A stretch of 64,000 nt of DNA from an uncultured Pseudomonadota bacterium (GTDB lineage: Bacteria; Pseudomonadota; Alphaproteobacteria; Rhodobacterales; Rhodobacteraceae). The notes below the pieces were generated by a model, which had not been told where the DNA came from, ran no database searches, and saw nothing but the letters and a program-made list of their open reading frames with translations. A program made the position numbers and the translations under genes. Every line of letters starts with the position of its first letter. The first letter of the stretch is position 1. The stretch covers positions 15,066 through 79,065 of the forward strand of contig CAVOYU010000004.1 in the NCBI GenBank assembly GCA_963700775.1, given 5' to 3'. This document shows positions 1-64,000 of this stretch, one piece after another.

Positions 1-541
1 CGCGATCCGCGACGACGACGGCGGGATGCTGCCCTGGGACGGCAAGACGCAGGGCAGGCTGCTGATCCGCGGCCCGGGCATCGTGCGCCGCTATCTGAAG
101 CAGGAGAGGGATGTGGCCGACGCCGAGAACTGGTTTGACACCGGGGATGCCGCCACCATCGACCCGATCGGCTACGTGCGGATCACCGACCGGTTCAAGG
201 ACGTGATCAAGTCGGGCGGCGAGTGGATCAGCTCGATCGAGATGGAGAACTTCGCGCTCGGCCACCCGGACGTGGCCGAGGCGGCGGCCATTGGCGTCCC
301 GCACCCGAAATGGGACGAGCGGCCGGTGCTGGTGGTGGTCCCGCGAAAGGGCAAGCGGCCGCCCGCAGAGGAAATCATCGACCGGCTCAGGCCGCATTTC
401 GCCAAGTGGCAGCTTCCGGACGACGTGATCTATGTGGACGAGATCCCCCACACGGCGACCGGCAAGATCTCGAAGCTGAAGCTCAGGCAGATGCTGGACG
501 GAATGGGATACAGGCTGCCGGATCAGCGGGAAGCAGGCTGA
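1..541 (+). CDS. Long-chain fatty-acid--CoA ligase / AMP-binding enzyme, C-terminal part (5' truncated by window edge)
   Basis: WFDTGD, DRFKDVIKSGGEWISSIEME, HPKWDERP and TATGKISK motifs of the acyl-CoA synthetase family. Confidence 0.9.
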   Translation, partial: AIRDDDGGMLPWDGKTQGRLLIRGPGIVRRYLKQERDVADAENWFDTGDAATIDPIGYVRITDRFKDVIKSGGEWISSIEMENFALGHPDVAEAAAIGVPHPKWDERPVLVVVPRKGKRPPAEEIIDRLRPHFAKWQLPDDVIYVDEIPHTATGKISKLKLRQMLDGMGYRLPDQREAG

Positions 542-633
542 GAATCGAGCGAATGCCCGGCAGCCCGGCGTGCCACCCGCCATGGCGCGCGGAGCAGCAA
601 CAGTTCAGGAAGGCGGCATTTCGCCGGGCCGGC

Positions 634-738
634 TCACGCGCGGCCGTAGATCATCACCCCAAGCCCGATCATGAGGGCAAGAACGGCGATGGTGATCTCG
701 GACGGGTCGCGCAATGCCGCGTACATTGTTTCAATCAT
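634..738 (-). CDS. Putative 34-aa single-TM small protein (MIETMYAALRDPSEITIAVLALMIGLGVMIYGRA)
   Basis: Read by hand; GGAGG RBS just upstream of ATG, one hydrophobic stretch, TGA at 634-636; below the ORF-track cutoff. Confidence 0.55.
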   Translation of the reverse strand: MIETMYAALRDPSEITIAVLALMIGLGVMIYGRA

Positions 739-962
739 TGGAAGCCTCCAGCAGGTTGCAATAGCGGCCCCTCTTTCAATCCAAGGTTGCCACGGGATTA
801 TGTCTGATTTTTGGCCTGCTTGAGTAAAATTTCCGCGATCGGTCCCAACAGATCATCGCCCGCCTGACCGGGGAAGCTCGCAGCCTCCGCCACTTGCGGA
901 TGGGCGGCTACCGCCTCCCTCTCAGGCACGGTAGCCGCTGGGCTAGGCCGCTTGCGGCGGCG

Positions 963-1424
963 TCAGCGGCCGATCTCGTAGACGAAATCGTAGGCGCTGC
1001 CCTTGGCGTCGCGGGCGTGAAGCTTCATTTCGCCCGTCGCGTGGGCATAGGCGCCGGTGCCGCCGGTGATCGCGAGCACGGAATCGCCGGCGTCGTAGAA
1101 CGGCCCGGCGACGGTGATCTGGCCGTCGGACAGCGTCAGGGTCCAGAAACACTCCCATGCCTTGCCGGCGACCGTGCGCACGCACCAGCCATTGTTGGTG
1201 CCGACCTGCTTGGCATCGGCCTCGTCATAGATATCGTTGGCGAAGGTGAGGATGTCGCCGGCGCTGTCGCCCGCGGCACCGATATCGGTCACGGCGTCGG
1301 TCGTCGCGCGCTCGACCACGGCGATGGTCAGGGCTTCCGCTGCGGCAGGCCCGGACGACAGGCCAACGGAAATGGCCGCCGCTGCCAGCAGCGACGGCAC
1401 GGCCGCATTCTTGAACAAAGTCAT
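963..1424 (-). CDS. Secreted allene oxide cyclase/dirigent-like beta-barrel protein
   Basis: Signal peptide; GDILTFANDIY, GWCVR, GQITVAGPF and LAITGGTGAY motifs resemble the AOC/dirigent fold; GGGGGA RBS before ATG 1424. Confidence 0.75.
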   Translation of the reverse strand: MTLFKNAAVPSLLAAAAISVGLSSGPAAAEALTIAVVERATTDAVTDIGAAGDSAGDILTFANDIYDEADAKQVGTNNGWCVRTVAGKAWECFWTLTLSDGQITVAGPFYDAGDSVLAITGGTGAYAHATGEMKLHARDAKGSAYDFVYEIGR

Positions 1425-1521
1425 CTTGGTATCCCCCAAGCCGCGCTCCCCCAATGGGAGTCGCGGCCGGAGCCCATGATAGCGGCGGGTTGGCGCGCGC
1501 GGAAGCGGTACCCCGGAACGG

Positions 1522-2259
1522 TCAGATCGCGCCCGCCGATACCGCGCCGGCCATCGCCCCCATGGACGGGAACAGGAAATCGAAATCGGGACGCACGGGC
1601 ACCTCGGCAGTCGCGCCCCATGACCCGCCGGCGGCGAGGCCCTGCCGGTCGATCCAGGCGTTGGCGAGGCCGGCGGCGCGGGCCGGGACGTGATCGTGGA
1701 AAAGGCTTTGCGCCGTATGCAGGATCTCGCCCTTGCCGATCCCGCGATCCTTCGAGAGCCGCGCCAGCAGATGCTCGAAGTTGCGCGGATCGGGCTTGTA
1801 GGAGCCGATGTCCTCGGCGGTGTAGATGGCGTCGAACTCGACGCCGAGCTTGCGGTTCGAGGCGGCGAAGCCGGCGCGGTTCACGTTCGAGAGGATCACC
1901 AGCCGGTAGCGCCGCTTGAGCGCGCGGAGCGCGTCGGCGGTATCCGGAAAGGCCGGCCAGTGGGGCAGCGACCCGCCAAAGGCGGCGTCACGTTCGTCCG
2001 TGGTCTCAAGGCCGTAATGCCTGGCGAGCTGCCGATGGACCCGCGCCAGCAGCTCCGGGTAGAGCATGGCCGGCGTCTCGGCCTGCTGGCGCGATTCGAA
2101 CCGGGCGAATGCGGCGAGCGCCGGGATGCGGGTGATGTCGTCGCGGCCGCTGGCGGCGATCAGCGGCTGCATCGCGTCCCATATGCCGCTCTCCCAGTCG
2201 ATCAGCGTGCCGTAGCAGTCGAAGGTCAGGGTGGTGAAGTCGGTCAGTCGGCTGGCCAT
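1522..2259 (-). CDS. Haloacid dehalogenase type II (HAD-IA family hydrolase)
   Basis: FDCYGTLIDWE motif I, LSNV, SYKP, HTAQSLFHDH. Confidence 0.85.
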   Translation of the reverse strand: MASRLTDFTTLTFDCYGTLIDWESGIWDAMQPLIAASGRDDITRIPALAAFARFESRQQAETPAMLYPELLARVHRQLARHYGLETTDERDAAFGGSLPHWPAFPDTADALRALKRRYRLVILSNVNRAGFAASNRKLGVEFDAIYTAEDIGSYKPDPRNFEHLLARLSKDRGIGKGEILHTAQSLFHDHVPARAAGLANAWIDRQGLAAGGSWGATAEVPVRPDFDFLFPSMGAMAGAVSAGAI

Positions 2260-2515
2260 GTGATCGGGACTCCCGGATGCTGGGTTCACGGTGTTTTCGC
2301 ACGGTCCGGCACGGCTGTCTCGGCGGTTTTCGCCGCCCGGCGTCTGATCCGCCCCGATTCTTTCTCACGGCGATGCCCCGAAATTGCCTGCAATCGGAGA
2401 TAGCATCGCTTGGTCGTTTACTTCGCGAACGGTGTCCCGGAGCGCTCCCGATATGGGGGAATACACTGTTACCGTGACTTTTTAGGCGGATTCGACGATA
2501 GTCCTAAATCGCTGC

Positions 2516-3904
2516 ATGAGCGAACAGGCAGGGTGTGAGCAGATGACAGACGCGACCGGCGGGCCGAGCAGCCCGAAGCCGTGGGATCTCGAGCAGTACC
2601 GGGGCGTCACACCGATTGCCCAGCGCAAGAAGCAATGGGAGGACGACGCCGAACTCGTCCTCAGCCGCGCCAACCTGCCTGTCGGCTCGCTGCGTCCGGC
2701 CTACGAGACCGGGGGCCCGTCGCTGTTCTGGCTGGCGCTGCGCACCTCGTTGCTGACCGTGCTGACCGTCGGACTCTACCGGTTCTGGATGACAGCGTCG
2801 CTGCGCCGGCACTACTGGAAGGCGATCCGCGTCAATGGCGACCCGATGGAGTACACCGGGACCGGGCTCGAGAAGCTGATGGGATTCCTTTTCGCCCTCA
2901 TCATCCTGGCGGTCTATCTGGGCGTGGTGAACCTGCTGCTGACCTATGTCGGCCTCAGCTACTTCAACGGCAATCCGCTGGCGCTGCAGGTTTCGATCAT
3001 CGCGGCGATGCCGCTGTTCTTCTTCGCCACGTACCGCGCCCGGCGCTACATCATGGCGCGCACCCGCTGGCGCGGAATCCGCTTCGGCATGGAGAACGGC
3101 GCCTGGGGCTACACGATCAGGGCGCTGTGGTACTGGTTCCTGACCATCGCCACCGCCGGGCTGCTCTATCCCTACAAGCAGTTCATGCTGGCGAAGTTCA
3201 TCGCCGACCGGACCTGGTATGGCGACCTGAAGTTCCATCAGAACGGGACCTGGGCGGGGCTGTTTGCCTATTGGGTCTGGATCTACATCGTGGTCGGGCT
3301 GATGGCGCTGTCGGTCTGGGGCGCCGCCGCCGACCCGGGCAATCCGATGACGATGCTGATCGCCTGGGGCATCTTCCTGCTGGGATATTTCGCGCTGATG
3401 ATCCTGATCATGCGCTACGAGATCGTGGCCTTCCGCTACATGTGGAGTAACCGCACCCTCGGCGAGGCGACATTCCGCTGCGATCTGGCGCCGGGGAAAA
3501 TCATCAGCGTCTACGTGGTCGGCAGCCTTCTGGTCGGCGTCTGCACCGCGCTGACGCTGCTGGTGGTGGCCGTTGTGGCCGGGGTCGTCGGCGCGGTCGC
3601 GCTCGGCATCAGCGGGGCCGACCTGATGGACCCCTCGGCGCTCGAGTCGATGCAGAGCGGCAATCTGGAGCAATCATGGCCGCTGATCGTGTCGACCATT
3701 CTCATGTATCTGATCGCCTTTGCCTTCTTCGTAGCCTACACGCAGGTGTTCATCACCCGGCCGGTGCTGCAGCGAAAGGCGGAGTCGATGCTGATCGAGA
3801 AGGCAGGGACGCTTTCGCGGGCGCGCCAGCGCTCCCATGACGCGGCGGCCGAAGCGGGCGGTTTCGCCGATGCGCTGGGCGTCGATGTCGGTGCCGGGAT
3901 CTGA
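2516..3904 (+). CDS. YjgN/DUF898 family inner-membrane protein
   Basis: LLTVLTVGLYRFW, YTGTGLE, ARTRWRGIRF motifs; multi-TM; paired with M48 peptidase; start may be 2543. Confidence 0.85.
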   Translation: MSEQAGCEQMTDATGGPSSPKPWDLEQYRGVTPIAQRKKQWEDDAELVLSRANLPVGSLRPAYETGGPSLFWLALRTSLLTVLTVGLYRFWMTASLRRHYWKAIRVNGDPMEYTGTGLEKLMGFLFALIILAVYLGVVNLLLTYVGLSYFNGNPLALQVSIIAAMPLFFFATYRARRYIMARTRWRGIRFGMENGAWGYTIRALWYWFLTIATAGLLYPYKQFMLAKFIADRTWYGDLKFHQNGTWAGLFAYWVWIYIVVGLMALSVWGAAADPGNPMTMLIAWGIFLLGYFALMILIMRYEIVAFRYMWSNRTLGEATFRCDLAPGKIISVYVVGSLLVGVCTALTLLVVAVVAGVVGAVALGISGADLMDPSALESMQSGNLEQSWPLIVSTILMYLIAFAFFVAYTQVFITRPVLQRKAESMLIEKAGTLSRARQRSHDAAAEAGGFADALGVDVGAGI

Positions 3905-3920
3905 TGCCCGAGATGCATAA

Positions 3921-5084
3921 GTGACCGCCCTCGAGAAATACGCCAAGCTCGAGGCGACGGCGCGCTACTTCGACGGCGAGTTCGCCAGCCCGCGTGACGT
4001 GGTGGTGTGTTTCGGCGAGCGCTCGCTCGTGATCACGGCGCTGAACGACGTCGCTCTCGCCCACTGGCCGCTGGCCAGCCTGCGCGCGATCGGCGCCAGG
4101 GGCGACCGGGCGGTGCAGCTGGTGCCCGGCGAGAGCAGTGACGAGCGCCTCGTGATCGAGGATGCGGAGATGCTGGCCGCGATCAGGCAGGTATGTCCGG
4201 GGCTCTACCACCGCAAGGTCGACCGGCGCCGGGTCCGCAGCGCCTTCTTCTGGAGCGGGGCGGCCATCGCTTCGGTTCTGACCATCGTTTTCGTGCTGGT
4301 GCCGGCGCTGGCCGGCCAGCTGGCGCAGATGATCCCGCCGGAGCGCGAGCAGCAGCTTGGCGACGCGGTGGTCGATCAGATCCGCACGATCTTCGAGTGG
4401 ACCAGCGGCGAGGCTCCGGAGATGTGCGACAGTGCCAACGGCCTCGCGGCTCTGAACCGGATGGGCGACCGGCTGACGGCGGGCCTCGATCTGCCCTATC
4501 CGCTGCGGCTCGGGGTGATCAACCTCGACATGATCAACGCGGTTGCGGTGCCGGGCGGGCGCATCCTGGTGTTCAAGGGCCTCCTCAGTGCGGCCGACAG
4601 CCCCGAGGAGGTCGCCGGGGTGCTGGCGCACGAGATCGGCCATGTTGCCCATCGCGACCCTACCCGCGAGGCGCTGCGTGCCGCCGGAACTACCGGCGTG
4701 CTGGGCCTGATGCTGGGGGACGTGTTCGGCGCCGGCCTCGTGGTGGTGATGACCGACGCGATCCTCAACGCCAGCTACCAGCGGGATGCCGAGGAGCGGG
4801 CGGACGAGACCGCATACGAGTTGCTGGGCGACGCGGGGCTCCCGAGCACGCCCTTTGCCGGGTTCTTCGAGAAGGTGCGGAAGAAATACGGCGACGGCGA
4901 GGGGGTCCTGAAGCTGATCTCCAGCCATCCGGGCCTGGCGGAGCGTGCCGAACGCGCCGCGGCGGCCGACCGGATCGGCGACCGCCCGTTCGATCCGGTC
5001 CTGGACGACCGCGACTGGATCGCGCTGAAGGGCATCTGTCAGGGCGGAATGCCCGGCGTGCGCCGCGGCGGGCAGCTCAACTAG
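3921..5084 (+). CDS. M48 family metallopeptidase
   Basis: NAVAVPGG, VLAHEIGH (HExxH), EERAD, SSHP. Confidence 0.9.
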   Translation: MTALEKYAKLEATARYFDGEFASPRDVVVCFGERSLVITALNDVALAHWPLASLRAIGARGDRAVQLVPGESSDERLVIEDAEMLAAIRQVCPGLYHRKVDRRRVRSAFFWSGAAIASVLTIVFVLVPALAGQLAQMIPPEREQQLGDAVVDQIRTIFEWTSGEAPEMCDSANGLAALNRMGDRLTAGLDLPYPLRLGVINLDMINAVAVPGGRILVFKGLLSAADSPEEVAGVLAHEIGHVAHRDPTREALRAAGTTGVLGLMLGDVFGAGLVVVMTDAILNASYQRDAEERADETAYELLGDAGLPSTPFAGFFEKVRKKYGDGEGVLKLISSHPGLAERAERAAAADRIGDRPFDPVLDDRDWIALKGICQGGMPGVRRGGQLN

Positions 5085-5092
5085 GATTCAGT

Positions 5093-6019
5093 TCAGCTCA
5101 GCTCGAAGAGCGCCGCCACCGACAGCGGCCCGCGCGGACGCACGCGGCCCTCGTCGGCGAGACCGATCAGGGTCGCCAGCACATTGCGCTGGGCCGCCGG
5201 AAGCAGCGCCTGGTCGACGTCGATATAGACCGCCCGCGCGATCGCTTCCGCGTCCGCCGGCCCGGCCGCGAGGGCACGCAGAATCTGCGCCACCCGTTCC
5301 TCTCGGTGAGCGATCTGCCAGGTGAGCATTCCGGCCGGATCGGCAACCGGGTGACCGTGGCCCGGCAGGTACAGCCTGTCGTCGCGCGCCTGCAGCCGCC
5401 GGAGGGTCGCCATGAAGGCGGCCATGTCGCCCTCGGGTGGTGAGACCAGGGTGGTGGCCCAGCCCATGACCGTGTCGCCGGTGAAGACGATTCCGGTGTC
5501 ATCCAGTGCCAGGCTGACATGGTTCGAGAGATGGCCCGGCGTGTGAAGCGCCGTCAGCGACCAGTCCGCGGCGCCGACCGTGTCGTCCTCGCGCATCGGG
5601 TTGTCCGGGCTGAAGCCATCGTCGGCACCCTCGCCGCCGCCGAGGTCGACGCCGTCGCGCCGCAGCCGATGCATGGTCTCGGAGAGCCCGGCCCCGTGCG
5701 GGCCGAAGCCGTGCACCGGCGCGCCGGTCGCCTCGGCCACGGCACGGGCGGCGAGACTGTGGTCGGCATGGCTGTGGGTGACGAAGATGTGGGCGATCCG
5801 CTCGCCGGGCCGGAGCGCCGCGGCGATGGCGGCGAGATGCGATCGGTCGGCCGGGCCGGGATCGACCAGCGCCAGCGCGCCCTCGCCGACCAGATAGCTC
5901 CGCGTGCCGGTGAAGGTCATCCGCGAGGGGTTGCGGCAGGTGATCCGGCGCACCCCCGGCGCCACGGTCTCGGCGACGCCGTAGGCGACGCCGGGGTTGC
6001 GGTCGAACGGATCTTCCAC
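5093..6019 (-). CDS. MBL-fold metallo-hydrolase
   Basis: THSHADH, HTPGHLSNH, FTGD, LPGHG; real start is GTG 6019 inside the long 753-aa ORF. Confidence 0.85.
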   Translation of the reverse strand: MEDPFDRNPGVAYGVAETVAPGVRRITCRNPSRMTFTGTRSYLVGEGALALVDPGPADRSHLAAIAAALRPGERIAHIFVTHSHADHSLAARAVAEATGAPVHGFGPHGAGLSETMHRLRRDGVDLGGGEGADDGFSPDNPMREDDTVGAADWSLTALHTPGHLSNHVSLALDDTGIVFTGDTVMGWATTLVSPPEGDMAAFMATLRRLQARDDRLYLPGHGHPVADPAGMLTWQIAHREERVAQILRALAAGPADAEAIARAVYIDVDQALLPAAQRNVLATLIGLADEGRVRPRGPLSVAALFELS

Positions 6020-6070
6020 CTTTCGCGGTCCCTCCTTGCGCCGCCTCCGGCGGCTCAATAGCTTTCCTAC

Positions 6071-7411
6071 ATGAAGGCGGTCCGGAAATTCCTCAAGCGC
6101 TACCTGCCGAAAAGCCTGTTCGGCCGGGCGCTGCTGATCCTGCTGGTGCCGATCCTGGTGCTGCATTCGGTGATCGCGATGCTGATCGCCCAGCGCTACT
6201 ACGACGCGGTGACCGAGCAGATGGTGACCGCGGTCGCCCGCGAGGTGGACTACGCCATCGCCCGGATCGAGGAGCTGCCGAGCGCCGCCGAGGCGCGCGA
6301 GGCGCTGGTCGGCATGTCGGCGCAGTTCGATCTTGAGATGGGCCTCGACGAGGGGGGCACGGTCGACCGCGGCGCGATCCGCGCCTTCTACGACTTCACC
6401 GGCGGGGTCATCGCGCAGACCATGAAGCGCGTGGTGCGCAGGCCGATGTCGATCGACCTCGTCAACATGCGCAAATACGCCGATGCCCGGATCGTCACCA
6501 CCAAGGGGGTGCTGCGGGTGCTCATTCCCCGGCGGAGGATGAACCCGTCTAACCCGCACCAGCTGTTCATCTGGATGACGCTGACGGCGGTGCTGCTGGC
6601 GGTGGTGGCGGTGATGTTCCTGCGCGCCGAGATCCGGCCGATCAACGAGCTGGCGAAGGCCGCCGCCGCGTTCGGGCGCGGCCGCGCGCTGCCGTTCCGG
6701 CCCTCGGGCGCGATCGAGGTGCGGGCGGCGGGGGCGGCCTTCATCGACATGCGCACCCGGATCGAGCGGCAGATCGAGCAGCGGACGTCGATGCTGTCGG
6801 GGGTCAGCCACGACCTGCGAACACCCCTGACCCGGATGAAGCTTGCCCTCGCCGTGGCCGAGGATTCGCCGGAGATGGCCGAGATCGGCCGCGACGTGGA
6901 CGAGATGGAGCACATGCTCAACGGCTTCCTGGAATTCGCCCGCGGGGAGGGCGGCGAGATCGCCGAGCTCGCCGACCCCGCGGAGCTGGCGGAGGAGGTC
7001 ACGGCCGACGCGCGGCGCAAGGGGATCGAGATCACCCTCTACCTTCAGGTGGAGACCCCGGCCGATCGCACGGTGGTTATGCGCCGCCGGGCGCTGAAAC
7101 GCTGCCTGACCAACCTGGTCGACAACGCCGACACCTATGGCGGCCAGGTCGCGCTCTCGCTGAGGCTTACCCGGCGTGTGCTCGAGTTTGCGGTCGAGGA
7201 CGACGGCCCCGGGATCCCGCCGGAGAAACGCGAGGAGGTGCTGCGTCCCTTCACGCGCCTCGACGAGGCGCGCAATCAGAACGTCGCGCCGGGGGTCGGG
7301 CTCGGCCTGTCCATCGCCCAGGACATTGCCCGGACCCATGGCGGCACGCTGCAACTGGACGAGAGCCCTCGGCTGGGCGGGCTCAGGGCGATGGTGGTGC
7401 TGCCCCGGTAG
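6071..7411 (+). CDS. EnvZ-like sensor histidine kinase
   Basis: 2 TM + HAMP, H-box SHDLRTPLTR, N-box NLVDNA, DDGPG, GLGL. Confidence 0.9.
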   Translation: MKAVRKFLKRYLPKSLFGRALLILLVPILVLHSVIAMLIAQRYYDAVTEQMVTAVAREVDYAIARIEELPSAAEAREALVGMSAQFDLEMGLDEGGTVDRGAIRAFYDFTGGVIAQTMKRVVRRPMSIDLVNMRKYADARIVTTKGVLRVLIPRRRMNPSNPHQLFIWMTLTAVLLAVVAVMFLRAEIRPINELAKAAAAFGRGRALPFRPSGAIEVRAAGAAFIDMRTRIERQIEQRTSMLSGVSHDLRTPLTRMKLALAVAEDSPEMAEIGRDVDEMEHMLNGFLEFARGEGGEIAELADPAELAEEVTADARRKGIEITLYLQVETPADRTVVMRRRALKRCLTNLVDNADTYGGQVALSLRLTRRVLEFAVEDDGPGIPPEKREEVLRPFTRLDEARNQNVAPGVGLGLSIAQDIARTHGGTLQLDESPRLGGLRAMVVLPR

Positions 7412-7517
7412 CCGGTCCCGGCTGGGCCATCCGCAGGCGTCACAACGACGCGCCAGTCAATGCACCCTTACGGAGCGCCGTTGCTATGTCGTATGATCAA
7501 GACTTGAGCCGCCAACG

Positions 7518-8537
7518 ATGCAAGCCGCGGGCGCGGATCGCGAGGCGTTCTCCGGGGGGAGCGATACGTTGAAGCCGATTGACTACGAGCGATTCTTCAT
7601 CGTCGGCGCGCCGCGTTGCGGCACGACCGCGATGTCGAAATACCTGAAGCACCATCCGTCGATCTCGTTCTCGTCTCCGAAGGAGACGAACTTTTTCCTG
7701 ACGGCGAACCCGAAGCTCGCGCCGGCGGCGCTCGCGGCGCAGTTCACCGACGCCTTCTTCGATCCGGTGGACGGCCGCACGACGACTCTCGGCGAGGGTT
7801 CGGTCTCGACGCTCTACTCGCGCGAGGCGATCGAGCGCGTCCTCGCCTGCTTCCCGCAGGCAAGGCTGATCGTGATGCTGCGCAACCCGGTGAACCTGCT
7901 GCATTCGTATCATGCCCGGCTGATCTACATGCGCCAGGAGACCGAAACCGATTTTGCGGCGGCCTGGAACCTCCAGGACCAGCGCGCAGCCGGCCGCAGC
8001 GTTCCCCGGTCCTGCTTCGATCCACGCATGCTGCAATACCGCGAGGTGGGCAGGCTGGGCCACTACACCGCGCAGCTCTTCGACCTTGCCGGGCGCGACC
8101 GCTGCCTGCCGATTCTCTATCATGACCTCCGCGCCGACACCGGTGCGGTCTACCGGCAGGTCCTGGATTTCCTTGGCCTGCCGGATGACGGGCGGACCGA
8201 CTTCCGGGTCAAGAACAAGCAGCGGCAGTTCAAGAGCGCCTTCTGGCAGGATCTCTACAGCGGTACCCTGCTGGGGCCGGTGGGCCGGCTGCTGGCGAAG
8301 CAGCCGCGGCACTTGGCGCGGCTCTCACGGGTCACCCGCAACTTCCGCAAGGGCCTCAAGCGCAGCAATGCCAACGAGGTAACGTTGCCGCCGCTCGACC
8401 CGGACCTCGCTGCAATGTTGCGGACCTACTTCACCGAGGACATCCAGCGGCTTTCAAAGCTGCTGGAGCGCGACCTTTCGGACTGGCTCAAGGCCCCGGA
8501 ACCCGACCCGGCGGGCATGATCACGGCCGCGGCCTGA
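7518..8537 (+). CDS. Sulfotransferase family protein
   Basis: FIVGAPRCGTT (5'-PSB), KETNFF, LRNPV..SYH (3'-PB). Confidence 0.88.
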   Translation: MQAAGADREAFSGGSDTLKPIDYERFFIVGAPRCGTTAMSKYLKHHPSISFSSPKETNFFLTANPKLAPAALAAQFTDAFFDPVDGRTTTLGEGSVSTLYSREAIERVLACFPQARLIVMLRNPVNLLHSYHARLIYMRQETETDFAAAWNLQDQRAAGRSVPRSCFDPRMLQYREVGRLGHYTAQLFDLAGRDRCLPILYHDLRADTGAVYRQVLDFLGLPDDGRTDFRVKNKQRQFKSAFWQDLYSGTLLGPVGRLLAKQPRHLARLSRVTRNFRKGLKRSNANEVTLPPLDPDLAAMLRTYFTEDIQRLSKLLERDLSDWLKAPEPDPAGMITAAA

Positions 8538-8547
8538 GCCACGGCAT

Positions 8548-9621
8548 TCACGCCGGCCGGATCGTTCCGTCCGGCTGGCGGATGCCGCCGCGCACCGCGC
8601 CGGCGGCGGTGTCGCCGAACAGCACCGAATGGCTCGCGGGCAGCGGGCGGGAATTCGCCATCGAGATCCAGACCCGGTAGAGCAGACGGTGGCCGGCGCC
8701 CTCGGGCCCGTCCTCGTAGGCGGTGCGGCCGTGGTAGAGGATGTGGTTGTTCAGGTACTGGATGTCGCCCGGCTGGAAGCGGTGGGTGATGCCGAGTTCG
8801 TGGCCGAGGGCGGCCAACATGTCGAGCGCCTCCCACTGCCTCTCGGACATGCGCGGAACGTGGTCCACCTTCTGGCCGGCCTCGACATAGGTGCGCGAGT
8901 AGTGGGTGGTGAAATGCCCATTCTCGAGGGCGAAGACCGGCAGCATGTAGTAGGCCGCCTCGCCGCCCTTTTCTTCCCCGAGGCGCGAGCGGGGGATGTC
9001 GCCGTAGAGCTCCTCCAACAGGTCCGGGCGACGTGCCAGCATGGCGTCGTGGATGGCGACGGCGCTGGCGACCTCGGAGAGCCCGCCGGCGCGGGCCTGG
9101 TCGACGCAAAGCAGCGCCACCACGTCGGTGCGGTCGGTATGCCAGCGCAGCGCGCCGGTGGTCTGCACCCGGGCGCGGGATGACAGGAACACGTCCTTGC
9201 CCTGCCCGTCCTTCAGCGTGCCGCGATTGCGCGCGGCGGCGCCTTCGTCGGTGATCTCGCCGATCAGCTCGCCGGCGGCGGACTGGTACACCGGCGTGCC
9301 GAGATGGCAGGCGAGGCCGAAATGGATCGCCTTGAGCTGGTCGTGGCTGTAGCGCTCGACCGGCAGCCCGCGCAGCAGCACGATGCCGCGACCGTTCTCG
9401 AGCTCGTCGGCGATCTGGGCGAGGTCGTCGGCGCAGGCGCCGAGCGGGAAGTCGTCGCGGGTGATCCGGTGCCAGGGCAGGTTGCGGCCGCGGACATGCT
9501 CGAGCGCGCCGTCGAGGGCGGCCACCGCGCGTTCGTCGATGCGCCGGGTCCAGCTCGAGTCCCGCTCCATCTCCGCGCCGGTCCAGGCCGCGGGGCCGCC
9601 GATGGGCATGCGTGCGGTCAT
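8548..9621 (-). CDS. TauD/TfdA family Fe(II)/2-oxoglutarate dioxygenase
   Basis: HxD (WHTD), GDIQYLNNH.LYHGRT; start MTARMP at 9621. Confidence 0.85.
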   Translation of the reverse strand: MTARMPIGGPAAWTGAEMERDSSWTRRIDERAVAALDGALEHVRGRNLPWHRITRDDFPLGACADDLAQIADELENGRGIVLLRGLPVERYSHDQLKAIHFGLACHLGTPVYQSAAGELIGEITDEGAAARNRGTLKDGQGKDVFLSSRARVQTTGALRWHTDRTDVVALLCVDQARAGGLSEVASAVAIHDAMLARRPDLLEELYGDIPRSRLGEEKGGEAAYYMLPVFALENGHFTTHYSRTYVEAGQKVDHVPRMSERQWEALDMLAALGHELGITHRFQPGDIQYLNNHILYHGRTAYEDGPEGAGHRLLYRVWISMANSRPLPASHSVLFGDTAAGAVRGGIRQPDGTIRPA

Positions 9622-9632
9622 TCCGGCAGTCC

Positions 9633-10769
9633 CTACCCCACCACCATCTCCAGCGGCATCCGGCTGAGGCGCTCGGCGCCTCGCTCGGTCACCAGCGAGG
9701 TGCGGCCCAGCGTCATGGCGGTGCCGGTATCGGAATCCATCAGGATCATGTGCAGGAAGAAAACCATGCCCGGCTCCATCGCCGTGGGTGCGCCCTCGTA
9801 GAACATCTGATCCTCCATCCAGGAGGGCGAGAAGCGGGGACCGAGCGAGTAACCGCAGGCGTTGAGCCGGTGGGCGCCCATGCCCGCCTCGTCGAGCACC
9901 CGCGCATGGGCGGCGAAGACGTCCGCCATGGGTCGGCCGGGCTTCAGCGCGCCCTCGCAGGCGGCGAGCGCCGCTTGCGCCGCGGACTGCATCTGCCGGT
10001 GCTGCGGGCGCGGATCGCCAATGACGATCGTCTTCATGTTGGCGGCATGGTAGTGGCGGTAGGTCCCCGCCCATTCCAGCGTGAGCTGGTCGTTCGCATC
10101 CAGCCTCCGCCGCCCGGACTGGTAGCGGCAGAGCAGCGCGTGCTGGCCCGAGCCGATGATGAACTCGTTGCCCGGATAGTCGCCGCCGGCGGAGAAGATC
10201 GCGTCGTGCATGGCGCCGAGGATCGCGCCCTCGTCAGCCCCGGCATGGGCGCGGGCGGCGGCGGCATCCCAGGCGAGGTCGGAAAGCTCGGCGGCCTTGC
10301 GGACATAGGCGATCTCGGCCGGGGACTTCACCAGCCGCAGGAGGCCCATCAGGTCCGAGGCCTCGACCAGCGCCGGCAGCCTCGCCGCCAGCCGGGCGCC
10401 GTGGTGGTGGACCAGTCCCTGCGTCCGGGTCTCCCAGCCGATGCGCTTGCCGGCGAGGCCGAGACCGGAGAGCAGCGCCACGAGGTCTTCGGTCGGATCG
10501 GCCCCGGCCCGATCCTTCCAGATCCGGATGTCCCGGATGTTCGAGGTGAGCTGCGCCTGGCGCAGGTCGGCCGAGCGGGTCAGCAGCACCGGATCGCGGT
10601 CGCTGACCACCAGGCACTGGAAGAAGCAGTAGCCGAAGGTGTCGTAGCCGGTCAGCCAGAACTGGCTCTCGGGCGCGAACAGCAGCATCACGTCGAGCCC
10701 CCGACGGCCCATTTCGGCACGGGTGCGCGCCATGCGGCCGGAGAACTCCTCGGCGGTGAAGTGAAGCAT
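9633..10769 (-). CDS. M24 family (Xaa-Pro peptidase/creatinase-like) hydrolase
   Basis: WLTGYD, RLVKSPAEI, GYSLG, PGMVFFLH; creatinase-N plus pita-bread architecture. Confidence 0.85.
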   Translation of the reverse strand: MLHFTAEEFSGRMARTRAEMGRRGLDVMLLFAPESQFWLTGYDTFGYCFFQCLVVSDRDPVLLTRSADLRQAQLTSNIRDIRIWKDRAGADPTEDLVALLSGLGLAGKRIGWETRTQGLVHHHGARLAARLPALVEASDLMGLLRLVKSPAEIAYVRKAAELSDLAWDAAAARAHAGADEGAILGAMHDAIFSAGGDYPGNEFIIGSGQHALLCRYQSGRRRLDANDQLTLEWAGTYRHYHAANMKTIVIGDPRPQHRQMQSAAQAALAACEGALKPGRPMADVFAAHARVLDEAGMGAHRLNACGYSLGPRFSPSWMEDQMFYEGAPTAMEPGMVFFLHMILMDSDTGTAMTLGRTSLVTERGAERLSRMPLEMVVG

Positions 10770-11180
10770 GGGTCCCCTTTGCGAAGCGCGTGTCGAAGCG
10801 GCGTGTCAAAGCGTCATGCGACACAGGAACCGTTTCCGGACCCGCAGTCAACGGCGCCGCGGGCCGGGGAAATCCGCAAGTTCGCAGAGGCAGGGTCGCG
10901 TTCCCGAGGCGCGCAACCGATGCATCAAGCGGCTCTGGCCCGGCGGGGCGACAGGTCCAGCCAGCGGACAGAACTATGGGAAACCGTCAGGCAGGACGGG
11001 CCGGCGGGCTAGGTTCAGGCGCCACAGGCATCGTGGCGCGCTACGAGCCGCACACCGTACCGCCGGTGGAAGGACAAAGGAACTATGAAATGACTGGCGA
11101 CCGATCTCAATTCAGACCGGTCGCCCCCTCTTCGATACAGGCGTAGGTTCTCCGTGGAAGAAAATCCGCCAGAGACGGGC

Positions 11181-11429
11181 TTAGGTGTTGTTGCCCGGTG
11201 TGCCCGGTCCGGTCCCGACTCCGTCGTTTACCGGCGGATTCCCGGGGGGCTGGCCGTCGATGCCGTTGCCGACACCGTTGTTGCCCTTCGGCCCGCCGCC
11301 CGTCGATCTGGCGATCGCCGGAGAGCTGAGCGACGTCGACAGCAGCACTGTCATCGCCGGCGGCACGGTGAGGGCGAACCGCCCACTGGATTTGAGGAAG
11401 TCACGTCTATCACGATCTGGGCTTGACAT
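11181..11429 (-). CDS. Small putative precursor peptide A (82 aa): Tat-like leader plus Gly/Asn/Pro-rich core
   Basis: GGGAG RBS; RRDFLK...AIA leader identical over 35 aa to 14000..14227. Confidence 0.85.
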   Translation of the reverse strand: MSSPDRDRRDFLKSSGRFALTVPPAMTVLLSTSLSSPAIARSTGGGPKGNNGVGNGIDGQPPGNPPVNDGVGTGPGTPGNNT

Positions 11430-11471
11430 ACTGGAACACTCCCAATTGAGCCACTTTTCTAGAAGCTTGGA

Positions 11472-11518
11472 AGATTAGCCTTTTTTTGGCCAAAATGCAA
11501 TGCGCTCCGGTTGAGCGA
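11472..11518 (-). promoter_or_regulatory. Putative sigma70 promoter (TTGCAT-N17-TAATCT) with upstream TCGCTCAACCG box for peptide A
   Basis: Same box and similar -35/-10 layout recur upstream of peptide B at matching distance. Confidence 0.55.
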
Positions 11519-11710
11519 CCCTCAGCATGCTCTACTTGGGGTTGTACGGCGGGTTGTACGGCCGCAGGGCCTGATTGCGGGCGGCGCCCCGGGGAACGGT
11601 GCGGAAAGCCACCCTCAAGACCCGGCGGGCGATGCGCCGGACAGACGGCTTCACGGTCTTTCGGGGGCGGTCGAGCCAGGCCGCAACGACAGCGATGCGC
11701 CGCGGTGCAT

Positions 11711-12781
11711 TCAGAGCTTTCCCATCCTTGTGGAGTCGAAGAAGGTCCTGATCCTGCTACGGATTCTGGCGATCAGGTCATGGCGCCCGCTGTGCAGGGC
11801 TTCGTGCCAGATCCGCCTGATCAGCTTCAGGGGCGGGATTGGCGGGTCCAGCAACGCGGACACCGCGGTTCCGGGCAGCGTGATTCCGGGCCATCTCGCC
11901 TGCAGCAGCCTGCGCCGGAACTGGATGTCGGCCCGCCAACCGCGGCGCAGCTCCCGGGGCACGGGGAGGTCGAGCAGGCCGTGAAGCGTGCGGCAGTATG
12001 TGCGCAGTGCAGATTTCGGAACGCCGGCCGGAAAGAGGGAGTCGAGCAGCGGCCAGTCGACACCTTCCGGGGATTCGATCAGGGTCGCGGCATCGAACAG
12101 ATGACGGATGTCGACATGGCCGCGCCAGTAGTCGCGGTCCCGCAACTGGTCGTGGGCGACGAGAACCGCCAGCTGCATGGTCGGTGACGGGAGCCACGCG
12201 CTGCCATCGCCGAGCTCCACCAGTTTGGCGCCCCTTTGCAGGGTATCGAAATCGAATTGCAGAGGGACGGAATAGAACTGGTCGTGCAGGTCGATCGACC
12301 CTGCGTCCTTCGAGCGGGAGAGCGCCGCTGCGGACGGAGCCAGCCCCGCCTCCTGATCGCGCACATACCCGATCGCCTGCAAAGCGGCGAACGCATCGGG
12401 AAGCTCGCGCGGGGGCACCAGCAGGTCGATGTCCGCGAGGATGCGGCCAGCGTGGCGCCGATTTCCCGGGGCGCCGAGGATCGCCGCGCCCTTGATCAGC
12501 AGGGGCCGCACGCCGGCCCGGTTGAGCTGCCCGGCGGCCTCGCACAGTTGCGTCATCATCAGGGTGTTTCGCTCGGCCGCGCTATCGAGTACCGCCTGAA
12601 GGAATTCCTGAACGTCATCCGGAAGCGACGGGAATGCCCCGCTCTGCCTCAGGCGCTCCGCCATGGTGGCCGTGACGAGGCTGTTGTTGGCGGCAGCCAT
12701 GATCTCCATCCAGTCGGCTTCCGCAGGCGGCTTGCCGGAGACGGCGGCCACAAGGGTCCGGAGGATCGATGGGTCACGCAT
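11711..12781 (-). CDS. Nucleotidyltransferase family protein (NTP_transf_5-like)
   Basis: LLIKGAA...GRILADIDLLV signature, IDLH; start overlaps the kinase stop. Confidence 0.85.
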   Translation of the reverse strand: MRDPSILRTLVAAVSGKPPAEADWMEIMAAANNSLVTATMAERLRQSGAFPSLPDDVQEFLQAVLDSAAERNTLMMTQLCEAAGQLNRAGVRPLLIKGAAILGAPGNRRHAGRILADIDLLVPPRELPDAFAALQAIGYVRDQEAGLAPSAAALSRSKDAGSIDLHDQFYSVPLQFDFDTLQRGAKLVELGDGSAWLPSPTMQLAVLVAHDQLRDRDYWRGHVDIRHLFDAATLIESPEGVDWPLLDSLFPAGVPKSALRTYCRTLHGLLDLPVPRELRRGWRADIQFRRRLLQARWPGITLPGTAVSALLDPPIPPLKLIRRIWHEALHSGRHDLIARIRSRIRTFFDSTRMGKL

Positions 12782-13907
12782 GGTCGGTCAGTTCTCGCAG
12801 CAATCGCACGGCGTCCGAAAGATCCGAGTAATGCAGGTCCCGGCATTCGGCGTTCGCAACGAGGTCCGTGATCGCGTGCATGCATTCGACGGAGGCTTGC
12901 CCCGACGGGGCGAACCCCTCGCTCATCAGCGCGGAAAGCGTTTCGCGAGCGTCGAGCGGGACGAGCCCCGGCGCCTGTCGGTCACGTTTCACCCGGACGA
13001 TCCATCGCACCGCGACCTCGGTGTCGCAGATGTCTTGCGGGGGAGGGATGAAACGGACGCGCTGATCATCGAGCCTCTCGAGAATTGGCAGGTCCCGCAG
13101 ATCATAACCGATCCGCTCGAGTATTGGCCAGGAACCTTGCTTCGCCGTCGGCGCGAACTGAACGCCTCGGACACGGCCGCCAGGCAGGAGCAGGGAGACG
13201 TCGTCCGCCGCATAGCGGAATCCGGCGGCCATCAGGCCGAGTGTGAGAGTGGACTTGCCCGCGCCCGGCGGACCGACCAGCAGCAGGCCGCCGCCGCGGA
13301 CAAGGCAGGCGACGTGGAGCGCCGCGAGGCAATCCGCCGCCTCGATCACCTGCTGGAACAGCAGGGCCTTGAGGGCGGGGCCGGCCTGATCGCGGGTGAC
13401 GACGGCGGCCGGCGCGAAGTCGGGGCCGACCACCACCATGCCGCCGCCCGCCTCGGCTACCAGACAGGCTTCGCCCTGCCCCGCCGCAGCGGTCTCCAGA
13501 TGCCGGAAGATCGGAGCGATCAGGCCGCGAAGATCGGCGTTCGCGTAGCCGATGTCGAAACGGACGCCACCGGCCTCGATGGAGTGAAGGTCATCGCGGC
13601 AAGTGTCCGACGGGATCTCCGCGCGGATCAGGCCGCGCCGGGACCAGTCGGCGAGGACCTTCATGGCCCACTCCGAAGCCTCCTCGACGCTGCTACCGGT
13701 GGACGCCAGGTCCTCCACGATACCGTCCAGCGTCGTCCCCCGCTGGACATGGCGCGCGAAGAACGCGGCGGCCGCATCGAGCTCGAAGAGCTGCTGCTCG
13801 GCCGCGCTGAAGAGGATTTCGCTCTCGCCAAGGGAAAGGAGGGTCGCCTGTCCCGAAAACCGGTAGACGATCCTGCCCGATGACTGGCAAGGGGACCGGG
13901 GTGCCAA
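12774..13907 (-). CDS. PqqD/RRE-like domain fused to HPr-kinase-related P-loop kinase
   Basis: N-terminal QQLFELDAAAAFF...LADWSRRGLI (PqqD-like); ALHVAC, Walker A GPPGAGKST, YAADD; GAGGAG RBS before TTG 13907. Confidence 0.8.
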   Translation of the reverse strand: MAPRSPCQSSGRIVYRFSGQATLLSLGESEILFSAAEQQLFELDAAAAFFARHVQRGTTLDGIVEDLASTGSSVEEASEWAMKVLADWSRRGLIRAEIPSDTCRDDLHSIEAGGVRFDIGYANADLRGLIAPIFRHLETAAAGQGEACLVAEAGGGMVVVGPDFAPAAVVTRDQAGPALKALLFQQVIEAADCLAALHVACLVRGGGLLLVGPPGAGKSTLTLGLMAAGFRYAADDVSLLLPGGRVRGVQFAPTAKQGSWPILERIGYDLRDLPILERLDDQRVRFIPPPQDICDTEVAVRWIVRVKRDRQAPGLVPLDARETLSALMSEGFAPSGQASVECMHAITDLVANAECRDLHYSDLSDAVRLLRELTDHA

Positions 13908-13999
13908 GGCGTGTCTCCTCACGGACGACCGTTCTTCGAAGCGCGTGAGCCTCGTTGGCCCGGGTTTCCCGGTCCCCAATGCCGTCAGGCGGGGTCGAT

Positions 14000-14227
14000 T
14001 TACCGCTGGCGCCGGCGCTTGACGCGGCGCATCCGGATGCGCCGCCGCCGCGACTTGCCAACCGTAGTCGCGCCGGTGCCCCCGCTATGGGTCCCGCCAG
14101 ACGACCTGGCGATCGCCGGCGAGCTGAGCGACGTGGAGAGCAAGACGGTCATTGCGGGTGGGACGGTGAGGGCGAAGCGCCCGCTCGACTTCAGGAAGTC
14201 GCGTCTTTCATGGTTTGGGGCCGACAT
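14000..14227 (-). CDS. Small putative precursor peptide B (75 aa): Tat-like leader, Ser/Thr/Gly segment and Arg-rich tail
   Basis: AGGAG RBS; leader identical to peptide A. Confidence 0.85.
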   Translation of the reverse strand: MSAPNHERRDFLKSSGRFALTVPPAMTVLLSTSLSSPAIARSSGGTHSGGTGATTVGKSRRRRIRMRRVKRRRQR

Positions 14228-14243
14228 ACTCGTAGACTCCTAG

Positions 14244-15089
14244 GGTTGAGACTGATTCAGACCCAGAATGCGATGAGAGTAGCGAGCGCGACGGCGGAGA
14301 GGAAGTTGCGGGCGAGCTTGTCGTAACGGGTGGCAATGCGTCTGAAGTCCTTCAGTCGGCAGAATGCGGCCTCGATGCGCCATCGGCTGCGGTAGCGGAT
14401 CTTGTCATGCCGGATCGGCTTCTTCCGGTTGCAGCGGCCGGGGATGACGGTCAGCGTTCCGGTGGCTCTCAGGCGCTTGCGCAAGGTGTTGGCGTCATAT
14501 CCCTTGTCGGCGATGAGGCAGCGCACCGGACCTGCCGCATCCATCAGTTCGCCGGCCATGGTGACATCGGCGACGTTGCCCGGGGTGAGGCGGAGGATGG
14601 CCGGGCGGCCCAGAAGGTCGGTTACCGCATGGATTTTCGTGGTCTGGCCGCCGCGTGAGGGACCGATCGCCTGCGCCTTCGCCCCCCTTTACCGCCATGG
14701 GCGGAGCGATGGGCTTTCACATAGGTGGAGTTGATCGAGGCGGAGAGCGCAAGCACGCCTTTGGCGACCAGGGCATCGAGGATGTCAGTCCATATCCGGC
14801 GCCGGGACCAGCGGTTGAAGCGATTGTAGATGGTGGTCGGCGGGCCGTACCGGGCGGGGCAGTCCTTCCAGCGGCAGCCGGCCTTCAGCACATGCAGAAT
14901 GCCGCTGATCACCCGGCGGTCGTCCACCCGCCGCGCGCCCGGCTGGTTCTTCGGCAGATGCGGCTCGATCGCCGCCCATGCATCATCGCTTAACCAGAAT
15001 AGACCCCTCATCCCCGCCTCCGGCATGAAACTCGAAGGCAGAGAATCTGATTTGCTAAGCCAGTTCAAGCACCTGATTGGGTTCTGACC
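14244..15089 (-). mobile_element. IS5-family insertion sequence (~846 bp, IS427-like split transposase)
   Basis: CTAG direct repeats at 14240-14243 and 15090-15093; weak terminal IRs (GGTTGAGACTGATTCAG / GGTCAGAACCCAATCAG); two transposase ORFs. Confidence 0.9.
14257..15011 (-). CDS. IS5-family transposase in two frames joined at an AAAGGGGGG slippery site (~14682-14690); probably inactive
   Basis: FWLSDDAW..IEPHLP, TTIYNRFNRW, ADKGYD, RRIATRYDKLARNF; INST in place of the catalytic IDST. Confidence 0.85.
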
Positions 15090-15119
15090 CTAGGAAAGCT
15101 ACAACTGTAGACCACCTCA

Positions 15120-15165
15120 ATACTAGACATTCCTATAAAAAAAGCAAGGCATATCGGTTGAGCGA
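15120..15165 (-). promoter_or_regulatory. Putative original promoter of the peptide B operon (TTGCTT-N16-TAGTAT plus TCGCTCAACCG box), displaced by the IS
   Basis: Matches the motif upstream of peptide A; 78 vs 79 nt from ATG once the IS is removed. Confidence 0.55.
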
Positions 15166-15422
15166 TGTCCTGCGACCTATATCTCTGGTTGAAATGGCAG
15201 GCAGCGCAGTCAGGAGCAGAGGAACGTCCAGGTTTCTACTTGAAACGAACATGCCCGGGGAGCCGGTGTGACCGCTGGCCGGTGAGGCCCCAAAAACCGC
15301 GGGCAAGCGCTTGGCTGGCCGGCTGCACAGCGACAATCGGCGCCGCCTCCATCGCGGCACGCGCTTGGACACGACGTCAGCCGGTAATGCCTTTACGAGG
15401 GCGATCTGCCGGGGCCTCACAG

Positions 15423-16172
15423 CTAGAGCGCGATCGCCGCGACCAGCCGCCCGTAGTCCGTCTCGCCGCGGTGGCAGGCGCGGCGGTAGCTGAAGAAGCG
15501 GGCCTCGTCCGAATAGGTGCAGTGGCCGGTCCACTCGGCGGCGACTTCGGCGTCGCGCAGCCGGTGGAGGCAAAAGCCCGGCAGATCGAACATCGACCGG
15601 TCGCCGGTGCCGCCGGCGAAGAAGCGGGAGAAACCCCCGTCCTCGTCGAGGAACCGCGCGACGAATTCCGGGCCGACCTCGTAGGCGCGCTGGGAGATCA
15701 CCGGTCCGACGGCGGCGGCGATCCGGTCGCGGCGGGCGCCCAGACCTTCCATGGCGGCGACGGTGGACTCGAGGATGCCGGCCAGCGCTCCCTTCCAGCC
15801 CGCATGGGCCGCGCCCACCACCCCGGCCTCGCGGTCGGCGAACAGCACCGGGGCGCAGTCCGCGGTGAGGATGGCGAGGCCGATTCCGGGGCGGTTGGTC
15901 ACCATCGCGTCCGCCCTGGGCTTCGGTCCGGGCCAGGGTCCGGTCACCGGCTCGGCCCGGTCGCTGTGGATCTGATGCACCGAGACGAGCCGATCCACCC
16001 CCAGATGCCGCGAGATCCGCGTGCGGTTCGCATGCACCGACTGGGCGGTGTCGCGCGAGCCCTGCCCGCCGTTGAGCGTCGCGTAGATGCCGGTCGAGAC
16101 GCCGCCCTCGCGGGTGTAGAAGCCGTGGCGGACGCCGCCGAGGCTGTCGGCGCGGATCGGAGTGAGGGTCAT
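15423..16172 (-). CDS. pgeF: Peptidoglycan editing factor PgeF (YfiH)
   Basis: HGFYTREGGVS, HQIHS, LTADCAPV, AHAGWKG, FFSYRR. Confidence 0.92.
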   Translation of the reverse strand: MTLTPIRADSLGGVRHGFYTREGGVSTGIYATLNGGQGSRDTAQSVHANRTRISRHLGVDRLVSVHQIHSDRAEPVTGPWPGPKPRADAMVTNRPGIGLAILTADCAPVLFADREAGVVGAAHAGWKGALAGILESTVAAMEGLGARRDRIAAAVGPVISQRAYEVGPEFVARFLDEDGGFSRFFAGGTGDRSMFDLPGFCLHRLRDAEVAAEWTGHCTYSDEARFFSYRRACHRGETDYGRLVAAIAL

Positions 16173-17218
16173 GCTGTCTCCTCGAAGCCGGGCGGCTGCG
16201 CCTGCCCGGCGGGCCAGGCCGCGAGCGCCTTGAAGAGGGTCCCCATCTGGCCCGGCGCCGTCAAGCGCTCCAGTGCGTCGGCGACCGCATCCGCCTCGTC
16301 GGGCCGGGCCTCGGCGAGCCGGGCGGCGCGCTGGCCGATGCCGAGCCGGGAAAGGAAGGCGCCCTGGGGGGCAATGGCGGCGGAGAGGGGGGCGAGCGTC
16401 GCGGCGAGGCTGTCGAAGTCGATCAGCCAGGTCAGGTCGGCCTCGCCGGGCGCATCGAGCGGATCGGCGGGGGCGTGTCGGCGGAGCGCCTGAAGGGTGG
16501 GGCCTGCGGGGCGGTCGGCGGCGCAGTAGCCGTAGTCGACGAAGAGCGCCGCGCCGCCATGGGTGGCGATCCGGGAGGCCGTCTGCCGGGCAATGCTGTC
16601 GGCGGCGGCGGATTCCTCGCGCCAGGCGCCCTCGGGCGCAGCGCCCGTGCCGGGGAGCGGTGCCGAGAGGCCCCAGGCGAGGCGGCCTTCCGCAAGCCCG
16701 ACCCGCTTCTCGCGCCAACCCCGCTCGGTCGCGAGATACTGGCGCACCGGCAGGGCATCGAGAAACTCGTTGGCGACAAGGAAGGCCGGCGCCTCGGGCA
16801 CGTCCTCGAGGCGGGAGGCCCATTGTGCCTGCGGCAGCCGCGCGGCCTGCTCGGCGCGGAGCCGGGGCGAGGTTTCGACCAGCCAGAGCTGCGCGGCTCC
16901 GGCGAAGTCCGGCATCGTCCGGGCGGCGCGGAGCGCGTCCGCCATCAGGGTGCCGCGGCCGGGGCCGAGTTCGACCAGCAGGAAGGGCGCCGGGCGGCCG
17001 GCGTCGACCCAGGCCCGTGCCAGCCAAAGGCCGATCATCTCGCCGAACATCTGGCTGATCTCGGGGGCGGTGGTGAAGTCGCCCGCCGCGCCGAGCGGAT
17101 CACGGGTGATATAGTAGCCGTGCCGCGGGTGGCCGAGGCAGAGCGCCATGTAGTCCGCCACCGACATCGGCCCCGCCTGCCGGATCTGCTCCCGGATCAG
17201 GGCCGCGAGCGGGGTCAC
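16169..17218 (-). CDS. SAM-dependent methyltransferase, MidA/NDUFAF7 family
   Basis: GDFTTAPEISQMFGE, ELGPGRGTLM, ANEFLDALP, MGTLFK. Confidence 0.92.
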   Translation of the reverse strand: MTPLAALIREQIRQAGPMSVADYMALCLGHPRHGYYITRDPLGAAGDFTTAPEISQMFGEMIGLWLARAWVDAGRPAPFLLVELGPGRGTLMADALRAARTMPDFAGAAQLWLVETSPRLRAEQAARLPQAQWASRLEDVPEAPAFLVANEFLDALPVRQYLATERGWREKRVGLAEGRLAWGLSAPLPGTGAAPEGAWREESAAADSIARQTASRIATHGGAALFVDYGYCAADRPAGPTLQALRRHAPADPLDAPGEADLTWLIDFDSLAATLAPLSAAIAPQGAFLSRLGIGQRAARLAEARPDEADAVADALERLTAPGQMGTLFKALAAWPAGQAQPPGFEETA

Positions 17219-36006: not shown

Positions 36007-36504
36007 TCAGGCCCGACCGGTTCCACCCCCGCTGGCGGCCATCTCGGCCGCCTGCGCCTTCAGCGCCTTGATCTCGGCCCGCGCCAGGGCGTCGGCGCGT
36101 TCGTTCTGCTCGTGGCCGGCATGGCCCTTGATCCATTCCCAGGACACGGTATGCCGTGCCTCGGCGGTCTCGAGGCGCTGCCAGAGGTCGTCGTTCTTCA
36201 CCGGTTTCTTCGCCGCGGTGCGCCAGCCGTTGCGCTTCCAGCCGTGTATCCAGCGGGTGATGCCGTCCCTGAGATAGACCGAGTCGGTGACGACGGTGAT
36301 CTCGCTTGGCCGGGTCAGGGCCTCGAGCGCGGCGATGGCGGCCATCAGCTCCATGCGGTTGTTGGTGGTGGCCGGGTCGCCGCCGGAAAGCTCGCGCGAC
36401 CGGATCAGCTCGCCACCCTCCCAGGCCTCAAGGACCACGCCCCAGCCCCCCGGGCCCGGATTTCCGGAACAGGCTCCATCGGTATAGGCGACGAGGTCGG
36501 GCAT
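36007..36504 (-). CDS. rnhA: Ribonuclease HI
   Basis: [35 protein letters not shown]. Confidence 0.97.
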
Positions 36505-36581
36505 GGCTCACCGGATCGCGCAGGGCCCGGCCCGTCTAGGGCGTCCGCGGGGCCGGGTCAACCGCGACCCCGGGGATCCAG

Positions 36582-36773
36582 TCAGGCGGGTTCGAGTGCC
36601 AGCCGGGCGCCGAGCGCGGCCAGCATGCGGATCGCGGCGGCAACGGTGCATCCGACGATAGCGAAGAGCCCCGCCCGGAGGCCGCCGCCGAGTGTGGTGG
36701 CGAGGGTGTAGACCACGCCGATCCCCGGCGAGATGCAGACGATGAAGGCGGTGAGCAGGAACTCGGGAGACAT
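36582..36773 (-). pseudogene. LysE/RhtB translocator remnant with large internal deletion (63 aa)
   Basis: LysE-type N-terminus (EFLLTAFIVCISPGIG) joined directly to a C-terminal-like ALGARLALE. Confidence 0.7.
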
Positions 36774-36838
36774 GGATCTGACCTTCCGCAGCGAATGAGC
36801 GCGAGGCTCGTCCCCGTGCAACCTGCCGTCAAGGGCGG

Positions 36839-37435
36839 TCAGCCGGCGCGGGCGCGGACAATCAGCCAGGGCTCGGTCTTGCCGGCCAATCCGCGGTCGG
36901 CGCCCTCCGCCTCGGCGATCAGGGTAAAGCCGGCGGCCGCGAGCAGGTCTCGAAGCTCGGACCGGGTCACATAGGTGTAAAACCGCTCCAGCCTGTCGCG
37001 GCCTTCGCCGGTGCCGGTCTTCATGCCGACATGCAGGAGCCCGCCGAGCACCAGCGCGAGGCGCAGGGCGGCGAGATGGCGCGGCAGATCGGCGCGCGCC
37101 GCGTGCAGCAGCGAGAAATTGGCCCAGACGCCGTCGTAGGCGGCCTCGGCGTCGATGTCGTCGAAGGTGGCGAGCCGGGCGCCGATGTCGTGGCGGGCAT
37201 TGGCCAGCGCCACCATGGCGGGCGAGGCGTCCACCGGATCGGGCCGCAGCCCGGCGGCGCGCAGGAAAGCCGAGGCACTGCCGGGGCCGCAGCCGAGGTC
37301 AAGCACGCGCGCGGCTTCGGGCAGCGCGTCGATAAACGCCTGCAGATGGGGGTCGGGCGACGCGGTGCGGAAGCGCTTCTCGTAGTCTGCCGCATGGGCG
37401 TCATAGGCGGCGACGGTGCGCCGGTCCGCACTCAT
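36839..37435 (-). CDS. Class I SAM-dependent methyltransferase
   Basis: [21 protein letters not shown]. Confidence 0.88.
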
Positions 37436-38382
37436 GCGGGTTCCCGGAGCACGCGGGGCACCTTGAAGTTGACATTCTCGGTCGCGGTCACGACCGGCTC
37501 GATCGTGACCTCGTAGCGCTGTCGGAAGGCGTCGATCACCTCGGTCACGAGCTCCTCCGGGGCGCTCGCGCCGGCGGTGAGGCCGACGGCGCGCATACCC
37601 GCCAGCGCCGCCCAGTCGATGTCGGCGGCGCACTGCACCAGAGTGGCATAGGCGCAGCCGGCGGCGGTGCCGACCTCGACCAGCCTGCGCGAGTTCGAGG
37701 AGTTGGGCGCCCCCACCACCAGCAGCGCATCAATCATCGGCGCCATCGCCTTCACCGCCTCCTGGCGGTTTGTGGTGGCATAGCAGATGTCCTTCTTGCG
37801 CGGCCCGAGGATGCCGGGGAAGCGCGCCTTCAGCGCTGCAACGACCGCGGCGGTATCATCGACCGAGAGTGTGGTCTGGGTGATGTAGGCAAGCCTTTCC
37901 GGGTCGCGCGGGGTGATCCGGGCCACATCGGCAACTGTCTCGATCAGGATCACCTCGCCGTCCGGCAGCTGGCCCATCGTGCCGATGGTCTCGGGATGGC
38001 CGGCATGGCCGATCATCACGATCTGGAGTCCGCGTTCGGCGTTGCGCTCGGCATCCAAATGGACCTTCGTGACCAGCGGGCAGGTGGCATCGACATAGAG
38101 AAGGTTGCGCCGCTCGGCCTCGGAGGGCACGGATTTCGGCACCCCGTGGGCCGAGAACACCACCGGCCGGTCCGGCGGACATGCGTCCAGCTCCTCGACG
38201 AACACGGCGCCCTTGGCCCGGAGCCCGTCGACCACATGGCGGTTGTGGACGATCTCGTGGCGCACATAGACCGGCGCTCCCCATTTCTCGAGTGCGAGCT
38301 CGACGATCTCGATCGCCCGCACCACGCCGGCGCAGAAGCCACGCGGCTCGGCGAGGTAGAGGGTCAGGGGTGGCTTGGTCAT
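37432..38382 (-). CDS. ispH: 4-hydroxy-3-methylbut-2-enyl diphosphate reductase
   Basis: [31 protein letters not shown]. Confidence 0.97.
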
Positions 38383-40157
38383 GCGCGCTCCTCGGCGGGA
38401 CTGAACTGAAGTGCGGCGAGGCGGGCATAGAGCCCCCCTGTAGCCACCAATATATCGTGCGTGCCCTGTTCCGCCACACGGCCCTCCGCCATGACGCAGA
38501 TCCGTTCGGCGCGGCGGACGGTTGCCAGGCGGTGGGCGATCACGATGGTGGTGCGGCCCGCCATCAGTCGCTCCAGCGCCTCCTGCACACGGGTCTCCGC
38601 TTCCGCGTCCAGCGCCGAGGTCGCCTCGTCGAGCAGCAGGACCGGGGCGTCCCGCAGCATCGCCCGGGCGATGGCGATGCGCTGGCGTTCGCCACCGGAG
38701 AGCCGGGCGCCGCCTTCGCCGAGCGGGGTGTCGTAGCCCTGGGGCAGGCGGGCGATGAAGTCGGCGGCGTTGGCGGCGGCGGCGGCCGACGCGATCTCGG
38801 CCCGGGTGGCGCCGGGGCGGCCGAAGCCGATGTTCTCGGCCACGGTGGCGTCGAACAGGAAAGTCTCCTGCGTCACCAGCGCGATCCGGTCGCGGAGCGA
38901 GGCCAGCGTCACGTCCCGGATATCCTGGCCGTCGATGACGACGCGGCCGGCATCCGGGTCATGGAACCGCTCGATCAGCGCCAGAACGGTGGACTTGCCC
39001 GAGCCCGAGGGGCCGACAAGCGCGGTGACCTGGCCAGGGCGGGCCTCCAGATCGACGCCGCGCAGCGCCGGCGCCTCGCCATAGGCGAAATGCACGTCCT
39101 CGAAGCGGATGTGCCCGTCCGTCACCGCCAGCGGCAACGCGTCCGGGCGATCCGCCGCCGCCGAGTCGGCATCCAGCAGGTCGAAGATGAACTCGACCGC
39201 CGCCAGATGCTGGCGGAGCTGGACGTCGAGCTGCGCCAGGCGCCTGGCGGGGTCGATGGCGAGGAAGAGCGCGGTGACGAAGGCGAAAAAGGTTCCCGTC
39301 TCCATGGCACCCGAGGTCACGCGCCAGCCGCCATAGAGGATGACGGCTCCGGCGATCAGCCCGGCGCTGGCCTCCATCAGCGGATTGACCAGTCCGCGCA
39401 GGCGCACGATCCGGTCGGCGCGTCCGCGGACGCCCTGGACCGCCGAGTCCATCCGGGCCCGCATGGCCGGCTCGAGCCGGAAGGCCTTGATCACGCGCGC
39501 GCCAGCGACGGTCTCGGCCAGGGCCGAGATCACCCGCGCCTGCTGGGTCACCTCCTGCTGCGCAAGACGGCGCACCCGTCTTACCAGCCAGGCGACGCCA
39601 CCGGTGATCAGCGGCAGGCCGACCAGCGCCACCAGCGCCATGGACCAGTCCTGCCACAGCATGACCGCGATCAGCGCCAGAAGCGCCAGCAGGTCGGCGC
39701 CAAGCCGCGTGGCGACCAGGTCCAGCGCCTGCCGGGCGGCGGCGCAGTTGTGGGTGATGCGGGTGGTCAGCGCTCCGGTCCCCTCGCGCGCATGAAATCC
39801 CATGTCCTGGGACATCACGTGATCGTGGATGCGCATCTGCAGGCGGGCGACGACGCGGTTGCCGATCCGGCCCAGCAGCACGGTCTGCACGTAGGCGGCC
39901 GCGCCGCGGATCACGAACACGACAAGCACCCAGGCGGCGATGGCGGAGACCGCTCCCGGCGAATGACCGGTGAAGACGTCGTCCATGATCCGCTGCATCA
40001 GGATCGCGATCGCGCCGCCGGTGGCCGCCACCAGCGCCATCATCGCCAGCGCCAGAGCGTAGCCGCGGCGGTGCTCCCAGGCGCTTTCGGAAATCAGCCG
40101 CAGCAAGAGCCCGGCCCGGCGGCCGCCGATCATCCTTGCGGCGAGGTCGGTGAACAT
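38379..40157 (-). CDS. ABC exporter, fused TMD-NBD (MsbA-like)
   Basis: [32 protein letters not shown]. Confidence 0.9.
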
Positions 40158-40264
40158 CGGAATGGCGGTCCTGTCTCGCGCCTGTCTCGCGGCGGTGGCT
40201 TACCCGATCGGTTCCGCCGATGCCAGCCCAAGCCGGCAGGCCGGCCGGGCGGGTCGGGATGCCG

Positions 40265-41005
40265 TCAGGGCGGTGTCATGGCGTGGGTTTCGAACAGGCG
40301 GACCAGCCGGATGCGGGCTTCGGGGACGGACTTCACCTCGAAGGCCGGGCAGGCCCAGTGCTCGAGGAAGAAGCCGGACATCCGTACCGCCTCGCGCACG
40401 GCGCCGATGGTCGGCTCGGCTCTGCCGGTCAGGAATCCCGGCAGCGGCAGCAGCCGGTCGGCCCAGGCGCCGCCGGCATCGCGGGAGACCGCGCGGCCCG
40501 AACGTGGCGAGACATAGACCAGATCGTCGGCCTTGCCGGTGGCGGCGCAGCGGGCGAGGTCGAGGCCGAAGCCGAGGGCCTTCAGCAGGGTGATCTCCCA
40601 GCGCGCGTAGCGCGCCGGCCAGTCCCATTCCGCGGCCGCCAGCGCGTCGGCCAGCGCCAGGGTCGCGTCGTAGATCTCGGGGTTGGGCTCGCGCTCGGGC
40701 AGCATGGTGACCAGGAGCGCGCCCGTGGCGTTCAGCGCCGCGAGACCGGCGCGGTCCGCCATGATCGAGGCGGCGCGGGAGCGCAGGAGCTCGACCCGGT
40801 AGTGGCCCAGATGCTCGGAGAGCCTGGCGCGCCAGTCGAGCATCAGCTGGGCGCCGGGCTGGAGAGCGGGGGTCAGCGCCGATCCCTGGCCACCCTGCAC
40901 CAATCCGGCGTGGCGACCATGCTCGCGGGTCAGGCATTCGATGATGGCGCTGGTCTCGCCATGGGGCCGGACCGCCAGCAGGATGCCTTCGTCGCGCCAG
41001 TCCAT
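40265..41005 (-). CDS. recO: DNA repair protein RecO
   Basis: MDWRDEG, WRARLSEHLG, YVSPRSGRAVS. Confidence 0.94.
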   Translation of the reverse strand: MDWRDEGILLAVRPHGETSAIIECLTREHGRHAGLVQGGQGSALTPALQPGAQLMLDWRARLSEHLGHYRVELLRSRAASIMADRAGLAALNATGALLVTMLPEREPNPEIYDATLALADALAAAEWDWPARYARWEITLLKALGFGLDLARCAATGKADDLVYVSPRSGRAVSRDAGGAWADRLLPLPGFLTGRAEPTIGAVREAVRMSGFFLEHWACPAFEVKSVPEARIRLVRLFETHAMTPP

Positions 41006-41014
41006 GACCCGAGC

Positions 41015-41347
41015 CTATGCCTCCAGCCCCGGTTCGCCCAGCAGGTGGCGGCCGCGCGGGTCCTCGACCTCGATCACCCAGAGATCCGGATCGTAGCGCC
41101 GCTGGCGGGCCAGCGCCGCGTCCACCTCCCCCTCGGGAACGTCCTCGGCCTGGGCGTGCCAGCCGGTGACGCCGTCGGCGCCGAATGCACGGGTGAAGAA
41201 CGAGGCGCGGCCGTTCATGGTAGCGACCTTGACGGCGACCGCCCCGGCGGTCTCGTCCCCCTTCCGTGCCACATGGGCGAAGATCCCTTCGAGCGACAGC
41301 CGGGTCAGGTAGGCCGAGACCCAGATCGCGGTCGCGAGGCGGGCCAC
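41015..41347 (-). CDS. DUF1491 family protein
   Basis: KGDETAGAV, DPDLWVIEVED; conserved era-recO position. Confidence 0.85.
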   Translation of the reverse strand: MARLATAIWVSAYLTRLSLEGIFAHVARKGDETAGAVAVKVATMNGRASFFTRAFGADGVTGWHAQAEDVPEGEVDAALARQRRYDPDLWVIEVEDPRGRHLLGEPGLEA

Positions 41348-41350
41348 CGG

Positions 41351-42271
41351 TCAGTCCCCGCCGGTGAAGTCGAGCCCCATTTCGCGGTAGCGCTCGGGCT
41401 CGTCGAGCCAGCCGGGCCGGACCTTCACGGTCAGAAACAGATGGACCTTGCGGTCGATCGCCTTGCCGATCTCGGCCCGGGCCTCGGCGCCGATCTGGCG
41501 AATGGTCTGGCCGCCATTGCCGAGCACGATGCCCTTGTGGCCCTCGCGGGCGACATAGATCACCTGGTCGATCCGGGTCGAGCCGTCCTTGCGGTCCTCC
41601 CAGGCCTCGGTCTCGACCGTCATCTGGTAGGGCAGTTCCTGGTGCAGCCGCAGCGTCAGCTTCTCGCGGGTGATTTCGGCGGCGAGCTGCCGCAGGGGCA
41701 GATCGGCGACCTGGTCCTCCGGGTAGTGCCACGGCCCTTCGGGCACCAGTCCGGCCAGCCAGCGGCGGAGATCGGCGACGCCGTCACCGTTCTCGGCCGA
41801 GATCATGAAGGTTCGGTCGAAATCCCGGGCTGCGTTGAGTTCGGCCGCCAGCGCCAGCAACCGGTCGCGCTTCACCCGGTCGATCTTGTTGATCACAAGG
41901 GCCAGCGGCCGGCCCGGCTTCCGATGGGCGTCGAGCGCCGCCAGGATATCCCGCACGCCCGCGGTGATGCCGCGATGCGCCTCGACCATCAGCAGGATCG
42001 CGTCGGCGTCCTCGGCCCCGGCCCAGGCCGAGGCGACCATCGCCTGGTCGAGCCGCCGGCGCGGCCTGAACAGGCCCGGCGTATCGACGAAGACGATCTG
42101 GCTCTTGCCCTCGATGGCGATGCCGCGGATGCGGCTGCGGGTGGTCTGCACCTTGTGGGTGACGATCGAGACCTTGGTCCCGACCATGGCGTTGACCAGC
42201 GTCGACTTGCCGGCATTCGGCTCGCCGATCACCGCAACGAAGCCGCAGCGGGTATCACTCGCCGTCATCAT
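41351..42271 (-). CDS. era: GTPase Era
   Basis: GEPNAGKST, QTTR, DTPG, NKID, ELPY, KH domain. Confidence 0.97.
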   Translation of the reverse strand: MMTASDTRCGFVAVIGEPNAGKSTLVNAMVGTKVSIVTHKVQTTRSRIRGIAIEGKSQIVFVDTPGLFRPRRRLDQAMVASAWAGAEDADAILLMVEAHRGITAGVRDILAALDAHRKPGRPLALVINKIDRVKRDRLLALAAELNAARDFDRTFMISAENGDGVADLRRWLAGLVPEGPWHYPEDQVADLPLRQLAAEITREKLTLRLHQELPYQMTVETEAWEDRKDGSTRIDQVIYVAREGHKGIVLGNGGQTIRQIGAEARAEIGKAIDRKVHLFLTVKVRPGWLDEPERYREMGLDFTGGD

Positions 42272-42968
42272 CCTGCCCTCCGATCCCAAGCAGGCGGAGG
42301 ATCGCGTCGGCCGCGCGCTGCTCGGCCTGTTTCTTCGACGGAGCCGTGCCGGTTGCGGCCTCGCCCGTTTCGAGCCGCGCCTCGACCGTGAATTGCGGCG
42401 CATGGTCGGGCCCTTCGCGGCCGGTGACGGTGTAGTCCGGCGGCCGCTGCCCGCGGGCCTGGACCCATTCCTGCAGCCTTGTCTTGGCGTCCATCGGCGC
42501 TTTCGCCGGGGCGTCGATCCGGGCCTGCCAGCGCGACAGCACGAAGGCCCGCGCCGCCGGCAGGCCACCGTCGAGATAGAGCGCTGCGATGACCGCCTCC
42601 ATCGCATCGGCGAGGACCGCCGCCTTCTTGCGGCCGCCGCTGCTGGCCTCTGAGCGGCCGAGACGGAGGAAGCCGCCGAGGCCGATCTCGGACGCGACAT
42701 CGGCCAGGGTCTCGCGGCGCACGAGGGCGTTGAAGCGGGGCGCAAGCTCGCCTTCGCTCTCTGCCGGATAGGCGGCGAGAAGCGCCTCGGCGACCACCAG
42801 CCCCAGCACCCGGTCGCCCAGGAATTCGAGCCGCTGGTTGTCCGGTTCCCCGGCGCCGGTCGCCGAGGGATGGGTCACGGCCCGCTCGAGCGTTTCCGGC
42901 GCCCGGAAACGGTGGCCGAGCACCGAGGCCAGCTTGCCGAGCGGGGTGCGCTCGTCGCGCGGCTGCAT
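42255..42968 (-). CDS. rnc: Ribonuclease III
   Basis: NQRLEFLGD, dsRBD KTRLQE..GPDHAP. Confidence 0.97.
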   Translation of the reverse strand: MQPRDERTPLGKLASVLGHRFRAPETLERAVTHPSATGAGEPDNQRLEFLGDRVLGLVVAEALLAAYPAESEGELAPRFNALVRRETLADVASEIGLGGFLRLGRSEASSGGRKKAAVLADAMEAVIAALYLDGGLPAARAFVLSRWQARIDAPAKAPMDAKTRLQEWVQARGQRPPDYTVTGREGPDHAPQFTVEARLETGEAATGTAPSKKQAEQRAADAILRLLGIGGQDDDGE

Positions 42969-43735
42969 CAGCGCACCATGGTGAAGAAGCGCTCGATGCG
43001 CAGGGACGGGAAGCGGCTGGAGCGGTCGAGCGAGGTGTGGATCATCCAGACCTGATAACGGAGGTTCCGGATCGGCACCATGCCGTGCAGCGGGAACCGG
43101 CTGTCGACGGCGAGATCGCGGTTGTCGCCCATCAGGAAGACCTCGCCCTTCGGTACCAGAAACTGCGTGGTGTCGTCCGGGCTGTTGCCGCGCGCGGGCG
43201 CAGAGGTGCCGATCCGGTTCTGGGTGTTCAGAACCGTGACGACGGAGCCGTCGGGATAGGTCTCGCGCCAGGATTCCTGCCGGCAGTCGGCGCCGTCCTT
43301 CACCGGGTCGTTGATGCAGCGTGGCATTGTTGTGCGCGGCGCGGGGCGAAGCTTGCGGATCACCCGGTCCTCGGTCCGCTCCATGCCGACCCTGGTGCCG
43401 TTGACGACAACCGCACCGCCGCGGATCTGGATCCGCTCGCCGGGAAGGCCGACGACCCGCATGATCTGCTCGACGCCGCGTTGCTGCGGATGCTCGTAAA
43501 CCACGATGGCGCCGCGCGGCGGAACCTGGCCGGGTAGGAGCGACTCCACCAGCACCCAGTCGCCGGGCAGCAGCGCCGGCTCCATGGCCTCGGTCTTGAT
43601 CCGGTAGTTGCTCCCGCCGGCCACTCGCATTGCCAGCAGCGGCCCCACCAGAACCAGCACCGCGGCCATGATCGCGAGCCCCAGGAGCGCGCCCAGGACA
43701 AGGCGCCCCCAGGATATCTGGCCGCCGCCATCCAT
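42968..43735 (-). CDS. Signal peptidase I paralogue with degenerate active site
   Basis: S26 boxes present, but TEAM replaces SGSM and IMR replaces VKR; MGDNRD retained. Confidence 0.85.
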   Translation of the reverse strand: MDGGGQISWGRLVLGALLGLAIMAAVLVLVGPLLAMRVAGGSNYRIKTEAMEPALLPGDWVLVESLLPGQVPPRGAIVVYEHPQQRGVEQIMRVVGLPGERIQIRGGAVVVNGTRVGMERTEDRVIRKLRPAPRTTMPRCINDPVKDGADCRQESWRETYPDGSVVTVLNTQNRIGTSAPARGNSPDDTTQFLVPKGEVFLMGDNRDLAVDSRFPLHGMVPIRNLRYQVWMIHTSLDRSSRFPSLRIERFFTMVR

Positions 43736-43736
43736 G

Positions 43737-44624
43737 TCAGTTGATCGACTTGAAGAACCTGTCGGGGCGCCAGTTCCAGACCTGCCAGAACGGGCCGTCC
43801 GAGGAGAGAGCGATCACCTCGGCGCGGCCGATCAGATTCTCGTAGGGCACGAAGCCGACATCGGACTGATAGCGGCTGTCCACCGAGTTGTCGCGGTTGT
43901 CACCCATGAAGAAGAAATGGTCCGCGGGCACTTCGAAAACCGGCGTGTTGTCGGTATTCGACAGCGGCGGCTCGCTGGTGTCGCCAACCGTGCCGACGAT
44001 GTTCAGCACCGAATGGGTCTTGCCCTCGGGAAGGGTCTCGAGCCAGTGCTCCTTGATGCAGTCGGCGCCGTCGGAGACCGGTTCGTTGACGCAGCGGGGA
44101 CGGCTCGGTGGGCTGCCGCGGAACACCTTCGGCTCGACGTAATCGCCGGCGCGCACGGTTTTCAGCGGCTGGCCGTTGATGTGCAGGATGCCGCCCCGGA
44201 TCTGGATCTTGTCGCCCGGCATCCCGACCAGTCGCTTGACATAGTCGACGCAGTCGTCCGGCGTGCCGCCGCGCCCGCCGGTCAGCCGCCGCACCAGCCC
44301 GGCGACCATGTCGAGCGGGCCCTGGGTGCAGGCGTCCTTGCCGGGCTTCTTGAACACGATCACGTCGCCACGCTTCGGCATGGTGCCCCAGATCCGGCCG
44401 TCGAACCAGTCCGGCGAGAACGGGAGCGAATAGCGCGAGTAGCCGTAGGAGAACTTGGAGACGAAGAGATAGTCGCCGATCAGGAGCGTGGGCTTCATCG
44501 AGCCCGAGGGGATCGAGAACGGCTGGTAGAGGGTCGTGCGGAAGACCATTGCGATCAGCAGCGCCCAGAAGATGGTCTTGACCGTCTCCCAGAAACCGTC
44601 GCTCTGCTTCTGCTTCTTGGCCAT
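43737..44624 (-). CDS. lepB: Signal peptidase I
   Basis: IPSGSMKPTL, YVKR, MGDNRDNSVDSR. Confidence 0.96.
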   Translation of the reverse strand: MAKKQKQSDGFWETVKTIFWALLIAMVFRTTLYQPFSIPSGSMKPTLLIGDYLFVSKFSYGYSRYSLPFSPDWFDGRIWGTMPKRGDVIVFKKPGKDACTQGPLDMVAGLVRRLTGGRGGTPDDCVDYVKRLVGMPGDKIQIRGGILHINGQPLKTVRAGDYVEPKVFRGSPPSRPRCVNEPVSDGADCIKEHWLETLPEGKTHSVLNIVGTVGDTSEPPLSNTDNTPVFEVPADHFFFMGDNRDNSVDSRYQSDVGFVPYENLIGRAEVIALSSDGPFWQVWNWRPDRFFKSIN

Positions 44625-44691
44625 GGGAGGTGGTCTCGCAAGGGGGCGCGCTGCGCAGGGTCCGGCTATCTGACCCCCCCGTCCGGGGAAG

Positions 44692-45117
44692 TCAAGCTGG
44701 CGGCCGCACCTCGCCGGCGCCATGCGGGATCGCCTCGATGACCACGAACGCCTGTGCCCAGGGAAAATCGTCGGTGATGGTGACGTGCACGCGGGCGGCG
44801 TGGCCGGGCGGGAGCAATGCCTCGAGCCGAAGCGCGGCGCCGCCGGTGATCTGCATGGTCGGCTGGCCCGAGGGCAGGTTCACCACCCCCATCTCGCGCC
44901 AGGCGACGCCCATCCGTAGCCCGGTGCCAAGCGCCTTTGAACAGGCCTCCTTGGCCGCCCATCGCTTGGCATAGGAAGCCACCCGCTCGCGGCGTCTCTC
45001 GGACTTCGTCCGCTCGATCTCGGTGAAGACGCGCCGGATGAACCGCTCGCCGAAGCGGTCGAGCGTCTTCTCGATGCGCCGGATATCCGCGAGGTCGGAG
45101 CCGATGCCGATGATCAT
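44692..45117 (-). CDS. acpS: Holo-ACP synthase
   Basis: [23 protein letters not shown]. Confidence 0.95.
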
Positions 45118-45283
45118 CAATATTCCCTGCCGTTCCGAAGCGCAGGCTATTCGGTTCGGCCAGAGATTGCATCCACGGAGTGGACCCGGCGGGAGGGCGA
45201 ACTGTCCCCGGCGCACCGGAATCCCCTCGGCGCGCTGCCGGGCGGCCCCTCAGACGGGGCGCCCGGATCGGATGCGCGCTACG

Positions 45284-45685
45284 TCAGAACGCGGCCCTCC
45301 ACTGCTCGGTGTCGACAAACCAGCGTTCCTCGCTGACCAGGGCGCCGGTGAACCGGAAGAGCACCGCCAGTTGGCTGCCGCCGGGGACCTTGTCGCTCTT
45401 CCAGTCGATGATCGAGACGACTTCCGGGCCATCGCCGATCTGGCGGATCGAGGTGATGCCGAAGCCGGGTGGCAGGGCAGCACCGAGATCGTTCAACGCT
45501 CCACGGAATGCCGTCTTGCCCTCCAGCACGTCGTTCTGCCCCGGCATGACGAAGATCATGTCCGCGGTGTAGTCGGCGGTCAGCGCATCCCAGTCGCCGC
45601 GCGCAACGGCGTCCCATCCCCGTTCCACGATCTTGGCGCTGCCTGGCGTTGCGGCCATCGAGCCTGCTGTCTGTAGGTCGTGCAT
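45284..45685 (-). CDS. NTF2/SnoaL-like protein
   Basis: GGAGGA RBS; GDWDALTADYTADMIF pattern, ~133 aa. Confidence 0.7.
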   Translation of the reverse strand: MHDLQTAGSMAATPGSAKIVERGWDAVARGDWDALTADYTADMIFVMPGQNDVLEGKTAFRGALNDLGAALPPGFGITSIRQIGDGPEVVSIIDWKSDKVPGGSQLAVLFRFTGALVSEERWFVDTEQWRAAF

Positions 45686-45846
45686 TTCCGTCCTCCACGG
45701 GCTGCTGCAATGTTGCAAAGCTACGGAGGCTGGGCTTGGATCGGAATCGGCCGGGTGCTGTATTCTGGCTAGGCCACATGCCGCATTTCGCATACGGCAG
45801 ATGACTGAGAGCGGGGATAACTGCCGGCAATGCCGAACATTCCTGG

Positions 45847-47292
45847 ATGAGTAACGTGGATAAGCCCGGGGTAAGGATCGACCAGCTGAGCTCACGGGAA
45901 CGGGAGGTGGCCGAGGCTTTCTCGGGCGGCGAGAATTACAACCAGATCGCGGACCGGCTCTGCATCTCGCCATCGACGGTGCGCACGCATCTCGGCACGG
46001 TCTATCGCAAGCTGGGAGTCACCTCGAAGCTGGAGCTGCACAAGCTCCTCGAAGCGACCCTTCACCCACCCGGAGATGCGACCGACCGGCACCCGCCGAG
46101 ACCCGACAAACCCTCGATTGCAGTCCTCGCCTTCCAGAACATGTCGGGCGATCCAGAGCAGGAGTATTTCTCGGACGGCATTTCTGAAGACATCATCACG
46201 GCGCTTTCGCGCTCGCCCTGGCTCTTCATCATCGCCCGCAACACGACCTTCACCTACAAGGGCGAGAAGATTGACGTCCAGAGGATCGCGGACGAGTTGG
46301 GCGTTCGATACGTTCTGGAGGGCAGCGTTCGCAGGTCCGGTGACCGGATCCGGGTAACCGCGCAGCTGATCGACGGCATCACCGGCGGGCATGTCTGGTC
46401 GGAACGCTATGACGGCCAGCTCGCCGATGTTTTCGACCTCCAGGACGAGATCACGCGGAACGTGGTCGCGTCCATCCAGACCCGGGTGCATCTGACCGCG
46501 AGCGAACCCGCCGATCGCAGCAAGCGCCCCGACCTGACGGTCTGGGAGCTGACGATGCGCGCTTGGCGCCTGCTCTACGACTTCGACCCGGATAGCTACG
46601 CAACCGCCAGGTCCCTGCTCGAGCGCGCACTCGAACACGACCCCGACAGTGCGGAGGCAACACTGGTCCTGTCCCTCATCTACCATCACAGCGCGTTGCT
46701 GGGTTTTTCCGAGGACTACCTTGCGACCGTCACGAAGGCCCGCGAATTGGGCGTCCATGCAACGCGGTTGGATGAGCGGAACGAATACGCCCACTGGGCC
46801 CACGGCATAAGTTGCTGGGGCCTCCACAGACACGATGAATCCATCGCGGCGCTGGAGCGCGCGGTCGAACTCAATCCGAATTGCTCGCTGGCCTATGGCA
46901 GTCTGGGGACGGTGCTCGGCCTCGTCGGCCGCGTCGAGGAAGCAATCGAGAACCAGCGGATTGCGATCCGCTCCAACCCGCGCGATCCGAGCATCTTCTT
47001 CCGGTTTTCGGGGATGGCCATGGCGCATTATCTGGCGGGGCGCTACGACATCGCCGCCGAATGGGCCCAGAGAGCGGTCCATCGCAGGCCGCAGTGGTAC
47101 ATTGGCCATTTCCTGCTGGCGGCCAGTCACATGCGGGCCGGCCGCGAGGCCGCGGCCAGGGCGGCGATCGACGATTGCCGTGAGGTTCTGCCGGGCGCGC
47201 GGGTCTCGCATCTCGACCGCATCCCGCTGAAGGACGCCGCACAAATGGAGCAATTCCGCGCCTGCCTGCGCAATGCGGGATTGCCGGAGTAG
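45847..47292 (+). CDS. LuxR-HTH + TolB-N-like + TPR transcriptional regulator
   Basis: LSSREREV..ISPSTVRTH HTH; PSIAVLAFQNMSGDPEQEYFSDG; TPR repeats. Confidence 0.88.
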   Translation: MSNVDKPGVRIDQLSSREREVAEAFSGGENYNQIADRLCISPSTVRTHLGTVYRKLGVTSKLELHKLLEATLHPPGDATDRHPPRPDKPSIAVLAFQNMSGDPEQEYFSDGISEDIITALSRSPWLFIIARNTTFTYKGEKIDVQRIADELGVRYVLEGSVRRSGDRIRVTAQLIDGITGGHVWSERYDGQLADVFDLQDEITRNVVASIQTRVHLTASEPADRSKRPDLTVWELTMRAWRLLYDFDPDSYATARSLLERALEHDPDSAEATLVLSLIYHHSALLGFSEDYLATVTKARELGVHATRLDERNEYAHWAHGISCWGLHRHDESIAALERAVELNPNCSLAYGSLGTVLGLVGRVEEAIENQRIAIRSNPRDPSIFFRFSGMAMAHYLAGRYDIAAEWAQRAVHRRPQWYIGHFLLAASHMRAGREAAARAAIDDCREVLPGARVSHLDRIPLKDAAQMEQFRACLRNAGLPE

Positions 47293-47446
47293 TCCGGCCC
47301 CTCTCGCGTCGTCGGTCTACCGGGCGGCTTCGTCTGTCGAGGCAGTTCTCCGGAGCCCGCGAGAAACGATCGTCTCCGGAACGCGCCCCGAAGCCGTGGC
47401 CGGGTCGCGCGGTCCGCCCGCCGCCGGCGGACCGGAAGCGCTTGCG

Positions 47447-48241
47447 TCACGCAACCCCCTCGCCGAAGGCCTCGCGCCTTGCCCGGTCCATCAGCCCGCG
47501 CATCCGGCGGATGGCGCTGTCGAGGCCGGAGAAGATCGCCTCGCCGACCAGGAAGTGGCCGATGTTGAGCTCCATCACTTCCGGGAAGGCGGCGACCGGG
47601 GCGACCGTGTCGTAGGTCAGCCCGTGGCCGGCATGGACCTCGAGGCCGAGCGAGTGGCCGAAGGCCGACATGTCGCAGAGCTTCTCAAGCTCGGTGTCGC
47701 GGTCGGCGAGCCGGCCCTCGTGATGGGCGTCGCAATAGGCTCCCGTGTGCAGCTCGATCACCGGCGCGCCGATCCGGTGGGCGGCCTCGATCTGGCGCCG
47801 GTCGGCGGCGATGAAGATCGAGACCCGGCAGCCGGCCTCGCGCAGCGGCGCGATGAAGTGGGCGAGCCGGTTCTCCTCGCGCGCCACCTCGAGCCCGCCC
47901 TCGGTCGTGCGCTCCTCGCGCTTCTCGGGCACGATGCAGACCGCGTGGGGGCGGTGCCGGAGCGCGATCGCCTGCATCTCGTCGGTCGCCGCCATCTCGA
48001 AGTTCAGGGGCAGCGTCAGCGCCTGCATCAGCGCCTCGATGTCGGCGTCGGTGATATGGCGCCGGTCCTCGCGCAGATGGGCGGTGATTCCATCGGCGCC
48101 GGCCTGTTCGGCAATGCGCGCGGCGTGGACCGGGTCCGGATGGTTGCCGCCGCGGGCGTTGCGGATCGTCGCCACATGGTCGATGTTGACCCCGAGCCGG
48201 AGCCGCCCGAGCGGCTGGGTCGTGGTTGCCCGGTCATGCAT
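47447..48241 (-). CDS. pdxJ: Pyridoxine 5'-phosphate synthase
   Basis: [36 protein letters not shown]. Confidence 0.97.
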
Positions 48242-48911
48242 TGTCGCCCTCCATCGCGTCATTCGCCCGATAGGCTTCCTGCTCGTCGAGCGCCAGCTGG
48301 CGACGCTGTTCCGCCCGCCTCGCGAGCCGCCGGCGCCGCCGTTCCTGGTAAGCTGCCACGATCGGTCCGATCAGCCAATAGGAGACCACGGCCGTAACGA
48401 GACCCGGCAGGATGCCGCCGATCAGGTAGGGCAGGAAGATGTCGTCGAGGAACACGATGATCCCGTCCCACTTCGATGGACCGAAGCCGAACCAGCTCTT
48501 GACCGTGGCTTCGATCGAAATCATCGCCTCGGCGAAGGCATGGGTGATCGTCTGAAACTCGGAGCCAGTGTCGTAGCGCCCGAGCATCCAGCGCCCGAGC
48601 CAGAGAGACGAGACCGAGATGAAGGGAAACGTCAGCGGGTTGCCGACGATGGTCCCGAACAGCGAGGCGAGCACGTTGCCGCGGACAAGCCAGGCGAGCC
48701 CCGCCGCGAGGAAGAAGTGGAATCCGAAGAAGGGCGTGAACGAGACGAAGGCGCCGCAGGCGAAGCCGATGGCGATGCGGTGCGGGCTGTCCGGCAGCCG
48801 CCGCATCCGCATACGGATGTACTCGAAACCGCGCCAGAACCCCTTTCGCGGGTAGACCGCCTCGCGCAGCCGGTCGCTGAGCGGCGCCCTTTCGCGGCGC
48901 TTGAAGATCAT
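48234..48911 (-). CDS. DUF2062 domain membrane protein
   Basis: [17 protein letters not shown]; conserved spoT-pdxJ position. Confidence 0.85.
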
Positions 48912-48960
48912 GTCGCCTCAAACTCCCCGTTGCTGGCTGCGCCCCCGGTCGCCATCGCGG

Positions 48961-51153
48961 TCAACCCTCCTCGGCCGGTGCCGAACCGAGCGGCAGCCGG
49001 GGCTGGTCCGCGGCGCGATCCGCGGTCATCTGCGCCGGCGGCGTGACCGCCCGTTCGACCTGGTTGACGAATGACTGGGCGCGGAATGCGGTCAGCACGT
49101 CGCTCAGATGCTTCACGTCCCTGACCTCGAGATCGACGCTCATGCGGAAGAAGTCGGGCTTGCGCGTGGTGACGCCTACATTGTCGATGTTGGCCTGCAG
49201 TTCCCCCGCCAGCGAGCAGACCTTGCCGAGCGAGCCCGGCTGGTTCGCCAGCGTCACGTTGATCCGGGCGACGTTGATCGGCTTGCGCGAGGCCTCCGGA
49301 TCCCAGCTCAGATCGTGCCAGCGTTCGAGGTCGTCCTCGAACTCGGCGAGCATCGGGCAGGAGATCGCGTGCACGATCACCCCGCCACGACGGGTCAGCC
49401 CGATGATGCGGTCGCCCGGGATCGGCCAGCAGCAGGTGCAGAACTCGATGGCCGCGCCGCGCTTGATGCCGCGGACGAGGGCGCGCGCCGGCTCGGCATC
49501 GGCCGGCGAGGGCGCCGAACCGGCGGCGGTCGGGTAGACTGCCTCGACGATCTGCCGTCCGGTCACCTCGCCGGTGGCCAGGTCCACCAGCATGGCATCG
49601 ACCGACGCAAAGCCGAGCTTTGCCGCGGCCGCCGCGAAGGCCTTGTCGCCGCCGCTGCGCCCGGCATGGGCGAAGCTCTGCTCGGCGAGGTCGCGGCCGA
49701 GCGCGATCTGCTCGATCTTCAGCCGGTCTCGCAATGCCCGCCGGACCGCCGCCTTGGCGCGGCCGGTCTGGGCCATGTCCTCCCAGTGCGGCGAAGGCTT
49801 CTGACCCTCGGCGGTGATGATGTCGACCTGCTGGCCGTTGCGGAGCCGGGTCCAGAGCGGCACCCGCCTTCCGTCCACCAGCGCGCCGGCGCAGTGATCT
49901 CCGACGCTTGTGTGGATCGCATAGGCGAAGTCGATCGGGGTGGCGCCCCGGGGCAGGCCGATCACATCGCCCTTGGGCGTGAAGCAGAACACCTGGTCGG
50001 TGAACATCTCCAGCTTGACGTGCTCGAGGAATTCCTGTGGCTCGTCGCCCTTCTCGAGCCGTGCCACAAGGTCGCGTAGCCAGGTGAAGGGATCGACCGC
50101 GAAGGGGTTCTGTACCCGCTCGCCGTTCTTGTAGGCCCAGTGCGCCGCGACGCCGGTCTCGGCCACCTCGTGCATCTCGTGCGTGCGGATCTGCATCTCG
50201 ACCCGCATCGCGCCGGCGCCGTACACGGTGGTGTGGATCGAACGGTAGCCGTTGGCCTTCGGCCCCGAGATGTAGTCCTTGAACCGGCCGGGCACGCTGC
50301 GCCAGTGCCGGTGGATGGCGCCAAGCGCGCGGTAGCAGTCGTCTTCGGTGTCGCAGAGCACCCGGAAGCCATAGATGTCGGAGAGTTGCGAGAAAGCCGT
50401 CTCCTTCTCCTCCATCTTGCGCCAGATCGAATAGGGCTGTTTCTCGCGGCCTTGCACCACCGCCTCGATCCCGCTTGCGGCCAGGGTCCCGGTGATCTCG
50501 GTGCTGATCTTCGGGATCAGGTCGCCGGCGTCGCGGCGCAGCTTCAGGAAGCGGCGCATCAGCGAGGTCCGGGCCTCGGGATTCAGGACGTCGAAGGCAA
50601 GATCCTCGAGCTCCTGGCGGATCGATTGCATGCCCATGCGTCCCGCCAGCGGGGCATAGATCTCCATCGTCTCGTGGGCGATCCGATGGCGCTTCTCCGG
50701 CGACAGGTGGCCGAGGGTGCGCATGTTGTGGATGCGGTCGGCGAGCTTGACCAGGATCACCCGCACATCCGCGGCCATCGCCAGCAGAAGCTTGCGGAAA
50801 TTCTCGGCCTGGGCCGACTCGGACGAGGTCAGCTCGAGCTGGGTGAGCTTGGTGACGCCGTCGACCAGGCTGGCGATCTCGAACCCGAAGAGCTCGCTGA
50901 TCTCCTCGCGGGTTGCCTCGGTGTCCTCGACCGTGTCGTGCAGAAGCGCGGTGACGATCGACGCATCGTCAAGCTTCAGGCCGGTGAGGATCGCGGCCAC
51001 CTCGAGCGGGTGGCCGAAATAGGGTTCGCCGCTGGCGCGCTTCTGGTGCGCGTGGGCCTTGGCGCCGAACACGTAGGCCCGGTTGAGCAGCGCCTCATCC
51101 GTGTTTGGGTTGTATTCCCTGACCCGCTCGACGAGTTCGAACTGACGGATCAC
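48961..51153 (-). CDS. spoT: RelA/SpoT (p)ppGpp synthetase/hydrolase
   Basis: HD motif LLHDTVED, KLADRIHNMR, synthetase, TGS and ACT domains. Confidence 0.96.
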   Translation of the reverse strand: MIRQFELVERVREYNPNTDEALLNRAYVFGAKAHAHQKRASGEPYFGHPLEVAAILTGLKLDDASIVTALLHDTVEDTEATREEISELFGFEIASLVDGVTKLTQLELTSSESAQAENFRKLLLAMAADVRVILVKLADRIHNMRTLGHLSPEKRHRIAHETMEIYAPLAGRMGMQSIRQELEDLAFDVLNPEARTSLMRRFLKLRRDAGDLIPKISTEITGTLAASGIEAVVQGREKQPYSIWRKMEEKETAFSQLSDIYGFRVLCDTEDDCYRALGAIHRHWRSVPGRFKDYISGPKANGYRSIHTTVYGAGAMRVEMQIRTHEMHEVAETGVAAHWAYKNGERVQNPFAVDPFTWLRDLVARLEKGDEPQEFLEHVKLEMFTDQVFCFTPKGDVIGLPRGATPIDFAYAIHTSVGDHCAGALVDGRRVPLWTRLRNGQQVDIITAEGQKPSPHWEDMAQTGRAKAAVRRALRDRLKIEQIALGRDLAEQSFAHAGRSGGDKAFAAAAAKLGFASVDAMLVDLATGEVTGRQIVEAVYPTAAGSAPSPADAEPARALVRGIKRGAAIEFCTCCWPIPGDRIIGLTRRGGVIVHAISCPMLAEFEDDLERWHDLSWDPEASRKPINVARINVTLANQPGSLGKVCSLAGELQANIDNVGVTTRKPDFFRMSVDLEVRDVKHLSDVLTAFRAQSFVNQVERAVTPPAQMTADRAADQPRLPLGSAPAEEG

Positions 51154-51198
51154 GGATGTCTCCAGAACTCCCGTCCGTGCGGCCGGGATGCAAGCGGG

Positions 51199-51558
51199 TT
51201 ACTTCCTGTCCTGCTCGGCCATCAGCGCCCGCAGGAGCTTTTCCTCGTCGAGATCGTCGACCATACCCATCGGCGCAGCATCGGCACTGGACATCAGCAG
51301 GGAGATGTTGTCCTCCTCCGGCTCGTCCACCTCGATATGGCGCTGGTAGCCCTCGATCGCCTGCTCGCGCAGGGTGTCGACGCCCAGCGTTTCCTCGGCG
51401 ATCTCGCGCAGCGCGACGACGGGGTTCTTGTCCTTGTCGCGCTCGACGGTGATCGGCGCTCCGTCGGCGATGGAGCGCGCGCGGTGCGCAGCAAGCATGA
51501 CCAGATCGAAACGGTTCGGGACCTTGTCGACGCAGTCTTCGACGGTGACGCGGGCCAT
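51199..51558 (-). CDS. rpoZ: RNA polymerase omega subunit
   Basis: [26 protein letters not shown]. Confidence 0.97.
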
Positions 51559-51684
51559 CGGCGGCACTCCAGTTCGTAGCGGTTCTCGGAAGCTGCAGAG
51601 AAATAGGCTGATGCGCGGGATATTGCAACCCCCGCCGCGGTGTCCGGGGCGGGCGCGATGCCGCAAGGACACGCATTCCGGCGG

Positions 51685-52248
51685 TCAGGCCAGCGGACGG
51701 ATCGCGGCCAGCTCCTCCGGCGGCAGGGCGTCGCGCATCTCGGCCACCGTGAGCCCGGTCGCCGGATGGCGCCAGCCGGGGGCGATCTCGGCCAGCGGGA
51801 CCAGCACGAAGCCGCGTTCGTGCATCCTCGGATGCGGCAGGATCAGCCGCGGCGGAGTGACGCTCTGGGCGGTGCCGAGGTCGAGCGCCATCCAGCGGTC
51901 CAGGGTCGCCCGGTCCGGCAGCACCAGGTCGCCGATTGCGATCAGGTCCAGATCGCAGATCCGTGGCGCCCAGCGTGATGGCCGCTGGCGGCCGAGTTCG
52001 GCCTCGACACGGTGGAGCACGGCCAGCAGCGCCTGCGGCGCGAGCGTGGTCGAGAGCTCGGCCGCGCCGTTGACGAAGTCGGGGCCCGAATCGGGCGGAA
52101 AGGCGGGAGTCCGGTACCAGCGGCTGCGCCGGAGGAGAGTGATTCCCCCGGTTTCGGCGAGCAGCAGGAGCGCCCGCCCCAGGATTTCCTCCACGGACGC
52201 TCCGGGTGACGCAACGTTACCTCCCAATGAAATCAACGAAACATTCAT
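51685..52248 (-). CDS. folK: 2-amino-4-hydroxy-6-hydroxymethyldihydropteridine diphosphokinase
   Basis: SLGGN, FVNG, RWAPRICDLDL, LPHPRMHERGFVL. Confidence 0.93.
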   Translation of the reverse strand: MNVSLISLGGNVASPGASVEEILGRALLLLAETGGITLLRRSRWYRTPAFPPDSGPDFVNGAAELSTTLAPQALLAVLHRVEAELGRQRPSRWAPRICDLDLIAIGDLVLPDRATLDRWMALDLGTAQSVTPPRLILPHPRMHERGFVLVPLAEIAPGWRHPATGLTVAEMRDALPPEELAAIRPLA

Positions 52249-52380
52249 AAGTGCCCTTTTTGGTATCTGGACAGGTTTGGTAAGGGTACATAAGTGTCCG
52301 CTCGATTCGCGTCCGGCACTTGTGTATGATGCCTGCGCCGGACGGGACACAAGTCGGCAACCGGGGAATTGAGGATCCTA

Positions 52381-52953
52381 ATGTTTTACCGGGACGAGCG
52401 CCTCGCGCTCTTTATAGATGGCTCCAATCTCTACGCGGCGACAAAAGCGCTGGGATTCGACATCGACTACAAGCTTCTGCGCAGCGAGTTCATGCGGCGT
52501 GGCAAGATGGTACGGGCTTTCTACTACACGGCATTGATCGAGAACGAGGAGTACTCGCCGATCCGGCCGCTGGTCGATTGGCTCGACTACAACGGCTTCA
52601 CGCTGGTGACCAAGCCCGCCAAGGAGTTCATCGACTCCACCGGGCGGCGCAAGATCAAGGGCAACATGGACATCGAACTCGCGATCGACGCGATGGAGAT
52701 GGCCGAGCACGTGGAGCACATCGTGCTGTTCTCGGGCGACGGCGACTTCCGGCCCCTGGTCGACGCGCTGCAGCGCAAGGGCGTGCGGGTCTCGGTGGTC
52801 TCGACCATCCGCTCGAGCCCGCCGATGATCGCCGACGATCTTCGCCGCCAGGCCGACAACTTCATCGAGCTCGACGAGCTGCGCGAAGTCATCGGCCGGC
52901 CGCCGCGGCCCGAGCGGGTCGCCGAGGAGCAGATCGCCGCGAATGACGAGTGA
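52381..52953 (+). CDS. NYN domain protein (LabA/DUF88)
   Basis: LFIDGSN, KGNMDIEL, SGDGDF. Confidence 0.92.
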   Translation: MFYRDERLALFIDGSNLYAATKALGFDIDYKLLRSEFMRRGKMVRAFYYTALIENEEYSPIRPLVDWLDYNGFTLVTKPAKEFIDSTGRRKIKGNMDIELAIDAMEMAEHVEHIVLFSGDGDFRPLVDALQRKGVRVSVVSTIRSSPPMIADDLRRQADNFIELDELREVIGRPPRPERVAEEQIAANDE

Positions 52954-53587
52954 GCCGCGGCCGGAAGCGCCCCGCGACTGCACTCTCTGCGACCGGCTGG
53001 TCGCCTATCGCGCCGCGAACCGCGCGGCGCATTCCGACTGGTTCAACGGCGCGGTGCCGAGCTTCGGCGACGCGCGGGCACGGCTCCTGATCGTGGGCCT
53101 CGCCCCGGGCGTGACCGGGGCGAACCGCACGGGCAGGCCGTTCACCGGCGACTGGGCCGGGGACCTGCTCTACCCGACACTGGCGAAATACGGCTTCAGC
53201 CGGGGCCGCTTCGCCGCCCGGCCGGACGACGGGCTGGAACTGACCGGCGCCATGGTCACCAACGCTGTCCGCTGCGTGCCGCCCCAGAACAAGCCGGTCG
53301 GCGACGAGATCAACCGCTGCCGCCCCTATCTCGCCGCCCGCATCGCGGCGCTTCCGCGGCTCACTCACATCGTCACACTGGGCAAGATCGCCCATGACTC
53401 GACCGTGCGCGCGCTTGGCGGGCGGGTGGCGGATCACCCGTTCGGCCACGGGGCGGTTTCGCGCATCGGCAGGCTGGCATTGCACGCCAGCTATCACTGC
53501 TCGCGCTACAACACCAACACCGGACGCCTCACGCCGCCGATGTTCGAGGCGGTCTTCGCCGGCGTCCGGGAGTCACTGGACGCCTGA
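52943..53587 (+). CDS. Uracil-DNA glycosylase (family 5-like)
   Basis: C..C, GLAPG..GANRTGRPFTGD, YHCSRYNT. Confidence 0.9.
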   Translation: MTSEPRPEAPRDCTLCDRLVAYRAANRAAHSDWFNGAVPSFGDARARLLIVGLAPGVTGANRTGRPFTGDWAGDLLYPTLAKYGFSRGRFAARPDDGLELTGAMVTNAVRCVPPQNKPVGDEINRCRPYLAARIAALPRLTHIVTLGKIAHDSTVRALGGRVADHPFGHGAVSRIGRLALHASYHCSRYNTNTGRLTPPMFEAVFAGVRESLDA

Positions 53588-53611
53588 TCCCGTTACCCGA
53601 ACGCGGGTCGG

Positions 53612-54604
53612 TCAGGCCGAAATCCGGGCGCCCCTGCCCGCCCGCTTGCCTGCCGCCAGGGCGTAGGTTGCGATTGCCGTGTCCTGGGCACCGGTTCCGG
53701 TCAGGTCGCAGATGGTGACCTGACCTTGAGACTGCCGCCCCGGATGCTGCCCGGCGACGATCTGGCCGAGCTCCGGCGGCCTGACTCCGGGCTCGAGGAG
53801 CCCGGCGGCGATGGCCGAGCGCAGCTCTCCGAGCACGGCGCATTGGCTGGCGCGGTCACAGACATAAAGATCGGCGGCCACCAGCGCCTTCGGGTCGATC
53901 TCGTTCTTCTCGGACATGTCCGAGCCCATGGCGGTGACATGCAGCCCCGGATGCAGCCACTCGGCCCTGAGGATCGCCTCGCGGGCCGGCGTCGTGGTGA
54001 CCACGAGCTGACTTTCCGCCACGACCCGCGCGGGATCCTCCCATGCTTCCGCAGGCACGCCAAGTGCCGTGGAGATGTCGGCGGCACAGGCTTTGGCCCT
54101 GCCCTGATCGCGACCCCACACCAGCACGCGCCGGAACGGCCGGACCAGATGGGCGGCCTGCATCTGCAGCCGCGCCTGCAGCCCGGTGCCGAATACGCCT
54201 GCGGTCGCCACTTCGCGCGGCGCCAGATGCCGGGCCGCCACGGCGCCTGCGGCCGCGGTACGCAGATCGGTCAGGTAGCCGTTGTCGAGCAGCAGCGCCT
54301 CGAGCAGTCCGGTCTTCGCCGAGAACAGGGTCATCAGGCCGTTGAGGCTGGGCAACCCCAGCTTCTGGTTGCCGTAAAACCCGGTCGAGACCTTGATGGC
54401 AAATCCTTCGAAGCCGGGAATGTAGGCGGTCTTCACGTCCACCTCACCATGAGCCTCGGCGATCTCCATCGACATGATCGGCGGCATCACCACCTTGCCG
54501 CCGGCGAGCGCCCTGAAACAGTCCTCGACCACGCCGATGGCGGCGGGGTCGAGTTTCACGCATTCGCGGAGTTCCGCCTCGGTCAGCAGGAAGATGTCGC
54601 GCAT
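53612..54604 (-). CDS. eutC: Ectoine utilisation cyclodeaminase-family protein EutC
   Basis: GEVDVKTAY, DNGYLTDLRTAAAG, DLTGTGAQD; follows eutB. Confidence 0.85.
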   Translation of the reverse strand: MRDIFLLTEAELRECVKLDPAAIGVVEDCFRALAGGKVVMPPIMSMEIAEAHGEVDVKTAYIPGFEGFAIKVSTGFYGNQKLGLPSLNGLMTLFSAKTGLLEALLLDNGYLTDLRTAAAGAVAARHLAPREVATAGVFGTGLQARLQMQAAHLVRPFRRVLVWGRDQGRAKACAADISTALGVPAEAWEDPARVVAESQLVVTTTPAREAILRAEWLHPGLHVTAMGSDMSEKNEIDPKALVAADLYVCDRASQCAVLGELRSAIAAGLLEPGVRPPELGQIVAGQHPGRQSQGQVTICDLTGTGAQDTAIATYALAAGKRAGRGARISA

Positions 54605-54607
54605 GGC

Positions 54608-55615
54608 CTATCCCTCCACGATCCGGTCGCCGATCTGCACCGGCCGGCCGGCTGCGATGGCGGTAAACTTGTCCATGTCGACGCCGCGCCCGCTGATGAT
54701 CAGCGCGGTCTTGCCGTCGAGCTTCAGCTTCCCCGCCAGCAACGCCGCGACCCCGACAGCCGAGCCGCCCTCGGCGACGATCCGCTCGTCGCGGAACAGG
54801 CAGCGCATGGCGCGGTAGATCTCGGCTTCGCTGACCAGCAGGGTCTCGTCGAGCAGGTCGCGGCAGAGCGGGTAGGTCCAGCGGTTCCGGAGCCCGATTC
54901 CGCCTCCGAGGGAATCCGCCAGCGACGGCACCTCGGTCACGTCGACAGGGTGCCCGGCGCGGATGCTGTCATGCATCGCCGGGCCATCCTCCATGGTGAT
55001 GCCGACGATGCGGAGATCGGGCCTGACCGCCTTGGCCGCCAGTGCAATGCCGCCGGCGAGACCGCCGCCGGAGAGCGGGATGACGATCGTCGTCAGATCG
55101 GGCGCGTCCTCGAGGAGTTCGAGACCTATGGTTCCCTGGCCCGCGATTACGTGCGGGTGGTCGAAGGGCGGGATGTCGGACAATCCCTCGTCGGCCACCA
55201 GCCGGTCCACCTCGAGCTGGGCGTCGTCCTGGGACTGCCCGATCCGCCGCACCTCGGCCCCCAGCGCCTCGATGGCTTTGACCTTCACGTCGGGCACCAG
55301 CCGGGAGAGACAGACCACGGCCCGGATGCCCGCCGACCGCGCGGCATGGGCGACCGCGCGGCCGTGATTGCCGGTGGACGAGCACACGACCCCGCGGCTT
55401 CGCGCCGCCTCCGGCAGGTTCGCGACCGCATTGGTGGCGCCGCGGAGCTTGAAGGCGCCGGTCGGTTGCAGCGTCTCGAGCTTCAGCAGGATCTCGGCCC
55501 CGAAGCGCTCGGAGAGCCCGAAGGCGGGGATCAGCGGTGTGCGCAGCGCCACGCCGCGAATGGTCTTCTGGGCGGCGCGCACGTCCTCGACGGTGATCTG
55601 CTGCGGGCTGGGCAT
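54608..55615 (-). CDS. eutB: Hydroxyectoine utilisation dehydratase EutB (threonine dehydratase family)
   Basis: GAFKLRGA, STGNHG, SLADSLGGGIG. Confidence 0.85.
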   Translation of the reverse strand: MPSPQQITVEDVRAAQKTIRGVALRTPLIPAFGLSERFGAEILLKLETLQPTGAFKLRGATNAVANLPEAARSRGVVCSSTGNHGRAVAHAARSAGIRAVVCLSRLVPDVKVKAIEALGAEVRRIGQSQDDAQLEVDRLVADEGLSDIPPFDHPHVIAGQGTIGLELLEDAPDLTTIVIPLSGGGLAGGIALAAKAVRPDLRIVGITMEDGPAMHDSIRAGHPVDVTEVPSLADSLGGGIGLRNRWTYPLCRDLLDETLLVSEAEIYRAMRCLFRDERIVAEGGSAVGVAALLAGKLKLDGKTALIISGRGVDMDKFTAIAAGRPVQIGDRIVEG

Positions 55616-55669
55616 GAGGTCTCCGGTCGTTCTGGCGACGGGCACTCTAGCGGCGCCGGGCGGTCCGGG

Positions 55670-56335
55670 CTACCGCAGGTTGATCCGGAGTGCCGCGGCG
55701 GCGGCGAAGGGCGTCAGCGCGGCCGAGAACAGCGTCAGCGCGGCGACCAGGCCCAGAGAGGGCCAGGGGGAGAGATCGAGCAGCGACTGCTCGATTGCCC
55801 GGGCGCCGAAGATCAGCGTCGGGATATAGAGCGGCAGCACCAGGATCGACAGCAGGAGCCCGCCCCGGCGCACGCCGACGGTGATGGCGGCGCCGACCGC
55901 GCCGATCAGGCTCAGGGCCGGAGTGCCGAAGGCCATCCCGGCGGCCAGCGCGGGGAGGGCAGAGCCGGGGAGCTGGAGCATGGCGCCCAGCACCGGCGCG
56001 ATGATCGTCACCGGCAGGCCGGTTGTCAGCCAGTGGGCGATGCTCTTCGCCAGAACCACCTGTTCGAGCGCGAGCGGCGCGAGCATCAGCTGGTCGAGCG
56101 AACCGTCCTCGAAATCGGCCTGGAAGATGCGGTCGAGCGACAGCAGCGCGGCCAGCAGCGCCGCGATCCAGATCACGCCGCCGGCGATCCGGGCCAGGGT
56201 CGTCGCCTCGCGCCCGACCCCGAGGGGGATCAGCACCACGGCAAGGACGAAGAACGCCACCCCGATACCGCCGCCCCCGCCGAGCCGGAGCGCCAGGCGG
56301 ATGTCGCGGGAGAGAAGGCTCGCGAGGCCCTTCAT
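55670..56335 (-). CDS. ccmB: Heme exporter protein CcmB
   Basis: DFEDGSL, AHWLTTGLP, LPLYIPTLIFG. Confidence 0.93.
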   Translation of the reverse strand: MKGLASLLSRDIRLALRLGGGGGIGVAFFVLAVVLIPLGVGREATTLARIAGGVIWIAALLAALLSLDRIFQADFEDGSLDQLMLAPLALEQVVLAKSIAHWLTTGLPVTIIAPVLGAMLQLPGSALPALAAGMAFGTPALSLIGAVGAAITVGVRRGGLLLSILVLPLYIPTLIFGARAIEQSLLDLSPWPSLGLVAALTLFSAALTPFAAAAALRINLR

Positions 56336-57013
56336 CACCAGGCCCCCGCGAGGAAGGGATCGTCCTCCGCTCGCGCCTCGACCCTTGGCGGGGTCATCCG
56401 CAGGACGGGAATGTCGCCCAGGCCGAGCTCCACATGGGTGGCGATCAGGGCGATGCCGCCGGCTTCGACGTGCTCGCGGACGAGGTCGGCCACCAGCGCG
56501 GTCGATTTCGGCGTCGAGCGAGACCGTGGGCTCGTCCAGCAGCCAGAGCGGCCGGTCCATGACCAGGAGCCGCGCCAGCCCCAGCCGGCGCTTCTGCCCT
56601 GCCGAGCATTGCCCCGCCGGGCGCGCGGCGATGCCGTCAAGGCCGAACCGAGCCAGCGCCGCCCCGGCGCGGGCCGGGTCGGTGCCGTGGATGCCGGCCC
56701 AGACGGCGAGGTTCTCGCCGATGCCAAGCGCGGGCTTCACCGCGTCGAGATGGCCGGCATAGGCGACCCGCTCCTGGAAGCCCTGCCGATCGGCGGCCAG
56801 CGACACGTCGCCGAGCCGCGCGTCGCCGCCCGCGACAGGGATCAGCCCGGCGAGCTGGCGGAGCAGCGTCGACTTGCCGACTCCGTTCGGCCCCCTGAGC
56901 GCCGCCGCCTGCCCGGCTTCGATCCGGAAGCTGAGATCGCCGAACACAAGCCGCCCCGCCCGGCGGCAGGCCAGGCGTTCGAGCTGCAAGGGCGCGGATG
57001 CTTCAGTGGTCAT
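56335..57013 (-). pseudogene. ccmA: Heme ABC exporter ATPase CcmA, interrupted by a +1 frameshift at ~56506-56508 (possible sequencing error)
   Basis: GPNGVGKST, SAGQKRR, WLLDEP in one frame; IATH...DDPFL C-terminus in another. Confidence 0.85.
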
Positions 57014-57024
57014 CGCTCGATGCT

Positions 57025-57780
57025 CTACCATACCCCGCGCCGAAGCCCAGTCGCGATATAGCCCCAAAGGGTCGGGTGAAAGTACTGGCGGCTCTCGCCC
57101 GCCGCCGGCCGGACCACCAGCCGGCCCGCCACGGCGGCGCGAACCGCCTCCAGCAGCAGCGGCACCCCGGCGGCGAACTGCAGGGCGGGATAGGTGTGAA
57201 AGCTGTCCTCCGGGTCCGGCGAGATGGCGGTCTGGGCGACGATGCCGCCGGTGTCGACGCCGGGATCGACCAAGTGCACGGTCACGCCGCAGTTCTCGCG
57301 GTCGCCGCTGGCAAGCGCCCAGTATCCGCCGTGGACGCCGCGATAGGCCGGGGTGATCCCGGCATGTATGTTGAGGATCGGAACCCGGATCGCATCCAGC
57401 AGCGCCCGCGACAGGATGCGGGTGCCGCTGACAACAATCACCTCCGGTGCGGCGGCGTCGATCAGGCTCGCGGCGCCGTTGGCGCTCCCGATGCTGCGGG
57501 CGCGCCCGGCCGGCAGGGGGGTCTCGTCGAGCCCGGCTGCGGCAAGGATCGCGCGCCGGCGCGCTTCCGCCCGGCCCGCGGCCAGCCTGGCCCAGAGCGC
57601 GAACAGCAGCTGACCCGCCACGGTCACCGGACCGAGCCTGCGCAGCCGGCGCCGCAGGAAGGCCCGGCGCGGCTCGCGGTCTTCGATGATCACCGTCAGC
57701 TGGTGCCCCGCGCCGGCCAGCGCGTTGGCCAGAATCCACGTCGAGTGGCCCGGGCCGGCGAGCAGGAGCACCCGCGCCAT
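57025..57780 (-). CDS. Formyltransferase-family protein
   Basis: LNIHAGITPAYRG, GVTVHLVDPGVDTG. Confidence 0.85.
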   Translation of the reverse strand: MARVLLLAGPGHSTWILANALAGAGHQLTVIIEDREPRRAFLRRRLRRLGPVTVAGQLLFALWARLAAGRAEARRRAILAAAGLDETPLPAGRARSIGSANGAASLIDAAAPEVIVVSGTRILSRALLDAIRVPILNIHAGITPAYRGVHGGYWALASGDRENCGVTVHLVDPGVDTGGIVAQTAISPDPEDSFHTYPALQFAAGVPLLLEAVRAAVAGRLVVRPAAGESRQYFHPTLWGYIATGLRRGVW

Positions 57781-57781
57781 C

Positions 57782-58774
57782 TCAGGCGGCCAGCGCCCGC
57801 GCGGCGGCGTCGGCCATGGACAGCGAGGGCCAGCCATGGTCCTCGCGAAGCCGCGCCGCCTCGGTCGCGACCCGATCGAGGACGGTGAAGTTGCGATCCT
57901 GATCGACCCCGAAATTGTGCGGATGGAACCACAGGTGGAACAGCTCGCCCCGCGCCGCCGCCCGGCGCATGGCCGACAGGATCCGGTCGAGCCTCAGAGG
58001 CTCCAGCACCGCCAGGCTTCGCGACCAGGGCCGCAGGAAACGGCTGGAGGGCAGATCCGCCATGCCGTCCCGGAGCTCGGCCACGTGGCCATGGGCGCCA
58101 GTCACGTTGACATAGGCGTCCGCGAGTTTGAGCCCGCGCTTCAGCAGTCCCTCGTCGCCATGCGCGGCGGCGGCATGAATGCGTGTGCGCTCCTGCCCGC
58201 GATAGGCGGTCAGTCCGGCCTCGCGGCAGGCGGCCAGATAGGCTGCATTGACCTGGTTGCGGGGGAAGACGATGCTCTTCAACACCATCCCCTCGGCCGC
58301 GGCGGCCCTGCCGGCGGCGGCGAGGTCGGCGCGAAACTGCGCCAGGTTCTGCCCCGGCTCCAGGCAGTAGAAATGCGAGAATGTGTGGGTCGCGATCTCC
58401 TGACGCGGCGCTTGCGCGATCCGCCGGATCAGCGACAGGCCGAAATGATAGGGATCGCGGCGCTCGTCCGGGCCGATTGCGGCCAGGTCGCCATAGGGCG
58501 ACAGGCGGGCATCGTGATAGCTCGGCCGCTCGTCGGGAAGCGCGGCCAGCAATGCGTCGCGGTCGTCGAAGAACAGCATGCCCACGGTGGCCCAGGTGCA
58601 GCCCAGCTCGTGGCGGGCGAACAGATCCAGCAGCCGCGGCACAACCTGACGGACCCCAAGGATGTTGGCGCCGTAATCGGCAACGGTCCGGCAGTCGCGC
58701 ACGCCCCACATCAGCTCGAAATCGAGCGAGATCACGAAGCCTCCGCGAGACGAAACCGGATTATGATCGAGCAT
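57782..58774 (-). CDS. Polysaccharide deacetylase family protein
   Basis: ISLDFELMWG, TWATVG, EIATHTFSH, VFPRNQ, HLWFHPHN. Confidence 0.85.
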   Translation of the reverse strand: MLDHNPVSSRGGFVISLDFELMWGVRDCRTVADYGANILGVRQVVPRLLDLFARHELGCTWATVGMLFFDDRDALLAALPDERPSYHDARLSPYGDLAAIGPDERRDPYHFGLSLIRRIAQAPRQEIATHTFSHFYCLEPGQNLAQFRADLAAAGRAAAAEGMVLKSIVFPRNQVNAAYLAACREAGLTAYRGQERTRIHAAAAHGDEGLLKRGLKLADAYVNVTGAHGHVAELRDGMADLPSSRFLRPWSRSLAVLEPLRLDRILSAMRRAAARGELFHLWFHPHNFGVDQDRNFTVLDRVATEAARLREDHGWPSLSMADAAARALAA

Positions 58775-59021
58775 GGATCCTGTCCGTCCCGCACCGCCTG
58801 CTTCCGCCGCCGGGCGGACCAGACGCAAACCTACCGGCCCCGCCTGAGCCGGGCAAGCGCGACTGCGGCCACGCGTCCTCTGTCGGCGTCTGCGGGGACC
58901 CGCCTCGGCGCGTTGGCCTTCATGGCAGGGCCGGCGACCGTATTGCCTTGGCGGCATTGTCGGTGACAATGCGGGTGGCCAGGCGGGCGGCCAGCCCGGC
59001 CCGGCCACTGCGGGAGGGGTC

Positions 59022-59849
59022 ATGAACGCCGAAGCGATCAAGTCGATGAAGCTCTATTCCGGGATCGAGCGCGTCCTGAACGACCTCGCGGCCGAGGGCT
59101 ATGGACCCGGGGACCGGCTCACCGTCGATGCGCTGACGCCCTTTGACCAGCTGCACTATCACGGCACCGACGCGGTCGATCTCGCCATCCGGTCGATCGG
59201 GATCACGGAGGGCTCCCGCATCCTCGAGATAGGCTCGGGCTTCGGCGGGCCGGCGCGGTACCTTGCGCACAAGACCGGCTGCCGGGTCATGGCGGTCGAG
59301 TTGCAGGCGGATCTGAACGCGCTTGCATCCGACCTCACGGCGCGCTGCGGTCTTGCCGGCCGGGTCGAGCATGTCTGCGGCGATGTTCTGGAAACGCATT
59401 TGGAATCCGAGGCTTACGATGGCGTCGTGTCCTGGCTGGCGCTCTTCCACATTCCCGACCGGGCACCGCTGTTTCCGAAGCTGGCGGCCGCGCTGAGGCC
59501 AGGCGGGCGCATCCACGTCGAGGACCTCTGCAAGCTCGGCGACTTCACCCCGGCCGAGCGCCATGATCTCGGCGGGATGCTCTATGCCAAGACCATGCCG
59601 CTGCGCGACGAATACATTGCCGAGGTCGAGGCGGCGGGGCTGATAGGGGTCAGGTTCGAGGACATGACGGATGACTGGACCGCCTTCACCAGCGAACGCC
59701 TCGATGCCTTCCGTGCCGCGCGCGGACGGCATCTCCGGGTGCACGGGACGGAGATCGTCTCCGCGCTCGACGAGTTCTACGCGACGATGGTGCGGCTCTT
59801 CCGGGGCGGGCATGTCGGCGGCGCGCGCATAACCGCGCGCAAAGGCTGA
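59022..59849 (+). CDS. SAM-dependent methyltransferase (sarcosine/sterol MT-like)
   Basis: [27 protein letters not shown]. Confidence 0.85.
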
Positions 59850-60130
59850 AGGTCGAGCCGCGGGCCGAGGCGACGCGGCGGCGCGTGAAACCGCCCCGAC
59901 GCGGACATCTCCGCGTCTCCTGCCTAAGGCGTTCCCGTCTTGACGCACCCGCACGGCGCCCGCGACCGGATCGCATGGCCCTGCGACTCGCGAGCCGATT
60001 GCGTTCACACGGGATTTCCGCCATTAAGCGCGGAAATCCAGCCTATGCCTCCCCCGGCCGTGCGGTCCGCGCCCGCCCGTGCCGGCCTCCAGTGCAATCG
60101 GGGGGGGCCGTCACGAGAAGGGAGACACGC

Positions 60131-62818
<2,688 letters not shown>

Positions 62819-62839
62819 GCCGCGCCGCCTCCGGAACGA

Positions 62840-62865
62840 CGCCCCCGCGGCCCGCCGCGGGGGCG
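62840..62865 (+). terminator. Hairpin after acnA
   Basis: CGCCCCCGCGG-4-CCGCGGGGGCG; short U tail. Confidence 0.6.
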
Positions 62866-63085
62866 TTCGCGTCTCCGGGCGCCGGTTTGGCCGCTCCACC
62901 ACGACCGCAGATTGCGTGTTGCCCGGGCGACTAAACCGGCGGCCGAGAATGAGCCTGATTCCAATCGGTTCGGTACGAAAACATTACCACTTGGCAAGAC
63001 ATCTGTGGCAGCATCCTATGACCGCCTTCTTCCGGGTCCGTGCCGGAACGCACGCCGGGCCGGGGGCGCGAGCCAGTGGCAGGAG

Positions 63086-63379
63086 ATGTTGCACGGTCAA
63101 GTGATGAAGCGCATCGACCCGGACTTCCGGCGCCAGCTCGAGGGATACTCCCTCGCGACAGCCGAGATCTTCTACCGAATGCCCGACGCACAGGATCTGC
63201 TTCAGACCTATATCTGGCAGGACTACGACCTGGCGCCGCGCTTTCCCAATCTGCGGAAATTCCTCGACTTCTGGGCGCGCGAGCTCGACGGGCCGATCCA
63301 CTCGGTCAGGCTTGCCCATGCGAGGCTGCTGCGCCCGGCGGAGTTCCGCTATGCGGGATTTGAGCTGAACATCCACTGA
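63086..63379 (+). CDS. usg: Usg family protein
   Basis: GYSLATAEIFYRMPD, YIWQDYDLAPRFP, LDGPIHSV; AGGAG RBS. Confidence 0.88.
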   Translation: MLHGQVMKRIDPDFRRQLEGYSLATAEIFYRMPDAQDLLQTYIWQDYDLAPRFPNLRKFLDFWARELDGPIHSVRLAHARLLRPAEFRYAGFELNIH

Positions 63380-63498
63380 GATCGCTGAATGCGGCTGGCC
63401 TGCATGCGCCCGGCTGTCCTATGATCGGCCGGGCACTACACATGCGCGTCACGCAGGAGTGATTGGTGATGACGGCGCGCCGACCTTATGTCCCGGGC

Positions 63499-64000
63499 AT
63501 GTTGGGACAAGCCAAGATCATCGTGTGCGCCGCTCTCGGTCTCGCGGTTGCCGCTCTGACTGCGCCCGCAGGCGCCCAGGGAACCTCGCAGGGAGCCGCC
63601 GGTGCCGGTCCGGCGCCAGTCGTGCTCGAACTCTATACGAGTCAGGGTTGCAGCTCCTGCCCGCCCGCTGACGAGACCCTCGCCCGGCTGGCCGGGCGCG
63701 ACGATGTCATCGCCCTCGCGCTCCATGTCGACTACTGGGACTATCTCGGCTGGCGCGACACCTTCGCCCAGCGCGAGTTCGGCCTGCGGCAGGCCGGGTA
63801 CCGGGACGCGTGGCACAAGAGCGTCGTCTATACGCCGCAGATGGTGGTGCAGGGCCAGCACGACGTCTCGGGCCTGCACGCCGGTCAGCTCTCCGCCGCC
63901 ATTGCCGAGGCGCAGGCTGCCGTGCCGCCGGTCAACGTGGTGATCGAGCGCAGCGGCGGCATGCTGAAATGCCGGATCGAGCCGGGGCCGAATCCGGTCA
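63499..64000 (+). CDS. DUF1223 thioredoxin-like secreted protein (3' truncated by window edge)
   Basis: Translated by hand: signal peptide, VVLELYTSQGCSSCPPAD, HVDYWDYLGW, YTPQMVV. Confidence 0.88.
   Translation, partial: MLGQAKIIVCAALGLAVAALTAPAGAQGTSQGAAGAGPAPVVLELYTSQGCSSCPPADETLARLAGRDDVIALALHVDYWDYLGWRDTFAQREFGLRQAGYRDAWHKSVVYTPQMVVQGQHDVSGLHAGQLSAAIAEAQAAVPPVNVVIERSGGMLKCRIEPGPNPV

What the first reader, a model, noticed from the sequence alone, without database searches (positions are those of the whole stretch)
11181..14227. Candidate RiPP-like system: two twin-arginine-leader peptides flanking an RRE-kinase and a nucleotidyltransferase
Seen: four co-directional genes in the order peptide B (75 aa), PqqD-like + HPr-kinase-like P-loop protein (LH, GPPGAGKST, ADD), NTP_transf_5-type nucleotidyltransferase (KG..R..DIDL), peptide A (82 aa). 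The peptides share an identical leader but have unrelated Ser/Thr/Gly-containing cores. Established: PqqD-fold RREs bind RiPP leaders, and HPr-kinase-like enzymes plus nucleotidyltransferases tailor phosphorylated lasso peptides (paeninodin/pseudomycoidin-type clusters). Inference: there is no lasso cyclase, leader peptidase or transporter here, so this may be a minimal, distinct class. Leader-guided Ser/Thr phosphorylation followed by NMP (or sugar-phosphate) transfer would be the whole maturation, with Tat export and signal peptidase as the processing route.
Basis: partly seen in the sequence, partly recalled or inferred. Interest (0 to 1): 0.9.

Follow-up and report, generated by a model that had tools for sequence, protein, structure and literature searches.

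The report
Signal-leader peptides with kinase and nucleotidyltransferase
Two small peptides with the same export-signal-like leader sit beside a peptide-binding kinase and a nucleotidyltransferase. This looks like an undescribed Gram-negative counterpart of the phosphorylated "LPP" peptides reported from Bacillota in 2026.

Summary
Four co-directional minus-strand genes lie at 11181-14227: peptide B, an RRE(PqqD)-HprK-like kinase fusion, an NTP_transf_5 nucleotidyltransferase, and peptide A.

- **Leader:** residues 8-42 of the two peptides are identical, with 17 synonymous and 0 non-synonymous codon differences.
- **Kinase N-terminus:** it superposes on the lasso RREs TfuB1 and TbiB1 (Z 12.7 and 12.6, rmsd 1.8 A). 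The rest is a PEPCK/HprK fold with the P-loop intact.
- **Conservation:** among 80 related loci, about 44 carry peptide + RRE + kinase + NTase and no other conserved gene. The RRE is fused in Alphaproteobacteria and separate in six other phyla.
- **Unlinked cases:** nine of eleven genomes whose peptide is unlinked encode the kinase elsewhere.

The closest known system is the linear polyphosphorylated peptides (LPP) of Bacillota (Popov 2026). LPP has the same enzyme trio, a YxxPxVL leader motif and a Ser just after the cleavage site. This cassette lacks LPP's dedicated signal-peptidase-like protease and exporter, and its leader looks like a twin-arginine signal ending in AxA. I therefore call it a new variant of a known kind. 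Modification and export are inferred, not shown.

Peptide A's core is not variable. It is a roughly 35-residue Gly/Asn/Pro module conserved across phyla, and it also ends long secreted proteins. An IS5 element sits just upstream of peptide B.

This scan has met the same cassette before on other DNA (at least 75 genomes).

The parts
14000..14227 (-). Peptide B precursor (75 aa). Leader is residues 1-40 (14108-14227), Ser42 codon is 14102-14104. The core is Gly/Ser/Thr-rich with an Arg-rich tail.
   Evidence: ORF. The leader HMM scores E 2.7e-23. A syntenic orthologue with a different basic core is in L011:7239-7469. Other same-leader, different-core peptides occur in L010, L033, L035, L048 and L092.
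13620..13871 (-). RRE (PqqD-like winged-helix) domain, residues 13-96 of the 377-aa kinase protein.
   Evidence: AF2 model with pLDDT 92.1. VIA-align gives TfuB1 6jx3_B Z 12.7, rmsd 1.8 A over 84 aa, and TbiB1 5v1u_A Z 12.6. The profile of this domain plus stand-alone homologues hits TfuB1 at E 6.4e-13 and LppB (9x8z_B) at 3.1e-7. Pfam PqqD scores E 2.5e-4.
12774..13619 (-). HprK/PEPCK-fold P-loop kinase domain (residues 97-377 plus stop). Walker A GPPGAGKST lies at 13248-13274.
   Evidence: VIA-align gives PEPCK 1ii2_B Z 17.1 and HprK/P 1ko7_B Z 12.1, rmsd 2.3 A. H198, G215, G217, K218, D235 and K256 are invariant in 25 homologues. TIGR04352 scores E 2.7e-16.
11711..12781 (-). NTP_transf_5 (pol-beta-fold) nucleotidyltransferase, 356 aa. 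The DxD motif (D117, D119) lies at 12425-12433. The gene overlaps the kinase stop by 8 nt.
   Evidence: Pfam PF14907 scores E 5e-31. R113, D117, D119 and H166 are invariant in 22 homologues. AF2 pLDDT is 90.8. Foldseek hits are MenT1, LnuA, FKRP and ANT(2'').
11181..11429 (-). Peptide A precursor (82 aa). Leader is residues 1-40 (11310-11429), Ser42 codon is 11304-11306. The conserved Gly/Asn/Pro core module is residues 48-82 (11184-11288).
   Evidence: ORF. There are 478 homologous clusters. Alignments A1, A2 and A5 show RR, PP, AIA, S42 and most core positions invariant. 175 loci were found in species-representative genomes.
14240..15093 (-). IS5-family insertion directly upstream of peptive B's ribosome-binding site (transposase ORFs 14257-14559 and 14622-15068). 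It is not part of the system but probably affects its expression.
   Evidence: Pfam gives DDE_Tnp_1_2 and DUF4096. The syntenic Limibaculum-MAG locus L011 has 319 bp where the window has 1182 bp.

Best explanation
This is a leader-guided peptide modification cassette of the LPP type, adapted to Gram-negative bacteria.

1. The N-terminal RRE domain of the kinase binds the shared leader of peptides A and B.
2. The attached HprK-like kinase phosphorylates, perhaps several times, the invariant Ser that lies two residues after the AxA site (Ser42).
3. The NTP_transf_5 enzyme then extends the phosphate. A glycosyl or phospho-alcohol group is more likely than a plain NMP.
4. The leader also has the form of a twin-arginine signal peptide (RRDFLK, a weakly hydrophobic stretch, AIA). 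Export by Tat and cleavage by the housekeeping signal peptidase would therefore replace the dedicated SipW-like protease and MsbA-like pump of Bacillota LPP clusters.

Shown here: gene content, folds, intact catalytic motifs, purifying selection on the leader, and conserved linkage. Inferred: every chemical step, the target residue, and the export route.
For: **RRE fold and homology.** Z 12.7 with rmsd 1.8 A to TfuB1. The profile scores E 6.4e-13 to TfuB1 and 3.1e-7 to LppB. In split-type loci the same domain is a separate roughly 90-aa protein that hits the lasso PqqD chaperone NF033530 at E 5e-13.

**Enzymes look active.**
- The kinase P-loop, His and Asp are invariant.
- The NTase R..DxD motif is invariant.

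**Linkage.**
- 32 fused-type and about 12 split-type loci out of 80 have peptide, kinase and NTase together.
- Gene order differs between the two types, with the peptide lying between PqqD and the kinase in the split type.
- No other conserved neighbour was found.
- 9 of 11 genomes with an unlinked short peptide encode the kinase elsewhere.
- In a sample of 401 Alphaproteobacteria, 12 had a full-length fused kinase.
- 18 of 19 further kinase loci have the NTase adjacent, and many have other RR-leader small ORFs with variable cores.

**Leader.**
- 17 synonymous and 0 non-synonymous changes over residues 8-42.
- R9 is invariant. R8, P23, A38 and A40 are at least 90% conserved in 36 diverse precursors, and a Ser lies 2-4 residues after AxA.
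- Split-type leaders carry YxxPxVL with the AxA ending 15 residues after Tyr. The LPP leader has the same spacing from Tyr to its cleavage site, followed by the phosphorylated Ser3.

**Export machinery.** TatC is present in this genome.

**Experimental precedent.** LppK polyphosphorylates core Ser3 and cleavage is by a signal-peptidase-I-type enzyme (PMC13381572). PsmN adds hexoses to phospho-Ser (PMC8498205).
Against: - There is no experimental datum for this family.
- The window's own leader lacks the aromatic residue of the [Y/W]xxP motif (it reads TVPPAM).
- Tat-signal HMMs match only 9 of 36 (NCBIfam) and 7 of 36 (Pfam) precursors, all weakly.
- Tat normally carries folded proteins, so a roughly 40-residue Gly/Pro-rich cargo would be unusual.
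- Peptide A's core module also occurs on long Sec or lipoprotein-type proteins in genomes without the kinase. The module therefore does not need this modification to exist.
- LppN showed no activity in the LPP study.
- The IS5 insertion may silence the operon in this strain.
Confidence: 0.6

Rival explanations
1. The enzymes modify the peptides as above, but the leader is only an RRE/kinase recognition leader. The RR..AxA pattern would serve enzyme recognition, and removal and export would use unlinked, unidentified proteins, or the product would stay inside the cell.
For: Tat HMM matches are weak. The hydrophobic stretch is Ser/Thr/Pro-rich and conserved well beyond what a signal peptide needs. 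RiPP leaders are normally not secretion signals.
Against: RR is invariant or nearly so, and KR is the only variant seen. FLK/FIK follows it, and AxA sits 20-30 residues later in every subtype across seven phyla. No protease or pump is conserved nearby. In LPP the leader protease is itself a signal-peptidase-I homologue (PMC13381572).
Confidence: 0.2
2. The peptides are ordinary small Tat-exported proteins. The RRE-kinase and NTase act on another substrate, such as a polysaccharide, a lipid or another protein, and the adjacency reflects co-regulation only.
For: The peptide A module exists without the enzymes in many genomes. Some peptide copies are unlinked from the enzymes.
Against: An RRE domain is a peptide-binding module. 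It is fused to the kinase here and encoded immediately beside the peptide gene in split loci. The leader, not the core, is what all linked peptides share.
Confidence: 0.1
3. The locus is the remnant of a phosphorylated lasso-peptide cluster, or its enzymes tailor the lasso peptide encoded elsewhere in this genome.
For: HprK-like kinases and NTP_transf_5 enzymes were first known as lasso tailoring enzymes (PMC8498205). This genome has a lasso cluster on contig 2.
Against: None of about 44 related loci has a cyclase or B2 protease. The lasso cluster carries its own HprK-like kinase. The peptides have no lasso-like core.
Confidence: 0.05

Closest known systems
Linear polyphosphorylated peptide (LPP) clusters of Bacillota (Popov et al., Nat Commun 2026, PMC13381572)
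   Same: Both have a linear precursor with a conserved N-terminal leader and variable C-terminus, and one to three precursor genes per cluster. Both combine an RRE, an HprK-like kinase and an uncharacterised NTP transferase, with no cyclase. Both show a leader motif of the YxxPxVL type (in split-type relatives here) followed about 15 residues later by a signal-peptidase-type cleavage site and a conserved Ser.
   Different: This cassette has no archaeal-type signal peptidase I (LppS) and no MsbA-like exporter. The RRE is fused to the kinase in this window. The leader carries a twin-arginine motif and AxA. The cassette is found in Pseudomonadota and six other mostly Gram-negative phyla, whereas LPP was described as restricted to Bacillota. 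One core type is a strongly conserved module.
Phosphorylated and phosphoglycosylated lasso peptides (paeninodin PadeK; pseudomycoidin PsmK/PsmN; PMC8498205)
   Same: Both pair an HprK-like Ser kinase with an NTP_transf_5-type enzyme, and both use an RRE of the lasso B1 type.
   Different: There is no macrolactam synthetase or B2 protease at this locus. The likely target Ser is near the N-terminus of the core, not at the C-terminus.
NCBIfam 'HPr-rel-A system' (TIGR04352 HprK-related kinase A, TIGR04353 PqqD family chaperone)
   Same: It is the best-scoring curated family for the kinase, and it shares the PqqD + kinase pairing.
   Different: Scores are far below the cut-offs (59.5 against 200 bits; relatives score 53-81 bits). 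No substrate peptide is defined for that system.

Membership tests
LPP (linear polyphosphorylated peptide) clusters | HprK-like kinase encoded with the precursor | tested here: met
   Fold match to HprK/P at Z 12.1 and PEPCK at Z 17.1. The P-loop, His and Asp are invariant.
LPP (linear polyphosphorylated peptide) clusters | RRE of the lasso B1/LppB type | tested here: met
   TfuB1 Z 12.7, rmsd 1.8 A. Profile hit to LppB 9x8z_B at E 3.1e-7. The domain is fused here and discrete in split-type relatives.
LPP (linear polyphosphorylated peptide) clusters | Uncharacterised NTP transferase in the cluster | tested here: met
   PF14907 at E 5e-31, adjacent in nearly all related loci. I did not check that LppN belongs to the same Pfam family.
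LPP (linear polyphosphorylated peptide) clusters | Archaeal-type signal peptidase I (SipW-like LppS) as leader peptidase; the family was defined through it | tested here: not met
   There is no TIGR02228 match in the window's genome, which is 87.8% complete. No such gene is among the conserved neighbours of 42 loci.
LPP (linear polyphosphorylated peptide) clusters | MsbA-like export pump in the cluster | tested here: not met
   The window's neighbours are an IS5 element, a laccase-domain protein, a methyltransferase, Lgt, an M24 peptidase, a TauD-like protein and a sulfotransferase. No transporter is conserved across loci.
LPP (linear polyphosphorylated peptide) clusters | [Y/W]xxPx[LVI] RRE-binding motif in the leader | tested here: inconclusive
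   The motif is present as YxxPxVL or WxxPxVL in split-type relatives. The window's own leader has xxxPPAM without the aromatic residue.
LPP (linear polyphosphorylated peptide) clusters | Polyphosphorylation of a Ser close to the start of the core | not testable with these tools
   A Ser 2-4 residues after AxA is conserved, but there are no mass data.
HPr-rel-A system (TIGR04352/TIGR04353) | Score above the curated cut-off of the equivalog models | tested here: not met
   59.5 bits against 200 for the window's kinase. Stand-alone PqqD relatives score 20-29 bits against 35.
Lasso peptide cluster | Asn-synthetase-like cyclase and transglutaminase-like B2 protease next to the precursor | tested here: not met
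   Neither is present in the window locus or in related loci. Both are present elsewhere in the genome on contig 2.
Twin-arginine (Tat) signal peptides | S/T-R-R-x-F-L-K motif, moderately hydrophobic stretch, AxA cleavage site | tested here: inconclusive
   The motif, stretch and AxA are present and conserved, and TatC is in the genome. However, TIGR01409 and PF10518 match only 9 and 7 of 36 precursors, with best E values of 4.5e-4 and 3.2e-3. Export itself is untested.

The most novel reading that the evidence does not exclude
The leader is a working Tat signal peptide whose hydrophobic stretch also holds the RRE-binding motif. One sequence would then recruit the modifying enzymes in the cytoplasm and afterwards hand the phospho-modified peptide to the general Tat and signal-peptidase machinery. 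That would be a RiPP-type pathway with no dedicated protease or pump. The exported product would be a phylum-spanning Gly/Asn/Pro module carrying a phospho-linked group at its N-terminus, perhaps a handle for attachment to envelope or exopolysaccharide material.
Probability: 0.35. Interest if true: 0.8.

Novelty: new variant of a known kind. Interest (0 to 1): 0.62.

Why it matters
LPPs were described in 2026 as confined to Bacillota and defined by a special leader peptidase. This cassette suggests the same chemistry is widespread in Gram-negative phyla and uses a general secretion signal as the RiPP leader. That would be a new solution to leader removal and export.

It also gives a likely substrate to a large set of 'orphan' PqqD/HprK-like/NTP_transf_5 cassettes. 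It offers simple two- or three-gene systems in which the unknown reaction of the NTP_transf_5 enzyme could finally be determined. The conserved 35-residue module is a separate open question.

Tried and rejected
- **Complex prediction.** The full kinase with peptide A residues 1-48 gave no verdict (ipSAE 0.01 and 0.03, mark 0.32). I do not use it as evidence either way.
- **Homology search for the kinase.** The word-based search was swamped by P-loop words and returned only 20 hits. I rebuilt the family from loci instead.
- **First leader regex.** It was too strict and found 6 hits. I replaced it with a leader HMM.
- **Foldseek on the whole kinase model.** It listed only PEPCK and HprK. The RRE domain appeared only with VIA-align.
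- **Literature searches.** Searches for 'HprK-related kinase' and PF14907 found nothing relevant.
- **Other conserved neighbours.** The three next-largest clusters around the cassette were antisense shadow ORFs of the real genes, so I discarded them.
- **Promoter and terminator scan.** It was not above chance.
- **Rejected reading.** I rejected the idea that the nearby sulfotransferase, TauD-like enzyme and M24 peptidase belong to the system. Only the M24 gene is syntenic in L011, and none recurs in other loci.
Full report
**What is there.** All four genes lie on the minus strand.
- Peptide B: 14000-14227.
- A 377-aa protein: 12774-13907. A longer TTG-started ORF reaches 13979, but the gene called in public data is the 377-aa form.
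- A 356-aa protein: 11711-12781. It overlaps the previous stop by 8 nt.
- Peptide A: 11181-11429.

Pfam places the third gene firmly in NTP_transf_5 (E 5e-31). For the second gene it gives only sub-threshold PqqD and Hpr_kinase_C matches. NCBIfam's best model is HprK-related kinase A at 59.5 bits against a cut-off of 200.

The two peptides are identical from residue 8 to 42, yet 17 of those codons differ, all synonymously. Both are therefore real genes, and the leader is under strong protein-level selection.

**Folds.** An AlphaFold model of the kinase, built on 25 homologues, has pLDDT 92.
- Residues 13-96 superpose on the lasso-peptide recognition elements TfuB1 and TbiB1 with Z 12.7 and 12.6 at 1.8 A over the whole domain. 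A long list of other RiPP recognition elements follows.
- Residues 97-377 match PEPCK (Z 17.1), and residues 193-377 match HprK/P (Z 12.1).
- A sequence profile of the N-terminal domain hits TfuB1 (6.4e-13), TbiB1, PqqD, and the two chaperones solved in the LPP study, PbaB1 and LppB (1e-7 and 3e-7).
- The Walker A Gly and Lys, a His and an Asp are invariant in the family.

The NTase model (pLDDT 90.8) has a pol-beta-type core. Its nearest solved folds are MenT1, LnuA, FKRP and ANT(2''), all weak matches. R113, D117, D119 and H166 are invariant.

**Relatives and linkage.** Peptide A has 478 homologous clusters and 175 loci in species-representative genomes, of which I examined 80. Three contexts appear.

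1. *Fused type*, about 32 loci. These are mostly Sphingomonadales and Caulobacterales, plus the closest relative (a Limibaculum MAG, L011) and one Myxococcota MAG. The order is peptide, RRE-kinase fusion, NTase.
2. *Split type*, about 12 loci. By record titles these come from Gammaproteobacteria, Acidobacteriota, Bacteroidota, Actinomycetota, Chloroflexota and Binatia. A stand-alone 90-aa PqqD protein, the peptide, and a 280-aa kinase run in one direction, with the NTase beside them. The stand-alone protein hits curated lasso PqqD chaperone models at E 5e-13.
3. *No enzymes within 10 kb.* This group includes short peptides in Bradyrhizobium, Microvirga, Phenylobacterium and some others. Nine of eleven such genomes encode the kinase elsewhere, at E values of 1e-28 to 1e-97.

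De novo clustering of all neighbours found nothing else conserved with the cassette: no protease, no pump, no cyclase.

I also sampled 401 Alphaproteobacteria. Twelve carried a full-length fused kinase, and five of those had a peptide A homologue on the same contig. For 19 further kinase loci that I fetched, 18 had the NTase adjacent. Many had small ORFs with the same kind of leader but quite different short cores, including three in tandem in L103. Peptide B belongs to this second, variable class. Its orthologue in L011 keeps the leader but has a different basic core.

**The leader.** In 36 diverse precursors, R9 is invariant. R8, P23, A38 and A40 are at least 90% conserved, and a Ser follows the AxA within two to four residues. 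The pattern is that of a twin-arginine signal: RRxF[LI]K, a weakly hydrophobic stretch, then AxA. Tat-signal HMMs are the most frequent match but hit only 9 of 36 (NCBIfam) and 7 of 36 (Pfam) precursors, weakly. TatC is present in this genome.

Split-type leaders contain YxxPxVL, or WxxPxVL in one case. The AxA ends 15 residues after the Tyr.

**Comparison with what is known.** Popov et al. (Nat Commun 2026, PMC13381572) described LPPs in Bacillota. The cluster has these parts:
- precursors with a YxxPxVLxHQxIxFETxxS leader and variable C-termini;
- a discrete RRE;
- the HprK-like kinase LppK;
- an NTP transferase;
- a SipW-like signal peptidase that cuts after the Thr, 15 residues after the Tyr;
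- an MsbA-like pump.

LppK puts several phosphates on core Ser3. The NTase had no detectable activity. The authors call LPPs restricted to Bacillota and do not mention Proteobacteria or Tat. In pseudomycoidin the homologous NTase adds hexoses to phospho-Ser (PMC8498205).

The present cassette shares the enzyme trio, the leader logic and the motif-to-cleavage-site-to-Ser spacing. It lacks the protease that defines LPP: there is no TIGR02228 match in this 87.8%-complete genome. It also lacks the pump. I therefore say it works like LPP but is not a member in the strict sense, and I class it as a new variant of a known kind.

**Most likely mechanism (inferred).** The RRE holds the leader. The kinase phosphorylates Ser42. 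The NTase extends the phosphate. Tat and the housekeeping signal peptidase then export the peptide and cut it after AIA. The main doubts are listed under evidence against. The complex prediction gave no verdict and is not used.

**Peptide A's core.** This is new relative to earlier notes of this scan. The core is not variable. It is a module of about 35 residues, consensus KGNNGVGNGxDPQPPGNPPxNDGPGTxPGNPGN, kept at 80-90% identity across phyla. The same module ends, or is repeated within, long secreted or lipoprotein-type proteins of Planctomycetota, Verrucomicrobiota, Myxococcota, Chloroflexota and cable bacteria. Some of these proteins carry EF-hand or HYR/Ig-like repeats. Of four such genomes tested, two had no kinase match, one had only a weak one and one had a split-type kinase. 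No Pfam family covers the module, and its function is unknown.

**State of the locus in this strain.** An IS5-family element of about 860 bp lies immediately upstream of peptide B and is absent from the syntenic L011 locus. The peptide B-kinase-NTase operon may therefore be cut off from its promoter, while peptide A stands apart downstream.

**Earlier notes of this scan.** After I had reached this reading, a look-up showed the same cassette had been noted in at least 75 other genomes. Follow-up agents reached the same conclusion, some also citing the LPP paper. Those notes agree with mine but are not independent evidence.

Noticed in passing
L047:2641-3870, L050:5155-5883, L053:9128-10144, L065:164-2941, L067:9530-10123, L074:4271-4702, L084:9365-10117, L087:9155-10114, L090:8198-10120: The roughly 35-residue Gly/Asn/Pro module of peptide A also forms the C-terminal end, or internal repeats, of long secreted or lipoprotein-type proteins in Planctomycetota, Verrucomicrobiota, Myxococcota, Chloroflexota and cable bacteria. 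Some of these carry EF-hand or HYR/Ig-like repeats. No Pfam family covers the module.
   Followed up: partly
L071:10130-11662, L047:4045-7207, L074:133-2484, L089:4204-6396: In four of the long-module-protein loci the neighbouring gene is a Hanks-type Ser/Thr protein kinase with TPR, PA14, GYF or PD40 domains. This may be chance in these kinase-rich phyla.
   Followed up: no
L124:6119-9615 (own genome, contig 2, 362-366 kb): The same genome carries a lasso-peptide cluster: a transglutaminase-like B2 protease, a GATase/Asn-synthetase-like cyclase, and its own HprK-like kinase. A lasso system and an LPP-like system therefore coexist here, as reported for Bacillota.
   Followed up: partly
L099:8398-9654 (own genome, contig 6): A third HprK-like kinase has the PqqD domain at its C-terminus, the reverse of the order in the window protein. 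It lies among LysM-domain proteins. I looked for neither a substrate nor an NTase there.
   Followed up: no
window 14240-15093: An IS5-family element with a two-ORF transposase is inserted just upstream of peptide B. It is absent from the syntenic locus L011.
   Followed up: yes
window 7518-10769: A sulfotransferase, a TauD-like dioxygenase and an M24 (prolidase/creatinase-type) peptidase lie downstream of peptide A. Only the M24 gene is syntenic in L011, and none recurs in other loci, so they are probably unrelated to the cassette.
   Followed up: partly
L103:7732-8550; G267:C182:17878-20407: One alphaproteobacterial locus has three tandem precursor genes with the same leader and different short cores. 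Another genome has two fused RRE-kinase genes in tandem next to the peptide.
   Followed up: no
window 11166-11178: A terminator-like hairpin followed by a T-run lies directly after the peptide A stop codon. The overall count of such sites in the region is not above chance.
   Followed up: no
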